DNA of 63,505 bases from a virus (IMGVR_UViG_3300036791_000918:1-63505), one strand, 5' to 3'; shown: positions 1 to 63,505, counted from the first letter of the stretch. The notes: generated by a model not told the origin, from the sequence alone. Numbers and translations are program-made.

Positions 1-127
1 GGTGATGCCGTGAGGCGCCAAGCTCGTCAGCATGAAGGCAGCCGTCTGCTTGAGATTGGCACTCAGAGAACTAGCCTCAATGGTGTCAACCATCATCCCG
101 TCCAAGTTGGCGCGCGCGACCATCTTG
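1..127. repeat. 127-nt terminal direct repeat (copy 1), most likely assembler overlap indicating a circular/complete contig
   Basis: 1..127 is identical to 63379..63505 and lies inside the polymerase reading frame. Confidence 0.95.
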
Positions 128-726
128 AACGACGCAGCTTCGGTCATCGCCACGGTTTGCTGAGAGTGAGTTAATCCCACCCAGAATTTCCGGGCCAGCC
201 GCAACGTGAACACACAGTCTTTAATATTGTACTCGTGCAATCGTTGAAGCTCGGCCGGGTCGGTGCCGTGGTAGTCGACGTCGGCTTCGTAGCCGGCGTG
301 CTTCGGAAAGAAGATTGGCACTGCAGCCTTCAAGCTATAACTACGCTGCTGCTTGTGATCATACTCCGGCTCGATATCCAGGTGGCGCCACAGCAACATG
401 GCGTCGAGGAACCTCACCTTGTCGATGAGCTTGGTGATCTCGCTGTCCTCTTCGGCATAAGCGTAGAGCCACGCCAGATCGAAGATTACGTTCCATCCCA
501 CCAGCCTATGCTCGGTCTCGACCGCCCACGTCAGCATGTCGCGAATCATCCGAGTCGTCTCTAAGGAAGAAGACAACAATCCGCCGGCATGCTTGGTCTC
601 GCCGCCTTGCCGCCAGACCCAGGCGAGCGACGTGAGCCACCCCTTGCCCTGGCGATAACGCCAGGGCTGGAGTGCGTACTCGGGCAACTCGCCCGACGTC
701 TCGACATCGAATGATGCGATCTTCAT
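1..726 (-). CDS. Family A DNA polymerase, N-terminal 3'-5' exonuclease part (joins 62188..63505 across the junction; about 638 aa total)
   Basis: Manual translation from ATG at 726: MKIASFDVETSGELPEYALQPW (ExoI DxE), GWNVIFD (ExoII), YNIKD (ExoIII), open to FKMVARANLDG, which is the start of the 62188..63501 ORF; missed by the ORF track. Confidence 0.92.
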   Translation of the reverse strand, partial: MKIASFDVETSGELPEYALQPWRYRQGKGWLTSLAWVWRQGGETKHAGGLLSSSLETTRMIRDMLTWAVETEHRLVGWNVIFDLAWLYAYAEEDSEITKLIDKVRFLDAMLLWRHLDIEPEYDHKQQRSYSLKAAVPIFFPKHAGYEADVDYHGTDPAELQRLHEYNIKDCVFTLRLARKFWVGLTHSQQTVAMTEAASFKMVARANLDGMMVDTIEASSLSANLKQTAAFMLTSLAPHGIT

Positions 727-731
727 TTGAG

Positions 732-1439
732 TTACCCCAGGAACGGAACAGACTTTTTGTCGATGCAGTCACACTCCCGATAAACTGCCTGGCGTATCTC
801 GTGCAGAACCTGATCAGGATGACTCCAGGAATTTAGAAAACGGCAAGCAACTAGATCACGCCACTTACGATCGCGCAGCATGGTGACGATGTTAGTGTTG
901 TCGATCCACCCAGCCTGACCATCTGGCTTCGCGGCCATCTGTATGTAGACCTTGAACCAAGCGCGGAACTCTTCGTAGCCGGCTTCGCGAAGTGCCTGCT
1001 TGGCACGCTCGCGATTGACGACAGAGACAGACCATGGCGTGATCTGATTCCGATCCGCCACTTTCCATTTGCCGTCACGCTGACGAAACGTCAGCTTATC
1101 TTTTACTTTGTAGTGAAGCCCGCCGATCGAGACGGAGGAATACCCCACATACATTCCGGAAGGTGTGCAGTGATTGCCGAACTTGGTCGTCGATCGTGAA
1201 GAGTACGGACAAATGGTGAGCGAGTTGTCCTTATGCCAAGTCACAACAGGATGCTGGTACAGCCGAAGGACGATGTCCTTCGCCTCTGTCTGTTCGATAG
1301 TCAGATGTTTCTTGCGACGATCGACCAGCCCACGCGGACCCAGTGGGCTCCTGGGAAAGACCACAGCCTGATGCCAGACTTTGACAGCCTCTTTGTAGGA
1401 CTGGATACGCGGGAAGCTACAGCTAATAATCCACGCCAT
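732..1439 (-). CDS. hypothetical phage protein (235 aa)
   Basis: Long ORF with AAGGAG RBS, co-oriented with neighbours. Confidence 0.75.
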   Translation of the reverse strand: MAWIISCSFPRIQSYKEAVKVWHQAVVFPRSPLGPRGLVDRRKKHLTIEQTEAKDIVLRLYQHPVVTWHKDNSLTICPYSSRSTTKFGNHCTPSGMYVGYSSVSIGGLHYKVKDKLTFRQRDGKWKVADRNQITPWSVSVVNRERAKQALREAGYEEFRAWFKVYIQMAAKPDGQAGWIDNTNIVTMLRDRKWRDLVACRFLNSWSHPDQVLHEIRQAVYRECDCIDKKSVPFLG

Positions 1440-1480
1440 GGTAAGTCACTCCTTGTTGAGTCAGTTGAGTTAGTTGAGAG

Positions 1481-1499
1481 GTGTTACATCGTGTAACAC
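1481..1499. promoter_or_regulatory. 19-bp palindrome GTGTTACA-TCG-TGTAACAC (copy 1 of 10)
   Basis: Read directly; intergenic, upstream of 732..1439. Confidence 0.85.
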
Positions 1500-1580
1500 C
1501 CAGACTATCCCCTCTCAGTCCTCGTCTGGGGCCGTTTGCCGGGTCAGCACATTGCTGTGCGTTGGGGACGGGTTACCGAA

Positions 1581-1901
1581 CTATAGTACGATGCGGCATA
1601 GCACCACGTGATGCTGGTCCTCCTTAAGAATAAGCTGCACCGGTTTCGGCCATTTCTCAGGGATGACCTTGAGAATGGCGTCGATCGTGGTCATGGGCGA
1701 CGGGATCATTACCTTGTCGTCCATCCACCACGGGCGCTGGATGCCTGTCTGAATCCCTTCTGTTTCCAACAGACGGGTCAGCCTTGTTTCGATGCGGCGC
1801 GAGCGCTGAAGAACCTCCAACAAGTTCGCTCGATCGCCAGTTGTGAAATCAGGCCCACCAGAAAACCCGGGCTGTGTCATCAGTTTTTCTTTTATCGACA
1901 T
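1581..1901 (-). CDS. hypothetical protein (106 aa)
   Basis: ORF with AAGGAG RBS. Confidence 0.7.
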   Translation of the reverse strand: MSIKEKLMTQPGFSGGPDFTTGDRANLLEVLQRSRRIETRLTRLLETEGIQTGIQRPWWMDDKVMIPSPMTTIDAILKVIPEKWPKPVQLILKEDQHHVVLCRIVL

Positions 1902-1966
1902 TTGTAGTTACTCCTTTGCGTGGTGCGCACCCCACTCTGGGGTGAGCGGGGTGCACTATAAGTTAG

Positions 1967-2818
1967 TCATCCTTTCATGTGTTCGTCGATGCTCTCCCTG
2001 ATCTCCCTGGCTTCCTTCGCAGCAGCGGCACGCAAGTCGCTTCCTTTGCGCAGGTCATTAGGCTCGTAAGACCCGATCGTGTTCATAATCCGCTGGCGGA
2101 TTTCCCGCAACTCGGGATCACCCGTGACGTTGAGACCCGGCAGGATGTTCATCAACTCTACCAAGTTATTGACTGTGCTATCCCTAAAGATAGCCTCCTC
2201 GTCATCCATCTTCTCGATGTAATGTTCGAGCAACTCGGCGATGCGCAGCCAGACGTCCTGCATGGCTTCGCCTAAACGACGGTTGAGCGACTCCTCCATG
2301 GTGGCCTTGACCTTGGCCAGCTCAGTTTCAGGAAGGGCAACACGGAAATCCTGGGACTCAGTGATGCCGTCGATGTCCAGGTTCACGCTGAACCTCTTGC
2401 GAAGCTCTTCGGGCGGCGGGTAGTCCTTGTCGTTGAACAGATCACCCAGACGGAACGATGCCTGGTCCCGCACCGGCGGGTACTTGACCGTGATGAACTC
2501 CTCGACAGCATCGTTGAACTGCCGTTCGAGTTCACCAAATCCTGACATGAACAATTCGAAGATGTTGCGGGTCATGATCCGCGGTCCTTTGTCGGACCAC
2601 GGCGCGGAGTGCTTATCTCTATGCGCCTTGAGCGCATTGTACGCTGTGGTGATATCGGCAAGCGCTTCCTTGGGAACGACGCGCTTGGAAACCACTGCGC
2701 TACCAGCTTGAGCACCCTTGTTTCTGGTCAGCTCGTTGCTGGCGGCCTGGTCGGTCTTATATCCGTTCCACCTGGATACACGGACATCAATCGTCATGCA
2801 TTTTGTCGAGAGACTCAT
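1967..2818 (-). CDS. helical hypothetical protein, DUF3150-like type often found beside phage AAA/vWA pairs
   Basis: AGGAG RBS; motifs LGDLFNDKDYP and IFRDSTVNNL; family from recall only. Confidence 0.6.
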   Translation of the reverse strand: MSLSTKCMTIDVRVSRWNGYKTDQAASNELTRNKGAQAGSAVVSKRVVPKEALADITTAYNALKAHRDKHSAPWSDKGPRIMTRNIFELFMSGFGELERQFNDAVEEFITVKYPPVRDQASFRLGDLFNDKDYPPPEELRKRFSVNLDIDGITESQDFRVALPETELAKVKATMEESLNRRLGEAMQDVWLRIAELLEHYIEKMDDEEAIFRDSTVNNLVELMNILPGLNVTGDPELREIRQRIMNTIGSYEPNDLRKGSDLRAAAAKEAREIRESIDEHMKG

Positions 2819-2876
2819 TTTAAGTACTCCTATGTTCAGTTACTAGTTGAGTCAGCTTTAGCGTTGTAGCACGCAT

Positions 2877-3050
2877 TTACTTCCTTTGCCAGTCACGCGG
2901 CAAGAAGCCACCGCGTGACAGCCACTGGTCGAGCGCCTCGAACGCGCTCACCAATTCATCGAACGCAACGAGATCATAGTCGCCGCGTTCGCCGTGAGCC
3001 CAGTGCTCGCACGCAGCACGGGCATCTTTGAGAGCCTGCTCCGGGTCCAT
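2877..3050 (-). CDS. small phage protein MDPEQALKD...LDQWLSRGGFLPRDWQRK (57 aa)
   Basis: Manual translation, AAGGA RBS; below ORF-track cutoff. Confidence 0.7.
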   Translation of the reverse strand: MDPEQALKDARAACEHWAHGERGDYDLVAFDELVSAFEALDQWLSRGGFLPRDWQRK

Positions 3051-3233
3051 GTTCAGTTCCTTTGTTGGTCAGTTACGAAAAGTCATCGGTAGATTGCTTA
3101 CGCCACTTCTTATGGCACCAATTCCAGAAAAGAAATGGTGTAGCGATTGGGAGCAGCATAGAGATTCCTATCCTGCCGAAGCCAGAATGGAGTAGGAAGA
3201 TTGCAAGAGCAATCCATAGCAGACCTACTATCA

Positions 3234-4442
3234 TCACTGCACCTCTACTCGCACGGTGCCGGCCCAGGGCGGACATGGTGCGTCTGTCGTGCATCCAATT
3301 ATGAGCGGGAACGGCGTCTCGACATCGGGCCATGGCGTGTAGCCGTCCGTCAGGAGCAAGACCACCTCCGGCTCGTACTGCTCCGCAAAGACCAGAGGTT
3401 TCCTCATGTCGGTGCCGCCGCCTCCTTTCGGATGCAGCACCACCTCGGCGCCGTCTTCGAACACGTCGATGTTCGAACAGTCCTTGTCGTCGGCCCAGAC
3501 TACCCGCACGGTCATCGGCTTGATGACGGTGACGATGTGATTCACCGCGACCGCGATGCGCTCGAACACAGCTTTGCTGAACATCGACCCGGAGCTATCC
3601 GCGACAATGGTCAGCTCGTCCATGCCGTTGCTCTTGCGCGACGGCAGGATCACCTCGCTGTGCCTCCTATTGCGTCGGCTCCAGTTCTCGTCCTCCGCAA
3701 TACAAGCTGTCATGTAGTCGATCAGTACCTGCTCCCATGGCACAGGGTCCTCGTAGCCGGCGCTGACGATCGCTTCCAGAGTCCCGGGCATAACTCCGTG
3801 CTGCTTGGCGATCGCGGTTGCGCGAGCAATCGCCTTGCTAATCTTGTGGTCAATCGCCGCGGCTTGCTCGGGAGTCGCTGCGGGCACCGGCCGCAGATCG
3901 CCGCCAAGCCCGCCTTGGGTTTGCTCGGGCTTCTCGCCCGACTTACCCTGACCCGGGCCTTGCTGACCCTGGCTTTGACCCTCACCCTTGCCCTGGCTCT
4001 GACCTTTCTTGCCGCCTTGCTTGCCAACTTCCTGCTGCCGCAGCGCATAGATTTGCTCCGCGGTCATGCCACGATATCGTTCCTCGATCAGAGCCCAGCG
4101 CCAGATGGCAAAGCCCAGGTCCTTGAGGATGATGTTGATGGCGTAATCGCAGCACTTGTTCCACTCCATAGGATCGCGGCTGCCACGGCGTAGACCATGC
4201 TTCAGGATGATGTGCATCAGCTCGTGAATGATCACGAACTTAGCGGTTGGCACATCCAGCCCTTCGATGAACTCCGGGTTGTAGCCAATGACCGTCATGT
4301 CGGTCCACGCCGTGTCACACGTCGGGTCCTCGATGAACGGGGTTTGTAAAAGCACCGATGCGAAGAACATCAGCGCCTTGACCTTGACGAGACTGGCGCG
4401 CGCCGTCTCGAAAGTGCTCAGTTGTTTTTGATATCGTGCCAT
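3234..4442 (-). CDS. HExxH metallopeptidase-like + vWA domain protein (DUF2201-like)
   Basis: IIHELMHI zinc motif, Q/G-rich linker, MIDAS DSSGS, GGGGTD, LLTDG. Confidence 0.85.
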   Translation of the reverse strand: MARYQKQLSTFETARASLVKVKALMFFASVLLQTPFIEDPTCDTAWTDMTVIGYNPEFIEGLDVPTAKFVIIHELMHIILKHGLRRGSRDPMEWNKCCDYAINIILKDLGFAIWRWALIEERYRGMTAEQIYALRQQEVGKQGGKKGQSQGKGEGQSQGQQGPGQGKSGEKPEQTQGGLGGDLRPVPAATPEQAAAIDHKISKAIARATAIAKQHGVMPGTLEAIVSAGYEDPVPWEQVLIDYMTACIAEDENWSRRNRRHSEVILPSRKSNGMDELTIVADSSGSMFSKAVFERIAVAVNHIVTVIKPMTVRVVWADDKDCSNIDVFEDGAEVVLHPKGGGGTDMRKPLVFAEQYEPEVVLLLTDGYTPWPDVETPFPLIIGCTTDAPCPPWAGTVRVEVQ

Positions 4443-4460
4443 AAGTAAATCCTCCGTCTC

Positions 4461-4479
4461 GTGTTACACAATGTAACAC
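4461..4479. promoter_or_regulatory. 19-bp palindrome GTGTTACA-CAA-TGTAACAC (copy 2)
   Basis: Abuts stop codon of 4480..4749, upstream of the vWA gene RBS. Confidence 0.85.
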
Positions 4480-4749
4480 CTATGAGTGAGTGTATCCGTC
4501 CGTCTCGATGCCCAGCCACATACCCTTCCAGGGCAGCATGATGCAGGTATCGCCGAACGCCGGCTGCACCTGCTTGCGGAAGCGACGCCACTGCAATGAT
4601 GGCACCTTGACGATTTCCGGATTGCTCCATCGACCGCAGTGCTGGCAATACGTGCCATCGTGGCGCGTGGTCGGCGTGATCCAGCCAGGGAAATCCCGCT
4701 GGAACACCTTGAACAAAGCTTCACGTTGTTTGCGAGTTGTCTTGACCAT
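4480..4749 (-). CDS. small phage protein ending GMWLGIETDGYTHS
   Basis: ORF with GGAGA RBS, CxxC motif. Confidence 0.7.
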   Translation of the reverse strand: MVKTTRKQREALFKVFQRDFPGWITPTTRHDGTYCQHCGRWSNPEIVKVPSLQWRRFRKQVQPAFGDTCIMLPWKGMWLGIETDGYTHS

Positions 4750-4982
4750 CAGAGTTCTCCGTTGTGGTAAGTAAATCTTCCAGTTCTCGTCCCTTGACAG
4801 TTAACAGACTCATCAGAGTCTGGTTAATGTAATCAAGATCAGACTGATGAAGCTGACCATGGAACATCCGATGGTCAATAGATTTCTTCAGCTGAATGAA
4901 GGTTGCCAGTTGCTCGACACGATTTAGGATTTGCCTGTCGATCAACCGCATGATCTTGGTGACCTTCATAGGGTGCACGATC

Positions 4983-5207
4983 TTATTCGTTGTCATAGCG
5001 TTCGCTCTCCTCTCGTGCACGATCCGCATTACAGTACGGGCATCCGCCCGGCTGGCATTCGAGGCGCGACACGCGCTGCGTGATCATGTCGAGCATTTCA
5101 AGGCACTCGGGATGGCTGGAAGCTATTTCCGAGTGTGCTAGGTACAAGATAGTGAGGAGCTGAGAGCGCTCCTCATAGGACAGCGTGATGGTCTGGTCGC
5201 TCATCAA
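4983..5207 (-). CDS. small Cys-containing hypothetical protein
   Basis: Coupled to neighbours; CQPGGCPYC. Confidence 0.55.
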   Translation of the reverse strand: MMSDQTITLSYEERSQLLTILYLAHSEIASSHPECLEMLDMITQRVSRLECQPGGCPYCNADRAREESERYDNE

Positions 5208-5383
5208 TAATCCTCCGGCTCGATGGTCTCGCCCATCTCGACCAGTTCCTCATAGCCGCGGCCGGCGCTGGTCTTGCTCCAGCCGCAGTAGCAGCGTTCG
5301 AGTCCTTCATGCTCGTTGCACTTGGTGCAGACCTTGCAGCCGCAGTAACGACGAAAACGATAGTCATGTTTATGTTTAGTCAT
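5204..5383 (-). CDS. small Cys-rich (putative Zn-binding) protein, 59 aa
   Basis: Manual translation MTKHKHDYRFRRYCGCKVCTKCNEHEGLERCYCGW..., AAGGA RBS. Confidence 0.6.
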   Translation of the reverse strand: MTKHKHDYRFRRYCGCKVCTKCNEHEGLERCYCGWSKTSAGRGYEELVEMGETIEPEDY

Positions 5384-5396
5384 ATTGTCGCTATCC

Positions 5397-6479
5397 TTAG
5401 TTGGAGGTGTAAACTTCGCGGTACCGCTTCACGTAGTCCATGTACGCATCGGCATCGAACAGTTCTGCGTCTCTCGCTGTCGCGAGTTGCCACGCCATCA
5501 CCACGAACTCCGCGGTGAAGCGCTTGAGATAAGTGTGGAGCGCATCGACGTTGTCGGGCGTCATCTTCTCGGACACCATCATGGCTGTTGCGTATTTGAT
5601 GCTCAGTTCCTCTGGCACCTCGTACGTATCCGGGTTCTTCTTGATCTTGTCGATGTTCGGCAGACTCTGCCACACATCCACATAGGCCAGAAACTGCACC
5701 GCCGGCCCTTCGCCGATGGCGCCGATCATGGCAGCTTCCTTGATCACGGGATCGAGCCGCTTGTCCTGCCATAAATCGACTGCGGAGAACCAAGTCCTTG
5801 GCGTGGCCACGATGGCCTGAGTTTTCTTCGGATCGTAGGTGTTCACCAAGTCCGCGCAGAAATTCCAAAACGCAATGAACACCGATGGTACCCCCTGGCT
5901 CTGCGCATAGATGCAGAAATCGTCCAGCGTGTTGACCGCTTCGATGTGAAGCAGACGATTGTTCAATGGCATGGGTAGTTTCTTGGCTAACCCCTGATCG
6001 TCCATGAGATTGCCGGCCAAGAGTATGCGCACGTTCGGCTTGAGCACGTGCTCACCGATGCAACGATCCAACGTGAGTTGCTGCATGACAGCGAACACGT
6101 CATTTTTGGCGTCGGGTGCTTCGTCGAAGAACATGACGATCAGCTTGTCATCGGGGAACGCATCGTTGCCGATGAAAGGCATGGTGCTCGGTGGGTACCA
6201 GATGGCTGTCCCTGTTTTCTTGTCGTTCGCCGGAAAGCCCCGCATATCTACCGAGTCGTACTGAGAGAGCCGGATGCCGCAGAGCATTGTCCCTGTGTAG
6301 GGGCAGTCCTTGCCTAGCAGCTCTTTCAGAGCCTTGGGATCATCCAGTTCGTCGACAGCCTGCTCGACGCCCTGGGATTTACCAATCCCGAACCGGCCTC
6401 TGATGATGATCGGCTTGTTGAGTCGGACCACGATCTCTTTGACGGTGGTCTTGATCTGAGAGATGGAAAGCTTTTTCAT
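5397..6479 (-). CDS. MoxR-like AAA+ ATPase
   Basis: Walker A GRFGIGKS, Walker B MFFDE, AGN sensor, NNR finger, TPRTW; start reassigned to MKKLS after AAAGGA RBS. Confidence 0.88.
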   Translation of the reverse strand: MKKLSISQIKTTVKEIVVRLNKPIIIRGRFGIGKSQGVEQAVDELDDPKALKELLGKDCPYTGTMLCGIRLSQYDSVDMRGFPANDKKTGTAIWYPPSTMPFIGNDAFPDDKLIVMFFDEAPDAKNDVFAVMQQLTLDRCIGEHVLKPNVRILLAGNLMDDQGLAKKLPMPLNNRLLHIEAVNTLDDFCIYAQSQGVPSVFIAFWNFCADLVNTYDPKKTQAIVATPRTWFSAVDLWQDKRLDPVIKEAAMIGAIGEGPAVQFLAYVDVWQSLPNIDKIKKNPDTYEVPEELSIKYATAMMVSEKMTPDNVDALHTYLKRFTAEFVVMAWQLATARDAELFDADAYMDYVKRYREVYTSN

Positions 6480-6511
6480 TGTATTAGTCCTTTGTTTAGT
6501 GAGGTGGTGAG

Positions 6512-6530
6512 GTGTTACAGGATGTAACAC
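6512..6530. promoter_or_regulatory. 19-bp palindrome GTGTTACA-GGA-TGTAACAC (copy 3)
   Basis: Between stop of 6532..6726 and the AAA start. Confidence 0.85.
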
Positions 6531-6531
6531 C

Positions 6532-6726
6532 TTACAGTTCAGTTCCTTTACGCAAGTCACGTGCCAGCTTAATCGGCCACGAGGTCTCGGGGCCAAGCTC
6601 TGCATAAGTTTCCAGGGCACGCTGGAGCACACGTGTCTCCTCGATAGTAAACCAACTGAATGCGTTACGATAACGCACTGCAGTCGACTGTGCGATCTCT
6701 TGTTTAGTCATCTGTCTCTTCGTCAT
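6532..6726 (-). CDS. hypothetical protein (64 aa)
   Basis: GAAGGA RBS, overlaps the end of the upstream gene. Confidence 0.55.
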   Translation of the reverse strand: MTKRQMTKQEIAQSTAVRYRNAFSWFTIEETRVLQRALETYAELGPETSWPIKLARDLRKGTEL

Positions 6727-7450
6727 TAGTCCATTCCTTCTCTGTGTTGAACGTCAGCCAGGGATGCGTCTCCTTCACGATCATGTTGAACCCTTCATGT
6801 ATGGCGATAGCCGCACGGTGCTCTGGTGTCAGTGCGCCAAACGATACATCAACAAACTCACCCACCAGTAGCTTTGTCACATTGCGATGCTTCTTCTTAA
6901 GCTCATCGGGATTAGGCTGCATCTGCAGCCACACCTTGCTCGCCTCCACAAGCTCGTTGATATGCGTTCGCTCTTCGGGCTTCAGTGGCTGCGGATAATG
7001 TCGCGTGATCGGCCCGCCAGTAACCGGCATAGAGCCGGGCCCGGCGTAGTAGGCAACGACGCGACTATGCCTGTCGGTGAACCGCTCGGGGACCGGCACC
7101 TCGTGGTCTCTGGTCAGACGGCACTCGATCGACACCGCACGCTTGTGGTCGAAATCAAGCAGCAGCGTTTGCATCCCGTTGTGATTGAGATGCGACTTAA
7201 AAACCGGCTTGGCGCCGACGACCGACGCCATACCGGGGAGGTAGAGCTTCGGGCAATCTTCGTCGCCCGTCGCTACGATCTGGATGTGAAAGTCTTTGTA
7301 GACCTGGCGAGCTTCAGGACCCCAGCGATGACCGTGCACAACGAACTCGCCGGTATCAAACTGAGTGAACTTGTTGTAGCCGTAGTCGATGTGGAATGCT
7401 CGCCACGCATCCCACTCCATCTTGGAGTGGTCGAAGGGAAGAAGTTTCAT
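6704..7450 (-). CDS. hypothetical protein (start reassigned to MKLLPF)
   Basis: Long ORF downstream of a sigma70-type promoter; AAGGT RBS. Confidence 0.7.
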   Translation of the reverse strand: MKLLPFDHSKMEWDAWRAFHIDYGYNKFTQFDTGEFVVHGHRWGPEARQVYKDFHIQIVATGDEDCPKLYLPGMASVVGAKPVFKSHLNHNGMQTLLLDFDHKRAVSIECRLTRDHEVPVPERFTDRHSRVVAYYAGPGSMPVTGGPITRHYPQPLKPEERTHINELVEASKVWLQMQPNPDELKKKHRNVTKLLVGEFVDVSFGALTPEHRAAIAIHEGFNMIVKETHPWLTFNTEKEWTNDEETDD

Positions 7451-7476
7451 GGTCAGTACCTTTTTGAGTAAGTGGG

Positions 7477-7495
7477 GTGTTACATCGTGTAACAC
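7477..7495. promoter_or_regulatory. 19-bp palindrome GTGTTACA-TCG-TGTAACAC (copy 4)
   Basis: In the leader downstream of promoter 7538..7566. Confidence 0.85.
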
Positions 7496-7537
7496 GTCGC
7501 TTTTCGTCCAGTGGATACCTGTTCCACCTTAACATAT

Positions 7538-7566
7538 AGTATAGCACAATATATGAGTAAAGTCAA
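7538..7566 (-). promoter_or_regulatory. sigma70-type early promoter TTGACT-17nt-TATACT
   Basis: Near-consensus -35/-10 with 17-nt spacing in an AT-rich intergenic gap. Confidence 0.8.
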
Positions 7567-7602
7567 TAGGTTACTGGGAGTTTTTCCGCCGGTTTTAGGA
7601 CC

Positions 7603-7776
7603 TCAGATAAACCCTTTCTCTTGCGCTAATTGCTCAGGCATTGTGAACGTGCCGTCCTCGTTATCCTGCGTCACGGACTTGGGCACCCATTCTTTGCGAG
7701 CACCATCAAACAACAAGTAAGCCTTCTCTGTCTCGTGCACGATCTCCGCTGCGATCTCTACCAGTTGGTTCCTCAT
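7603..7776 (-). CDS. small conserved-looking phage protein (ETEKAYLL...WVPKS...MPEQLAQEKGFI)
   Basis: ATGA-coupled start MRNQLV. Confidence 0.7.
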   Translation of the reverse strand: MRNQLVEIAAEIVHETEKAYLLFDGARKEWVPKSVTQDNEDGTFTMPEQLAQEKGFI

Positions 7777-8039
7777 GACTTGCTCCCTGCTCTCTTGGCC
7801 GCATTCGCTGCGAACCACGCCGCTACCTTGGCGGCTTTTTGTTTGTCTGACTCATCCATTGGTAAAACGTACGCATCGAAGTTCCGCCAAGCGTCCGCTA
7901 CCCTGTGTGCTTCCTTCTCGTCCAGCCTGTCGGCTATTGCGTGAAACTTACGTCTCGACTTGTCGCCATCCGCGCGACAGCGCGAGCAGTTGCCGTAAGG
8001 GCAACAGCCGATCATGACTTTGAAATCGCCGCGCATCAC
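7773..8039 (-). CDS. Cys-containing hypothetical protein
   Basis: CCPYGNCSRC; coupled to neighbours. Confidence 0.55.
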   Translation of the reverse strand: MMRGDFKVMIGCCPYGNCSRCRADGDKSRRKFHAIADRLDEKEAHRVADAWRNFDAYVLPMDESDKQKAAKVAAWFAANAAKRAGSKS

Positions 8040-8133
8040 AACACTCCCAGGATCGCCAGCACGATAAACGTCAGGGCCAGGACCAACGTCGCGACGACAG
8101 CCAGCTGCGCCCAGAGCGGTGGCAATATATCAT

Positions 8134-9252
8134 TCATGTCGTAGCCTCCTCGTCGTGCTTGACCTTGTAGTCGTGGATGGTGAATCCAAGGGCAGCATCG
8201 CCGCGCAGGTGCTTGGCAATGTGGAACTGCCGGCCGCGGCAGATGACGCACTCGATCGTATCAGAGTCGCTCGTATCAAGCAGCTCCCAAAGATGTGGGT
8301 TACAGGTGCTCGACGGCAGGTGCCGGTAGTCGTCTCGCCAGTGCGCGCGCACCTCGTGCCGCTTACGGTGCGCGATCGCAATCATTTTCCTGGCCAGGAC
8401 TCGGGTGTCCTTCTTACCTGGAATATTCAATGTGATAGTTTGATGGTCGAGATACTTTCTGATCTGCCCGCGCGCCAAGAAGCCCTTGCCTGTACGTACG
8501 GCGCCGCGAGTCAATGGCAGGTGGTCGATCGTCGCAAGCAGCGCCCACACGCGACGGATGATCCCGGTCCACTCCAGCAAAAGCTGCATGTAAATTCCCG
8601 TGAGCGTCGAACTGGGGTCCTCGATCAGCGGTGAGTACACACAGTTGAGCCATGGATAATCGTAACTGCGGAGTCCGGTGAGGCAGGCTGATACTGGTTC
8701 GAAGCCTATACGATTAGGATCGGGCTCGAACATCTTCTTCCACGGCAGCGGGCTGCCGTCGCAGGTCCAGGCGAATGCGAACGGGAACGTCCACGTATCG
8801 TAGCCGTCATCGTGCACACGATCCGATTGCGTGAACAGGTGCATGAGGCACGCGGTTTCTATTTTGGGATGCTGCTGGATCAACCAACCTTCAAGCTCAG
8901 GAATCTCAGGCAAGTTCGGCGGCGGCTTGTTGCGCAGCACATGCGAGCGAACCTGGTAAGCATGCAGCCGGTACTCGATCCAGATCACCTCGTGCGGCAG
9001 CCGGGACGAGACGCGAAGACTATCTGCGACTCGGTGAGAATACCGCCGCTGCGCCAGCGTGGGGGCTTTACCAAGCTTGAATGCTTCGGTGGCGAGGTCA
9101 GCCATGAACGCAGACATTTTCTCGCTCACCACGAATCGTTTGGCGCTATGCAACGCGCGGCGCATCTCCGAGTTGGACTGCCAGCCAGGGATCAGCTCGC
9201 GTTGGAACGACAGCCGGTAAAGATGGTCAATCAATGTAGGTGCCTGCTTCAT
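8134..9252 (-). CDS. phage hypothetical protein with C-terminal RKRHEVRAHWR...C..C..HLRGD motif
   Basis: 372-aa ORF, GGAGG RBS, His/Cys motif suggests metal or nucleic-acid binding. Confidence 0.75.
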   Translation of the reverse strand: MKQAPTLIDHLYRLSFQRELIPGWQSNSEMRRALHSAKRFVVSEKMSAFMADLATEAFKLGKAPTLAQRRYSHRVADSLRVSSRLPHEVIWIEYRLHAYQVRSHVLRNKPPPNLPEIPELEGWLIQQHPKIETACLMHLFTQSDRVHDDGYDTWTFPFAFAWTCDGSPLPWKKMFEPDPNRIGFEPVSACLTGLRSYDYPWLNCVYSPLIEDPSSTLTGIYMQLLLEWTGIIRRVWALLATIDHLPLTRGAVRTGKGFLARGQIRKYLDHQTITLNIPGKKDTRVLARKMIAIAHRKRHEVRAHWRDDYRHLPSSTCNPHLWELLDTSDSDTIECVICRGRQFHIAKHLRGDAALGFTIHDYKVKHDEEATT

Positions 9253-9428
9253 GACTGGCCCACCTCCCTGGCGAGGCTTTCCAGCAGGCTCTTCAGACGA
9301 GCCCGCAGCTTCTCATGCTCTGCCTCGGGCACCATCTTGTGTATCAACTGAAAACGCAGATTGTGGATTTCAGCCATTGCGTCGTGCCATTCTTTCTCAG
9401 TCATCATGTTAGTTATTCCCCTGGTTGA

Positions 9429-9677
9429 TTAAGGTCGATGCTGGCCGTCAGTGTCGTCGCTGCCACGCGGCGCACTCGGCTGATTGAGACGCTCGAAGTG
9501 CTTGACTGTTTCCTCGACCGTCCATTTCAAGATGTCATCGTGGTCCGCGAAATACTTATTGCCGAAATCCTTATGCTCGATCAGCCAGCGTTTGTCCGGC
9601 GGCGCCGCCGGGTTGGTATAGATGACTCCGCCGCTGCTGGTGCGGCTGTATTGCTTGTAACCGCGGGGCGTACTCAT
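9429..9677 (-). CDS. hypothetical protein
   Basis: Part of an ATGA-coupled run of small early ORFs. Confidence 0.55.
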   Translation of the reverse strand: MSTPRGYKQYSRTSSGGVIYTNPAAPPDKRWLIEHKDFGNKYFADHDDILKWTVEETVKHFERLNQPSAPRGSDDTDGQHRP

Positions 9678-9910
9678 TTGGATTTAGCCTTCACTCGCTT
9701 CAGTGCAGCTTGGTATGTTTGCTCGGTTGCCGGTTGCTCCTTGTCCAAATGATAAGAGCGAACATTATCGATTGCGTTAGCCAAGTGACGCAGCGTGATA
9801 CTCACTTGCTCGGCGTGATAATTGATCTCGTCTAGAAACTCGCGAACGACATCCAGCTTCTTAATCTTCTTGAGCTTGGGTCGTCCTAGTTTGCGCTTTA
9901 CTTTCTTCAT
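9674..9910 (-). CDS. basic hypothetical protein
   Basis: GGAG RBS, ATGA coupling. Confidence 0.55.
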   Translation of the reverse strand: MKKVKRKLGRPKLKKIKKLDVVREFLDEINYHAEQVSITLRHLANAIDNVRSYHLDKEQPATEQTYQAALKRVKAKSK

Positions 9911-10107
9911 GACTTCACTCCCTGGAGTCCTGTCATGGGCTGCAGCTTGGCAACGAGTCTGAGCATGGCGCGCGCCTTGTTGTTGTGCTCGTCGCCAAGC
10001 TTCTTGTTACTGCGTTCGTAGTGCCATCGAGCTTCGCTCGCTTGGCGCTTGCCGGCGCGGCTCAATGCCTCGACGATCAGGCTGATCTCGGCGTTAGCGA
10101 ATTGCAT
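9907..10107 (-). CDS. hypothetical protein (start MQFANA)
   Basis: GGAGA RBS before ATG 10107. Confidence 0.55.
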   Translation of the reverse strand: MQFANAEISLIVEALSRAGKRQASEARWHYERSNKKLGDEHNNKARAMLRLVAKLQPMTGLQGVKS

Positions 10108-10176
10108 TGTTGATCTCCATGATTTGCGAAGATCATAGTTGATCACATTTGATCACCACGTGTCAAGAAAAAAGAG

Positions 10177-10195
10177 GTGTTACACGATGTAACAC
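10177..10195. promoter_or_regulatory. 19-bp palindrome GTGTTACA-CGA-TGTAACAC (copy 5; extends to GAGG...CCTC)
   Basis: Intergenic, just upstream of a TTGACA on the minus strand (10161..10166). Confidence 0.85.
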
Positions 10196-10205
10196 CTCCG
10201 TACGC

Positions 10206-10472
10206 TTAGGACGCCACGCCAACAACTGAACAGGAGGTGAAGCTGGGCAGCTCGACGATGCGCCGGGTCATGCGGGCGAACTCGCCAGCGATGGCGTATA
10301 GCTCCACCGCGGTCATCGTAGGCGGGTGCTCGATCAGGAGGTCGAGCCCGCAACACGGCAGCCCAAGGCAGAGGTGAGTGGTGATCTCGCCGTCCGCGCC
10401 AATGCTGGCGCCGCGGAGCCGTGGGTAGTGGTGCTGCGGCCACTCGTCTCTCGGGAAACCTAGCTCGCTCAT
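10206..10472 (-). CDS. hypothetical protein
   Basis: GAGGA RBS, coupled. Confidence 0.5.
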   Translation of the reverse strand: MSELGFPRDEWPQHHYPRLRGASIGADGEITTHLCLGLPCCGLDLLIEHPPTMTAVELYAIAGEFARMTRRIVELPSFTSCSVVGVAS

Positions 10473-10616
10473 TTGGTAGTCCTCTCTACGGGCTCGGGCG
10501 GCACGATGGGAGGGTTCGGCTTCAGCCGGCGCTGGTAGCCAAGTGCCGCCAGTGCAAGGAGCAGGAGGACGACAATGGCAAAGCCGACGATTGCTGCTCT
10601 GATCGCCATAGACGGC

Positions 10617-10877
10617 CTAGGGTGGGTTCTTGGGGGCAGGGGCACCATCACACTGGCGACCCTGCTCCTTCGTCCAGCGTAACACATAAATGCGCAATGC
10701 CGACGACAAGTTGTGGTGGGTACGCGAAGTATCGATCTCTGTCACCAGTCGTTCCATCGTCATGCCCCGGCTTTGCACGATAGCTTGCATCTCCTGCCAG
10801 AACTCCTCCTCCAGGCTGATGCTGGTGGTCTTGCCGCCCAGTTCGATCGAGCGCTTGCGAACTGGCGACGGGTCCAT
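10617..10877 (-). CDS. ribbon-helix-helix DNA-binding protein (RHH_4-like)
   Basis: KRSIELGGKTTSISLEEEFW...EID...NLSSALRIYVL is the typical pattern of this family, common in alphaproteobacteria. Confidence 0.85.
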   Translation of the reverse strand: MDPSPVRKRSIELGGKTTSISLEEEFWQEMQAIVQSRGMTMERLVTEIDTSRTHHNLSSALRIYVLRWTKEQGRQCDGAPAPKNPP

Positions 10878-11096
10878 GACGTCTTGGCGTGCCCTTGGGA
10901 CGGCTTCAGGGTGACGAGGCTAGCACAGAACCTCCCAGTGCGTTTAACGCATGGACGGGCTCCGTACGAAGACTGGAGGCCGTTCCCTGAGATTCCCAGC
11001 GCCCGCTGAGATAGCCAATCAAGGCGAGGGCGATGAGAATCGCCACGATGGTACCCATGATGGCGGCGAAAACGAACTTGTTCATCAGGTCACTAC

Positions 11097-11122
11097 AAAA
11101 AGCGGCCCGTCGAGCGGGCCGC
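11097..11122 (-). terminator. rho-independent terminator after the Pro-rich gene
   Basis: GCGGCCCG stem with a T-run on the minus strand. Confidence 0.7.
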
Positions 11123-11140
11123 AAGTCCAGGAGGAACCGG

Positions 11141-11665
11141 TTAAGGTGTCGGGGTCGGGGCTGGCGGCGCAGCCGGCGGGGGAACCACGATCGGACCGAT
11201 ACCGGGATACCAGACGATCACATAGGGCGGTACCACGATCGGGTGTACGGGCCAGCCGGCGGAACCTGCCGGCGGCGGTACGATGGTGGTTGGGTCACCA
11301 GGGTTTGGCGGAGTCGGGGGCGTCAGGATCGGCGGCACATTCGGTGGTAAGTAGATCGGCGGCGTGGCGTAGCCCGGCCATGGCGCGTCGCCGCCCCAGG
11401 TCCCGAGCGGCGGACCAGGCGGTACGATCGGCCCGCCGCCGACGACCGGCGGATAGCCTGATCCCGGTGGGAACGGACCCGGTCCGGCGATCGGGAACGC
11501 TGGATGCGGCGGCACGTTCGGATAGTTTCCGGGACCGCCCGGCATCGGACCGCCGCCGACGCCGACGCCAGTCAGCATGGCTTCACCAATCAGCACAACG
11601 TTTTGCGTGGTGCGGTTGAGCTTGTCGTAGAGCAGGCCCGAGATCGTGACTTCGACGGCCGCCAT
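11141..11665 (-). CDS. proline/glycine-rich protein
   Basis: AGGAGG RBS, own terminator, non-repetitive N-terminus then Pro-rich body. Confidence 0.75.
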   Translation of the reverse strand: MAAVEVTISGLLYDKLNRTTQNVVLIGEAMLTGVGVGGGPMPGGPGNYPNVPPHPAFPIAGPGPFPPGSGYPPVVGGGPIVPPGPPLGTWGGDAPWPGYATPPIYLPPNVPPILTPPTPPNPGDPTTIVPPPAGSAGWPVHPIVVPPYVIVWYPGIGPIVVPPPAAPPAPTPTP

Positions 11666-11683
11666 GTGGTGTCCTCCTATTGT

Positions 11684-11699
11684 GGTTTCACGTGAAACA
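11684..11699. promoter_or_regulatory. parS-like site GGTTTCACGTGAAACA
   Basis: 15/16 match to the canonical chromosomal parS TGTTTCACGTGAAACA; intergenic. Confidence 0.75.
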
Positions 11700-11736
11700 A
11701 TGAAGGTAGGTTGCTAGCTGGTGCGCTTTAGCACGA

Positions 11737-12153
11737 TTAGATGACAGGTGCATCAAAGGTCCGTTGGTACCACGGCTTGAACTTGAGCAGGGTCTTCGAG
11801 TCGAGCGCTTTCCAGTCGCCGTCGAAGCAGATCGCACGATCGTCGACGGTGAGGAACGCGGCGGGCTTCTCGTGGGTGAAGACGATGTCGCGCAGCAGCA
11901 TGTCTGCCTGCGGCGTAGTCAGATCGGTGCAGGCACGGACATGGCGCTCCAGCCACTCACGCATGGCCTTGATGCCTTCTAGCTCCTTGGAGCGTGACGA
12001 GTAGATGTTGACGTTGAAATGATAGAGCGCGCTGTAGAGCCACTTGAACGCGCCGGGCACCGGCGGATCAAGGATCACGGCCGCGCCCAGCCAGCCGCTG
12101 GTGTAGCTGTGGATCACGCCGTCGAAATCGACGCATAGGATCGGCTTTGACAC
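11737..12153 (-). CDS. HAD-superfamily phosphatase-like protein
   Basis: ILCVDFDGVI (DxD), SSR, K..., VDDRA motifs. Confidence 0.8.
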   Translation of the reverse strand: MSKPILCVDFDGVIHSYTSGWLGAAVILDPPVPGAFKWLYSALYHFNVNIYSSRSKELEGIKAMREWLERHVRACTDLTTPQADMLLRDIVFTHEKPAAFLTVDDRAICFDGDWKALDSKTLLKFKPWYQRTFDAPVI

Positions 12154-12345
12154 TTGTGTACCTCCTATGACAGCAGCCCAGCTTCACGTGCGGCTCTATC
12201 CAACAGTTGAAGCTGGCGGACGGCTTGATAGATTTTCTCTTGGGTGCGCCGGTCCTCGACCAAACCGGCCAGCGCCACCAGCTCTAGACATAGATCGTGG
12301 GTATCTGTCAGCTTTGGCGGCGATGGCTTGCGCTTGCTCATCCAG

Positions 12346-12642
12346 TCACTTGGTAATATTCTTGACCGCCCACATCACGGCCTCCTCGATCTTGGTCTGT
12401 GCGAGACTCAGCTCCCGGCTTTTACCCATTGCGTCGATCATCTGCCAAAACTCCAATCCTTTATCCTTGATCTGCTGCATCTGAGTCTTCTCAGCGTCAG
12501 TGAGCACGCGGTACTCGTGACGCATCACGTTGTTGACGACGCGCTCGTCAGAGGTCGAAGAAACCGTCTCGACCTTGTCGCCGATCCGGGTGCTGGCGCT
12601 GGCACTAGCGCTACTACCGATATTGACGTTGTGGGTGGTCAT
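12346..12642 (-). CDS. Acb2/Tad1-like helical-hairpin protein (putative cyclic-nucleotide sponge)
   Basis: YRVLTDAEKTQMQQIKDKG...SRELSLAQTKIEEAVMWAVKNIT; start MTTHN is ATGA-coupled to the amidase stop. Confidence 0.65.
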   Translation of the reverse strand: MTTHNVNIGSSASASASTRIGDKVETVSSTSDERVVNNVMRHEYRVLTDAEKTQMQQIKDKGLEFWQMIDAMGKSRELSLAQTKIEEAVMWAVKNITK

Positions 12643-13466
12643 GCGTGCTTGCCCTCCCGTGATTCGATTTTGACATACTGTGCATTGCACCAGCCGTAGA
12701 GCGCAACGGTTGGTCCGGCGCCCTGGCCGACTTGGAAGCGCAGCCACTTGGTCGAGCCGTTCATGGCCTCGCCGACAATGATCAGCTCATCGCCGTTCTC
12801 GGCTTCGCCGATAATCGGTGAAGACGATGATGAAGTGGCGCGGATGTTTAATATATCGTTGGCGGCAAGGTTGGCAACGACGCCGTGGCGCGGTGCCATA
12901 GGCTGCTGACCGTGGTCGCCGCCGTCGCCCATGACTTGCTGCACACAGGAAATGTAGGTGGGCTTGGACATGTTCTTGCCGGGACAGGCATGGTCGGTGT
13001 TGGGGTCCTCGTAGTGGAACTTGAGAAGCTCCGGGTTCCAGCCGAAGAACTCGCAGCACACGGCGCTCAGCTCGTGGCCCATGCGTTGTACGTCGGCGCC
13101 AAGACCTTCGGTCGCGCTCTCGGTAGCGTAGTCGCCTACATGCTCGAACCCCAGCATGGTGCCGTTCCAGCTGGGGCTGTGCACGCCCTTGACGTTGGGC
13201 GGCGTCATGCACCACCAGCTTTTCCCATCAATGAAAAAGTGTGGGCCGGCGCTCCAGCCCATCCCGTTCTCGTAGTAGTTCTGCAGGTTCACCATGCGCT
13301 CGGCCGGCGGGACGCTGTGCCACCATTGGTAAAGCGTAGGACTTGCCGTGTTGTGGACAACGAAGTTGGACGGGCGCCATGAACTGTAGCTCAGGCCGCG
13401 GATGTACGTGCGTAGGTCGTCGAGGTTCTTGAATTCAAGCGCCGGGGAATTTCCTTTCCAGGTCAT
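12639..13466 (-). CDS. N-acetylmuramoyl-L-alanine amidase (Amidase_2) with C-terminal SH3b-like domain
   Basis: VVHNTA, AGPHFFI, GFEHVG, FH...HACPG zinc ligands; LNIRA...IIGE...W C-terminal domain. Confidence 0.85.
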   Translation of the reverse strand: MTWKGNSPALEFKNLDDLRTYIRGLSYSSWRPSNFVVHNTASPTLYQWWHSVPPAERMVNLQNYYENGMGWSAGPHFFIDGKSWWCMTPPNVKGVHSPSWNGTMLGFEHVGDYATESATEGLGADVQRMGHELSAVCCEFFGWNPELLKFHYEDPNTDHACPGKNMSKPTYISCVQQVMGDGGDHGQQPMAPRHGVVANLAANDILNIRATSSSSSPIIGEAENGDELIIVGEAMNGSTKWLRFQVGQGAGPTVALYGWCNAQYVKIESREGKHA

Positions 13467-13728
13467 CTAGTCGCCTCCTAGTCAGATCATCCAGTGACCC
13501 ACCCATTGCGAACATGTTGCGGATAGCGAGCACGAGGTCGATGCTTCTTGAGGCTGCCAGCCAGTCGGCCTGGATCACCATCTCGGCGAGCGCGTGTGCC
13601 AGCATTTCGTCATCCAGTTTAGCCAGCATAGCCAGCGGCTCGCCAAGCGGGTGAGTTTTGCCATGGGGATGCACCATATTTGCCAGCCGCAATTCTGCGA
13701 AGGTCAGATCGTTAACCGGCTTGCTCAC
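13435..13728 (-). CDS. hypothetical protein
   Basis: GGAG RBS, GTGA coupling. Confidence 0.55.
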   Translation of the reverse strand: MSKPVNDLTFAELRLANMVHPHGKTHPLGEPLAMLAKLDDEMLAHALAEMVIQADWLAASRSIDLVLAIRNMFAMGGSLDDLTRRRLDDLERKFPGA

Positions 13729-13964
13729 TTGGCGTGCTCCAGTTCTCGCTCTCTTTCCAATTCGGTGATGCGCTGGCGAAGCGTGTCGATCGAGAGTCGA
13801 ACGTAGCCGGTGATCTTGCGTATAGCATTAAGCTCTTGCTCCGCAAGCGACATGGCTTCTTCGCATGCGTTCTCGCGCCGGGTCAAGGCGCGCTGCACGT
13901 CAGAGAGACCGGCAAGCTCTTCGCGTGCGGCGCGTAATGGGTCGAACGGTGTGGATGTGCTCAT
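13725..13964 (-). CDS. coiled-coil hypothetical protein (start MSTSTP)
   Basis: Heptad-like sequence; start placed downstream of the palindrome. Confidence 0.55.
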   Translation of the reverse strand: MSTSTPFDPLRAAREELAGLSDVQRALTRRENACEEAMSLAEQELNAIRKITGYVRLSIDTLRQRITELERERELEHAK

Positions 13965-13978
13965 TGGTGCTTTCCAAG

Positions 13979-13997
13979 GTGTTACATGATGTAACAC
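13979..13997. promoter_or_regulatory. 19-bp palindrome GTGTTACA-TGA-TGTAACAC (copy 6)
   Basis: 3 nt from the stop of 14001..14240. Confidence 0.85.
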
Positions 13998-14000
13998 GTC

Positions 14001-14240
14001 TTAGCCTGTGATGCGCTTGAGCACCTCAATAATGGCCTTGAGACGAATTTCCAACTCGCTCACCGTCTTGCGCATGTCTTGCTGGACTTGCTCCAGGCTA
14101 TCGCTGGCGTCGCGATATTTCGGAGGTGCAAAGTCTTGGATATTTTGCTGCGCCCGCGGTGCTGGCGTGGGCACGCCGGTCATTTCGTTCTCGACATTGC
14201 GCAGGACTTTACTGAGATCGCGATCACGTTCTTCAGCCAT
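14001..14240 (-). CDS. hypothetical protein
   Basis: GGAGAG RBS. Confidence 0.6.
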   Translation of the reverse strand: MAEERDRDLSKVLRNVENEMTGVPTPAPRAQQNIQDFAPPKYRDASDSLEQVQQDMRKTVSELEIRLKAIIEVLKRITG

Positions 14241-14625
14241 GTGTTCTCTCCGATGTTGGTGTTACTGATTTGTAGTAGAATCCTAATCTCAGCACACACG
14301 TTCCGTCTGCCAGTATATCCGCGGGCACGCGGATGGCGTTTTCCTCTGCGAGATCACGCTCTACCTGGGTGAAACCTAGGTTGTGTCTCGCGATGCGACG
14401 GCGCATTTTCTCAATGATGATTTGAATGTCTTCAATGGGCACGTTGTTGCGATGAGCGTCGTGCTTTAATCGGTTTTCCAGCAAGACCCTACCGCGTTTT
14501 GAGATCGGTCGCGACAGATTGAAGAAATCCCCGAGCGCGGCTGTGTGCGTTGGCGGGTATACGCGAACATAACGGCGTACAGGTCTTGACAGCTTGCGGT
14601 TTTTGGGCGGGATTTGGTTAGCCAT
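14233..14625 (-). CDS. basic hypothetical protein, possible nucleic-acid binder
   Basis: Arg-rich 130-aa ORF next to the control region. Confidence 0.5.
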   Translation of the reverse strand: MANQIPPKNRKLSRPVRRYVRVYPPTHTAALGDFFNLSRPISKRGRVLLENRLKHDAHRNNVPIEDIQIIIEKMRRRIARHNLGFTQVERDLAEENAIRVPADILADGTCVLRLGFYYKSVTPTSERTHG

Positions 14626-14831
14626 GGTCCGTAGTTCCCCTACTGATCGTGGTCAGGCGGGCCACGTGGATGACACTCCCGTGGCTCGCCGCATTTTTAT
14701 TTTGGGCATGGATGCTTTGTCAATTTTTCTGAAGTTGATGATGGCACCTGGATGTATAACCAACAACACACTGGGCAGGTGATGGGCAACCTTTAACGAC
14801 TCATTTCCCTAGATGGGAAAAGGAGGTCGTC

Positions 14832-14978
14832 ATGGGAATGTGTGCTCTATGCATCTGGGGAGGTGCGACTGTTGGCGCCTGTCTCGGGTTTCTCCTCGCA
14901 GGAATGTTCGCCGTCTCAAAACACGCTGACGAGCAGGAAGCACGTTGGCTGAACGAGCATAACGGCAACGAGCATTGA
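14832..14978 (+). CDS. small single-TM protein MGMCALCIWGGATVGACLGFLLAGMFAVSK... (48 aa)
   Basis: Manual translation; strong AGGAGGT RBS. Confidence 0.55.
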   Translation: MGMCALCIWGGATVGACLGFLLAGMFAVSKHADEQEARWLNEHNGNEH

Positions 14979-15006
14979 AGTGGATTGCGGTATCCAGGTA
15001 TTGGAG

Positions 15007-15025
15007 GTGTTACATTACGTAACAC
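15007..15025. promoter_or_regulatory. 19-bp palindrome variant GTGTTACA-TTA-CGTAACAC (copy 7)
   Basis: One mismatch; flanks extend the dyad. Confidence 0.75.
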
Positions 15026-15070
15026 CTTCAAGCACTTAGCTTGCGGTATGCGCTCATTGTGCAGTGCAGC

Positions 15071-15418
15071 TGTGCCGTCTTGTGCCGGTGATCTGTATTC
15101 GCGTGCCGCAAAAAGCTCAATGATATCAACGGACGTGCCGTTTGTGCCGCTTGTGCCGTACAAAACAACACCCCCCCCTAATCTTGATTCTGCCACAATC
15201 TCTTATCATCCTATATATTATATTATATTTTATTTCAACGTAGTTAGTATAGATAGGTAGTGGGTATCAGAGGCACGCGCGCGCCCGACCACTTTGGAAG
15301 TGCAAAAAAAGGGGGGGGTATCGTTTTGGACAGCACAAGCGGCACAATTGGCACGTCCGTTGATATCATTAAGCTTTTTACGGCACGCGAATACAAAGCA
15401 ACGGCACAACACGGCACA
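15071..15418. repeat. about 109-bp imperfect inverted repeat around an AT-rich core; putative replication origin
   Basis: Arms 15071..15179 and 15310..15418; six GTGCCG in the left arm mirrored (two with a mismatch) in the right; AT-rich about 15200..15255. Confidence 0.7.
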
Positions 15419-15486
15419 ACGCTGGTAATATGGTGTAGAAAAGTAGTCTGTACGTGATAGCGTGTATTACACGATGGTAGATTCTG

Positions 15487-15664
15487 CGGTATCTAAATAC
15501 AAGGAAGTTTACAGTGTACCATACGGTTACATGATTAACGTGTTACATCATGTAACACGTTATAGGATGTTAGAAAATGGTGGCACCTGTTAGTATGGTC
15601 TATAGGATTAGCGTTGTTATGTAATCGCATAGCACACTGTAAACTTACTTGTATTTAGATACCG
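15487..15664. repeat. 31-bp inverted repeat (30/31) enclosing palindrome copy 8
   Basis: CGGTATCTAAATACAAGGAAGTTTACAGTGT at 15487..15517 versus its reverse complement at 15634..15664. Confidence 0.85.
15540..15558. promoter_or_regulatory. 19-bp palindrome GTGTTACA-TCA-TGTAACAC (copy 8; extends to 27 bp, 15536..15562)
   Basis: Read directly. Confidence 0.85.
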
Positions 15665-15713
15665 TCGAAATAGCTTAACGCATAGCGCATGCGATTAGGT
15701 GACTAGCCACAAA

Positions 15714-15916
15714 GCCCGCGAGCGCTGCAGCCCGCAGCCCGCAGCCCGCAGCCCGCGAGCGCTGCAGCCCGCAGCCCGCAGCCCGCGAGCGCTGCAGCCC
15801 GCAGCCCGCAGCCCGCAGCCCGCAGCCCGCGAGCGCTGCAGCCCGCGAGCGCTGCAGCCCGCAGCCCGCAGCCCGCGAGCGCTGCAGCCCGCAGCCCGCA
15901 GCCCGCGAGCGCTGCA
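15714..15916. repeat. compound tandem array of 16-mer GCCCGCGAGCGCTGCA (x7) and 7-mer GCCCGCA (x13)
   Basis: Parsed as A B3 A B2 A B4 A A B2 A B2 A, 203 bp. Confidence 0.95.
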
Positions 15917-15996
15917 AACAAAAAGGGCGCGCGCCTTGCGGCGCGCGCCCTTGGAGTCGAGGCAATAAAAAACCCGGGCGCCTTGCGGCGCCCGGG
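15917..15996 (-). terminator. two tandem rho-independent terminators with GCAA tetraloops
   Basis: Stems GGGCGCGCGCC and CCCGGGCGCC, each with a C-GCAA-G loop and T-runs on the minus strand, after 16014..16670. Confidence 0.85.
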
Positions 15997-16013
15997 CTGA
16001 GTCGTGTCGCGGG

Positions 16014-16670
16014 TTAGCGCGGCGCGTTGGCTAGCCAATCCCTCCATTCGGAACCGCGATCGCCGACAAGCTTTGCAGTGTACTTTTTCTGCAAGCCTTT
16101 CATTGAAAGCACCATGCGATTCAGCGCATCGAACACGTCGACGTCATCGGACGGATTGATAATTTCGTCGGCCTTGATGAGTCGCTGTTCGTGCGCGGCC
16201 TTGTCGGCCTCTTTCTGCGCACGGGTTGCCTCTTGCTCCGCAGTATCGGCAGGCTTGGTAATGCCGGCCATACGCTTCGCTCGGGACACAAGAACGCGCA
16301 CCGCGACCATAACCCGTTCTTGGTCGAACGTGCGGTTTTCATCCGTGTTCTTGTCGGGATTCCGATCATTGTACTTTTTCAAGCCAATGACTCGGGTTGC
16401 CTCGACTCGGTCATAGCCAAGCTTCCGCACGAAGTAGCCTTCCGACAAGGCTTGCACCATGTCTCCGATAACCTTGTCGTTAGCCTTGAACGTGACAAAG
16501 GCTTGCGTGAGGCTACCGTCTTGTCCCGCGTAGTTCTGCCCGGCCTCGAACGCAATCTCGCAAGCTTGCGCGGGAGTCATGGCAGTCGAACCATTGGCCT
16601 TGGCCTTGGTCTTGCCATTGGCCTTGGTCGCGGGAGTCGTGGGAGTCACAATCGATTGAACGTTAGTCAT
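16014..16670 (-). CDS. stand-alone early protein of unknown function (218 aa)
   Basis: Own promoter upstream and twin terminators downstream. Confidence 0.75.
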   Translation of the reverse strand: MTNVQSIVTPTTPATKANGKTKAKANGSTAMTPAQACEIAFEAGQNYAGQDGSLTQAFVTFKANDKVIGDMVQALSEGYFVRKLGYDRVEATRVIGLKKYNDRNPDKNTDENRTFDQERVMVAVRVLVSRAKRMAGITKPADTAEQEATRAQKEADKAAHEQRLIKADEIINPSDDVDVFDALNRMVLSMKGLQKKYTAKLVGDRGSEWRDWLANAPR

Positions 16671-16733
16671 AGTATCAGTCTCGCTTTCCGCCCCGTAGGG
16701 CTGTTATCGCTTGCTATATGCAAGCACAATCAA

Positions 16734-16762
16734 ACAATAGCATGGTGCATAGGATAAGTCAA
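16734..16762 (-). promoter_or_regulatory. sigma70-type promoter TTGACT-17nt-TATTGT
   Basis: Same -35 as the 7566 promoter, 17-nt spacer. Confidence 0.7.
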
Positions 16763-16764
16763 AC

Positions 16765-16783
16765 GTGTTACATCGTGTAACAC
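16765..16783. promoter_or_regulatory. 19-bp palindrome GTGTTACA-TCG-TGTAACAC (copy 9)
   Basis: 2 nt upstream of the -35 hexamer. Confidence 0.85.
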
Positions 16784-17013
16784 CTCGCCACGTCCTACCC
16801 TTAGCTTAGCTAGGGCAGGAATTCTTATGTGAGAGCAGAGACGTACCAAGGGGAACGCGCGCAGGTGCCTGCGGGTACTTGCCCATCACCCCCATAATTT
16901 TCCAGAAAATCCCTCAAATCATCCTATGTACCAAAAAATTTTTTACAAATTTTAGACCCCCCTCTAAATTTTAGTATGCAAAGCCAAATGACCAGGAAAA
17001 GATTACCCATCTA

Positions 17014-17029
17014 CGTTTCACGTGAAACA
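17014..17029. promoter_or_regulatory. parS-like site CGTTTCACGTGAAACA
   Basis: 15/16 match to canonical parS; 15 nt upstream of the terS ATG. Confidence 0.75.
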
Positions 17030-17044
17030 TGCTAAAAGCAACAC

Positions 17045-17506
17045 ATGAGCAGCAATCTCCCGGCGACGACCCAGTTCATGGACCTGACGGCCGATCCCGC
17101 TTCATTAGGCTGGCCGCCGTCTCTCCCGTTCGATCTCGCGCTCGCGCAGCAGCCGGTTCGGGAAATCTGCGCCGCCTACGGCATCGAGAGGCGCGAGTAC
17201 GATCGCCTGCGCGACGACCCGGCGTTCCGCCGTGCGTGTGAAGAGGCCCTGGAAACCCTCAAGGAGGAAGGCGCCTCGTTCAAGCTCAAGGCGCGCGCAC
17301 AGAGCGAGGAGTTGCTGAAGACATCCTGGGCGCTTATACACAAGCCCCTCAACGAGGTGTCCGCGTCGGTCAAGGCGCAGCTCATCATGTTCACGGTGAG
17401 ATGCGCCGGACTGGATGCGTCGGTCGAGCAGAAGGCGCGCGCACAAGCTACCGCCCAGGCCGCGGCGCTCACCGCGCTCACGATCAATCTCCATCTTGGG
17501 GATTAA
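17045..17506 (+). CDS. terS: terminase small subunit (putative)
   Basis: HTH-like N-terminus, C-terminal LTINLHLG, first gene of the virion arm. Confidence 0.65.
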   Translation: MSSNLPATTQFMDLTADPASLGWPPSLPFDLALAQQPVREICAAYGIERREYDRLRDDPAFRRACEEALETLKEEGASFKLKARAQSEELLKTSWALIHKPLNEVSASVKAQLIMFTVRCAGLDASVEQKARAQATAQAAALTALTINLHLGD

Positions 17507-17536
17507 GGGGATTGATGAGGATTAAGAGCATTTGCA

Positions 17537-17791
17537 ATGAACCCAACGCTTCCCGAGGAGGCAGGTCAGACTGCGCGTTCGTTCATCGACGCGATGAAGA
17601 CCCAGCCCGCGCTGCTGGCGATGATCTTCACCAACATCGGCATGCTGGTGTTCATCTTCTATGCCTTGCACGCCGCGGCGACGTTCCGTGAAAGCCTGGT
17701 GAACCGTGTGCTTGCGAACGCCCAGGCGATTCATCAGAACACCGCTGCGCTGCAAGAGCGTTCGGTTGCTTGTCCTCCGTCTGGCAAATAA
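17537..17791 (+). CDS. small single-TM membrane protein
   Basis: Hydrophobic stretch PALLAMIFTNIGMLVFIFYAL. Confidence 0.6.
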   Translation: MNPTLPEEAGQTARSFIDAMKTQPALLAMIFTNIGMLVFIFYALHAAATFRESLVNRVLANAQAIHQNTAALQERSVACPPSGK

Positions 17792-17856
17792 CGAGCCATA
17801 ATTGCCAGGAAGCATCGCACTGTAATAAGGTTTGACCCAGCACAGGAGTGCTGGAA

Positions 17857-19782
17857 ATGGCTGATACCCCCGACAAGCCTGCGAGCAAAGCCGTAGGCAG
17901 TCCCGTCGAGTACAAGGTCGTCGACAGTCCGTTCTCCCCCAGTGAGCCCACTACGACTGAGGCGCTGCTGACCGAGGTAGGCGCGGACGGCTGGATGCTG
18001 TCCACCGTCTATCCGGACCCGATCCGCGAAAGAACCCGCTGGGTTTTTTCGAACGTCACCGCCGGTGGCAGCAGCGGTGGCGGGATCGGAGAAGCGCCAG
18101 TAGACGGAGAGACCTATGGACGACAAGACGCTTCCTGGATCGCCCTCACCAGCGGCCAGGGAACAGCCGGACCTCCCGGTCCGGCCGGCCCTGCCGGCCC
18201 ACCCGGAGTGGCGGGAGATAGTGGTCCCGTGGGGCCAGAAGGCCCCCAAGGTAGTCCAGGGCAGGATGGTCCTCCCGGCCCGGCGGGACCCGCAGGACCT
18301 GCAGGCCAGCCCGGTGATGCCGGAGTTCCCGGAGTGCCCGGTGTACCTGGTGAAGTGGGCCCGGCCGGCGCAGACGGAGCCCAAGGTCCGCCCGGCCCGG
18401 CCGGAGCGGCCGGCGCGGACGGTGCACCCGGCCCGGCCGGACTTCCAGGCCCGCAAGGCGATGCGGGAGCCGATGGCCCCCCTGGCCCCGTTGGCCCCGC
18501 GGGCCCATCGGGCGATGCCGGAGCAGTCGGTCCGCCCGGCACACCGGGTCCTGCCGGTCCCATCGGCCCTGCAGGAGAAGTCGGCCCAGGAGGCGCTGCA
18601 GGACCAGCTGGCCCAGCTGGCCAGGATGGTGCCCCCGGACCGCCTGGACCAGATGGTCCAGCTGGTCCAGCGGGCCCGAGCACGGTAGGTCCGCAAGGCC
18701 CTCAGGGCGTAGCAGGACCTGCCGGTCCAGCAGGAACGGACGGCGCACCCGGTGCGACCTGCATCATCATGGGGGCGTTCACCAACAACGACCCCAGCAC
18801 ATTACCTGCCAACGGTTACATCCCGCAGGACTGGGACTCACCTGGTAACCCGCCCAACGGCGATCAGCTGGTGCGTGGCCAGGGCATGCTCTACGAGGTC
18901 ACGCAGGACGTCTACCTCTGGGTCGGCGACACCATGGCGCCGTCCGGCTGGGTCAAGCTGGGCGCGGTCGCCGGACCACCCGGACCTGCCGGCGCAGTCG
19001 GGCCACAGGGCCCCGCGGGCGCGCAGGGCGCAGCTGGTCCGCAAGGTGCACCCGGCACTCCCGGCAACGACGGCGCGGCCGGCCCTCCTGGGTCGCAGGG
19101 AACACAAGGCCCGGTGGGAGATCAGGGTCCCCCTGGTCCTACGGGACCAGCGGGTCCCGAAGGACCCACCGGCGCCACCGGGGCCCAGGGGCCGCAAGGC
19201 ATTCTCGGCGCGCCCGGCGCGCAGGGGCCACAGGGTCCTGCCGGCGCGCAAGGCGCGCAAGGTCCGGCGGGTCCGTCCGCGGTGTCGACCAACACTGGCA
19301 ACCAGGCAGTCCTGGGCACCGACCACCTGATCTTCGTCCCGACCGACACAAGTCGTGCACCAGTCAAGGGGATAACGGACGGGTCCAACGCCGCGGCCGG
19401 CAATGTCGGCGAGGTGATCTCGGCATCCGTTACCACGGCTGTAAACCTCGCCGCTAACACGCCAGCCAACATCGGGTCGATCACGCTGACGCCGGGCGAC
19501 TGGGTGGTGGCGGGCAACGTCAACTTCGTCAGCCCGGCGACGGCCGGAACCCGCTACGCGGTGGCGGTCAGTCCGACCAGCGCCACGCTGCCTACGGCAG
19601 CGCAGCTTGCCGCCGGCACGGGAACACTCACCGACATGTCGTTGACATTCGGCAAGGCGGCGCAGAACTTCAACGCCAGCCTGTGCCGGTTCAACGTCAC
19701 GGCTAACACGACGGTCTATCTGGTGGCGCTCGGCCCGGCGACGAGCGCGACCGGTTATATTTCCGCTAGAAGGGTCAGATAA
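17857..19782 (+). CDS. collagen-like fibre protein
   Basis: Two long Gly-X-Y tracts separated by a small globular domain; C-terminal domain ending GYISARRVR; AGGAG RBS favours ATG 17857. Confidence 0.9.
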
Positions 19783-19789
19783 GGGTACG

Positions 19790-19984
19790 ATGACCTATGC
19801 GCCTATCATCTTCGAGCATCCGGACTACGGCACGCTCGTCGTAATCCAGATGGTCGACGATGAGAGCTGCCTGACCGACGACATCGAGCGCGCGATGTTC
19901 GTGCTGTGTCCGATGTTCGACGGCGGCATGCTGACCGCGTGCGCATCGGAAGGAAGACTCACGCAAATCAAGAGGCTTCACTGA
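19790..19984 (+). CDS. hypothetical protein
   Basis: Coupled ORF. Confidence 0.5.
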   Translation: MTYAPIIFEHPDYGTLVVIQMVDDESCLTDDIERAMFVLCPMFDGGMLTACASEGRLTQIKRLH

Positions 19985-20169
19985 TGCCCAGCGAGAGCAA
20001 GAAGCAGAAAGTGGCCATGCAAATCGCCAAGGCGGGCAAATCCAACATTGGCATTCCGCAGAGTGTCGGTGCGGACTTTGTCGCGGCCGACAAGAAAAAG
20101 AGCAAGGCCCAGCTCGCCGCGCTTCCGCTGCGCAAGGGCGCACCAACACCTACGACAAAGAAAGGATGA
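19984..20169 (+). CDS. small basic protein MPSESKKQ...GIPQSVGADFVAADK
   Basis: TGATG coupling; a pattern I recall upstream of terminases in podophages. Confidence 0.6.
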   Translation: MPSESKKQKVAMQIAKAGKSNIGIPQSVGADFVAADKKKSKAQLAALPLRKGAPTPTTKKG

Positions 20170-20173
20170 TCCC

Positions 20174-20383
20174 ATGGCACCGAAGAGTCCTAAGGTCCCG
20201 ACCGCGACCACCGGAGAAGACAACAACTACTGTCCGCAAGGCGGCGAGTACGACCCTTGTTACTCTGGTGATCTCGACGAGTTCGACAAGGAGTTCGAGG
20301 AGCGCGATGCCAAGGTAGATGCCACGAGAGAAGAGTTTGCTCACCAGGACAAACCCAACAAGCCCGAAGCCTGGGATAAATGA
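20174..20383 (+). CDS. small acidic protein
   Basis: AAAGGA RBS, ATGA-coupled to terL. Confidence 0.55.
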   Translation: MAPKSPKVPTATTGEDNNYCPQGGEYDPCYSGDLDEFDKEFEERDAKVDATREEFAHQDKPNKPEAWDK

Positions 20384-21933
20384 CAATCTTAGATTACAAA
20401 CCAGCGCCCACCATAAAGGCTTTCATCAAGGACTGCCGTCAGCAGGCGCTCTTCTACACTTGGATCGTCGGGCCCGTGGGCTCCGCCAAGACGACGGCGC
20501 TGTTCTTCAAGCTGATCTACATGGCGATGAAGCAGCAGCCGTCCCCGGACGGCATCCGCCGGACCAAGGCTGTGATTGTTCGTAATACTCTTCCCATGCT
20601 CAAGGACACCACGCTCGCGAGCTGGGAGTACTGGTTCAAGGACGGCGTCGCCGGCCAGTGGAGCGCCACAGATAAAATATTCGTCCTCCGCTATGGGGAC
20701 GTAGAGTGCACCGTCCTCTTCCGTCCATTGGACACGCCAGATGACGTACGTCGTGTTCTCTCCCTTGAAATCAACTTTGCCATTATCGACGAGTTCGTGG
20801 AAATCCCCAAGGCGATCGTCGACGCGCTCAGCGCCCGGCTCGGGCGCTACCGTCAGCCTGACGGTACCCCGGTTACGATCTGGGGGATGTGGGGGTCATC
20901 CAACCCCGGCACCGAAGATGTGTGGTGGCACGACTACTTACACGGACCGGCCGTGCGGCGGTACAAGCGCCCGCCGGGCACCGTCGTGCCCACGGTGGTC
21001 CCCGATAGTATCGGTGATGTCGCCACCTGGATAGCCCCCGCCGGTGCTCCGGCGACGCTGGAGCCGATCGCTTCTTACTACCACCAACCCGGAGGTTTGA
21101 GCCCCGATGCCGAGAACCTGGAGAACCTCCCCGGCGGCAAGCAGTACTATCTTGATGCCATTGCCGGCAAAGGCGAGACCTGGGTCAGGCAGTTCGTCGA
21201 CGCCGAGTGGGGATTTTCGATTGCCGGCAAGGCAGTGGTGTCAGGCTTCCGCGCCGACCTCCATGTTGCTCTGCCCAACACTCTACAACCTAATCCATAT
21301 TTTCCTCTTGTGGTCGGTTTAGACCCGGGAATAACCGGCTCGGCCATGATCATAGGCCAGCAGGACTACGATGGTCGCATAAGGGTTTTCGCCGAGTTGG
21401 TCCAGCAGGGCATGGGCGCGGAGCGCCTCGTCCAGGAAAGACTCCAGCCGCTCCTCCGCAACCGGTTCCCGCAGGCCCAGCGTGTCATCGTTGCGGCCGA
21501 TCCAGCGGCGTCGAGCCGGACCCAGACCGACGAGCGCACCGTCGTCAAAATTTTCAAGCAGCACTATGATGTCGATGTGGAGACCAACAACCGGCTGCCG
21601 CTGCGGCTGGATGCCATCGACCATTACACCAACACCCTGGTCGAAGGGCGTCCTGCCTTGCAGGTTGACCCTTCATGTCAGATGCTGATCCGCGCGCTCA
21701 AGGGTGGCTGGCGCTACGCCGCCGATCTTAAGCGCGAGACGCTCCGCGGCCACGACCCTGAGAAGAATGTCTACTCTCATCCAGGGGATGCTTTCGGGTA
21801 TCTTTGTAGGTTCTTCCATCGTGACCGCCAGCGCGAGACGCGCTATCGTCTCCCGATCGGCAGTCTTGCGGCCCGGCGCCAGGGCGCGCCGTGGCTGCAG
21901 CAGTCAGAACGCACCAGCTACCATGTAAGATAA
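20380..21933 (+). CDS. terL: terminase large subunit
   Basis: Walker A-like GPVGSAKT, Walker B IIDE, SSNP coupling motif, RNase H-like GLDPG, SHPGDAFGY. Confidence 0.93.
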   Translation: MTILDYKPAPTIKAFIKDCRQQALFYTWIVGPVGSAKTTALFFKLIYMAMKQQPSPDGIRRTKAVIVRNTLPMLKDTTLASWEYWFKDGVAGQWSATDKIFVLRYGDVECTVLFRPLDTPDDVRRVLSLEINFAIIDEFVEIPKAIVDALSARLGRYRQPDGTPVTIWGMWGSSNPGTEDVWWHDYLHGPAVRRYKRPPGTVVPTVVPDSIGDVATWIAPAGAPATLEPIASYYHQPGGLSPDAENLENLPGGKQYYLDAIAGKGETWVRQFVDAEWGFSIAGKAVVSGFRADLHVALPNTLQPNPYFPLVVGLDPGITGSAMIIGQQDYDGRIRVFAELVQQGMGAERLVQERLQPLLRNRFPQAQRVIVAADPAASSRTQTDERTVVKIFKQHYDVDVETNNRLPLRLDAIDHYTNTLVEGRPALQVDPSCQMLIRALKGGWRYAADLKRETLRGHDPEKNVYSHPGDAFGYLCRFFHRDRQRETRYRLPIGSLAARRQGAPWLQQSERTSYHVR

Positions 21934-21953
21934 CTTGCGATGAGTGAGGTAGG

Positions 21954-24497
21954 ATGCCGATCGAGACCTCGGGCATACCGCTGAACACAGCGAAAGCGTA
22001 CCCTGACCCGGCTCTCCAGCCGCCGGCACTCGACATCCCTACGCCCGCACCTGCCAAAAATGCGTCTGAGCCCGTAGCCGCGACCCCTCCGATCAAGAAA
22101 ATTTCTGCTCAGGCGCTCACGACCCTGGGCCAGTATTTCAACAAGCTGTTCATGCAATATGTCAGTGATAGAAGGATCGTCGAGCTTAGATGGCTGGCGA
22201 ATCAGCGCCAGTATCTTGGCCTCTACGATCCTGAGGTCGAGAAGAGCTTCAACCCCAACCGATCCAAAGCGTACCCCAAGATTACGAGAACAAAGTGCAT
22301 TAGCGTACTAGCACGAATCATGAACCTGATGTTCCAGGGCAACGAACGCAACTGGGAAATCCATGCTTCGCCGTGGCCGGACATCACCGTGCAGGAGGTT
22401 CGGGAGGCGATCCAGCTAGCTCAGGAGAAAGACCAGCTGGCGGGTGTGCCGACACCTGATCCATCCGATTCGTTTGCCTTTAACGGCTACGTGATGACGG
22501 CGCTTGAGCGTTATTCGGATTTGCGTGCTGATAAACTCTCGACACTCATCGACGATCAGCTTCAGGAGCTGGGTGGGCACCAAGCTCTGGATTACGTTGC
22601 GCTCAACCGCGCAGTGCTTCGTTCTGGGATACTATACGGCATGGGCGTCTTGCGCGGTCCGTTCGTGCGCAAGTCGGAGACCGTGACGTGGAAGGTGTTG
22701 AAGCCTCCGCCGGGGTTACCCCCGATATTATCCCCAGCCCAACCTGGGCTACCTGGTCCGCCTAATCCGCCGGGATTGCCCCCAACGAGGACGCCGGGCG
22801 CAGGGTTACCCACAGCGGGTAAAATGAACGGCGGGACGCCCCCGCAAATGAACGGCGGTGCGCCGCCGCCTGCACCGATGCCGATCGTCAAACCGATCAA
22901 GCAGACAGTCTTCAAACCTTATTTTGAGTTTCTCCCTGTGTGGGACTTCTACCCTGATCTTAGCGCTAAAACCCTGACAGGTATGGACGGCTATTTTGTG
23001 CGCCTCGTCATGAGCCGTACGCAGGTGAAGGAGCTTGGTGATCGTCCTGATTTTTTCCAGGACGTCATCGACTCCTATCTCCAGCGATACCCCGTAGGTA
23101 ATTACCGCGCGCAGCAGTTCGAGGTCGAGCTGCGAGCGATGGGCGTCAAGGTCAACGTCAATGAGATGAAGACCGAGACGATGAAGTACGAGATCATGGT
23201 GTGGCATGGTTCGGTCGACGGTATGCTGCTTCAGTCGGTCGGCGTCGAGGTGCCGGCGAACAAGCTTTCTGATTACATTGACGCGGAAATCTGGATGCTC
23301 GATGCCAACGTCATCGGCGCACGTCTCAATCCTTGGGAAGAACTTGCCAAGGAAATGCCTACGGTACCGATACCGCGGATGATCCATACGTTCTTGTTTG
23401 ATGAGGACGACACGAGCCCAGTTGGTTTCGGACTTCCTCAGGCAATCCGTGATAGTCAGATGATGGTCGCTGCCGCAACGCGCATGCTGCTCGATAACGC
23501 GAGCGTCGTGTGCGGGCCTAACCTCGAACTCAACACCGATCTTTTGCGTCTCGATCAGGATTTACAAGCGATCGGCGCGTACAAAATTTGGTACCGTGAG
23601 GGCTCCGGACCCGAAGCGCAGTGGCCCGCGGTGCGCAATGTTCAGATTGATGCGCACCTCGATAGCCTTCTCAAAATTGTCGAGCTTGGTTTGAAGTTCG
23701 CGGATAGTGAAACGTTCGTCGGCCCGGCGACTGGTGGCGACATGGAGAAAGCTCCAGCTGAGCCGCTGCGCACGGCGGCAGGCGCGAGCATGCTGCGTGG
23801 CGATCAGGCACTCCCCTTTAAGGACGTCATTCGCTCATTTGACACTTTCACGCAAAGCGTCATCAACGCGATGGTGCTGTTCAACAGAGTATTCAATCCG
23901 GCCCAGGCGCCTGATGGCGACTACGATGTTGTTGCCCGCGGCGCGACCAGCCTCATGGCTAAGGAATTAAGGGGCATGCAAGCGGACTCGCTTGTGCAGA
24001 CTTTGAAGCCTGAGCAGATGATTCACGTCGACGAGCGTAAGCTCACCGAAGCTCAGATCAAGGCCAGGGATATGGACGACATTCTGGTGACCGAGGACGA
24101 AGCATCACGTCGTCAGCAGTCTGCAGCCCAATCTCAGCAAGAGCAGCAAGAACAACAGAACAAGCTCATGGAGGCCAACCTCCGCAAGGTGCTGTCCGAT
24201 GCGTTCAAGAACATCGCTCAGGGTCAGAAAAACACCGCCAATGCTGATGCGCAGCTTGTGGATACGGCACTGAATATTCTAGAGAAAGGAATGCAGGATG
24301 AGCTTGCAGGACCAACTGCCGCTGGAGCCCCAACCCCAGCCCCAACTCCAGTTCCCCAAGGTGCGCCTCCAGGAGGCGGACTTGCTGCGGCGCTTGCATC
24401 AGGCGCGCTCGGTCCAGGAGCTGGTGGTCCTGCGCCAGCTCCTCCAGGTCCGCCTGGACCTGTGCCGGAACAAGCTGGTCAAGGCATCCCTCAATGA
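21954..24497 (+). CDS. portal protein
   Basis: Follows terL; WDFYPD, GFGLPQAIRDSQ, RTAAGASML motifs; Pro-rich insertion and tail. Confidence 0.88.
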   Translation: MPIETSGIPLNTAKAYPDPALQPPALDIPTPAPAKNASEPVAATPPIKKISAQALTTLGQYFNKLFMQYVSDRRIVELRWLANQRQYLGLYDPEVEKSFNPNRSKAYPKITRTKCISVLARIMNLMFQGNERNWEIHASPWPDITVQEVREAIQLAQEKDQLAGVPTPDPSDSFAFNGYVMTALERYSDLRADKLSTLIDDQLQELGGHQALDYVALNRAVLRSGILYGMGVLRGPFVRKSETVTWKVLKPPPGLPPILSPAQPGLPGPPNPPGLPPTRTPGAGLPTAGKMNGGTPPQMNGGAPPPAPMPIVKPIKQTVFKPYFEFLPVWDFYPDLSAKTLTGMDGYFVRLVMSRTQVKELGDRPDFFQDVIDSYLQRYPVGNYRAQQFEVELRAMGVKVNVNEMKTETMKYEIMVWHGSVDGMLLQSVGVEVPANKLSDYIDAEIWMLDANVIGARLNPWEELAKEMPTVPIPRMIHTFLFDEDDTSPVGFGLPQAIRDSQMMVAAATRMLLDNASVVCGPNLELNTDLLRLDQDLQAIGAYKIWYREGSGPEAQWPAVRNVQIDAHLDSLLKIVELGLKFADSETFVGPATGGDMEKAPAEPLRTAAGASMLRGDQALPFKDVIRSFDTFTQSVINAMVLFNRVFNPAQAPDGDYDVVARGATSLMAKELRGMQADSLVQTLKPEQMIHVDERKLTEAQIKARDMDDILVTEDEASRRQQSAAQSQQEQQEQQNKLMEANLRKVLSDAFKNIAQGQKNTANADAQLVDTALNILEKGMQDELAGPTAAGAPTPAPTPVPQGAPPGGGLAAALASGALGPGAGGPAPAPPGPPGPVPEQAGQGIPQ

Positions 24498-24579
24498 TGT
24501 ACCGTTATTGCAGGGCGAGGCACGCGCACTGGAGAAGCTTTCGAACGATCTATCTGGTGAACGTGCATCACCTGAGTAG
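24298..24579 (+). CDS. small helical protein overlapping the portal 3' end
   Basis: AAGGA RBS 7 nt upstream; amphipathic helices ending LQGEARALEKL. Confidence 0.6.
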   Translation: MSLQDQLPLEPQPQPQLQFPKVRLQEADLLRRLHQARSVQELVVLRQLLQVRLDLCRNKLVKASLNDVPLLQGEARALEKLSNDLSGERASPE

Positions 24580-24589
24580 GAGATAATCC

Positions 24590-25597
24590 ATGGCACGTGC
24601 TCCACGCGCCGCGGCGGCGCCCGCCGAACAGGCACCTCCAGCTCCTGCGGCAACAGCGCCTGCACTCGCACCTGCACCGGCTCCTGCGCCAGAAGCTCCG
24701 GTAACCGTTCAATCGGTACCTGACCCGTTCGATTTGGCATTCGCCGAAGCTGCAGCTGCTGAAGCAGACCCGACGTCGACCTCGCCGGCTTCCGCTGCCA
24801 ATCTCAAGAAGCCGCCCGAGGCGGCACCGAAACCTGCCGAATCACCTGCAGCAGCTGCACCTCAGCCGCCCGAGTCGCAGCCCGCACAGCCGCCCGCGCC
24901 TGCGCCGGCTGAGCCCCTGGCGCCGGAGCCCGCACCTGCGCCCGTACCGCAACCGCAGCCCGCGCCTACACCGCAGCCGCAACCCCCACCGCAGCCACAG
25001 CCGCAACCGCAGCCAACGGCGTATCAGGAGCCACCTCTCTTCAACGCGGATGAGGTGACCCAGCTGCAGCAATTTTATACTGATTGGCCAGATGTTGCCC
25101 GGGCCACCGAAACGATGGTCAAGGGCATCATGCAGCAGACTGTGCGGCGCATGTACGCGGATATGGCTGCGTCGCTGTCGCCTTACTTGCACACCGTCGA
25201 CACCCTGGCGGACCGATCGCAGCTGTCTGAGCTGCAGGGGCAGGTTACCGACTACGACACCGTTGCGACCCAGCTGACTTCCTGGGCCAGGAATCAACCT
25301 GCATATTTGCGCTCAGCTTATGAGCATGTTATCAAATCCGGAACGGCGGCTGAGGTCGTCGACCTTATCAACCGGTACAAGCAGGACATGCAGTCCACCA
25401 CGCCAGCGCAAGCAGGTCAGCCGGCACCGGCCGCACCTGCTGCTGCCCCGGCGTCGACTCCAGCACCGGCACCCGTGAATCCTGCATTGGCAGCTGCAGC
25501 CGCGCGCCTTGCGCCGGTGAGTACCAAGCGTACTAACGTGGTCGCAGCTCCAGTAGACTTTGACAGTGCTTTTGCTGAATTCGCTCGTGCGTCCTAG
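24590..25597 (+). CDS. capsid scaffolding protein (putative)
   Basis: Precedes the capsid gene; P/A-rich linkers, FDxAFAE at both ends. Confidence 0.75.
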   Translation: MARAPRAAAAPAEQAPPAPAATAPALAPAPAPAPEAPVTVQSVPDPFDLAFAEAAAAEADPTSTSPASAANLKKPPEAAPKPAESPAAAAPQPPESQPAQPPAPAPAEPLAPEPAPAPVPQPQPAPTPQPQPPPQPQPQPQPTAYQEPPLFNADEVTQLQQFYTDWPDVARATETMVKGIMQQTVRRMYADMAASLSPYLHTVDTLADRSQLSELQGQVTDYDTVATQLTSWARNQPAYLRSAYEHVIKSGTAAEVVDLINRYKQDMQSTTPAQAGQPAPAAPAAAPASTPAPAPVNPALAAAAARLAPVSTKRTNVVAAPVDFDSAFAEFARAS

Positions 25598-25620
25598 CAA
25601 GTTAAGCCAGGAGTAGCTCC

Positions 25621-26688
25621 ATGCCCGCAGTTACCAGTTATGGCGACATCAGCCCGGCAGTAGCCGCTTATTCAGTCGTGCGGATGCTTAAGCGGGCGAT
25701 GCCCTATCTGCACATCGAGAAGTTCGGCCAGACTTATCCACTGCCGACCAACTCGACGCAGACCGCCAAGTTTCGGCGTTACTTTCTACAGGGTGCGACT
25801 GGTGCGGCAGGTCCGAACGGCGGAGGCACCAACGGCGCCGGGCAACCGTTCTTCATCCCGCTGGCGCTGACGCCACTGGTTGAGGGCGTGACACCCGCGG
25901 GCTCCATGCTGGCGAACCAGGACTATACGGTACAACTCTACCAGTATGGCGATTACATCACGATTACTGACGTAATCGAGGACACCCACACCGATCCGGT
26001 GCTGCAGCAATCAACTGATATACTTGGTGAGCAGGCAGCAGTGACGGTGGAGACTCTACGGTTCAACGTACTCAAGGCGGGCACTAACGTCTGGTACGCG
26101 GGCCTGGTTGCGGGGCGAGCGAACGTTGCCACTGTCATCAGTCTGACTGACCAGCGCCGGGTGTCGACAGGGCTCAATCGGCAGAATTCCAAGAAGATTT
26201 CTCAGGTCGTGGCGTCTAATCCGGACTTCCAAACGAAGTCGGTGGAAGCCGCGTACTTTGCTCTCGTTCATCCCGATCTGGAGACCGACATCCGCACTAT
26301 GGTCGGTTTTGTGCCGGTGGCGAGCTACGGGCCACATACCTCGCCGTTCGAGGGCGAGATCGGCTCGGTCGAGCAATGCCGCTACCTGAGTTCGACAGTG
26401 ATCTCACCATTCATCAATGCAGGCGCCGCGACCAGCGGTGCGACCACGTTCCGTTCGACCAACGGTGTCAATTGGGATGTGTATCCCATCCTGTATTTTG
26501 GTCGTGACGCTTTCGGTCTGGTGCCGCTCAAGGGCAAGTCTTCGATGACGCCCATGGTGGTCAACCCCAAGCCGGCAGCTGGCGATCCTCTGGGGCAGCG
26601 CGGAACCTGCGGTTGGAAGCTCTATACTGGCACCGTGATCCTGCAGGATGCGTTCATGGCTCGTATGGAGGTCGTCGCCACGGCGTAA
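25621..26688 (+). CDS. major capsid protein, N4-gp56 family
   Basis: YGDISP, EKFGQ..PLP.NST..AKFRRY, LVEGVTP, QYGD, DPLGQRGTCGWK. Confidence 0.92.
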   Translation: MPAVTSYGDISPAVAAYSVVRMLKRAMPYLHIEKFGQTYPLPTNSTQTAKFRRYFLQGATGAAGPNGGGTNGAGQPFFIPLALTPLVEGVTPAGSMLANQDYTVQLYQYGDYITITDVIEDTHTDPVLQQSTDILGEQAAVTVETLRFNVLKAGTNVWYAGLVAGRANVATVISLTDQRRVSTGLNRQNSKKISQVVASNPDFQTKSVEAAYFALVHPDLETDIRTMVGFVPVASYGPHTSPFEGEIGSVEQCRYLSSTVISPFINAGAATSGATTFRSTNGVNWDVYPILYFGRDAFGLVPLKGKSSMTPMVVNPKPAAGDPLGQRGTCGWKLYTGTVILQDAFMARMEVVATA

Positions 26689-26717
26689 TTCGAGATCGAG
26701 GTAAGAGGAGATTTCAA

Positions 26718-27119
26718 GTGGCCAACCAGCATCCTGCACAGCACGAGCAGCACAAGGCTGATCCCGCACATCCCGCACAGCAAACTGCGCCTCCTCCTCC
26801 GCAGCAGATGGAGGTGGGAGGCACTGGAACTGCGAAGGTGAGCTTCACGGATGTGAATGGCGCCGATGTGCCGCTTATATCTTCCACATGGACATCTTCA
26901 GGTCCTGTGACGGTAACGCCGGTCGATACGGACCCGACGAGTGCTACGCTGGAAGCGACTGCTCCTGGACGTGGATCGGTCACAGCCACTGTGATGACTG
27001 AGGCTGGCGCACAGGCATCGGCGGCGGTCGAAGTCATGGTGATCGAGACGGGCACACCTTCCGAAGGTACGATCACTCTTTCGGTTCAACCGGCTAAGGC
27101 CAAGGCGAAGGCGGCATAG
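26718..27119 (+). CDS. Ig-like virion decoration protein (putative)
   Basis: GAGGAG RBS before GTG 26718; beta-rich WTSS...ATL...VTATV. Confidence 0.6.
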   Translation: MANQHPAQHEQHKADPAHPAQQTAPPPPQQMEVGGTGTAKVSFTDVNGADVPLISSTWTSSGPVTVTPVDTDPTSATLEATAPGRGSVTATVMTEAGAQASAAVEVMVIETGTPSEGTITLSVQPAKAKAKAA

Positions 27120-27136
27120 CATCGTAGGAGTTCTCC

Positions 27137-27523
27137 ATGCCCACCCAGATCATTGATACCTCGCTGCATGCTGCCGCGATCCCGGCAACTTATACCGGGC
27201 CGGGTAACTTGGTCGGCAACGCGGTGAATTCGCAGGGGAAAGATGTCTACGGCTTCTTCACATCGGCCGGCAACGCGGTGCAAATCAACGTTGGGTTCCA
27301 ACCGCTGTGGGTTGACGTCACTGATGTCGCCGGGGTGCTGCTATGGTCTTGGACACTCGGCATGCCGGCGACGAACAGTATCAAGACGGCAACCGGTGCC
27401 ACGACGATCGACACTGCCAGCGGCATCACGGTTGCCACCGACTTGGCTGGCAACGGCACAGTGACTCTCTCGGCGACGGTGGTCGGTAGCGGTAAGACTA
27501 TTTGTTACCACGTTCAGGGTTGA
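27137..27523 (+). CDS. virion structural protein (capsid decoration candidate)
   Basis: AGGAG RBS; INVGFQP motif; position after capsid. Confidence 0.6.
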   Translation: MPTQIIDTSLHAAAIPATYTGPGNLVGNAVNSQGKDVYGFFTSAGNAVQINVGFQPLWVDVTDVAGVLLWSWTLGMPATNSIKTATGATTIDTASGITVATDLAGNGTVTLSATVVGSGKTICYHVQG

Positions 27524-27543
27524 TCTGTGTGGGGGTCTGACGC

Positions 27544-27981
27544 ATGGCTATTGCTGGCACGACCGAGACTGCAATCTTACAGCTGATCTACAACGCAACC
27601 GCATGGGCAAACTATGCGGACAATGCGGCGGCGTCACCTCAGACCAACATCGCGATCTCGTTGCATACGGCCGATCCTGGCACAGGCGGCAATCAGGGAA
27701 CCAGTGAGGTCACCTACACGGGTTATGCGCGCGCGTCCGTCGCGCGTACGGTAGGCGGATGGACAGTGACGGGCGTCGGTCCTGCGAACTGTTCGCCTGT
27801 CGCCAACATCACGTTTCCGGCTGGCTCAGGTGGGTCAGGCACGGTGACCAATTTCAGCACAGGCAAGACCGGCGGCGGAGCGACACCGATCCTTTGGAGC
27901 GGCACGGTCACGCCGAACATCGTCAGTGGAAGTGGGGTCACGCCGGTGTTGACCACGGCTACGACTATCACGTTGTCATGA
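27544..27981 (+). CDS. LHTADPG-type fibre/structural protein (paralogue of 41835..42269)
   Basis: ADNAA.SP.T...SLHTADPG...E..Y.GY.R. Confidence 0.75.
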   Translation: MAIAGTTETAILQLIYNATAWANYADNAAASPQTNIAISLHTADPGTGGNQGTSEVTYTGYARASVARTVGGWTVTGVGPANCSPVANITFPAGSGGSGTVTNFSTGKTGGGATPILWSGTVTPNIVSGSGVTPVLTTATTITLS

Positions 27982-27990
27982 ACTATTGTC

Positions 27991-28431
27991 ATGGACCATG
28001 CGGACGCTTTTCGTCGATGCCTGATTGAACTCGACGTTGTCGGGATTTGCGATCTGTGGTTCCACGTATCGCCGCATCTACCTCAGCCGAAGAACAACAA
28101 TGAAGCGCTGGTGACGATCCACTATGCGCGCACTCAAGCTGAGTCGATCCCGCTAAGGCTGCGTTGTTATTCGCATGCTTGGCTGTGCGAGCGTGGGCTG
28201 CCATCAGCTTTGCCTGACCATTGGAAGCCGAAGGCAGCGCGGCTCTATCCGCATAACGTAAACGCTGTGGGTGTTGCCGTGAAAGCAATGTCGGCGGCGA
28301 GCGTGTCGCGCGCGCGTGCGATCGAGAAGGCGATGAGTACCGCGGTGCTGGAATGCTACGCAGATGGCGTCACCGATGTCGATCGCATTCGGGATCGTAT
28401 GAACGAGGCGCGACGTGACATTGAGCGATGA
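27991..28431 (+). CDS. hypothetical protein
   Basis: Coupled ORF in the virion arm. Confidence 0.65.
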   Translation: MDHADAFRRCLIELDVVGICDLWFHVSPHLPQPKNNNEALVTIHYARTQAESIPLRLRCYSHAWLCERGLPSALPDHWKPKAARLYPHNVNAVGVAVKAMSAASVSRARAIEKAMSTAVLECYADGVTDVDRIRDRMNEARRDIER

Positions 28432-29909
28432 CCGATGTACGCGCCACGCAGGTCGGGGTCGAAGAGTGGGCATCACTAGTCCGACCACAGCTTTGGGCCA
28501 CTCAGCTCAGTGTCGAAGAGTGGGCTAGCGCCCAGCCGGGCTGGCCCGGTACAGCGGCTGGTGTTGGTACTGCTGCGGCGACTGGGTTTGCCCTGCTGGG
28601 ATCAATATTTGCTACCGGCCGCGCTTCCGGCACCGGCGTCGCTTCTTCTTTTAGCACCATCACAGGCGGCAAGCCGAAGAAGGTTAAAGGACACGCGGAT
28701 GGCGTTGGCGCAGCACGGGCTTCAAGCGTCGCCGGGTCTGCTGGCTTTGCAGCAGCAGATGGAGCGGGAGCTGCCGATGGCGCTTCTGCGGCTCTCCAGG
28801 ATTCTTATGGCGCAGCTTTTGGTACCGGCGCCGGCCACGCATCCGCGCCATCCATGTCCGGCGTGGCGGGCTCCGCTCCGGCCTTCGGTAGCGCGGTCGG
28901 GGTGTCCGCATCGAGCGTGGCAGGTTCTGCGGCTGGCTTTGGTGACGCTGTTGCGATCTCTGCATCGGGCGTGGCGGGTCTTGCGTCTGGTTTTGGTGGG
29001 GCTGTCGCAGTCTCTGCGTCGGGCGTGGTGGCGTTTGCTGCCGGCTTTGGCGGGGCTGCTGCGGCCTCCGTGGCGGGTGTGGCGGGCCACGCGCCCAGTT
29101 TTGGCGGGGCTGCCGCAGCTTCTGCGTCTGGGGTGGCAGGTCTTGCGTCTGGCTTTGGCGGGGCTGCTGCGGCTTCCGCGTCGGGTGTGGCCGGTCATGC
29201 GTCCGGCTTTGGCGGGGCTGCCGCGGCGTCTGCATCGGGCGTGGTGGCCTTCGCCGATGGGTTCGGCAGTGCGCATGGTGTGGCGGGTAACGCCGTCATC
29301 GGGGTTGCCAACGGCTACGGGAATGCGTTCGCGGAGTATGCCTTCGAGGCCGAATCGACCGGTTTGGCGATCGGCAGTGGTGATGCGATCGCGGCAATGC
29401 CGCAGGTTGGATCAGCTCAGGCAAGCGGCGTCGGTGGCGCCGCGGCGATCAGCACCCCCCTGCTGGCTGCGGCTGGTGCTGCAGCTGCGAGCGGCAATGC
29501 CGTTGGTGCGGCCTTTGGAGCGGTCGTCGCCCGTGCCGGGGGCACTGGTGCGGCAGCGGGTGTTAGTGGTGCGATTTTCCAGGCTGTCGGGCTAGCGCAG
29601 GGCTTTGGCGATCCGGAAGCGAGTGCCGGTTTCCTCGGTCAGGCCCCCAGTACCGGTGATGCGGCTGCTGTTAGCTCGACCTCCGGGGTGCGGTTCTCGT
29701 TCGGGCAAGCCAACGGTGTCGGGCTCGCGTCCGGATGGACAATCCATGAAACAGCTTCGTACGGAACAGCGGCTGGTGTTGGTGGAGCACGTGGCGTGGC
29801 TCCGACTCCTCAGCAGATCATCTCGCTGTATGGGCGCCGGAGCGGTATGATGCTTCAGGGGAGCAACTCAGCTAGTGGGGATAGTAGGCGCCTGGTAAGG
29901 TCGGGGTGA
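28428..29909 (+). CDS. Ala/Gly/Ser-rich repeat fibre protein
   Basis: TQVGVEEW N-terminus; 18-aa repeats SASGVAGLASGFGGAAAA. Confidence 0.75.
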   Translation: MTDVRATQVGVEEWASLVRPQLWATQLSVEEWASAQPGWPGTAAGVGTAAATGFALLGSIFATGRASGTGVASSFSTITGGKPKKVKGHADGVGAARASSVAGSAGFAAADGAGAADGASAALQDSYGAAFGTGAGHASAPSMSGVAGSAPAFGSAVGVSASSVAGSAAGFGDAVAISASGVAGLASGFGGAVAVSASGVVAFAAGFGGAAAASVAGVAGHAPSFGGAAAASASGVAGLASGFGGAAAASASGVAGHASGFGGAAAASASGVVAFADGFGSAHGVAGNAVIGVANGYGNAFAEYAFEAESTGLAIGSGDAIAAMPQVGSAQASGVGGAAAISTPLLAAAGAAAASGNAVGAAFGAVVARAGGTGAAAGVSGAIFQAVGLAQGFGDPEASAGFLGQAPSTGDAAAVSSTSGVRFSFGQANGVGLASGWTIHETASYGTAAGVGGARGVAPTPQQIISLYGRRSGMMLQGSNSASGDSRRLVRSG

Positions 29910-29924
29910 ACAAGGATTAGACCG

Positions 29925-30194
29925 ATGAACAGCATACGCATCGAGCGGGCGCAGAACGGGTTCACTGTCTGCATGGACGACCCGGCGATCGCCGCCAAGA
30001 ACCAGAAATCTGATGGGCCGTGGGTAGACCCGGAGGTGGAGTTCGTCTTCGACGACGAGGCTGAGGTCATCGCGTTCATCACCAAGAACCTCGACAAGAT
30101 CATACCAGCCAAGAAGGATGATTTTGCCTCCAGTTTCGACGCAGCAGTCGAGGAGAGTGAGGAAGAGGAGAAAGCAGAGGAGAGTAAGAAATGA
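29925..30194 (+). CDS. hypothetical virion-arm protein
   Basis: AAGGA RBS. Confidence 0.7.
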   Translation: MNSIRIERAQNGFTVCMDDPAIAAKNQKSDGPWVDPEVEFVFDDEAEVIAFITKNLDKIIPAKKDDFASSFDAAVEESEEEEKAEESKK

Positions 30195-30511
30195 GCACGA
30201 TGCTTCCTGAGGACGACGAACCGACGCCGCGCAATGCGAGGTCTAAACTAGTGGATGCGCCAGTGGTGAAGACCCCTCAGCGGTTCAAGATCATTTTGGA
30301 AGAGGACTCTGCGATCCCGCCGACTGGACTTTTCATCTCGGCGAATGGCAAGCCGTACGTGTTGCAAGCTGGTGTCGAGGCGGAGGTTCCGAAAGAGGTA
30401 ATGAGTGTGCTGGACGATGCAGTGACCTCAGTGCCAGTCATTGATCCGCAAACGCAGCGTGTCACTGGTTACCGTTCACGGCTTCGGTTTCCTTATCGAC
30501 GACTAGATTAG
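30191..30511 (+). CDS. hypothetical virion-arm protein
   Basis: FISANG..Y.LQAGVE.EVP...VLDDA...RFPY. Confidence 0.7.
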   Translation: MSTMLPEDDEPTPRNARSKLVDAPVVKTPQRFKIILEEDSAIPPTGLFISANGKPYVLQAGVEAEVPKEVMSVLDDAVTSVPVIDPQTQRVTGYRSRLRFPYRRLD

Positions 30512-30518
30512 GTGACTC

Positions 30519-31298
30519 ATGCGCACCGACGAGCTGTTGTCTGAACTACGTCACCACATGCTTCGGGATGTGTCGGACCAGGTTGCGGGCGCGAGTGACT
30601 ATCTGTGGTCTGACAACGGGCTGATGGAATACATCAACCAAGGACAGACCAGGTTTGCCCGACAAACTAAGTGTCTTCGTGATGCGACGACGCCGCAAGT
30701 TTGTCAGTTTACCACTATAGCCGATCAGGATTTCTACACGCTTGATCCTCATGTTGTCAGTATCCTGTCTATTAGAATGACAGGTGATAGGGCTGATCTG
30801 GCTCGTGCCGGGCATGCTGATCTCGATACGTACCACCAACCAGATACTTATTTCTTTGATCCTGCTCAGCTGAGCAGCATGCCGCCGGGCAAGCCGGTAG
30901 CGTGGACGACAGACGAAGGTGTGTTCCAGGAAACTGGCGGCTCTTATCGAGCGATCCAGCTGCGGCTCTATCCGACACCAATCGTGCCGTACGGCGGCAT
31001 TGTCGGCAACATGCGGGTCGCGCGCCTGCCGCTTACCAAGTTGAGCGTCAGCGCGCCGGATGCTGTTCCTGAGGTCCCGGAAGAGCACCACATGGATATC
31101 CTGAACTGGGCGGCGTACCTGGCGCTACGTGGTGTTGACCTCGACGTTGCCGGTGGTGGCGCGTGGGATCGCGCCAAGGAATTTCGTGCGGCATTCGATG
31201 ATGCGATCAACGACATGAAACGAGATGCTCAATCCAAGATGTTCCGTCCATTGCAGTGGGCCTTCGGCCGCAATGGATGGAGCTATGAGAGGTACTGA
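30519..31298 (+). CDS. head-tail adaptor (putative)
   Basis: LWSD..L..YINQGQ, LRLYPTP, PEVPEEHH..IL.WAAYLA pattern typical of podophage adaptors. Confidence 0.65.
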   Translation: MRTDELLSELRHHMLRDVSDQVAGASDYLWSDNGLMEYINQGQTRFARQTKCLRDATTPQVCQFTTIADQDFYTLDPHVVSILSIRMTGDRADLARAGHADLDTYHQPDTYFFDPAQLSSMPPGKPVAWTTDEGVFQETGGSYRAIQLRLYPTPIVPYGGIVGNMRVARLPLTKLSVSAPDAVPEVPEEHHMDILNWAAYLALRGVDLDVAGGGAWDRAKEFRAAFDDAINDMKRDAQSKMFRPLQWAFGRNGWSYERY

Positions 31299-31300
31299 TC

Positions 31301-32248
31301 ATGCCAGGTCAACTTAACCGTGGGATCATGCATTACGCAGAAGGTGATGCAGAAGTAGCACCTCCCAGTGGCTTTGGTCAGTTGCTAAGGGGCGTTGGTA
31401 ACGCGATCAATCCATGGGCAGCTCCTGGTGCCGCTGAGAGTCAGTTTGCTGCGGCTCGGGATAATCCTGCGTCGTCACCAGCCACTTCTACGTTGGGGCA
31501 ATTCGGAAGTTATTTGGGCAGAGACATACGGGCGCAGCAAGCTGCTAAGGGGCCAACATTTGGTGAGTGGCTTGGTAATATCTTTACTGGTGATACGCAA
31601 TCAACCGCCGATCTACAAGATCGTCATAATGCAGCTGTGCAACTTCGCGATCCAGCGGTGCAGCAGAATCTTATAAGCAATCCCGATAAATTGGCTGTGG
31701 TTGAAAGAGACCCGCGTGCGTACGTAGCAAGTCCAGCTTTCCAAGATTTTATACAGCAAGCGCAGAAAGCTAATGCAGCGGCAGTAGCGAATCCAAGGAT
31801 AGCATCTGCGGACGAGCAGAATAAGACCGTAGATAAATCAATCAACGCTGGTGTTCATCCGGATGTGGCGCATGTTGCTGTTGCGCCGCATAAGTACACG
31901 GAGGATGAGTTCGTCAACACCTTCAAAGGTATTCCAACAGCGACCTTCATGCAGTTGTTTGGTGCGCAACTTGCGCATGTTCGGACCCCGCAAGAGAAGG
32001 CGGCGACAGAGTTCTTTGATCAAATGCATGGTCGATATGCTGATCTGAATGACACCGTTAAGCAGATGGAAGCTGAGGACGCAGCACTAGCGAAAGAGGG
32101 CAAGTCTAAAAAGCACGACGTATACAAGTTGCCGTTTACAGGGAAGAATGCTTACGACACAGCAAAAGAAGAGCGGGACAAAGCGATGGCGGCTACCATG
32201 AATGCGTTGCAGAAGTTTATATCTCCGCAGTCGTTCCCGACAAATTAA
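31301..32248 (+). CDS. internal virion/ejection protein (putative)
   Basis: A/Q/G-rich, precedes the giant protein. Confidence 0.55.
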   Translation: MPGQLNRGIMHYAEGDAEVAPPSGFGQLLRGVGNAINPWAAPGAAESQFAAARDNPASSPATSTLGQFGSYLGRDIRAQQAAKGPTFGEWLGNIFTGDTQSTADLQDRHNAAVQLRDPAVQQNLISNPDKLAVVERDPRAYVASPAFQDFIQQAQKANAAAVANPRIASADEQNKTVDKSINAGVHPDVAHVAVAPHKYTEDEFVNTFKGIPTATFMQLFGAQLAHVRTPQEKAATEFFDQMHGRYADLNDTVKQMEAEDAALAKEGKSKKHDVYKLPFTGKNAYDTAKEERDKAMAATMNALQKFISPQSFPTN

Positions 32249-32258
32249 GTGAAGAGCA

Positions 32259-35200
32259 ATGGCTGAGCTGTATCCGTACACTCCGCGATTTGACAGCTAC
32301 TTGCCGCCATACGAGCCGAGTGCGTCGGCGTCGGCGTCGGCGTTACCGACGCGCACATTGCCGACTGCGGTTCCAGCGACTGGTCAGGGTGATTGGTTAA
32401 CCGCTGGTGTCATGTCTGGCTTTCATAGCGCGCTCTCGGAAGGTGCTCGGGCGCTCCAGGCTGGTGCCACGATGTCGGGTGCTCCTGATGCGGCTCAGTC
32501 TATTTCTGATTTTGCTGAAGAGCATCATCGTCGTGCGCAGGCATACGCGCGACCGGATTTAGAAGAGAGCCCCTGGTCACCTGCTGGGATTGCTTACAAC
32601 ATTGCGCGCATGGTGCCGATGGGGCTTGCGGCATTTGGTGGGGGTGCAGTCGGAGCGGCGTTGGCTCCAGAGGCTGCGACTGGAGCTGGAGCTACGGCTT
32701 TAGCTGTAGGAGCGAGGGCGCTTTTGCCTCGTTTGCTAGGTGCCTCAGTAGCAACGTATCCATTCGTGACTGGTGCGAATGTCGAGCGGGAGATCAGCGA
32801 GACTGGCGAGCTTAGGCATCCGGGCAGGGCTGCGTTGCTTGGGGTGCCGGAAGCAGCTTTGCAAGGATACCTGCCAGGAAAATTAGAAGCGTTTTTTGGA
32901 AAAAGCGTTCTGGAGGGGATCAAACATTCTGCAATAGCGCAAGGTGTTGCTGGTGGTGGCACTGAAGCGCTGACCCAGTTTATGGGCGATCCGAATCGTG
33001 GCTTTGCCGATCGAGCAGCTGCTGTCGGACAATCGGCTTTAAGCGGTGCGGCACTTGGTGGGATTATCGGTACTGGGTTTGCTGGTTTTCGTTCGCTTGC
33101 CGGGAAGCCGACGTCGCAAGTGCTTAACGACCCAAAGGCTCAGGCCGATGTGGTCGATCAGATGCTCAGTCCGGATCAAGTGTTACAAAATCGTATGGCG
33201 GGCCGACAGCCACGAGAACCGCTGTCAGAGCCGCCGCCAGCTGTCGTTCAAGCCGGACCGCCGCTTCAGGGCATGGAGCCTACGGAGCTGTGGCAACGTT
33301 TTGACAAGGCGCAAGAGCAGCTAAAGATCAATCCGCAAGATGCTAGAGCATTAGATGATTACCGACTATTGGGGCAGGAATTTACACGGCGATCGGCAGC
33401 GATGGAGCCGGCACCTGCGACACCTGAACCGCCCAGACAGATAGCGTACCAGCCTGGTGTTGTCCCGCTCGAAATGAGGGGACCACTGCAAGACATACCG
33501 GGTGGTGAGATAGCTGGACGTATAGATGTTCTGAGGCCGCCGCGAACGCAGGTGGAAGCCGAAGAACTTCGGCAGCTTGTGCAGGAGCAGCAGCGGCGTG
33601 CGACTGAAGCAGCTGCAGCAGCGGCTGAAGCACCGGGGCCGCCGAAACTATTGCCGCCACCTCCTACTAGAGAAGGACCACCACTGCAGGATATGAATGC
33701 TACGGGTTTAATGGATCGGGCACACTATGTGCAATCGTGGTTAGCTATTAACCCAGACGACCCCAGAGCGTTGCGAGCTTCTGAATTGTTGGGGCAGGAA
33801 TTATCGCGACGAATGGAAGCGACAGCAAAGCCAGCTGAACCTGGGGCGCCTGCAGCTGAACCTGGAGCACCTGGAGCACCTGGAGCACCTGGAGCACCTA
33901 CTGCAGCTGAACCTGCGGCTCCTCCTGCCGTATTGGATTTCACCAAGGGCGCGGTTAAGGCAGGCGGGAAGTTGTACACGGCGGCATCGGACGCAGATAA
34001 AGCGACGATGCGACAGCCGTTGATCGAAGCGATCATTAAGCGGGCAGGAGATGGTAAAGACCCAACAGCATTGCAGAATAGATGGGCTGACGAACTTGAT
34101 ATTTGGGGTGATCTAGAAAAAGCGATGACTGCGGAGCGGCCACCTGAAACGCCGCTCGCTGTAAAGGCAGAAGTTCCGCCGGTTGTTGCGGCGGCTGAGG
34201 TACCTAAGGCGCCACCTGCGGCACCTGCTGAGCCAGACCTTGATATTCCGGAGTTCTTGCGGCGTACGCCACCAGCTCCGGCTGAGCCAGCAGCTCCGCC
34301 TGCACCAGCGCCACCTCCAGCTAGTGCTGCTCCGATCAAGACTGCGGAGGATCGTGTAACTGCGCTCAGTGGAATTGGGGAGCATATTGATGCAATAGCT
34401 AAAACCGATCCAGAGACTGCGAAAAAGTCTGCTGATGAGGCAGACACAATCATGAGGCTGTTGCCGAACGTCGAAAAAAATCCCGGTCTAGGTTTGTCGC
34501 TCAATGTTCGGTTGACGCGGTTGCGTAACCAGGTCGAGGCGGCAGCGCAGCAGCCGGCAGATGCTGTGGCATCTCCGGAGTTGACGCCGTCGCCTACTGC
34601 CGAGGCGAAGGTGGCGCCGACCGGTGATCTGGATAAGCGTCTGTCTACCGCGCGAACGGCGTTGGATAACCTACGTAGTTCGTTGAAGGGCCATCCTGAT
34701 CCTGATGTGGAAGGCGCGCTTACAGCAAATGCTAAATGGCTGGAGCAAGCAGGCAAGGCGGGTGTGCCCGATGAGTATGGCGCGGCTCTGACGACAAATC
34801 CCAAGACTGCCGAGGAAACAGATCTGTCTATGGTTACGCCGCGAAACCAGCGGCAGTATAAGTTGCTCAATGAATATGATACAGCGCACGAAGCAGTGCT
34901 TCAGGAATTGCGTGGTTTGTCTGATTCACGCGCTAGGGTGGTTGCCTCGCGAGATGGGTTGCCGGTGTCGCAGCTTGATGCCGATGTGACGGACTTGCAC
35001 CAGCGCGGTGTTCCGCTTGCTGATGTTGCTGATCATATTATCGAGCATACTCCTGATCCGGAGACAGCCGAGATAGTGGCAAAGCTCAAGCCGTTTCTGC
35101 CGGAGGATGCGAAGACGGTTTTCCGGGATGGGGTCGCTGATAAGGAAGGCGAGTATTTTACCAAGCAAAAAACTTCAGCGCTCTACAACGCGGCGGATGC

Positions 35201-38200
35201 TGCGGTGACTTCCGTCCACGAGATGGTGCATGCGGTCATGCACCGGGCTCTGGAGGGCGACAGCGCTGCAGCGAGAGCCATGCGAGGCATCTATGATCAG
35301 CTCAAGAGCAAAGGAGATCATGCTGGCATAACCGACGCGCATGAGATGGTGTCGGAGGCGATGGCTAATCCGGTTTATCGCGACTTCTTGAAATCCCAGA
35401 TGGTGAAGGGTACCAGTCTCTGGGATAGGATGATTGATACGGTACGAGGTTTCATCGGCCTGGACCCTAGGTTATACAATGCGTTTGATCGCATCATGAC
35501 GCATGGTGACGATCTTATGAAAGAACAGCAGCAGTATGCGAATAGTTGGGTAGGACCCGATAGCTACGCCCGTGTGTTGGGCAACGCAATGTCGTCCGTA
35601 TCCAGCAATGCTGATCAAGGTCTTGGTTCGATATTGCGAAAAGCTTGGCTTAATTTTAACGATACTGCCGGTAAATACGGATTAGGATGGGCCACTGATT
35701 TTCGTATCGGTCAGTTGCAGGGTAACGTAATTAAGTCGATGCGGCCTTATGTTGAGGCTACTGGACCGCGACAACAGGCTCGCAAGGAAGCTATAGGGAT
35801 GCTCGGCCAGACTGCTGAGCAAGTGTCGAATGCGCTCCCTGTGGCGGAGCGCGACCTTGTGAACAAGGTCATGCGTGAGTCGAACGGGTATGGCGTGGAC
35901 CCGCAACGACCTCTTAGCGCGCAGCCTGATCTTCATAATGATCCTGATCGGATCAACAGGCTTGCAAGTGTCACGGCTGATTATAACCAGCTTAGCCCGG
36001 AGGGCAAAAAGGCTTTTGAGTTTCAGCGTGCAACCTCGTCATCGCACTATCTTATGACGCTGGTCGATGACATGCAGCAGGTGGAGCGTACGCTTCCTGG
36101 TGGGCTAGCTCAGGATAGGTTTGACGATTTTACCAATCGCACCGGTTTGTATACGCGCCCGGACAAGGCTGAGGGGTTTTGGAAGCAGGTATTTACTGAC
36201 GAGCAGACGGCGTTGACCGATCGTCGTAATGCATTATCTGGTGAGCGGGCGAAGATAGATACACAGCTTGCAGCGAAGTCGCCTCTACCTCCTGACCAAG
36301 TGAAAGAGCTGACCAAGCAACGTGATGCTTTGCAGGGTAACGTTGATGCTATCGACGATGTTCTGAAGGACACGCTATCAAAGCGGGATACTGCAGCGAA
36401 GGCACCGCATTTTCATCAGGGGCGGAATGGCGATTTTTTTGTTCTAAACAAATTGTTTACCGATCCTGATGGTACGGTGAACCAGCAAAAACTAACTCAG
36501 TTTGCTGATCGCCTAGAAAAGACATTTCCCGGTGTGACGATCCTGGAAGGGAGTCAGAACGACACGGCGTACATGCGCGTCAAGAGCGCCGGCCAGATGG
36601 ACATGATGTTCAAGGCAATAAAGCAAGCGCAAGCTGATGGCCTTATATCGCCTACGGGTGCGGCGCGTGGTGAGGTGACCGATCCGCATATTTTCAATGC
36701 GCTTGCTTCGCCTGCCATGTTGCGGAAGGTCGTCGAGCAGATGAGGTCGCTTCGTGGAGAGGCTCCGGCAGGAGCTACTCCAGAGACCGTAGATGCGCTG
36801 AACAAAGCGGACACTAATCGGGAGCGTGACCTGCGACGTATTTTGTTGAATACGATGCAGGAAAACTCGATGGGCCGATTGATGGCGCAACGGCATAACG
36901 TGCCGGGTTACAATGCCGATATGATACGCGAGGCGGCGAATGCGTCGAAGATCATGGCGAACAGTCTCGCACGTACAACGTTGGCGCCAGAGGTTGGTGA
37001 GCTACAAGCGAAGATGCGGGATGAGCTTACGGCACTCAAAGAGAACCCGGATATCTCATCTGATGCTTTGCTAGGTGCTTCGCGGGCTGTGTCTGAGCTG
37101 CTGATAAGAGATGGGAACAAGCAGTCCTATGCATCGCCAACTCCCTTTGATGCGCTCCGTCGTTTCTCGCATACTGCAAGTGTTGGCTCATCGCCGACAT
37201 ATCCGCTGACTTTGGCGTCGCAGAATTTAACAACAACTCTTCCAGAGTTCCTTAAATTGCACAGCCCTGTTGCAAGTATGCGGGCGATGACTGGTGCTGC
37301 GCCGGATGCCTGGGCATTGCTTAGGGCGGTTACGGGCACCCCTAACTGGGATAAAGCCGGGATCACGGATGACGCTATAGAGAATTCTACTCTGAGTGCG
37401 GAGAGGAAAGCTCAAGCCAGGGCGATGGTAGCTGGGGGTAGCTTGCAGCAAGTTTATTCAGCCGAGATGACTGATCATTCGCCAATGCAAGTTGGGCACA
37501 ACAGCACGGGGCTGAAGCTGGCGAATTCGATGGGTTTCTATTCTGAGCAGCTTCCTCGGTTGATTGCAGGCTTTGCTGCGCACGATCTTTATGATTCGGG
37601 GAAACGCCCGACCTCAGTGAACTACAAGAACATGACGGCTGAGCAGTATGCCGATCATGTGATGAATGAAACCCAGGGTACCTGGGGTGCTGGTACTCCG
37701 CGGCAGCTGACGACCGGTGGCATGTTCGGCACCTATTCGCCGGTGTTCAACCAGTTCATGAACTGGTCGACACAAATGACCGGCAAGATGTACCAGGAGC
37801 TTAGGGATTCGGTTAAGGGCGATAAAGATACAAGAAGCGAAGCGCAGCGGTGGTTGCTCGCGCACGCGGGAGCAACGACGATGCTGGCGGGTGTGTTGGG
37901 ATTACCGGCGCTATCCGTGATGTCCTCGGTCTACGATCGACTGATGAACTGGGTTACCAACCGGGACGATCATGATCTAACGGCTTCGACCCGGACTTTT
38001 CTGGCAGATACTTTTGGCAAAGATATGGGTGAGGTCATCGCGCGTGGGTTGCCACGTGCGATCGGAGTGGACTTTGGGCATTGGGGCGAGGCGACGACGG
38101 TGCCAGGATCGTCGACCATCAATATGCTGCTTGAGAAGCGTAAGTTCGATGATGCGTGGCGCGACTGGGCCAAGTCGATGACTGGCGCAGGAGTTGGCAA

Positions 38201-38756
38201 CATTCCCAAGATCGTCTTGGGGATACGCGATATTAGCAATGGTGATTATCTCAATGGATTGATCCGCATGTCGCCAGAGATTTTGAAGGCGCCATCAGAG
38301 GCTTTCCGGCTTGCTGAGCATGGATTTGTCAACCATCTGGATGGAACGACGTTGCCGATTGGTGGGCCGGGTGGTCGTGCTTCAACCACAGATATTATGT
38401 TGACGGCGCTTGGGATCAAGCCAGAGAAACAAGCTGAGTATGAGGAAGTAGCTCGGGAGGAGCTTGGGCTGCGGACCATGCGGCAGTTAAGCCACGCGAA
38501 CATCTCTCAGCATTTGCAGAACGCATGGATGCAGAACGACACAGGGATGTTCAACAATTGGATGCTCGAAGCGCAGAAGTGGCAAGTAGATCACCCAGGT
38601 CTGGTACCTCCACAAGCCACTTTTGGGCGGGCGCTTGAGAACCACCTACGTCAGTCCGCGATAGCGCGCGGCATGGGGCTGCCACTTGGAGTACAGCCGC
38701 GGGATATCGCTGGTCGCGGGATGCTTCAGTACGGCAACATACGACCGGAGCAGTGA
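32259..38756 (+). CDS. giant (2165 aa) internal virion/ejection protein with a HExxH metallopeptidase-like domain
   Basis: Hydrophobic G/A-rich N-terminal segments, VHEMVHA...HEMVSEAMAN, helical C-terminal region. Confidence 0.75.
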   Translation: MAELYPYTPRFDSYLPPYEPSASASASALPTRTLPTAVPATGQGDWLTAGVMSGFHSALSEGARALQAGATMSGAPDAAQSISDFAEEHHRRAQAYARPDLEESPWSPAGIAYNIARMVPMGLAAFGGGAVGAALAPEAATGAGATALAVGARALLPRLLGASVATYPFVTGANVEREISETGELRHPGRAALLGVPEAALQGYLPGKLEAFFGKSVLEGIKHSAIAQGVAGGGTEALTQFMGDPNRGFADRAAAVGQSALSGAALGGIIGTGFAGFRSLAGKPTSQVLNDPKAQADVVDQMLSPDQVLQNRMAGRQPREPLSEPPPAVVQAGPPLQGMEPTELWQRFDKAQEQLKINPQDARALDDYRLLGQEFTRRSAAMEPAPATPEPPRQIAYQPGVVPLEMRGPLQDIPGGEIAGRIDVLRPPRTQVEAEELRQLVQEQQRRATEAAAAAAEAPGPPKLLPPPPTREGPPLQDMNATGLMDRAHYVQSWLAINPDDPRALRASELLGQELSRRMEATAKPAEPGAPAAEPGAPGAPGAPGAPTAAEPAAPPAVLDFTKGAVKAGGKLYTAASDADKATMRQPLIEAIIKRAGDGKDPTALQNRWADELDIWGDLEKAMTAERPPETPLAVKAEVPPVVAAAEVPKAPPAAPAEPDLDIPEFLRRTPPAPAEPAAPPAPAPPPASAAPIKTAEDRVTALSGIGEHIDAIAKTDPETAKKSADEADTIMRLLPNVEKNPGLGLSLNVRLTRLRNQVEAAAQQPADAVASPELTPSPTAEAKVAPTGDLDKRLSTARTALDNLRSSLKGHPDPDVEGALTANAKWLEQAGKAGVPDEYGAALTTNPKTAEETDLSMVTPRNQRQYKLLNEYDTAHEAVLQELRGLSDSRARVVASRDGLPVSQLDADVTDLHQRGVPLADVADHIIEHTPDPETAEIVAKLKPFLPEDAKTVFRDGVADKEGEYFTKQKTSALYNAADAAVTSVHEMVHAVMHRALEGDSAAARAMRGIYDQLKSKGDHAGITDAHEMVSEAMANPVYRDFLKSQMVKGTSLWDRMIDTVRGFIGLDPRLYNAFDRIMTHGDDLMKEQQQYANSWVGPDSYARVLGNAMSSVSSNADQGLGSILRKAWLNFNDTAGKYGLGWATDFRIGQLQGNVIKSMRPYVEATGPRQQARKEAIGMLGQTAEQVSNALPVAERDLVNKVMRESNGYGVDPQRPLSAQPDLHNDPDRINRLASVTADYNQLSPEGKKAFEFQRATSSSHYLMTLVDDMQQVERTLPGGLAQDRFDDFTNRTGLYTRPDKAEGFWKQVFTDEQTALTDRRNALSGERAKIDTQLAAKSPLPPDQVKELTKQRDALQGNVDAIDDVLKDTLSKRDTAAKAPHFHQGRNGDFFVLNKLFTDPDGTVNQQKLTQFADRLEKTFPGVTILEGSQNDTAYMRVKSAGQMDMMFKAIKQAQADGLISPTGAARGEVTDPHIFNALASPAMLRKVVEQMRSLRGEAPAGATPETVDALNKADTNRERDLRRILLNTMQENSMGRLMAQRHNVPGYNADMIREAANASKIMANSLARTTLAPEVGELQAKMRDELTALKENPDISSDALLGASRAVSELLIRDGNKQSYASPTPFDALRRFSHTASVGSSPTYPLTLASQNLTTTLPEFLKLHSPVASMRAMTGAAPDAWALLRAVTGTPNWDKAGITDDAIENSTLSAERKAQARAMVAGGSLQQVYSAEMTDHSPMQVGHNSTGLKLANSMGFYSEQLPRLIAGFAAHDLYDSGKRPTSVNYKNMTAEQYADHVMNETQGTWGAGTPRQLTTGGMFGTYSPVFNQFMNWSTQMTGKMYQELRDSVKGDKDTRSEAQRWLLAHAGATTMLAGVLGLPALSVMSSVYDRLMNWVTNRDDHDLTASTRTFLADTFGKDMGEVIARGLPRAIGVDFGHWGEATTVPGSSTINMLLEKRKFDDAWRDWAKSMTGAGVGNIPKIVLGIRDISNGDYLNGLIRMSPEILKAPSEAFRLAEHGFVNHLDGTTLPIGGPGGRASTTDIMLTALGIKPEKQAEYEEVAREELGLRTMRQLSHANISQHLQNAWMQNDTGMFNNWMLEAQKWQVDHPGLVPPQATFGRALENHLRQSAIARGMGLPLGVQPRDIAGRGMLQYGNIRPEQ

Positions 38757-39874
38757 TGGCACAGGAGCAATTCCTTCGACAGGCTCAGAACGCTCCACTG
38801 CCAGCGCCTGCCGAGGTCGGCAAGGTTCTGAACTCTTGGGACGGGCTCAAGAACACGATGCAGCCGGAGCGGCTCGGGGACAAGGACCTGGTCCGTGCGC
38901 GCAACGTCGTCCTGGACGACAGCGGTCAGCCGTCGCGACGACGCGGCTACACGCTGAAGCTCAGGGGTAACGTGCACTCGTTGTTTACGGCGCACGAGGG
39001 AACTGTCCTTGGGGTGGTCGACAGCGAGCTGAGCGTTATCAATCCGGACTACTCCCACCAGCCGTTGGCGTTCATCGGTACAGACCCGGCCGCCGGCATG
39101 TTGCCGCTGGCTTACGCTCAGGTGGGTGATCTGGTCTATTACACGAGTGAGGTCGACCGCGGTATCGTGAGCGTCCCTGGGCGCAGCTGGAGCCCGTGGG
39201 GCGATCCGACTGATCTCTGGCTCTCGCCGGTGGTCAACCCTACGGAAACGCTCCCAGCGATCGCTGGGCGGCTTCTGAAGCAGCCTCCGAACGCGAGCAC
39301 CCTGACCTACTTCAATGGCCGGCTCTACCTTGGCCAGGTTCGCACGCTATGGGCGACTGATCTCTATCTCTACAATCTCGTCGATGCGACGTCAGGCTAC
39401 AAGATGTTCGAGAGCGACATCACCATGCTTGGGACGGTGACGGACGGGGTCTACGTGGGGACGGAGGGGAGCATCTGGTTCCTGTCCGGGCCGACTTTCG
39501 CTGAGATGAAACGCACGTGGGTCATGGACGCGGGCGTGATCCCTGGCTCCATGGTGTACATCCCTGGCGAGCTTGGTAACCCACCTCAGGTGCCGCTCAA
39601 TGCAACGACGCCGATCGAATCGGCGATCATGTTCATGACGACCAAGGGCGTCTGCATTGCGACAGACGGCGGCAAGGTAACCAACATGACGGAGACCAAG
39701 TACGTCTTTCCGGATGCGGCCTATGCTGCGGCATTGTATCGTCGAGAAGATGGAGTGAACCAGTATATAGCTTCATTGGAGAGTGGGGGTTCGCCGCTGC
39801 AGAGGGCGGCAATTGGTGACCACCTCGATGTCACGATCATCCGCGGCTCTGGGTTTCCAAACGGTAGGCCATAA
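38753..39874 (+). CDS. tail tube/nozzle-like beta-rich protein (putative)
   Basis: GLKNT..PERL...L..ARNV.LD..G..SRRRGY start, typical of podophage tail proteins. Confidence 0.6.
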   Translation: MMAQEQFLRQAQNAPLPAPAEVGKVLNSWDGLKNTMQPERLGDKDLVRARNVVLDDSGQPSRRRGYTLKLRGNVHSLFTAHEGTVLGVVDSELSVINPDYSHQPLAFIGTDPAAGMLPLAYAQVGDLVYYTSEVDRGIVSVPGRSWSPWGDPTDLWLSPVVNPTETLPAIAGRLLKQPPNASTLTYFNGRLYLGQVRTLWATDLYLYNLVDATSGYKMFESDITMLGTVTDGVYVGTEGSIWFLSGPTFAEMKRTWVMDAGVIPGSMVYIPGELGNPPQVPLNATTPIESAIMFMTTKGVCIATDGGKVTNMTETKYVFPDAAYAAALYRREDGVNQYIASLESGGSPLQRAAIGDHLDVTIIRGSGFPNGRP

Positions 39875-39876
39875 CA

Positions 39877-40857
39877 ATGGACAGACCGCTGATTTGCGAT
39901 GGTGACTATGGCTCACTGGTGCTCCTCGTACAGGAGTGCCTACGGTGTGAACTGGACAGCATGCTCGGCCCCGAGACCGAGAAGGCTGTGAAGAAATTCC
40001 AGGATGATCATAATCTGGACAACGACGGTATTGTCGGACCGACGACGTGGGCCAAGCTTGCTGAGGTCTATGACCTGCCGCCCTACCCAGCACCAATGTT
40101 CAGGCCGTTACCGCGCGATGTGATTGATCAGATCGAGGAAGTTGCGGCTGCGAGCGACGCCGCCGATCTGCTCTGGGACGATCGTGGCGTTGCACCGGCG
40201 GGCTATACCCAGGGCATGGCGCTGGCCTATGCCACGTGCGTTCGCAAGTTCGAGCAGGGCGATATGACGGCGCACGAGATCGCCAAGGCTGAGACCGGCG
40301 ATAGTGACCATGACGCGCTTGCACTCTATCGCAAGCAGTTTCAAGCGCTTGGCATGAACAACAACATCGCAGGGCGCAACGTGCTACGGAATGTTTTCGT
40401 GTTCCTGCTCGGGCTTGGGATGCGTGAGAGTTCGGGCCAGCACTGCTGCGGGCGCGATCAGAGCGCGGACAATGTTCAGAGTGAGACCTGCGAGGCCGGG
40501 CTGTTCCAGACCAGCTGGAACTACCACGTCTGTGCGACCGACGCCGAGACGCTGTTCGATGAGTATCGCCATGCGCTTTCCGGGCGCGAGCCTCAGTGTC
40601 AGCTCGCGGTGTTCGAGCGGGGCGTGAGCTGCGGCGGGGATGACTGGGAGAACTACGGCTCGGGCACGGGCGCGGAGTTTCAGGAGCTATCCAAGATTTG
40701 CCCGGCCTTCGCGGTCGAGAGCGCGGCTGTCGGCATCCGCAATCTGCGCAAGCACTGGGGCCCGATCGGCAAAATGGCGGTCGAGATCACGCCCGAGGCC
40801 GAGGCCCTGTTCAGGGAGATCGACGAGATTCTAGCTGTCGGCGAAGCTGTCGCCTAG
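39877..40857 (+). CDS. peptidoglycan-binding domain protein with putative muralytic domain
   Basis: GPETEKAVKKFQ...L..DGIVGPTTW (PG_binding_1); MRESSG...AGLFQ suggests a lysozyme-like fold. Confidence 0.75.
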   Translation: MDRPLICDGDYGSLVLLVQECLRCELDSMLGPETEKAVKKFQDDHNLDNDGIVGPTTWAKLAEVYDLPPYPAPMFRPLPRDVIDQIEEVAAASDAADLLWDDRGVAPAGYTQGMALAYATCVRKFEQGDMTAHEIAKAETGDSDHDALALYRKQFQALGMNNNIAGRNVLRNVFVFLLGLGMRESSGQHCCGRDQSADNVQSETCEAGLFQTSWNYHVCATDAETLFDEYRHALSGREPQCQLAVFERGVSCGGDDWENYGSGTGAEFQELSKICPAFAVESAAVGIRNLRKHWGPIGKMAVEITPEAEALFREIDEILAVGEAVA

Positions 40858-41246
40858 GATGGGCTCGCTGCAACCTTCATCTGGTCAACCAGGACAATGC
40901 TAGTCGGGACTGGGAAATTCACAAACTTGGATGGGATGATGGTGATCTCGCCGACGTTCTGAACGGAGATGGTGCCATCGGCAAGGGTGGCTCGGACCTC
41001 GTACCGGTACGTGGTTACTGCTAGGTTAGTCTGCTGGTCCGGGGCGATCTCGAACTGGTAGGCGCCTGAAGTGGGAGGTTGGAGGATCGTGCCGACCAAG
41101 TCGAAGATCACCGAATTGTCTAGTGTGACGCGCAATTGTATGGTGGCGCCAGTGAGGTCGACGATGATGCCGTTGGCGTCTCGGACGTAGCCGGAGATGA
41201 CCCAGGTCTCGCCGATGTAGAAGGTGCCGCTCTGCCAGATGCTCAT
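40854..41246 (-). CDS. BppU-N-like beta-sandwich protein encoded antisense
   Basis: GETW...RDANG..VDLTGATI...YRYEVRAT..DG; AAGG RBS. Confidence 0.6.
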   Translation of the reverse strand: MSIWQSGTFYIGETWVISGYVRDANGIIVDLTGATIQLRVTLDNSVIFDLVGTILQPPTSGAYQFEIAPDQQTNLAVTTYRYEVRATLADGTISVQNVGEITIIPSKFVNFPVPTSIVLVDQMKVAASPS

Positions 41247-41270
41247 GGTCTAACCTTAGGAGGGTTTCCG

Positions 41271-41822
41271 ATGTTGCCGACTCCTCGCGCGCAGCCGCTG
41301 CTGGTTCCCGATCGGCGATTGCTGGTACCCCACAAGACTATCCTCGGTGGACGCATTCAGGGGAAGATCATCCGGGATAAGCGGGTGATCGACGAGTTTG
41401 ATATCAAAAACATCGTTGTCAACCAAGGACTTAACTACCTCCTGGGAGCTGCGCTCGGCGCTCAGTCGGTGGTGACGAATTGGTTCATCGCCCTGTTTTC
41501 CAATAACTACACCATTCTGTCGAGCGATACAGCGGCTACGATCTCGGCGAATGCTGGCGAGGTGACGCAGTACACGGCCGGGACCCGGCAGGCTTGGCAG
41601 TCACAACCCCCGGCGAGCCAGTCGATTACCAATGCGACGAATCAGGCATCGTTCACATTCAACGCGACGCTGAACGTCTACGGCGCGTTCCTGATTTCGT
41701 CTTCGGCGATCAACGGCACCAGCGGCACGCTGTTCTCTGGTGCACAGTTTGGCTCTCCCAAGTCGGTGGTCAGTTCGGACATCCTGCAGCTGACGTACAC
41801 CTTCACCGCGGCGTCCGCATAA
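41271..41822 (+). CDS. tail-associated structural protein
   Basis: AGGAGG RBS; NIVVNQGLNYLL...YGAFL...GTLFS...F. Confidence 0.7.
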   Translation: MLPTPRAQPLLVPDRRLLVPHKTILGGRIQGKIIRDKRVIDEFDIKNIVVNQGLNYLLGAALGAQSVVTNWFIALFSNNYTILSSDTAATISANAGEVTQYTAGTRQAWQSQPPASQSITNATNQASFTFNATLNVYGAFLISSSAINGTSGTLFSGAQFGSPKSVVSSDILQLTYTFTAASA

Positions 41823-41834
41823 TAGGAGGTCACC

Positions 41835-42269
41835 ATGGCTGGCGGTAAGGGCAGTACGTTCGACAACGACCTTCTTAAGCTGATTTTTAACGGCGTCGCG
41901 ATTGCCGGCATCGCCGACAATGCAGCCTCGGCTCCGCTGACGGCTCTGTTCTTGTCGCTTCATACGGCTGATCCCGGTGTAGGTGGGGGCCAGACCACCA
42001 ACGAAGCGGCTTATGGGGGCTATACTCGAATGCCGGTGACGCGCAATCCGGGGGGCTTCGCAGTGTCCGGCAACGCGGTGACGTTGACGGCTGCGATAAT
42101 TTTCCCGACTGCAAGTAGTGGCAGTGAAAATGAGACTTATGCCGCGGTCGGCACAACAGTGACTGGATCAGGCAAGATTTTGTACCGTGGGCCGATCACA
42201 CCAACTCTCAACATAACGACTGGCATAGCGCCGCAACTCACAGCCGGGACGACAATCACTGAGAGTTAA
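41835..42269 (+). CDS. LHTADPG-type fibre/structural protein (paralogue of 27544..27981)
   Basis: ADNAASAPLTALFLSLHTADPG...EAAYGGYTR. Confidence 0.75.
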   Translation: MAGGKGSTFDNDLLKLIFNGVAIAGIADNAASAPLTALFLSLHTADPGVGGGQTTNEAAYGGYTRMPVTRNPGGFAVSGNAVTLTAAIIFPTASSGSENETYAAVGTTVTGSGKILYRGPITPTLNITTGIAPQLTAGTTITES

Positions 42270-42274
42270 CCGCG

Positions 42275-43786
42275 ATGTATGTCTTTGGCGATAGCTTCGA
42301 TCTTTACACAACTGGGGCGGACTTAGCTCCAGGCTTTTGGGATAGTGTGGTTACCGGTCCATCATACATGGCGGGACGTTTCGACGGTCGGGCCGCAAAT
42401 TTTAGTGTCGGCACTAGTGCTACCAAGTCGTCTGGCGCGAACGATTCGGTTCACCATTTTACCTTCGCTTTCTATGACAGTAGTTTAGCTGGTTCGCCGA
42501 GCGGTGTTATCGGACCTTGTGTCACCCTTTATGATGGCGCGACGGCGCAGTGTACTGTTGGGTTCAGGAATGACGGCTCGTTGAATTTGGCGTCTGGGGG
42601 CGGGTCAGGGACCATCCTCGATACCTGGACGCCAGCGTATCCCACGGCAGGGCAGTGGGTTGCTTATGAGATTGAGGTTGTTGTCCACGGCACGAATGGC
42701 GGATGGACGATCCGTCGCAGCGGTAACACCTCCAACGATCGCTCTACGATGGGGCTCAATACCCGCAATAGTGCCAACAACTACGCTAACAAGATAGCGC
42801 TGGGTATGGTGCAAAACATCAGCGCAACAATGGCTTTTGATGACTTCCTTTGGCGCTCCGATCCGTCCAGCGTGCCATGGGTTGGCGACATTCGTTGCTA
42901 CACGCGGATGCCGATGACGGATAGCTCGGTGCAATTCAGCCGGGTCGGGTCATCTAGCACCCAATTATGGAGTAATACCGGTATCACGAATGCGCTTGCA
43001 GCCAATCAATGTGAGTACCTTCAAATAACAGCACCAAGAACTGGTTTGCTAACTTCTGTGTCTTTTGATTGTACTAACGGTGGTGGTGGCACAGGGCACG
43101 TCAAACTCGCGCTGTTTTCTTCGGTTGGAAATGCTGTAGGTACTGTGTTGGCGACCTCAAATGAGATTACCAACCCAGGAAATGCGATCATCACAGCAAC
43201 GTTTCCAACTCCATATCGAATGATCGCAGGGACAGTTTACTGGATCGGGATCATTCAAGATGCCAGTATTACGTACAGGATCATCAACAGCAGCAGTATT
43301 GGTACCAGCGGCATCAATGCCATCACGTTGAGCACCACGTCATATGCGTCTTGGCCGATATCCAATCCTGGTGGCACGATTGCTGCCATAAATGTGCCGG
43401 GTCTTTTTACGCTTTACCTTACTCCTTCAAACAATGCAGATACTGTCAACGAGCCGCAGCAGGATGGTGTTACTACTTACGTCTTCGATAGTGTCGTTGG
43501 GGATAGAGACTTTTACGGTATCGCTGCTCGTAATTCTCCTGCGCCGCCTGCCTCGACGGTTGCTGTCATCACTCGTGGCTTCATGCAGCGCTCCGATGCT
43601 GGTTCGCGCACGGCAGCGGTGCAGCTCAAGTCAGGCGCCACTACAGTACAATCAACACCGACTCAGCCAAACAGCGGCAGCTTCTCATGGCTCTACCGCG
43701 CTGATCTCACCGACCCGAACACGAGCGCAGCATGGGCGCCATCGGCGGTCGATGCCGTTCAGGTCGGGCCGATCGTTATAAGCTGA
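42275..43786 (+). CDS. beta-rich tail/receptor-binding protein (putative)
   Basis: Lectin-like N-terminal part, lower-GC central part, DPNTSAAW C-terminus. Confidence 0.65.
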   Translation: MYVFGDSFDLYTTGADLAPGFWDSVVTGPSYMAGRFDGRAANFSVGTSATKSSGANDSVHHFTFAFYDSSLAGSPSGVIGPCVTLYDGATAQCTVGFRNDGSLNLASGGGSGTILDTWTPAYPTAGQWVAYEIEVVVHGTNGGWTIRRSGNTSNDRSTMGLNTRNSANNYANKIALGMVQNISATMAFDDFLWRSDPSSVPWVGDIRCYTRMPMTDSSVQFSRVGSSSTQLWSNTGITNALAANQCEYLQITAPRTGLLTSVSFDCTNGGGGTGHVKLALFSSVGNAVGTVLATSNEITNPGNAIITATFPTPYRMIAGTVYWIGIIQDASITYRIINSSSIGTSGINAITLSTTSYASWPISNPGGTIAAINVPGLFTLYLTPSNNADTVNEPQQDGVTTYVFDSVVGDRDFYGIAARNSPAPPASTVAVITRGFMQRSDAGSRTAAVQLKSGATTVQSTPTQPNSGSFSWLYRADLTDPNTSAAWAPSAVDAVQVGPIVIS

Positions 43787-43790
43787 TGCG

Positions 43791-45707
43791 ATGGCCGATG
43801 ACCCCTCCACCCGAGATAGCGTTCAGACAACGACAACGACCGCGAACGTAACGCAGGTCGGCGTCGAAGAATTTGCGTCGATCATCCCGCCTCAGCTCCG
43901 GCTCACCCAGGCCGCGGTCGAAGAATGGGCGATGGTGGTTACCCTACTGACTACCGCCGCTCAGATGAACGGCCAGTCCGACATGACGGTTCCTGGTGCC
44001 GTCTATAGGACCACGAGCCCAGCCGCGATGGACGGCCAGTCCGACATGACGGCTCCTGGTGCCGCCTTCGCTATGGGCGCCGCTCATATGGACGGCCAAG
44101 CTCAGTTCTTGGGCGTCACCGTCGTTACGACCTCTGGTGCCGCTCAGGTGGACGGTTTTGCCCAGATGTCGGCTGCTGGTGCCGGTATAGCTATGGGCGC
44201 GGCCAGGATGGACGGCCTGGCTCAGGGGGAATTCGACAGCGCCGATATGGCGAAGGGCACGGCCCAGATGGATGGCCGCGGCTCTTTTGTTCCGATTAGT
44301 GTCGAGGGCGCTGCCATCTTTGAGGCGGATGGCCAAGCCGACGTGTCCTTTACGTCGCCACATTATTTCAAGGTTTCCATATTGAGCGGCATTGTCGGTG
44401 GTCAATCTACATCGGTTCGTATGACCTATGTGGTTACCATGCCGCAGACTTTTGTTGGCGGCTGGCTCATGAAGCCAAAAGTTCGCTACCACCTAGTTCT
44501 TAGTAATCCAATTAACTGGTCTAGCAGCATTAGCTTCAAGATGAAGTTCGTGCAGGTAATGCGCGAAATCGCCATCAGGGTGATTCCTAGCACGGAGACA
44601 CATACAGCATACGGTTACACTATCAATATTCCGATCAAAGTGCAGCCAACGCTGGCTCCGAAGTTTCGTACGGTTCACGACTTGGAAGAGACTCTGACTT
44701 TAAGTCAGACAACGATTCCAAAGTTCATCTGGGGCCGGGCGCTGACGGAGGCGCTCAAGGTCTCTGCTTCCTTAACCACGCACTCGACATACAAGGCATT
44801 ACTGGCGCAGCTGTTCAAGTTCAGTGAGCTTGAAGGTTTCACGTCTCGTCATCCTATCACGCTGAACCAGAACGTCAGCTTATCTCAGCTGCTGACTGGC
44901 GGGATCAGCGTGAAGCTGCTGCAGAAGCTGCTGGCATCAGGCACGGCATCGCCAGGGATTGCGTACCATCTCGGGCTCACCAGCGGTGTGCGTCTCGCGG
45001 ATTTCATAGACAAGCTCTTCTTCGCAATGCTGACCGAGTTGTTCACTGCGCACGATGTCCCCACGCATGCGTTTACTGCGATCGGTTCTCTGAACCAGTT
45101 GCTCACCCTTCACCCGTCGTTCAACAGCAAGCTGGTCTTGCAGCTCACCGGGAACATCCAGGTGAGTCAGGACCAGCTGGTGCAGATGTTGTACCAGGGT
45201 GACCCACTCCTTGATGGAGTGATCATCGACGCACTCTTCATCAGCCCCTCCGGGACAACGACGGCCTGGGCAGTGAACACCAGGACCAACGCGGTTACCG
45301 AGTATCTAAACTATGATTTTAATTCTTATGCGCTGCTGAACAACCGGTACGTTGCGGCTGGCGCCGAGGGGCTCTACGAGCTGGATGGCGATACTGATGA
45401 TGGGGCGCTGATCATCTCCGATCTGATGGGCGGGTATCTGCAGCTCAACGACAAGAAGATGTTCGGCATCAAGGGCGCCTACGTTGCGATCCGCGGCGGC
45501 GGGAGATTTTATCTCAAGCTGATTGCGGGCGACGGGCGCGAGTATGTCTACGAGCTGCGGGCGCAGCCGAACTTGATGACGACCAAGGTCAAGGTCGGCA
45601 AGGGCATAAGCACGACCTACATGGCCTGGGAGCTTGTAACTGAGGGCCAGGATTTCGACCTTGACTCGATCGAGTTCATACCGATGACGAGAGGAAGGAG
45701 AGTGTGA
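43791..45707 (+). CDS. tail protein with about 20-aa MDGQ repeats
   Basis: TQVGVEEF N-terminus, A.MDG.A repeats, C-terminal domain AWAVNT...YLNYDFNS...GDTDDG. Confidence 0.7.
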   Translation: MADDPSTRDSVQTTTTTANVTQVGVEEFASIIPPQLRLTQAAVEEWAMVVTLLTTAAQMNGQSDMTVPGAVYRTTSPAAMDGQSDMTAPGAAFAMGAAHMDGQAQFLGVTVVTTSGAAQVDGFAQMSAAGAGIAMGAARMDGLAQGEFDSADMAKGTAQMDGRGSFVPISVEGAAIFEADGQADVSFTSPHYFKVSILSGIVGGQSTSVRMTYVVTMPQTFVGGWLMKPKVRYHLVLSNPINWSSSISFKMKFVQVMREIAIRVIPSTETHTAYGYTINIPIKVQPTLAPKFRTVHDLEETLTLSQTTIPKFIWGRALTEALKVSASLTTHSTYKALLAQLFKFSELEGFTSRHPITLNQNVSLSQLLTGGISVKLLQKLLASGTASPGIAYHLGLTSGVRLADFIDKLFFAMLTELFTAHDVPTHAFTAIGSLNQLLTLHPSFNSKLVLQLTGNIQVSQDQLVQMLYQGDPLLDGVIIDALFISPSGTTTAWAVNTRTNAVTEYLNYDFNSYALLNNRYVAAGAEGLYELDGDTDDGALIISDLMGGYLQLNDKKMFGIKGAYVAIRGGGRFYLKLIAGDGREYVYELRAQPNLMTTKVKVGKGISTTYMAWELVTEGQDFDLDSIEFIPMTRGRRV

Positions 45708-45874
45708 TGGCGAACCTAGGTCTGGTGCTCTTGGTGTTTGGCTTCGTGTGTGCGGTGTTGGCCACGTTCATGGGGCCTCAGATAGGGCGCTGGCATCTTG
45801 GCTGGGCGGCGATCGCGTTCTGGCTGGCTGCTGAAATCTTTGGCGGGGTCGGACGTCTGTTCGGCACGCATTGA
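45707..45874 (+). CDS. 55-aa two-TM protein (holin candidate)
   Basis: Manual translation MANLGLVLLVFGFVCAVLATFMGPQIGRWHLGWAAIAFWLAAEIFGGVGRLFGTH; AAGGAG RBS. Confidence 0.6.
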   Translation: MANLGLVLLVFGFVCAVLATFMGPQIGRWHLGWAAIAFWLAAEIFGGVGRLFGTH

Positions 45875-45882
45875 CATGACTC

Positions 45883-46491
45883 ATGCCGGATGTTGAGCGA
45901 CCGCCAGGATGGGTGCCGGTTGATCAGGGCGTTGGCCAGGTGCCGATGCCGATCACGACGTCTGTCGACGGCTCCAATGTGGCGCCCCCAGCAGACCCGC
46001 AGAAGCTGGCCACTGAGATAATCAGACAGAACCAGCCGGTCATCAACAGATTCGTCAAAGTACAGCGGCAAGAAATCGAACTCGGCGGACTGGACATCCA
46101 TAGTTCGATCCTCCCCCTGAAAGACATGACTGTCTACTACAGTTATGTACAGGGACTGGAGAAGATGCATTACCACGTCGCTCCACAGGCCGAGGCGGCG
46201 CCAGAGATATCGCAACCTGCAGCACCGGAAGAGCCAACACCGCCAACACCGGAAGAGCCGCCAGAAGTATCAAGGCCGCCAGATGAAGTGCCGGAAGTGC
46301 CGGCGCCGGGCAAACCTCCAGAGGTGCCGGAGGAAGAGCCGCCACCACCGGATGAGCCACCGAAGGAAGAGGAGCCGGAAGTGAAGCCGGAGGAGGAAGA
46401 GAAGAAGGAAAAGAAAGAGCCGGAGTTCTTGGAGATCGACATGCCGTGCTTCTTACCAGTTGAGTTTGGTGATGGCGCTGGTGATCCGTAG
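45883..46491 (+). CDS. hypothetical protein with Pro/Glu-rich C-terminal half
   Basis: ORF in the virion arm. Confidence 0.6.
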   Translation: MPDVERPPGWVPVDQGVGQVPMPITTSVDGSNVAPPADPQKLATEIIRQNQPVINRFVKVQRQEIELGGLDIHSSILPLKDMTVYYSYVQGLEKMHYHVAPQAEAAPEISQPAAPEEPTPPTPEEPPEVSRPPDEVPEVPAPGKPPEVPEEEPPPPDEPPKEEEPEVKPEEEEKKEKKEPEFLEIDMPCFLPVEFGDGAGDP

Positions 46492-46505
46492 GGAGTGGTC
46501 TGATC

Positions 46506-46697
46506 ATGGCTTGTGCTAGTTGTAAGGAACGCGCTGAGTTGCTCTGGAGGGCGCGCGAAGCTTATCGACGTGGCGACATGCCGGAAGCCAGGCGGCTTCT
46601 CAGAGAAATGTTCGGAACTGTAGTGAAGGACGTGGACACGCTAGAGAAGCACGTCTCAGCGGTTTTTCACGGCCTGCTGTCGAACAAACCGAAGTAA
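46506..46697 (+). CDS. small CxxC protein
   Basis: GGAG RBS, MACASC. Confidence 0.55.
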   Translation: MACASCKERAELLWRAREAYRRGDMPEARRLLREMFGTVVKDVDTLEKHVSAVFHGLLSNKPK

Positions 46698-46702
46698 TCG
46701 CC

Positions 46703-48229
46703 ATGAGTTATTTGCAGACTCCAGAGCTTCCCGAGTTTGGCAAGGCGGTCATCTCATTCTGGTTCAAGGTATCGCAGGATGTGTTGGATGCTGCCCAAGC
46801 GGAATCGGATCAGGACCTAGGAGACGCGGACCCGCCGCCACTTTGGGGGCTGGTGCCACTTCTTGTTTTTGGAAAGGAGGGGACGGGTAACAGCAAGGTC
46901 GAATCAAATAATTCATCTACACCGCACACGGAAGTTCATAGTTTGCATTCGTGCGCTACGGTCAACGTTGTTTATGACAACATTTTTCCTGCGCCCGCTT
47001 GCGCAACTTGGGAGGGTGAATGCAATGATAGTTCGTACGAAACCACCTGGAGCGAATTCACGGTTAGTTATTCAGCTACACCCGGTAAACCCACAGACCC
47101 TTCGTACGTTGCAATAGATGGAGGCGGGCGTCTACGAATTAATTTCGAATCTACCAAGATGGCCGCAGTCTCTGGATTCTGTGGTATAACATCGGGTTCG
47201 GGTGATCATGTCACAGGTGGGCATAGTGATTTGTGTTGCCACTACCCAGCCGCGGATGGATGCGGAGGTGGCAGCTATTGCGGTCCCCCCGGGTTCTACG
47301 GCAATATTTGGGGCGTACTGATCTGGGTTTTTGGGCTGATAGCGGTACGTTTGCTTACAGCAGTTGCTGACGTTTGCGAACTAAGTGGCGGCGGTGGCAA
47401 CGAATTTGTTAAAGGGACGTCTAACTACGGACCTATTCCTGTCGACTTTGGCACAGGCGCACTTAACGTCAGTCTGCCCAAGGAGCAGGGAGATAACCCT
47501 TTAGCTGGCGATGCGTGGCATCACGTCTTGATTTCTGTCGACATGAGCGGGGGGGCTGCAGCGTCTGGTGATGGCGGCATCACCGCATCGTGCACCATGT
47601 ATGTCGCCATAGACGATAAGGACTACAAGACAGGCAGCTACCCTCTTGAAGGTACCAACAAGGTCGTCCCGGGAGGTTGCGCAGCAGTCACTGGTATGCC
47701 TGGAGGAGAGAACTGTGGGCCGGGGAGCTACTCGCTTCCAAGCATGTCCGTGCCGTCTGCCCCGGTAGGCATCCCTGGTGTAGCAAAATACGTCGACAGG
47801 ATTAAGAAAGTCCAGATGGCCGAGTTGCTGTTCTTCACGGATGAGACACTCGACACCAGCAAGGAAGAGAACCGCCGTCATTTCATCAGCGCGCCGGGCA
47901 AGGACGGCTACCAGCGTCCGACCAACTCGCCGCTGCTCTATGTGCCTATGCGTAAATTTGCCTTCGGCGATCCCGCAACCTGGGAACCCGGCGCCGACGA
48001 CCCTGCCTGGGCTCCCCCGCTGTTCGACCCCAGCGCCTGGCCCACCGGGATCAAAATCCTGGAGGGTACGGCAGACATCGACTTTACCAAATGCCAGTGG
48101 AACTGGCAGATGGGACGGAATTTGGGTACTCTCCATGGCAAGTGTACCAGGACCGGGAAAATCAAAGCGCTGATTCCTCCGCAGGATGAGCAACCTAAGG
48201 TACAAGCCGGAGGCGGAACAGGAGCCTAG
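46703..48229 (+). CDS. LamG/ConA-like protein with a Cys-rich insertion
   Basis: ISFWFKV ... WHHVLISVD ... QMAELLFF motifs. Confidence 0.6.
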   Translation: MSYLQTPELPEFGKAVISFWFKVSQDVLDAAQAESDQDLGDADPPPLWGLVPLLVFGKEGTGNSKVESNNSSTPHTEVHSLHSCATVNVVYDNIFPAPACATWEGECNDSSYETTWSEFTVSYSATPGKPTDPSYVAIDGGGRLRINFESTKMAAVSGFCGITSGSGDHVTGGHSDLCCHYPAADGCGGGSYCGPPGFYGNIWGVLIWVFGLIAVRLLTAVADVCELSGGGGNEFVKGTSNYGPIPVDFGTGALNVSLPKEQGDNPLAGDAWHHVLISVDMSGGAAASGDGGITASCTMYVAIDDKDYKTGSYPLEGTNKVVPGGCAAVTGMPGGENCGPGSYSLPSMSVPSAPVGIPGVAKYVDRIKKVQMAELLFFTDETLDTSKEENRRHFISAPGKDGYQRPTNSPLLYVPMRKFAFGDPATWEPGADDPAWAPPLFDPSAWPTGIKILEGTADIDFTKCQWNWQMGRNLGTLHGKCTRTGKIKALIPPQDEQPKVQAGGGTGA

Positions 48230-48232
48230 ATC

Positions 48233-50437
48233 ATGCCGTACGTAGCACCGATCGTATGGGGTGACCCGTCGTTCATGTTCTCGACGTCTGCGCAGCTGGT
48301 GAGCCTTGCTGAAGCGTACATCCAGCAGCTTGAGGCGCAGGCCGGTCAGCTTGCCGCCCCCACGATCAATGTGAATTTCCCGACCGTCACCGCACCCCCG
48401 TTCCCCGGTAGCGCGGTTCCACCGCCCCTGCAGCAGGTGACCTGGACCGTCCCGAGCCAGCCGCCACCGTTCAACGGACAGGTGGATTTGTCCGGCATAA
48501 GCATCCCACAATTCATGGGTATCGCGCCGACGCTCAGCTTCGGCGCCGCTCCCACGCCGTTCGCGGGCACCGTGCCCGATGCGCCAGTCACCAACCTGGA
48601 CTTTACGTACCCAACCGTCGCGCTCACGCTGCCGACTCCGCCGGCATTGATGACGCTCGACACGGTGAACTTCCCGAATATCGTGATACCGCCTTTTACT
48701 GCGGACGTACCGAAGCTCACCGCCTTGCAACCGGGGCCGTTCAACTACACGGAGGGTGCGCTCTATACCTCGAAGCTCCTGACGGACTTGGAGGACGCGC
48801 TCGATCTAGCGGTCACCAACGGCGAGTACACGACCGTCAACAAGCAGGTCCAGCAGGCGCTGTGGGATGCCGGCCGCGAGCGCGAGTACCGGCAGCAGGC
48901 CGCGGCGCTGGCCGAGCTGAACCGCATGGAGATGTTAGGCTACGCTTTCCCGCCCGGCACATTCATCGACGCCAGACTCAAGATACAGACTGAAACAAAT
49001 TATACGATTGCTGGCTTGTCCCGCGATATCATGACCAAGCAGGCCGAGCTGCAGCTGGAGAATATTTCCAAGGCCAGGGAAGAAGCCGTCAAGCTTGAGT
49101 ACCGGCTGATCCAATACGCCAACGAGACCTCGCAGCGCGCGTTCGAGGCTGCCAAGTACGCGACCGAGGCCGGCATCGCGCTCTACAATGCCGCGGTGCA
49201 AGCGTACACCGCCTCGCTGGAGGGCTACAAAACTCAGGCGGTGGTCTACGACACCCAGATCAAGGGGATCATGGCGCAGGTCCAGGTGGTCCAGGCGCAG
49301 ATCGAGTACGAGAAAACCAAAGCCGACATCAACACCTCGCTGGTCAAGCAGTACGAGACCGAGGTCCAGGCCGCCGAGGCTGTCCTGCAAATCTACAAGA
49401 CTCAGGTCGAGATCATCCAGACCCAGGCCAACGTCGAGAAGATCAAGGTCGAGATTTATGGCGAAGAAATCAAAGCGTTCGTCGGTCGGATTAACGCTTA
49501 CACAGCTGAGGTTGAGGGATACAAGGCTAGCGTTGAAGCGCAAGCTACAATCGAGCAAGCGTACAAGACGGCAGTCGATGCGTACACCGCCGAGGTCAAC
49601 GCGGGCGTAGCACAAATCAACGCACGGGTCGCCATCTTCCATGGCCAGGTGGAAGCTTTCCAGGCGCAGCTTTCCGGCTACGACTCTGCCATCAAGGGGA
49701 TGGTTGGTCAGGCTCAGGCGGCGTCGATGTTCAACACTGCCGAAGCGGAGGTGTTCAAGGCTCAGATCGCCGCGATGACGAGCTACAATGAGGTGCTGAC
49801 CAAGCAATGGGAAGCGATCATAAATGAGCAGGTGCAGATCACCCAACTCGGCGTGTCGGCTGCCAAGGCTAATGGTGATCTCTATATCGCAGCGCGTGGT
49901 CTATCGCTTGATGCTTCCAAGGTAGGGGCCCAAGTCTGCGCTCAATTAGGTGCGGCGGCGCTAGGTGCAATAAGCTGGCACAACTCTTCGCAGTGGTCGT
50001 CGAACATGCAGTCGAGCGACGGCAACAACATCAACACCAGCACCGGCTACAATACCAATTTCAACAACAACACTGGCACGAGCTTCGTCACCAGCGATAA
50101 TATGAATACCAATATGAGCACCAGCACCAGTTCTAGCTCGGTTGAGAGTAACTCAAACTCCAACTCCAACAGCAACGTCAACTCGAACACGAACTCGAAT
50201 AGCAACGTCAATTCGAATAGCAACACAAACTCCAACTCGAATATTAATTCGAACACAAACTCCAATTCAAATATCAACAGCAATTCGAATACGAACTCGA
50301 ACAGCAACGTTAACTCGAACACAAACTCAAACAGCAATGTAAACAGCAACTCGAATACGAATTCGAACAGCAACGTGAACTCGAATATCAACTCGAATTC
50401 GAGTAACGAAAATCACAACTACAATGAAAGTGTGTAG
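48233..50437 (+). CDS. coiled-coil virion protein with an Asn/Ser-repeat tail
   Basis: Pro-rich N-terminus, long Y..AVQAY helical repeats, (NSNxN) tail. Confidence 0.75.
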   Translation: MPYVAPIVWGDPSFMFSTSAQLVSLAEAYIQQLEAQAGQLAAPTINVNFPTVTAPPFPGSAVPPPLQQVTWTVPSQPPPFNGQVDLSGISIPQFMGIAPTLSFGAAPTPFAGTVPDAPVTNLDFTYPTVALTLPTPPALMTLDTVNFPNIVIPPFTADVPKLTALQPGPFNYTEGALYTSKLLTDLEDALDLAVTNGEYTTVNKQVQQALWDAGREREYRQQAAALAELNRMEMLGYAFPPGTFIDARLKIQTETNYTIAGLSRDIMTKQAELQLENISKAREEAVKLEYRLIQYANETSQRAFEAAKYATEAGIALYNAAVQAYTASLEGYKTQAVVYDTQIKGIMAQVQVVQAQIEYEKTKADINTSLVKQYETEVQAAEAVLQIYKTQVEIIQTQANVEKIKVEIYGEEIKAFVGRINAYTAEVEGYKASVEAQATIEQAYKTAVDAYTAEVNAGVAQINARVAIFHGQVEAFQAQLSGYDSAIKGMVGQAQAASMFNTAEAEVFKAQIAAMTSYNEVLTKQWEAIINEQVQITQLGVSAAKANGDLYIAARGLSLDASKVGAQVCAQLGAAALGAISWHNSSQWSSNMQSSDGNNINTSTGYNTNFNNNTGTSFVTSDNMNTNMSTSTSSSSVESNSNSNSNSNVNSNTNSNSNVNSNSNTNSNSNINSNTNSNSNINSNSNTNSNSNVNSNTNSNSNVNSNSNTNSNSNVNSNINSNSSNENHNYNESV

Positions 50438-50448
50438 GAGCGCACGTC

Positions 50449-52776
50449 ATGCCCGCACCTCCTAGCTTTAATCCCGGCTTCTATTCTGATTTCGCTTCGA
50501 AATTGAATCGCAAGTACGACATCCTTGCTGAGGAAGCTGCGGCCAAGACTCTGACATCCAAGGGTGAGTACGCGCGAAACATAGCTGATGCCCAGTCGCT
50601 ACCAGGGTATCGGGAAGCCCTAGGTTTCCATGCTCGCTCGGCGGGCCAGCTGTCGCTTGAACAGGCGGCGACCGCAGCGGCAACTCGATACATGGACCCT
50701 GACTGGCTGCGCGGCGCATTCCGCTCGATGTATGAGACCGGTCAGCTGCCGGGCTACACCCGCAGTCCCGGTGTGGGAGCGCCCGGTGCGGGAGCGCCTG
50801 GTGCTGTAGCGCCCGGTGCAGGAGTGGGTGGTGCAGGAGCGTCCGCGACACCTCCGCCGATTCAATTTCAAACACTGCCGGATCAGCCAGGTGCTCCAGC
50901 AGCACGACCGGCAGCATCTCGAACAGCTGCAGATGCAGCTGAGACTCCGGGCATTATGACATCGCCGGAGTCAGTAGCGGATATGACGCCGGAGCAGTTG
51001 TCGTCTTGGACGCAAAGCCAAGCGACGCGGGGAACACAAGGTGCAACAGCAGGCGCCGGTGCAGCGCCAACAGGACGAGCAGCGCAGCAAAGACTTGCTG
51101 AGGCACAAGCTCGAATGCCGTCATTGCAGAGACCTACTTCTGTTACTACAACCAGCGTGCCAGCAAGCAGCGTACCGGGGAGGAAGCCGCTTTATGACAG
51201 TACGAGCTTCGGCTTCCGAAGAGGTATCGCCAACGTCCCTGGTTACGCAGAGGGAGATGAGGATGTTCTCTTGCGCCGCCCGCTTCTTTATGGGCCTCCT
51301 CCGGGAGCGGGACGCGGTGCCGTAGGCGCGGCGCCAGGCGCACCCGGCGGCGCGCCTGAGAACTTGCCACCGGGCGGACCTGCACCTACGCAGCCCGGCC
51401 CCTTCCCCGCACCGGACCCCTCCTTGCCTGCGCCCCCGCAGATCGAGAACACGGGTACCTGGCCAAGTGGCGCGCCCAGGGGCTTCAACTACGATCCAAA
51501 TGCGGGGACTGGCTTAGCAAATCTTGGGGGAATCATGGATGCAACTACCAGGATGGTTAATCCGGATGCGTTCAACGCAGCTGTTCAGACTTGGCGCCCC
51601 TCGGAAAACATCGAGGATCGCCGCAATGCAGGGCCCCCAACAGCCCTAGGCACCGCAGTCGATGCTGCTAGCAATATTGGCGGTCAAATTGCTAGTGGCG
51701 GTCGAGCACTCGCTTCCGACATCTGGAAGATGGCAACCGGCGATGTTGCTCCTCAAGGCAGTCTGGCGCAGCAGGCCGGCTACAATGACATTCCAGGTGG
51801 CAGCCCTTCCATAGGCGGCATTGTAAACCAGATCATGGGCGGTCTGAGCAACATGTTCGGCGGCGGCGCTTCGACAGCCGCACCCATTACGGAGGGAGCG
51901 CCGAGTGGTGATGGTGGAGCATCAGCACCGACAGGCGGCGGTGGAGAGTCGACATCGGAGGAGGGCTATCGGAAAGGCACCGCGAACGTGAGGGGCAAAG
52001 TTAGTGGCTCGCCCAAGGGGCTTGAGGCGCTGTTGCCGATCTTGGCCGCGATGCATGGAGCTGGTGGGGGCGCCGGTGGTCCACCAGCAGGCCCGTCTCC
52101 TAGCGCAGGTTCGCCTCCTGGCGCAGGTCCGGGTCTCAAGAAGGGCTCTGCCAACGTCAAGGGCAAGGGCAAGGGAGGCAAACCGAGCAAGTCCAGTGGC
52201 CAGCCGCCCAAAGGGCTAGAAGCGATCCTGCCAGCGCTCATGGCCGCGATGCAGGGAGGCGGCGCCGGGGGACCAGCAGCAGGTCCACCAGCAGGGCTGC
52301 CGCCAGGGGGGACCCCTCCTGGCGCAGGTCCGGGTCTCAAGAAGGGCTCTGCCAACGTCAAGAGTAAGGGAAGCAAGGGTGGCAGCAAGCCTCCTACAAT
52401 CGACCAACCGCCGACTGGGATCGAGGCAATGTTGCCGGCGCTCATGACCGCAGCGAAGGGCGGTGGCGCTGTCGGTCCGCAGGCAGGTCCTGGACTCCCC
52501 CCGGCTATGGGACCGGGCGCTGCGGCGCCGCCTGGCTTCGCTGGGGGTACGCCCGAAGTGCAGTCGAACCCGAACTATCCGTTCGGCGCCGGCTACCTGT
52601 TCGGTGCCAACGAGGTACCGGGGCAGGGCTCAGGAACAGTGGACAAGGTGCCTGCCGTGCTGGCACCACACGAGGCGGTGCTCAACAAAGCAGCTGCCGA
52701 CATCCTGGGACGAGGTCTTATCGCGGCGCTGAATTCCCAGGGAGTGAAGCAGATGGGCATGGGTCGCGGTCGCTAA
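50449..52776 (+). CDS. low-complexity internal virion/ejection protein (putative)
   Basis: C-terminal VPGQGSGTVDKVPAVLAPHEAVLNKAA motif; internal repeats. Confidence 0.65.
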   Translation: MPAPPSFNPGFYSDFASKLNRKYDILAEEAAAKTLTSKGEYARNIADAQSLPGYREALGFHARSAGQLSLEQAATAAATRYMDPDWLRGAFRSMYETGQLPGYTRSPGVGAPGAGAPGAVAPGAGVGGAGASATPPPIQFQTLPDQPGAPAARPAASRTAADAAETPGIMTSPESVADMTPEQLSSWTQSQATRGTQGATAGAGAAPTGRAAQQRLAEAQARMPSLQRPTSVTTTSVPASSVPGRKPLYDSTSFGFRRGIANVPGYAEGDEDVLLRRPLLYGPPPGAGRGAVGAAPGAPGGAPENLPPGGPAPTQPGPFPAPDPSLPAPPQIENTGTWPSGAPRGFNYDPNAGTGLANLGGIMDATTRMVNPDAFNAAVQTWRPSENIEDRRNAGPPTALGTAVDAASNIGGQIASGGRALASDIWKMATGDVAPQGSLAQQAGYNDIPGGSPSIGGIVNQIMGGLSNMFGGGASTAAPITEGAPSGDGGASAPTGGGGESTSEEGYRKGTANVRGKVSGSPKGLEALLPILAAMHGAGGGAGGPPAGPSPSAGSPPGAGPGLKKGSANVKGKGKGGKPSKSSGQPPKGLEAILPALMAAMQGGGAGGPAAGPPAGLPPGGTPPGAGPGLKKGSANVKSKGSKGGSKPPTIDQPPTGIEAMLPALMTAAKGGGAVGPQAGPGLPPAMGPGAAAPPGFAGGTPEVQSNPNYPFGAGYLFGANEVPGQGSGTVDKVPAVLAPHEAVLNKAAADILGRGLIAALNSQGVKQMGMGRGR

Positions 52777-55694
52777 GGCTTAGGTTTGAAGTCGACGATC
52801 TTTCTTGACTCGTCGTCTGGTGCATTCGGGACGGCGATCGGTGACGTCGTCTTCACAGGAATTACAAAACAAGCTAGCAGGCTGCTGTAATTCCCCGACT
52901 CCGATCGCATCCTCTTTTTGATGGACCTGTTTGATATGGACCCGATCGCCGTGAGTTGGTTGAGTATATTACTATAGTCGTGATTGTGTTCGTTGCAGTA
53001 ATCCCTGAATGGCCCAATGCGTACGTATACCTCTGCTTTGTGTACTTCGTATCGCGCTTTGAATTCAACCATGGGCGGCGCGTGCAGTATCTCAATTTCG
53101 CCTCTGGTGTTTCTGTTGACGCGGCACATGTTCGGATTGGTCTTTTCCAGATAGTCGTTGAGGATAGTTTCTGGTGACATGTGCTCACGTTCGTCCTTGG
53201 CTACGGCGCGCATAGCCGGTATCTGCACATTGACCAGCCAATCCCACATGGCCTTGTAGCTAAACTGCCAGTACCCCAGCATGTTGCCTAATTTGATACC
53301 CAATAAAGCGGTAGCAGCGGCAGCAGTCATGTAACGTTCTTCCTGTTTGGCGTTTATCGCCGCTTCGAATCGCTGCAGGATTTCCAGTAATTTTTTGCCG
53401 ATTGCTTCGGTGTGCGGCAAACACCGACGCAGGAAGTCTTCGCCGATCCAGCCATAATTTGTAACAAGAAGTCTCTTGAATGTGTCGGCTTCGGTTTTTG
53501 TGTGGACGGTATTTGGGGCCACTGTGATCTCGAAGACACGCATGATGCCAGCCTGACCACCAGAGCTATCGCTGTTAACCATCTGGATCAGCGACTTGTT
53601 GCTGGTGAAGATGAACAGGTTCGACTTACGTCCGCCGCGGGGATTACGAAAGCTGCGGTCGGACCTCAAGCCCTTCCATGTTCCGGGCTGCGTGGCTGCG
53701 AGTGCGATCTCGTGTGCTGTCTCTTTGTCAAACCTTGTAACTTCATCGCACATGAATGGCAGGTTGCGATGGAGCATGCTGTATTCGAATCGTCCCTTGT
53801 CAGTGCCGGTCGAGCGCAAGCCACTGATAGGATAAAGCTCTGGGTGTCCCCATATACTAGCGGCAGTATAAAGCCCTGTGCTCTTTGACGCGCCGGTTTC
53901 CCCGAACAAGCAAATCAACATGCCGTGCAGGCCGGAGAACCTGAAGAACGGAGTCGCCAAGGATGCGCCGATAGCAAACTGCTGGGCCATGTATGCTGGG
54001 TCGTTGTAGAAACTCATGAGCGCGGTTTGCTGTTTCAGAGTACCCATGCGACCCATGCAGTCGAGCTGTGTATTTTGTGTCATTACACAGGGGACCATCA
54101 TGCCGTCTGCAACCCGGATTTTCCGACCGTACAGGATGAACCATTCCGGAGTTCCAAACTCCACTGGCGTTTCGATCTCGATTGTTTTTTCCTGCTTAGG
54201 CACCTTCCATCCGAGATGATCGAACTGCTCAAGATCATCCACGTGGTTTCGTAACTCTCTGAGATACCCCGGCAGGAACGCATGCATCGCCTTGAAGTGT
54301 TTCGGCTGGATGATGATGCCTTTGTTGCGAAGCGCCGCTCCAAGGCCCTGCAGATTCAGATCGTCGTTCATGAGTTCAACTACCCTCCAGCCATTGCGTG
54401 GAGACTTGACGTACCAGCGCGAGAGGCAGCTCTCGTTGGAGGTTGCTTCGACCCACTGTATGGGGAACATCGGGCAGTCACAAATCACGCCCTTCTTTTT
54501 CTCCGTGACCCCGTAGGTCATATCCAGTTTGTAGGGTGACGGCGGTAGGCACAGCGGCGTGGGGTCTGTGGTTGTGGGCCCAGGCTGGGGCTGGTGGGTC
54601 TGCTGGTAAACCAGGTTGGCGATCAGGAGCGGGTTCTTGGCGAGGTCCCTATGTGGGCACCGCGCGCACACCACGGCGTCGCCGCTGTTGCGGTCGATCT
54701 TCTCACACCCTGGTGGCGGCGTGGTCCAGTTGTCGAGCTTGGCCTGAGTCTCAGCCTCAGTGTACTTGGGGTAGCCACTCGACCACTCGTGGGCTTTCTC
54801 CTCGCCGTCGTCACAGTGCTTGATCGTGCCGATGCCGACGTGCCAGAGCGGTTCGGACACATTCCCTTGGGTGTCCCGGAACGTACGCATGTGCTCGCAC
54901 ACATCAGCAACCTCGTCGGCCGGCGGGCGGCGCCCGTCCCAGGCGACGTTGAGCCCGGGCTCGGACCCGGACCCGTTTGTGTGCGTAGCCTTACCATTGG
55001 TGTCGGGGGTGTAGTTCTCAGTCAGAGCTTCGAGCTGACTCACAAACTCCGCAGTGGGTGTCACTGCACCGTCGGCGAGGACGGCTACCGGGCGTGGGTT
55101 CGCCCGATCCTTGTAATTAAACGTGCCGACGACGCGCAGCACGGTAGTCTGGTCCGTGGTTTTGGAGCGATCGACGCGGAGCTTGTGTTGCTGGGACAGC
55201 CAGAACAGGCGCGCCGCCGGCTCGTACCACGTCTCGGATTCGATCGGCGTTTCGATCATCCAATAGACATGGATACCGTATCCTGAACTGACGACAAACG
55301 GAGACGGCAAGCAGGTCTCAAACAAAAATTGTTCTAGTGCACCCAATGCTTCATCTCGTGTCGGATATGGTTTTGGCTTCTTGGGATCGGTGTGCGGTCC
55401 GACGTCGATGTCAAAGAAGAAGATGCGGGCTTCCCGCATATTCGGCTTCTTCCGAGATGTCTGGTATTTCCCGGTCTTCGGATTTAGCTCGCCGCGTACG
55501 ACCTTGATTGCATGCGTCGCAAAATATAAATCCTTCGATTGCTTCTTCGACAGGACGTAGGCGATCGCCTCGTCGAGCGTGTCACACCCATGGTGGGCGT
55601 AGGTCTTCTCACCATCGGGTTTGATCCAGGGGGTAGCGATGCAGTACGGGCCGCTCGGTGGCCATACCATGCTCAGGAATTCGCGCGTGTTCAT
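52773..55694 (-). CDS. RepB-like AEP primase fused to a DUF927-like region and helicase
   Basis: FFDID, SSGYGIHVYW, LRVVGT.NYK; Cys cluster; Walker A GETGASKST; CDE. Confidence 0.88.
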   Translation of the reverse strand: MNTREFLSMVWPPSGPYCIATPWIKPDGEKTYAHHGCDTLDEAIAYVLSKKQSKDLYFATHAIKVVRGELNPKTGKYQTSRKKPNMREARIFFFDIDVGPHTDPKKPKPYPTRDEALGALEQFLFETCLPSPFVVSSGYGIHVYWMIETPIESETWYEPAARLFWLSQQHKLRVDRSKTTDQTTVLRVVGTFNYKDRANPRPVAVLADGAVTPTAEFVSQLEALTENYTPDTNGKATHTNGSGSEPGLNVAWDGRRPPADEVADVCEHMRTFRDTQGNVSEPLWHVGIGTIKHCDDGEEKAHEWSSGYPKYTEAETQAKLDNWTTPPPGCEKIDRNSGDAVVCARCPHRDLAKNPLLIANLVYQQTHQPQPGPTTTDPTPLCLPPSPYKLDMTYGVTEKKKGVICDCPMFPIQWVEATSNESCLSRWYVKSPRNGWRVVELMNDDLNLQGLGAALRNKGIIIQPKHFKAMHAFLPGYLRELRNHVDDLEQFDHLGWKVPKQEKTIEIETPVEFGTPEWFILYGRKIRVADGMMVPCVMTQNTQLDCMGRMGTLKQQTALMSFYNDPAYMAQQFAIGASLATPFFRFSGLHGMLICLFGETGASKSTGLYTAASIWGHPELYPISGLRSTGTDKGRFEYSMLHRNLPFMCDEVTRFDKETAHEIALAATQPGTWKGLRSDRSFRNPRGGRKSNLFIFTSNKSLIQMVNSDSSGGQAGIMRVFEITVAPNTVHTKTEADTFKRLLVTNYGWIGEDFLRRCLPHTEAIGKKLLEILQRFEAAINAKQEERYMTAAAATALLGIKLGNMLGYWQFSYKAMWDWLVNVQIPAMRAVAKDEREHMSPETILNDYLEKTNPNMCRVNRNTRGEIEILHAPPMVEFKARYEVHKAEVYVRIGPFRDYCNEHNHDYSNILNQLTAIGSISNRSIKKRMRSESGNYSSLLACFVIPVKTTSPIAVPNAPDDESRKIVDFKPKP

Positions 55695-55861
55695 GAGTCG
55701 CGCTCTTGCAACAGAGCGATGAGCTTGTCATAAATGATCTGGTCAGTCATGGTGTCATTACCCTTTGCTAGAGGGGACAACACCCTCCGCTCGTCACGAG
55801 AGCGGAGGGTGCTGAAGGCTAGTACGAAAAACGCCGATACTGAAGGCTAGTGCGTAGAGAC

Positions 55862-57010
55862 TTACTCGTCGTCCCAGTCCTTGAGTATGTTGTCGAGAGC
55901 AGGCGATGCAGTAGGAGCGGCGGGAGCAGGAGCCCGACTCGTCGCGACCGAGACAGCGGGCTCATCCCCCTCATCGTCATCTTCCAGGACAGCGTTCTTG
56001 CGTGCCGCAGCGGCAGCAGCCGCAGCCTCGGCTTTCTTCTGAGCCGCTGTCTTGACCTTTGCGGGCGCCGCTGGTGCGGCTTCCGCAGGAGCCGGTTCCG
56101 GTGCACGGGCTGGAGCTTTAGCCGATGCAGTGGGCTTAGACGCAACGGGCGGGGGTGTCGTAAGCACCACGTCCTCTTCGTCCTCGGTCTCGTCCTCCTC
56201 GGTGATGCCCGGCGGACGCTGCGTGCCGCCGAAACCGGTGAAGTCAGTCTTGAGCAGATCGTCGAGTGAAGGCGACTCGGCGATCTCCGCGCACTGTGCT
56301 GCCTCCTCTTCGCTCAGCCAACGGCCCGGCGAGAACCACAGCTTCGGGTAACTTTTAGTATTGTCGAACCTGATCTTGGTGGTCAGGCTGTAGGTGAACG
56401 GCACACCCTTCGACTTGAGGAAGTTCAGGTAGTTCGTAAACGCGAACATCCCCTTGGCCTGGGCCTCCTTGTTCAGACCGTCGAAGTCGGAGGTCTGCGG
56501 AATCTTCAACCGCAACACCGGCGCCGCGGTGAGGTCGCGGCTCTTCGGCACAATCGCCAGGTTGCGGTGCACGGCACATGCCGCAGCCGCCTTGCCCTGA
56601 TCGGTCTGCCGCGATCCCTTGATGGCTTGCGGGCAGACGTTGCACTTTTCCGACTGCCGGTTGGTCGAGTTCGGGCTCGACGTGACTCCGTCGTTGGACC
56701 AGCAGTCCGGCGCGCTCTCCTGGTTCGGATCATAGGGGCGCCCGCCGTAGTATGCGCGCCCACGGTTCTCGTTGTAGGCGATGATGACGGCGTCGAAGGT
56801 CTGGATTAGTTCCTCCTCGCCGTCTGCGTTGGTGCGCATCAACGGACGCTTGGAACCGTCGATGATGACGGTCCATACTTTGCCGGGGAAGGTCAGAGCG
56901 TTGACCTGACTCCGGGTTACGATGTTGCTAGTACCAGCAGCCTGCGCCGCTTTGACGTGCGCCGGTGTCTGGTTCGGATCGAAGATCGCTAGCGGATTGT
57001 TGTTAGCCAT
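55862..57010 (-). CDS. single-stranded DNA-binding/annealing protein (putative)
   Basis: CWSNDG, CNVCP; acidic tail DWDDE; replication-module context. Confidence 0.6.
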   Translation of the reverse strand: MANNNPLAIFDPNQTPAHVKAAQAAGTSNIVTRSQVNALTFPGKVWTVIIDGSKRPLMRTNADGEEELIQTFDAVIIAYNENRGRAYYGGRPYDPNQESAPDCWSNDGVTSSPNSTNRQSEKCNVCPQAIKGSRQTDQGKAAAACAVHRNLAIVPKSRDLTAAPVLRLKIPQTSDFDGLNKEAQAKGMFAFTNYLNFLKSKGVPFTYSLTTKIRFDNTKSYPKLWFSPGRWLSEEEAAQCAEIAESPSLDDLLKTDFTGFGGTQRPPGITEEDETEDEEDVVLTTPPPVASKPTASAKAPARAPEPAPAEAAPAAPAKVKTAAQKKAEAAAAAAAARKNAVLEDDDEGDEPAVSVATSRAPAPAAPTASPALDNILKDWDDE

Positions 57011-57080
57011 TTTGGGTATCCTATGGTTTGTGTTCCGCAGTGTAGATCAAGGTCCTGGGATGGAACATACCCAGGACCAG

Positions 57081-57099
57081 GTGTTACATGATGTAACAC
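57081..57099. promoter_or_regulatory. 19-bp palindrome GTGTTACA-TGA-TGTAACAC (copy 10)
   Basis: Abuts the stop of 57100..57498, upstream of the SSB-like gene. Confidence 0.85.
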
Positions 57100-57498
57100 T
57101 TATTTACGCAGGACCTTGGCGATGTACTCTTTCACCACGGTGATCCCAGGAGGCAACGTTTCAGAGTTATCCTCCATGAACTTCGTAATGAAGGTTTTCT
57201 TGACACGACGTTCGAGCGCATCGAACGCATCGTTCTCGGCAATCCAGGCATAGAACGCATTCCAGTCTTCGCAGCTGGGCTTGACGTCAAGAGACCGATA
57301 TATCGTTCCGTGCTTTGTGCGAGCGCTCTCGACACCCAACGTCTGTAATGTTTCCAGGAAGAAGCTCTCAATGGTGTCGAGTTGATCCTTCAGCTTGAGG
57401 TCTTCGACCTCCCACTGTTTCTTCAACTCGCTTCGCTTGTCCCTGATCTTGACATAGGTCGCTGCGACCTTGTCGAGCTTCACCTCTTGTTCAGTCAT
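57100..57498 (-). CDS. replication-module protein with coiled coil, DW.AFY...LERRV...LPPGI
   Basis: AAAGGA RBS before MTEQEV. Confidence 0.7.
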   Translation of the reverse strand: MTEQEVKLDKVAATYVKIRDKRSELKKQWEVEDLKLKDQLDTIESFFLETLQTLGVESARTKHGTIYRSLDVKPSCEDWNAFYAWIAENDAFDALERRVKKTFITKFMEDNSETLPPGITVVKEYIAKVLRK

Positions 57499-57533
57499 CG
57501 GCTTTCCTTTCAGTAACACTTTGAGTTGGTCAG

Positions 57534-59087
57534 TCACTGGATAATCCTTTCGTAGAGTTTCAGGATACTGTCCTGGTTTGTTGCCCGGTTATCGAGCAGG
57601 TTGTAAATATCCTGCTCGAATGAGCAGGCCGAGATACGAACGACAGTCATCTTGCGGGTCTGCCCCGTGCGATTAAATCGTTCGATTACTTGCGCGTAAT
57701 CGTCATGACTATAGATCGGCGCATAAAAGATTGTGGTGTCGGCCTCCGTCAGGTTGAGTCCATGAGCCATGACCTTGGGGTGGCACAACAGCACGCGCGG
57801 GTCGGGTTCGGACTTGAATGCACGAATGATCCGATTGCGTGCTCCGATGCTAACATCGCCGTTGAGCACCGCAAGGCTAAAGTGTTTTGCCAACTCGGTC
57901 TCCAGCGCGCGAGTGATTCCCTTGAACGGAACGACGACAATCACCTTGGCCGAAGCCTCATTGATTGTGTCGATCAATTCGTTGAGCCGGGTCGAATGGT
58001 CAATAGTTTCGTAGCTGTCATCCCCGTTCTTCACTGCTCCACAGCATATCTGCCGGAGCTTGATGATTGCATCAGCGGCGTTGACTGCGGTGATCCTCGT
58101 AGTCTTGGCTTGCAGGATCATGTAATCACGCATGAGCTTGTATGATTTCTCCTGTTCCGCTGTGAGTTTCGTACGCCGGTTGGTGACAGTCAGCGACGGC
58201 AAGCTGATGCAGTCCTTCTTCTTGATGCGCCACGCCGGCTGCAACGCATCGAACACGATCTTCTCGTGGCCGTTCACCGGGCGCCACTTGTACTGACCCA
58301 CTTGCCGCATGGTCTGTCTCTGGAACGAGCCGAAGAACTTGGGCACTCGCTGTGGGCAAATGAGCCGGGCGAGCGCCCACGCATCGGTCGGCGCATTGGG
58401 ACACGGCGTGCCAGTCAACAGCCACACCCGCTTCTTGTGCTCGGTCGCCCATGCGAAATACTTGTACGAGATATTGCGGCTGTTCCTGAAGAAAGAAGCC
58501 TCGTCGAGGATGATGAGGTCGATGTCTTTCCGCTTGCGCACCAGCGTCGCGATCTCCTTGTGTGCGATCATGTCATGGTTGGCGATGTAGAAATCCACGT
58601 CCATGTTGAACGCATTGAGCCGGTAATCACGATCACCATGAGTGACCACGCTCGACCGGTGCATCAGCACGTCGAAGATGTCCTGCTGCCAAATGGTTTC
58701 CAATATCGAAAGCGGCGAAAGGATCAGCGCCTTGTGCACCTCGCCGATCGACATGAGATAGTCTGCACCCCACAGCGCAGAGAAGCTCTTGCCGACTCCC
58801 ATCTCTGAGAGGTTAAGACACTTGGCGTTGCGTACGTGGAAGTCCGTCATCGGTCGCTGATGTGCGAACGGCGTGAACTTGCCCGGCCAGTTGTATTGAT
58901 AGTCGACAGGCGACGGTACGTTGATCCCCAGCGCATTTAGCTGGAGCGTTGTCTCCAGCGTATGCTTGACCTGGACATTACCTTCGGGGGTGCTGATCAC
59001 CCGGCTGAGCCGGGGAAGTGCTATGAGCACACGCGACGGATCGCGTAGCTTGAGCACGACGCTCTTGGTTGGTTTGTGTATCAACAT
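57534..59087 (-). CDS. SNF2-like SF2 helicase
   Basis: EMGVGKS, ILDEAS, LTGTP, HGLNL, ERFNRTGQ. Confidence 0.92.
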   Translation of the reverse strand: MLIHKPTKSVVLKLRDPSRVLIALPRLSRVISTPEGNVQVKHTLETTLQLNALGINVPSPVDYQYNWPGKFTPFAHQRPMTDFHVRNAKCLNLSEMGVGKSFSALWGADYLMSIGEVHKALILSPLSILETIWQQDIFDVLMHRSSVVTHGDRDYRLNAFNMDVDFYIANHDMIAHKEIATLVRKRKDIDLIILDEASFFRNSRNISYKYFAWATEHKKRVWLLTGTPCPNAPTDAWALARLICPQRVPKFFGSFQRQTMRQVGQYKWRPVNGHEKIVFDALQPAWRIKKKDCISLPSLTVTNRRTKLTAEQEKSYKLMRDYMILQAKTTRITAVNAADAIIKLRQICCGAVKNGDDSYETIDHSTRLNELIDTINEASAKVIVVVPFKGITRALETELAKHFSLAVLNGDVSIGARNRIIRAFKSEPDPRVLLCHPKVMAHGLNLTEADTTIFYAPIYSHDDYAQVIERFNRTGQTRKMTVVRISACSFEQDIYNLLDNRATNQDSILKLYERIIQ

Positions 59088-59109
59088 GTTCAGTCACTTT
59101 CTATTTATA

Positions 59110-59138
59110 AGTGTATCAGGTTATTGGGTATTTGTCAA
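59110..59138 (-). promoter_or_regulatory. sigma70-type promoter TTGACA-17nt-TACACT upstream of the helicase
   Basis: Consensus -35, 17-nt spacer. Confidence 0.7.
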
Positions 59139-59512
59139 GCTTTCTCAAGTAGTTGTTCTCTCCATTTCATAAGAGATTGGAAACTAACTGACGAATAATC
59201 ATGAGGGTGCTTGGTACCAAGCACGATACGCAGCATGTCGATATTGGTCTCGTCTACCAAGAATGCGTAGTGCCCCGCCTCGTGAATGTCGGTAAGGAAT
59301 TTATGTTGAAGCGCAGTCGGCACGTCGCGGTACTTGGTCTCGATCGCCATGAACAGCTTGATCCGCTTCACAGCAAGAAAGTCGCTCACGCCGTTGCGGC
59401 CATAGATGTCGGCACTCGGCATCCACCATGTCCATCCAGTGTCGTCAAGGATTCGTTTGACCTGCTGCTTGATGAACCATTCGGTTCGATTGCTAGGTGT
59501 TGGTTTTCTCAT
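59135..59512 (-). CDS. VRR-NUC nuclease (Holliday junction resolvase-like)
   Basis: E..IK..V, GVSDFL, AIETK, PTALQ; start MRKPT. Confidence 0.82.
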   Translation of the reverse strand: MRKPTPSNRTEWFIKQQVKRILDDTGWTWWMPSADIYGRNGVSDFLAVKRIKLFMAIETKYRDVPTALQHKFLTDIHEAGHYAFLVDETNIDMLRIVLGTKHPHDYSSVSFQSLMKWREQLLEKA

Positions 59513-59513
59513 T

Positions 59514-59933
59514 TCACCACTCCAGGTAACCGTCTTCTTCTTCCACGAAGCGCTCGCGTCGCTGCTGCTCGAAAGCTTCGTCCCTTGCCGCGATCTCGCG
59601 TCGCTCCTCCTCATCCGAGACTCGGCCTCGACTGCGCACCCTGCGTAGCTCGAAGAAGCCGTCGAACCTAGGATGCTCATGGATCAGCAAGCGAGCATAG
59701 ATCGGTACGAAGTCGTCGTTGATCTTGAAGAGATTGCCCTTGGTTTTGAGGTCATAGTGCCAACGCATGACCTCTACGATTGTGCGGGCACCGTAACGTT
59801 GTCGCCCAACGGCCCGCATCTCATCGGCGAGCCGCATAAAATGCGCGTAGACATGCGGGTTCTGTAGATGAAATGCCTTGAACCGCGCCACGACATCTGA
59901 CGGATAGTCCTGATACGGATCGAGTATTGTCAT
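59514..59933 (-). CDS. phage hypothetical protein (F.AFH.QNP.VY..F; KINDDF...YAR...FFELR)
   Basis: GGAG RBS, ATGA coupling. Confidence 0.7.
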   Translation of the reverse strand: MTILDPYQDYPSDVVARFKAFHLQNPHVYAHFMRLADEMRAVGRQRYGARTIVEVMRWHYDLKTKGNLFKINDDFVPIYARLLIHEHPRFDGFFELRRVRSRGRVSDEEERREIAARDEAFEQQRRERFVEEEDGYLEW

Positions 59934-60607
59934 CGTTTTGGTCTCCAGTGTTTGCAGCCAATGACAGGACACCAACCCAGGCAGAGTCCGGACGGGCGCA
60001 TCTGCCAGGTGTCCGAACGGAATGCTTCACGATACTGGCGTAGGTCGCCGACCAGCTCGTTCCATAGTCCCGGTACATCGGCACGAGTCCACGTTTTGTG
60101 GGTCGTCGTACAGTTCTTGGTCCAGTAGAACTCGACCTTGATCTCATCGACATAACCAAACTCCTGAAATACCCACAACGCATAGATGACCAGCTGGTTG
60201 AATTTCGTGTGCGGCTTACCAGTCTTGTAGTCCACGATGTGTGCGTAACGCTCTCTTGCATCGACACACAGGTAGTCGATGATCATGCGACACCACACGT
60301 TCTTGTCGCCCCACTCGCAGGTCTCCAGAGTCTTTGCCAGCGCAACTTTATGCTCGACGAAGATGTTCCCGTTCTGACGAACGTCCAGCGTGACCATGAA
60401 CGGTTCATGTGCCATGAGAGCGGGCGGCAACTTGATATGCTTCGGCGATTGCCGCGCAGCAAACGCTTCATGCACACGCTCGCCGTAGACTTGCTCTATG
60501 GACCTTTCCTCATCTGGCAAGTCCTTGAGCACATAGCGATGGTGATACTGCTCCGGGCAATTCCTGAACGTATCGAGTGCACTCGGTGACCATGGAAGTG
60601 GTTTCAT
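59930..60607 (-). CDS. PD-(D/E)XK Cas4-like exonuclease
   Basis: WSPS...CP, GERVH, IIDY, IVDYKTGK, QL..YA, C..CP..C. Confidence 0.88.
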   Translation of the reverse strand: MKPLPWSPSALDTFRNCPEQYHHRYVLKDLPDEERSIEQVYGERVHEAFAARQSPKHIKLPPALMAHEPFMVTLDVRQNGNIFVEHKVALAKTLETCEWGDKNVWCRMIIDYLCVDARERYAHIVDYKTGKPHTKFNQLVIYALWVFQEFGYVDEIKVEFYWTKNCTTTHKTWTRADVPGLWNELVGDLRQYREAFRSDTWQMRPSGLCLGWCPVIGCKHWRPKR

Positions 60608-60609
60608 TT

Positions 60610-61173
60610 TCAGTCATCCCTATGCAACCAGTCGAACTCATGCTTCCCCACATATCCACGCTCGAACACCAGCCAACAGAAATCTTGCTTGCCGCCACCC
60701 GGCTTATTCCCAGCCACGATCCATGAGCCCGGCGGCATCGACGGTCGTGGTGTGAGAAACCAAACGCGGCGCAGCGGTAGGGCCTTGAGCCAGTGCGCCG
60801 CATTGAGCCGCCGTGTTAGGAAGATCATTGCTACCTTGTCGGCACCTCGTGCTAGTGCGTGCTCACAGAACTCCTGCACATGATCGAACGGTGGGTTGCA
60901 CACAATGCTGCCGTCGATGCGACCGTTCTATTTCAGGAAGTCTCGTTGCTTGCAAGACAGGCCGAAGCGATTCCCTCGATCTACGATGTCGCCTCCACGT
61001 ACCGTGTAGCCCGCGGCACATGCCACTCCTAAGATAGTCGCCCACCCACAAGCCGGATCGTAAATCGTCCCCTTGAATTTCTCGACCTCGAACAGCCGGC
61101 GCGAGCACCACTCAGGCTCCACGTAGTGCCCGTGCTTTTCCTTCTCGAAGATGTGCGAGTCACGACGTTTCAT
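60610..61173 (-). pseudogene. amino-type DNA methyltransferase interrupted by an in-frame TAG at 60928..60930
   Basis: DPACG (motif I) upstream and NPPF (motif IV) downstream, same frame: DFLK*NGRIDGSIVCNPPF. Confidence 0.8.
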
Positions 61174-61730
61174 GTGAGCTTGATCCCCAGCTTGCGCACG
61201 ATCTGGTTGGCGCGGATCGCCTGGTTCTCGGCGTCAGCCAGCGCCGTGTGCAGTGTACCCAGATAGTGACCCTCTTCGAGAGTCAGCATAGAGCGCAGGG
61301 TGCGGAAGCACCGGTCATGCCGGAAGCTCCAAGGCACCTCGCGCGAATTACTCTCGTAGGCTTGACGCAGCAGCACGTTGTCAAAGCCGACGCCATTGCC
61401 CCACATACGTACATCGGTGCATTGACCGCTGTCGGAGTGCGATCGCAGCCAATCACTGAAGCCATCCAGTGCTACGTGCAACGACACCTTGGATTTACCC
61501 CACCAGACCTTCCGCGCTTCATCACGATCGCTGTCCATCCACCACATCAGGGTGTCGGCATCGACACGCAGCCCCGCATTGGTTGGCATGATCGCAACCT
61601 CGAACCGATCCGTGATGATATCCTTTTGCTCCGCAGCGTACGGGTCGAACTCAACCGCCCCGATCATGATGATGGTTGAATAGGGAGATGTTCCCCAGGT
61701 TTCCAAATCAAGCATTACATGATGCAGCAT
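61170..61730 (-). CDS. DEDDh 3'-5' exo(ribo)nuclease
   Basis: MLDLET, WGNG..FD, RCFRT, HTALADA. Confidence 0.88.
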   Translation of the reverse strand: MLHHVMLDLETWGTSPYSTIIMIGAVEFDPYAAEQKDIITDRFEVAIMPTNAGLRVDADTLMWWMDSDRDEARKVWWGKSKVSLHVALDGFSDWLRSHSDSGQCTDVRMWGNGVGFDNVLLRQAYESNSREVPWSFRHDRCFRTLRSMLTLEEGHYLGTLHTALADAENQAIRANQIVRKLGIKLT

Positions 61731-61731
61731 T

Positions 61732-61977
61732 TTATTTTCCCTTGTTGATGCAGTGAAGGTAGAAGCCAACGCGAATAGCCGTTGTTACGTCGTAGATCGT
61801 AGATTCGAGGTTGTCGGGGTCACCAACTTTTCTCCCCAGCAAGATGCCGACCGCGGCGGTGACCACACCAATGGTCGTGTTCTGTGTTCTTATGGCGCGA
61901 TCGAGGAATTCAACCATGCGAGCAATCTTCGGGTCGAGCCCCGTGTCCCGCCCGTTAGCCTTACCTGTTTCGTGCAT
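61732..61977 (-). CDS. hypothetical protein
   Basis: ORF; start uncertain. Confidence 0.5.
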   Translation of the reverse strand: MHETGKANGRDTGLDPKIARMVEFLDRAIRTQNTTIGVVTAAVGILLGRKVGDPDNLESTIYDVTTAIRVGFYLHCINKGK

Positions 61978-61990
61978 CTCTTTCAGGTAG

Positions 61991-62191
61991 TCAGGATTCG
62001 GTAGCGTCACCATTTTGCTGCCCGTCTTTTTGAATGTATTCATAACCAAGTTCCTTAAGCTTGGACTTGTCGTACGGCTCCTCGAACACTCCGCCAGTCT
62101 CGCCGCGGAGTGTTAATAGATTCTTCTCTCGATCGATTCTGACGATCTCGAACTTGCGCTTGGTCCTGGTGTTGATCAGGTAGTTGGTCAT
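61991..62191 (-). CDS. hypothetical protein
   Basis: ATGA-coupled to the pol stop. Confidence 0.65.
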   Translation of the reverse strand: MTNYLINTRTKRKFEIVRIDREKNLLTLRGETGGVFEEPYDKSKLKELGYEYIQKDGQQNGDATES

Positions 62192-63505
62192 CGGTTGTAC
62201 CCCCGGTTCAAACTTCCGCGCTTAAACTCGAACGGCTTCAGATCGCCCCACGACGGGCCGACCTTGCAGTCCCACGGCATTGGGATAGGCGGCTTGAACC
62301 CCCACGTAGCTTCGTACGGAAGAGTGTCGAGAATGTCCTTGATGGTGTACGCGGCTTCCTCCACCTTCGGTATGGGCACGTAGAAATACAAACCATCGTG
62401 CAGGTCCCACGCGAACCTCGCGCCGATCTCGTTGACGTACTCACGCACGCAGCGCAGGGCGAGATACTTTTGCTCGGCGCCCGTCCCTTGGATGCGATAG
62501 TTGATTGCTGTGCCTTCCATCTGCCAAGCCATGTCGCCACCCCACTGACCGATGACGCGAACGCGCCGGCCCGGGATAGTCTCCACGTATCCCTTGGCTT
62601 GAGCCGATTGGATTTGCACAGCCCAGTATCTCTGGATACCTGGATACGTGCTCAGGTAGACTCTCTGAATGCGTTGCGCTTCCTCATCCGACAGCACGAT
62701 GCCGTAGTCGACATCGGCGATCTGTTTAAGTTTCTTCCAACCCACACGATACTGGGACGATAGGTTAACCACCTTGCCACACTGACGCGCATTCGCTTCG
62801 GGCGAACCTGCAGTCTTGGCGTTCTTCATAATCCCTTGGTAGGTAAGTGTCCGGTCGATCCGCGAGCCCATGTAGGCATGCGGGTCCTGGCCCGGCTCAC
62901 ATAGCTTAAGCATGGTCGTGTCATTCGAGGCGATCGCCATCCAGCGATACTCCTGGCCGGCAGCGTCGAACTCCATGAGCGTGAACCCGGGCGGCGCTAC
63001 GATAATCCTGCGAAAGAGAGGATCACGCTTCATCTGGTGCAGGGCGAAGCCTGTCTGCCGTTCGCCCTTGCCCTTACCTTGCTTGGAGGAGAACGTCATG
63101 CGTCCGCTGTAGGTCCCGAACACCCGGGCCTGTGGATGCGCACGCTGGTCCCCGTTGTAGGTGCACGCCGTGAGCGGCGCCACGGCGAACTTGGTATTGT
63201 TGTTCAACGCTTCACGGTACGCCCTGATCTCTCGAACACGCGGGTCACGGAGCGCCAGCTTGTGCAGAACCGCTTTGCTGGTCGAGCGCGCACCAGTGGC
63301 AGTGAACTCCAGCACAGGTAGCTTCCACTGGTCATAGAGAACCTGACCAAGTTGCTTCGGCGAACGTACGATCTTCTCGGTGATGCCGTGAGGCGCCAAG
63401 CTCGTCAGCATGAAGGCAGCCGTCTGCTTGAGATTGGCACTCAGAGAACTAGCCTCAATGGTGTCAACCATCATCCCGTCCAAGTTGGCGCGCGCGACCA
63501 TCTTG
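62188..63505 (-). CDS. Family A DNA polymerase, polymerase domain
   Basis: GTYSGRMT, motif A EFDAAGQEYR, motif B RQCGKVVNLSSQY, NYRIQGTGA, motif C LHDG. Confidence 0.92.
   Translation of the reverse strand, partial: KMVARANLDGMMVDTIEASSLSANLKQTAAFMLTSLAPHGITEKIVRSPKQLGQVLYDQWKLPVLEFTATGARSTSKAVLHKLALRDPRVREIRAYREALNNNTKFAVAPLTACTYNGDQRAHPQARVFGTYSGRMTFSSKQGKGKGERQTGFALHQMKRDPLFRRIIVAPPGFTLMEFDAAGQEYRWMAIASNDTTMLKLCEPGQDPHAYMGSRIDRTLTYQGIMKNAKTAGSPEANARQCGKVVNLSSQYRVGWKKLKQIADVDYGIVLSDEEAQRIQRVYLSTYPGIQRYWAVQIQSAQAKGYVETIPGRRVRVIGQWGGDMAWQMEGTAINYRIQGTGAEQKYLALRCVREYVNEIGARFAWDLHDGLYFYVPIPKVEEAAYTIKDILDTLPYEATWGFKPPIPMPWDCKVGPSWGDLKPFEFKRGSLNRGYNR
63379..63505. repeat. 127-nt terminal direct repeat (copy 2)
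   Basis: Identical to 1..127. Confidence 0.95.

Follow-up and report, generated by a model that had tools for sequence, protein, structure and literature searches.

Why should a phage genome that appears to make no partition proteins of its own carry what look like the centromere sites of a bacterial chromosome? The window analysed here, the whole stretch of 63,505 nt (63.5 kb), is a complete podophage genome in which the palindrome GTTTCACGTGAAAC occurs as two exact copies. Each lies within a 16-mer that matches TGTTTCACGTGAAACA at 15 of 16 positions, the single mismatch falling on the outermost base and leaving the 14-bp core perfect:

11684..11699, no strand assigned: parS-like site 1, GGTTTCACGTGAAACA, 15/16, with the perfect 14-bp palindrome at 11685-11698
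17014..17029, no strand assigned: parS-like site 2, CGTTTCACGTGAAACA, 15/16, with the perfect 14-bp palindrome at 17015-17028

No further copy was found in a search of the whole genome, even when up to two mismatches were allowed. Under uniform composition a given 14-mer palindrome is expected 63505/4^14 = 2.4e-4 times, and 100 dinucleotide-preserving shuffles of the genome gave a mean of 0.17 matches with ≤2 mismatches, two matches being reached in 1 of the 100. Both sites are intergenic, outside plausible genes, in a genome that is ~94% ORF; as non-ORF DNA amounts to only ~4 kb (6%), a figure obtained by summing by hand the gaps in a generous ORF set, two intergenic matches are unlikely to be a product of chance. 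The similarity of the sites to each other and to bacterial sites is confined to 14-18 nt and, since nothing is shared beyond this, they were not captured as segments of host DNA.

The two sites bracket a non-coding region (15.07-15.94 kb) in which two inverted repeats occur together with tandem repeats and an AT-rich centre, and are located 3.4 kb and 1.6 kb from its origin-like inverted repeat:

15071..15418, no strand assigned: origin-like element, with 116-nt inverted arms that are 87% complementary, carry repeated GTGCCG words and enclose an AT-rich centre at ~15190-15260
15482-15669: second inverted repeat, beyond the origin-like element
15681-15936: tandem GCAGCCC-type repeats
15923-15998, minus strand: two strong terminators

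The element at 15071-15418 is a putative origin.

The word itself is a chromosomal one. In four of five alphaproteobacterial genomes (4-6.4 Mb each, completeness being stated for none), the 14-mer occurs exactly twice, compared with twice in 63.5 kb in the phage; the bacterial copies are ~2 kb apart and both lie 1.5-3.5 kb from parB (the ParB_N gene). The 14-mer is absent from the fifth genome. Its presence exactly twice per genome, next to parB, identifies it as a real centromere word, and the outermost base also varies in three of eight aligned bacterial sites next to parB. The first-pass annotation of this DNA had described two intergenic 14-bp palindromes with 15/16 matches to TGTTTCACGTGAAACA, expected ~2e-4 times each, bracketing an inverted-repeat/AT-rich region and representing the bacterial chromosomal centromere; the genome search and the bacterial comparison bear out each of these points. 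A single accessory gene, through its relatives, hints at an alphaproteobacterial host, and the best cultured relative of the phage TerL is that of a Pseudomonas phage (42% identity).

A six-frame search of the phage for ParB_N (PF02195) returned no candidates, with controls positive in 11 of 14 genomes. Likewise, Pfam scans of the 85 ORFs found no ParA-type ATPase (no CbiA, AAA_31 or ParA family at E ≤ 0.01), no ParB-type HTH and no integrase family, as the annotation had anticipated, and a count of CtrA-type boxes in the phage gave zero. With ParB and ParA both absent from the replicon in these searches, the locus is not a self-contained ParABS system; since the phage makes neither protein, host ParB would be the only known protein family to read this word here. 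Many small phage ORFs are without a family assignment. The annotation's further statement on repressor genes needs qualifying: no recognised repressor was found, but the phage does encode a single recognisable DNA-binding protein:

10617..10877, minus strand: ribbon-helix-helix protein of the RHH_4 family (PF13467)

Site 1 is flanked by the stop of a 138-aa gene, at 11737, and by the start of a gene for a Pro-rich protein (11665, minus strand); read on the minus strand, it precedes the AGGAGG Shine-Dalgarno of the latter by 4 nt:

11102..11122, minus strand: intrinsic-terminator-like hairpin, 8 G-C pairs and a T run, directly 3' of the Pro-rich gene
11141..11665, minus strand: Pro-rich protein, 174 aa, encoded directly downstream of site 1
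11726..11735, minus strand: CGTGCTAAAG, a -10-like element overlapping the stop of the 138-aa gene

In the Pro-rich protein the N-terminal 40 residues are conserved and low-complexity Pro/Gly sequence comes after them, and its gene, having its own terminator-like hairpin, forms a self-contained cassette. The CGTGCTAAAG motif is kept in locus L006 as CGTGCTAAG and shows no genome-wide enrichment; if it is the promoter, site 1 would fall in the transcribed leader of the Pro-rich gene. The same slot, from the upstream stop to the Shine-Dalgarno, holds a perfect 18-bp palindrome, GTGTTTCACGTGAAACAC, in phage record G089, the Pro-rich product of which is only 50% identical and the flanks of which are unrelated. 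No site is present in 11 of the 13 aligned Pro-rich gene leaders. Across the 16 records with this gene (621 kb) there are two exact copies and one consensus variant, whereas 0.002 exact copies are expected by chance, and the backwards control word is found 0 times.

Site 2 is placed inside a 374-bp divergent intergenic region, ahead of the first gene of the structural module:

16671..17044, no strand assigned: divergent intergenic region separating the leftward (early/replication) from the rightward (structural) module and holding site 2
16763-16788: one copy of GTGTTACA-N3-TGTAACAC, within the divergent region
17030..17038, plus strand: extended -10-like element TGcTAAAAG, 6 nt ahead of the ATG at 17045
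17045..17506, plus strand: 153-aa all-helical gene product, first gene of the rightward (structural) module

The last base of site 2 directly adjoins the TG of the extended -10, and the 16-mer would cover about -31 to -16 if transcription begins at the A of ATG 17045. Eleven related loci (L003, L006, L007, L008-L011, L013, L022, L023 and L024) keep a TGnTAnAAn-type element at a distance of 6-7 nt from their ATG, from which we infer that the late-operon transcript is apparently leaderless. This putative promoter motif was assigned by its conservation in the 11 relatives and is without genome-wide enrichment, and a generic sigma-70 scan did not call the late promoter at site 2. The 153-aa product, labelled terS in the annotation, gave no family match and no significant fold match, and the label is thus not confirmed. 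Among 19 loci with a homologue of this gene, the promoter is parS-like in three: L014 has TGTTGCACGTGAAACA (16/16 to TGTTNCACGTGAAACA, 7 nt from the -10), L003 a one-mismatch copy (A-to-C in one half, 9 nt from the -10) and L006 a decayed copy (13/16, 1 nt from the -10). The homologous promoter shows nothing parS-like in the other 16, and GTTNCACGTGAAAC is matched by only one of 80 loci with a 153-aa homologue.

Three of five near-complete relatives have no site at ≤2 mismatches, and 19 further family records (819 kb) contain no exact copy and a single copy with one mismatch. Phage G005 has one site only, exact in sequence and placed directly ahead of the TerL ATG, beside an extra 74-aa gene; G080 has an intergenic TGTTCCACGTGAAACA, and in G086 a copy lies inside an ORF. 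The G005 and G080 copies appear to be independent gains. As the sites of G005 and G089 lie within operons with no promoter nearby, 'operator' is not a general role. The sites are patchy, with recurrent gains elsewhere, and not conserved across relatives as a phi29-type case would have them. The first-pass annotation had supposed that the phage copies the host ori-parS layout and had set absence from close relatives against its own idea. The layout is not a conserved design, since the sites are missing in most relatives examined (three of the five near-complete genomes and 16 of the 19 homologous promoters), and the absence is largely what was found, but the word does recur at L014, L003, L006 and G089. 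Indeed, both gene slots are reused in other phages, the 153-aa promoter in L014 and L003 and the Pro-rich leader in G089, although the flanks have diverged beyond recognition. Because placement before particular genes is what recurs, the sequence comparison favours action on the adjacent genes, the last option that the annotation listed, or a position-independent role in ParB loading. Nothing in the analyses spoke for its suggestion that the phage looks like 'self' to SMC-type surveillance. At least 119 viral stretches of the IMG/VR collection contain the word, whereas the reversed control palindrome is present in 29; two or more matches occur in 25 of 119 among the word matches listed and in 0 of 29 reversed-control stretches. 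Only four of 50 tested records carrying the word contain ParB_N.

The two palindromes are probably recruitment sites for host ParB, an idea already known from phi29. More specifically, we propose that they are working copies of the host parS, read by host ParB and acting mainly as a brake on two transcription units, a reading for and against which we hold the balance to be about even. After infection, host ParB-CTP dimers would nucleate at both sites and then slide across ~10 kb, a span that includes the early-left genes as well as the divergent promoters and the origin-like region. At the leaderless late-operon promoter, site 2 would fill the -35/spacer; site 1 would lie in the leader of the Pro-rich cassette. 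In view of this placement, the most likely direct effect would be a host-ParB-dependent brake on the two units. Placement alone is weak evidence for regulation, because nearly any intergenic position falls just 5' of a gene when the genome is compact. ParB-CTP clamps leave parS quickly, and chromosomal ParB repression is usually mild. ParB loaded in this way could also anchor or segregate a non-lysing phage genome, on the model of phi29; alternatively, multicopy phage DNA could drain ParB from the host centromere. The borrowing of host ParB suggested by the annotation has on its side the chromosomal word, the lack of phage ParB and ParA and the phi29 precedent, which the annotation does not mention, but not the ori-parS layout.

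A bolder version, which we regard as a long shot, would make host ParB a repressor whose titration gauges the number of phage genomes. As long as a single genome has entered, the host ParB pool would hold the parS-occluded leaderless late promoter shut; with hundreds of replicated copies, each bearing two parS, dilution would free the promoter of ParB and the late genes would fire, while the host centromere, stripped of ParB, would let chromosome segregation and division stall. The Pro-rich protein, which goes with a parS site in two phages that are unrelated, might act on the ParB system as an accessory factor, in the manner of Sci in SGI1.

Against functional readings of any kind, the sites might be chance occurrences or passengers, host-like short words that arise or are captured and decay without benefit to the phage. 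Their patchy distribution, the decayed copies in L006 and L003 and the intragenic copy in G086 fit such a history, and the 29 occurrences of the reversed control palindrome indicate that chance can account for single copies when the collection is large. We nevertheless consider this explanation unlikely, as it must accommodate two exact, intergenic copies in a 63.5-kb genome of mostly ORF, each expected 2.4e-4 times, identity that stops at 14-18 nt and hence no host segments, the same two gene slots in phages with fully diverged flanks, and enrichment over controls in both the Pro-rich-gene records and IMG/VR (at least 119 versus 29). Segregation or positioning, rather than transcription, could also be the primary role, as in the annotation's main reading and in the phi29 model: an unlysed (carrier-state or pseudolysogenic) genome would ride the host ParABS/SMC machinery with the host origin into the daughter, bud or swarmer cell, and the gene-adjacent placement would mark where a 16-bp palindrome is tolerated. 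The virulent podophage phi29, without ParB, is credited in PMC2731898 with five parS used with Spo0J for spore entrapment, and three of its four perfect 16-mers are intragenic; SGI1, according to PMC10954446, stabilises itself through two parS mimics. The nearness of the sites to the origin-like repeat and the position of the G005 and G089 sites away from promoters point the same way. However, signs of dormancy are absent (neither an integrase nor a recognised repressor was found, and CtrA-type boxes numbered zero, where phi29 has Spo0A boxes), the probable Gram-negative host forms no spores, most relatives are site-free despite the same origin-like layout and lifestyle, and G005 manages with one site, all of which renders this role fairly improbable.

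It is highly doubtful that the palindrome is the operator of another factor, such as the RHH_4 protein, an unrecognised small phage protein or a host regulator of CACGTG cores, or that it serves as an RNA hairpin. The RHH_4 gene does belong to the same leftward block, 0.8 kb downstream of site 1, and the small ORFs of no assigned family offer other candidates. As a reader of the palindrome, the RHH_4 protein was judged unlikely: it is missing from G001-G005, although G005 has an exact site, and the word is found within 3 kb of none of 59 bacterial RHH_4 loci. Moreover, the phage family has a regulatory motif of its own in another palindrome, GTGTTACA-N3-TGTAACAC, which has ten copies here and is kept in relatives. 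In the site 1 leader RNA, a hairpin of -13 kcal/mol can bury the Shine-Dalgarno (z = -1.9; 14 of 200 shuffles as stable), but it is not reproduced in G089, folding at the other sites is no better than in shuffles, and a stem would not keep loop and stem letters identical to parS across unrelated contexts.

If the genome-counting version is true, the parS excess in ParB-less viral contigs would mean that such mimicry of the centromere is common among phages and not confined to those of spore-formers. Phage-plasmids (P1, N15 and similar) carry complete ParABS modules with their own ParA, ParB and parS word; the present phage likewise has a centromere in phage DNA, putatively read by a ParB-family protein, but encodes neither ParA nor ParB and bears the chromosomal word instead. 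Closer to it is phi29, the parS sites of which, with Spo0J-dependent spore entrapment, were reportedly described by Meijer et al. in EMBO J in 2005. Its genome has four perfect copies of TGTTCCACGTGAAACA, three of them inside genes, and PMC2731898 counts five host parS sites used by Spo0J for spore entrapment of this Bacillus phage. Both are podophages without ParB or ParA that carry several near-perfect host parS copies, for which host ParB is the intended reader (here putatively); the present genome, with its two host-type parS copies, no ParB_N and no integrase family in 85 ORFs, agrees with the phi29 type of a phage that has neither ParB nor lysogeny genes. The lineages are unrelated, phi29 being a 19-kb protein-primed phage and the present one a 63.5-kb phage with TerL; each of the two sites here falls between genes, at a promoter or in a leader, and no master-regulator partner boxes were found, whereas the phi29 sites are paired with Spo0A boxes. 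As the probable host here is Gram-negative and makes no spores, the purpose in phi29 cannot apply as such. SGI1, as described in PMC10954446, also has no ParAB of its own and is stabilised by two parS mimics, those of IncC plasmids, using or disturbing the ParB of the other replicon, an effect enhanced by Sci, a small protein next to them. SGI1 is integrative, not a lytic phage, and mimics the centromere of a helper plasmid rather than that of the chromosome, and its binding and stabilisation are experimental, whereas for the present phage both would be predictions from sequence. For the proposed brake, the nearest models are chromosomal: in P. aeruginosa, promoters adjoining parS3 and parS4 are subject to repression by ParB (PMC5521831), and similar local repression is described at S. 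pneumoniae com (PMC4488948) and by KorB on RK2 (PMC11790492). A promoter with parS beside or inside it becomes ParB-sensitive in such systems, and site 2 would occupy about -31 to -16 of the late promoter; there, a replicon's own ParB acts on its own genes, whereas here a foreign genome would borrow the repressor.

The palindromic 14-mer GTTTCACGTGAAAC occurs in the window at 11685-11698 and 17015-17028 and has no further match there at up to two mismatches; in dinucleotide-preserving shuffles (n = 100) the same search, also allowing two mismatches, gave a mean of 0.17 matches and reached two matches in 1 of 100. The 16-mers at the two sites, GGTTTCACGTGAAACA and CGTTTCACGTGAAACA, each agree with TGTTTCACGTGAAACA at 15 of 16 positions, the sole mismatch being the outermost base. 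Since both exact copies and the 15/16 matches were recovered by the search, the two parS-like palindromes described in the first-pass annotation are correct in position and score. Its statement that parA, parB and integrase genes are lacking was likewise borne out by profile searches: ParB_N (PF02195), the profile family of the centromere-binding protein ParB, had no match in a six-frame search of the window, with a control search positive in 11 of 14 reference genomes, and Pfam scans of 85 ORFs (E ≤ 0.01) revealed no ParA, ParB-type HTH or integrase.

The window comprises an entire IMG/VR virus record (63,505 bp) with a 127-bp repeat at its ends. A leftward gene block, running from 16670 round to 52773, encodes a family-A DNA polymerase, an SNF2 helicase, a DUF927 protein, an amidase endolysin and an Acb2/Tad1-type protein, among others, and a rightward block from 17045 to 52776 encodes, among others, a collagen-like protein, TerL, the capsid protein, an SU10-type adaptor and GP4-type fibres. 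The identity of TerL was confirmed through annotated relatives, the best cultured one being that of Pseudomonas phage Rollin (42% identity). Compared at the DNA level with cultured phages, the 11-18 kb stretch matched only over 200 bp within a 138-aa gene, and Rfam and tRNA scans of the entire window gave no match. The Acb2/Tad1 hairpin-domain protein (PF24729, E = 1e-19; 12346-12747, minus strand) directly follows the amidase/SH3 endolysin (12639-13466) and probably starts at an ATG overlapping the endolysin stop near 12642; it is likely to be a sponge for cyclic-nucleotide immune signals. The collagen-repeat protein (644 aa, PF01391, E = 8e-43; 17848-19782) coincides with a local G+C peak of 0.67-0.72, and its repeat length differs strongly among relatives.

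The only recognisable DNA-binding protein in the Pfam scans of the 85 ORFs is an RHH_4 protein (10617-10877, minus strand). Its gene, present in the window alone among six close genomes, is likely to be accessory. The nearest bacterial relatives (59 loci, 39-58% identity) are chromosomal genes, all from Alphaproteobacteria, and this only host clue hints weakly at an alphaproteobacterial host. Five such bacterial genomes were searched for the 14-mer, which is present in exactly two copies in four of them and in none in the fifth; the paired copies are separated by about 2 kb, and a ParB_N gene lies 1.5-3.5 kb away. Five of these eight bacterial sites match at 16/16 and three differ at the outermost base, like the phage sites.

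Both phage sites are intergenic, with the following surroundings.

11684-11699: site 1, parS-like 16-mer, preceded on the minus strand by the stop of the 138-aa gene, embedded in CGTGCTAAAG, and a 25-nt spacer
11665, minus strand: ATG of the 174-aa Pro-rich protein, separated from site 1 by 4 nt and AGGAGG
11122-11102, minus strand: strong terminator after the Pro-rich gene
17014-17029: site 2, parS-like 16-mer within the 374 bp between divergent genes; the final base adjoins the TG of TGcTAAAAG
17030-17038, plus strand: TGcTAAAAG element, ending 6 nt before the ATG at 17045

In the window and 11 related loci, a TGnTAnAAn element stands 6-7 nt ahead of the ATG of the 153-aa gene or its homologue, and no Shine-Dalgarno sequence is present. 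TGcTAAAAG may accordingly be read as an extended -10 element that would yield a leaderless transcript for the 153-aa gene, the first of the structural module; a generic promoter scan made no call at this putative element before 17045. If the leaderless start holds, the site 2 16-mer would span approximately -31 to -16, and a dimer bound there would exclude RNA polymerase. The word CGTGCTAWAR, considered as a general phage promoter motif, was not enriched (9 found, 8.85 expected). A parS-like word precedes the -10 element in three of the 19 loci that have a homologue of the 153-aa gene.

L014: TGTTGCACGTGAAACA, 16/16 against TGTTNCACGTGAAACA, 7 nt from the -10
L003: one half-site with an A-to-C change, 9 nt from the -10
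L006: 13/16, 1 nt from the -10

The remaining 16 homologous promoters have unrelated sequence in place of the parS word, two of these loci giving only 44 nt of upstream sequence. In the wider family of the 153-aa gene (80 loci), GTTNCACGTGAAAC is matched on the L014 contig only. The first-pass annotation had labelled this gene terS, which could not be confirmed: there is no Pfam match and no PDB sequence match, the best fold match has E ≥ 1, and small terminases appear just among these weak fold matches. The sole PHROG match, obtained for 6 of 22 homologues, points to a family without known function.

Relatives of the Pro-rich protein, downstream of site 1, are encoded on 16 viral contigs; the protein has no family assignment, and its Atlas model is disordered (pLDDT 0.49). 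In record G089, whose Pro-rich protein shares 50% identity with that of the window across the N-terminus, the leader contains a perfect 18-bp palindrome, GTGTTTCACGTGAAACAC, placed after the upstream stop codon and ahead of the Shine-Dalgarno sequence, within unrelated flanks. The homologous leader in L006 keeps CGTGCTAAG, is about 20 nt shorter and is missing the palindrome, and 11 of 13 aligned Pro-rich leaders have no such site. The 16 Pro-rich-gene records (621 kb) hold two exact copies of the 14-mer, one intergenic in G089 and one inside an ORF of G086, against approximately 0.002 expected at uniform composition and none for the word read backwards; a further record of this set, G080, has TGTTCCACGTGAAACA in a non-coding stretch. 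No homologue of the 153-aa gene was found in G080, G086 or G089.

Conservation among related phages, suggested as a check in the first-pass annotation, is partial: the word recurs at the L014 promoter, with a change at that of L003, decayed at that of L006, and in the G089 leader, but three of the five near-complete close relatives have no parS site at up to two mismatches. The other two are G001, with a decayed promoter copy only, and G005, with one exact copy and one two-mismatch copy, the latter inside ORFs. The exact copy in G005 (9754-9997 region of its contig L022) occupies the 16-nt interval before the TerL ATG, after an extra gene for a predicted 74-aa membrane protein inserted between TerL and the small gene upstream of it; at this slot the window has neither the 74-aa gene nor a parS copy. 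Nineteen further family records (819 kb) contain no exact copy and one copy with a single mismatch, and neither Pseudomonas phage Rollin nor Rhizobium phage RHph_TM3_14A, both distant relatives in culture, has a site within two mismatches. ParB_N was not found in G001, G005, G080, G086 or G089. Three parS contigs from the sample series shared with relatives (L114, L053, L071), as well as L104 and L061, have no DNA similarity to the window.

The leftward, early module contains a second palindrome, distinct from parS, and a large non-coding block lies between the two sites.

1479-1504, 4459-4484, 6510-6535, 7475-7500, 10175-10200, 13977-14002, 15005-15030, 15538-15563, 16763-16788, 57079-57104: ten copies of GTGTTACA-N3-TGTAACAC, also written GGTGTTACA-N3-TGTAACACC
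15071-15998: non-coding block in which 116-nt inverted arms with repeated GTGCCG words enclose an AT-rich centre; it also has a second inverted repeat of 51 nt and some 250 bp of tandem GCAGCCC/GCGAGCGCT repeats, and the 218-aa gene is followed by two very strong terminators

Most copies of the second palindrome shortly precede a minus-strand gene start, one of the copies stands immediately before a TTGACT -35 element, and several are also found in the close relatives L003, L006, L007, L009, L010, L015, L022 and L027; the palindrome probably serves as the family's early operator, promoter element or hairpin. With this palindrome conserved in close relatives, the parS word is by contrast an accessory, patchy feature, unlike the core signals. 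The ORFs called at 15230-15412 and 15703-16047 are probably not genes, and the block is a candidate replication origin. The inverted-repeat/AT-rich region that the first-pass annotation placed between the sites is indeed there and looks like an origin; any tie between the sites and this putative origin is hypothetical. DnaA boxes number 10 against 7.5 expected, with none within the origin-like region, and CtrA boxes, sought as a parallel to the Spo0A boxes of phi29, number zero.

Agreement with the centromere word, the scarcity of that word in bacterial genomes, the intergenic placement and the recurrence in the same two gene slots of diverged phages speak for selection, with ParB as the reader; the patchy distribution points to a dispensable function that is readily gained and lost. 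That the sites are neutral passengers or products of chance is unlikely. A different binder, or an RNA hairpin, is hardly probable. The RHH_4 protein was rejected as the palindrome binder, its gene being missing in G001-G005 and no palindrome being found near the 59 bacterial homologues, and although the site 1 leader alone folds somewhat better than shuffles, the fold is not common to G089. Partition or positioning as the main role is likewise improbable. Recruitment of host ParB by the sites, with local braking of the late promoter and the Pro-rich gene, is the favoured reading, with about an even chance of being right.

At least 119 stretches of the viral collection contain the 14-mer, against 29, with a single copy in each, for its reversal (also a palindrome, and equal in composition), a thin baseline of one control word in a survey whose 'viral' contigs may include plasmid or host DNA. 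Among the 119 stretches listed, 25 have at least two matches to GTTNCACGTGAAAC. ParB_N was found at E ≤ 0.001 in four of 50 records, chosen for length out of 80 listed (three above the family cut-off), and in 3 of the 13 tested records that are at least 90% complete. The excess over the control and the 46 of 50 records without ParB_N suggest an uncatalogued broad class of ParB clients. Several small 'viral' contigs carry multiple exact copies (L047, four in 12.3 kb; L059, four in 18 kb; L106, three; L070, four; L072, five; L130, five), and the three tested records of such contigs, G043, G034 and G035, have no ParB_N; these may be small elements living entirely off host ParABS, or misclassified DNA. 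Recruitment of host ParB would also bear on the recognition of self and foreign DNA by ParB/SMC systems, and on the use of parS/ParB as a neutral tag for imaging phage DNA.

A literature search of texts without their supplements returned no report of chromosomal parS without ParB in a phage of a non-sporulating host. Related strategies are described elsewhere: SGI1 is presented as carrying two mimics of the parS of its helper plasmid (PMC10954446), and P. aeruginosa ParB as repressing promoters beside parS3 and parS4 (PMC5521831). The virulent Bacillus podophage phi29, which lacks ParB, is described as having five parS sites and exploiting Spo0J for spore entrapment (PMC2731898, citing Meijer et al. 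2005). Its record (L357) contains four perfect TGTTCCACGTGAAACA copies, at 10445, 15903, 17243 and 18760, of which three lie within genes 10, 15 and 17 and the other begins right after the gene 16 stop, ahead of the bidirectional terminator. If host ParB truly loads on the sites in the window, centromere mimicry by lytic phages would not be peculiar to phi29 and sporulation and would extend to Gram-negative soil phages, where it would necessarily serve a different purpose, such as late-gene timing, carrier-state inheritance or sabotage of host segregation.
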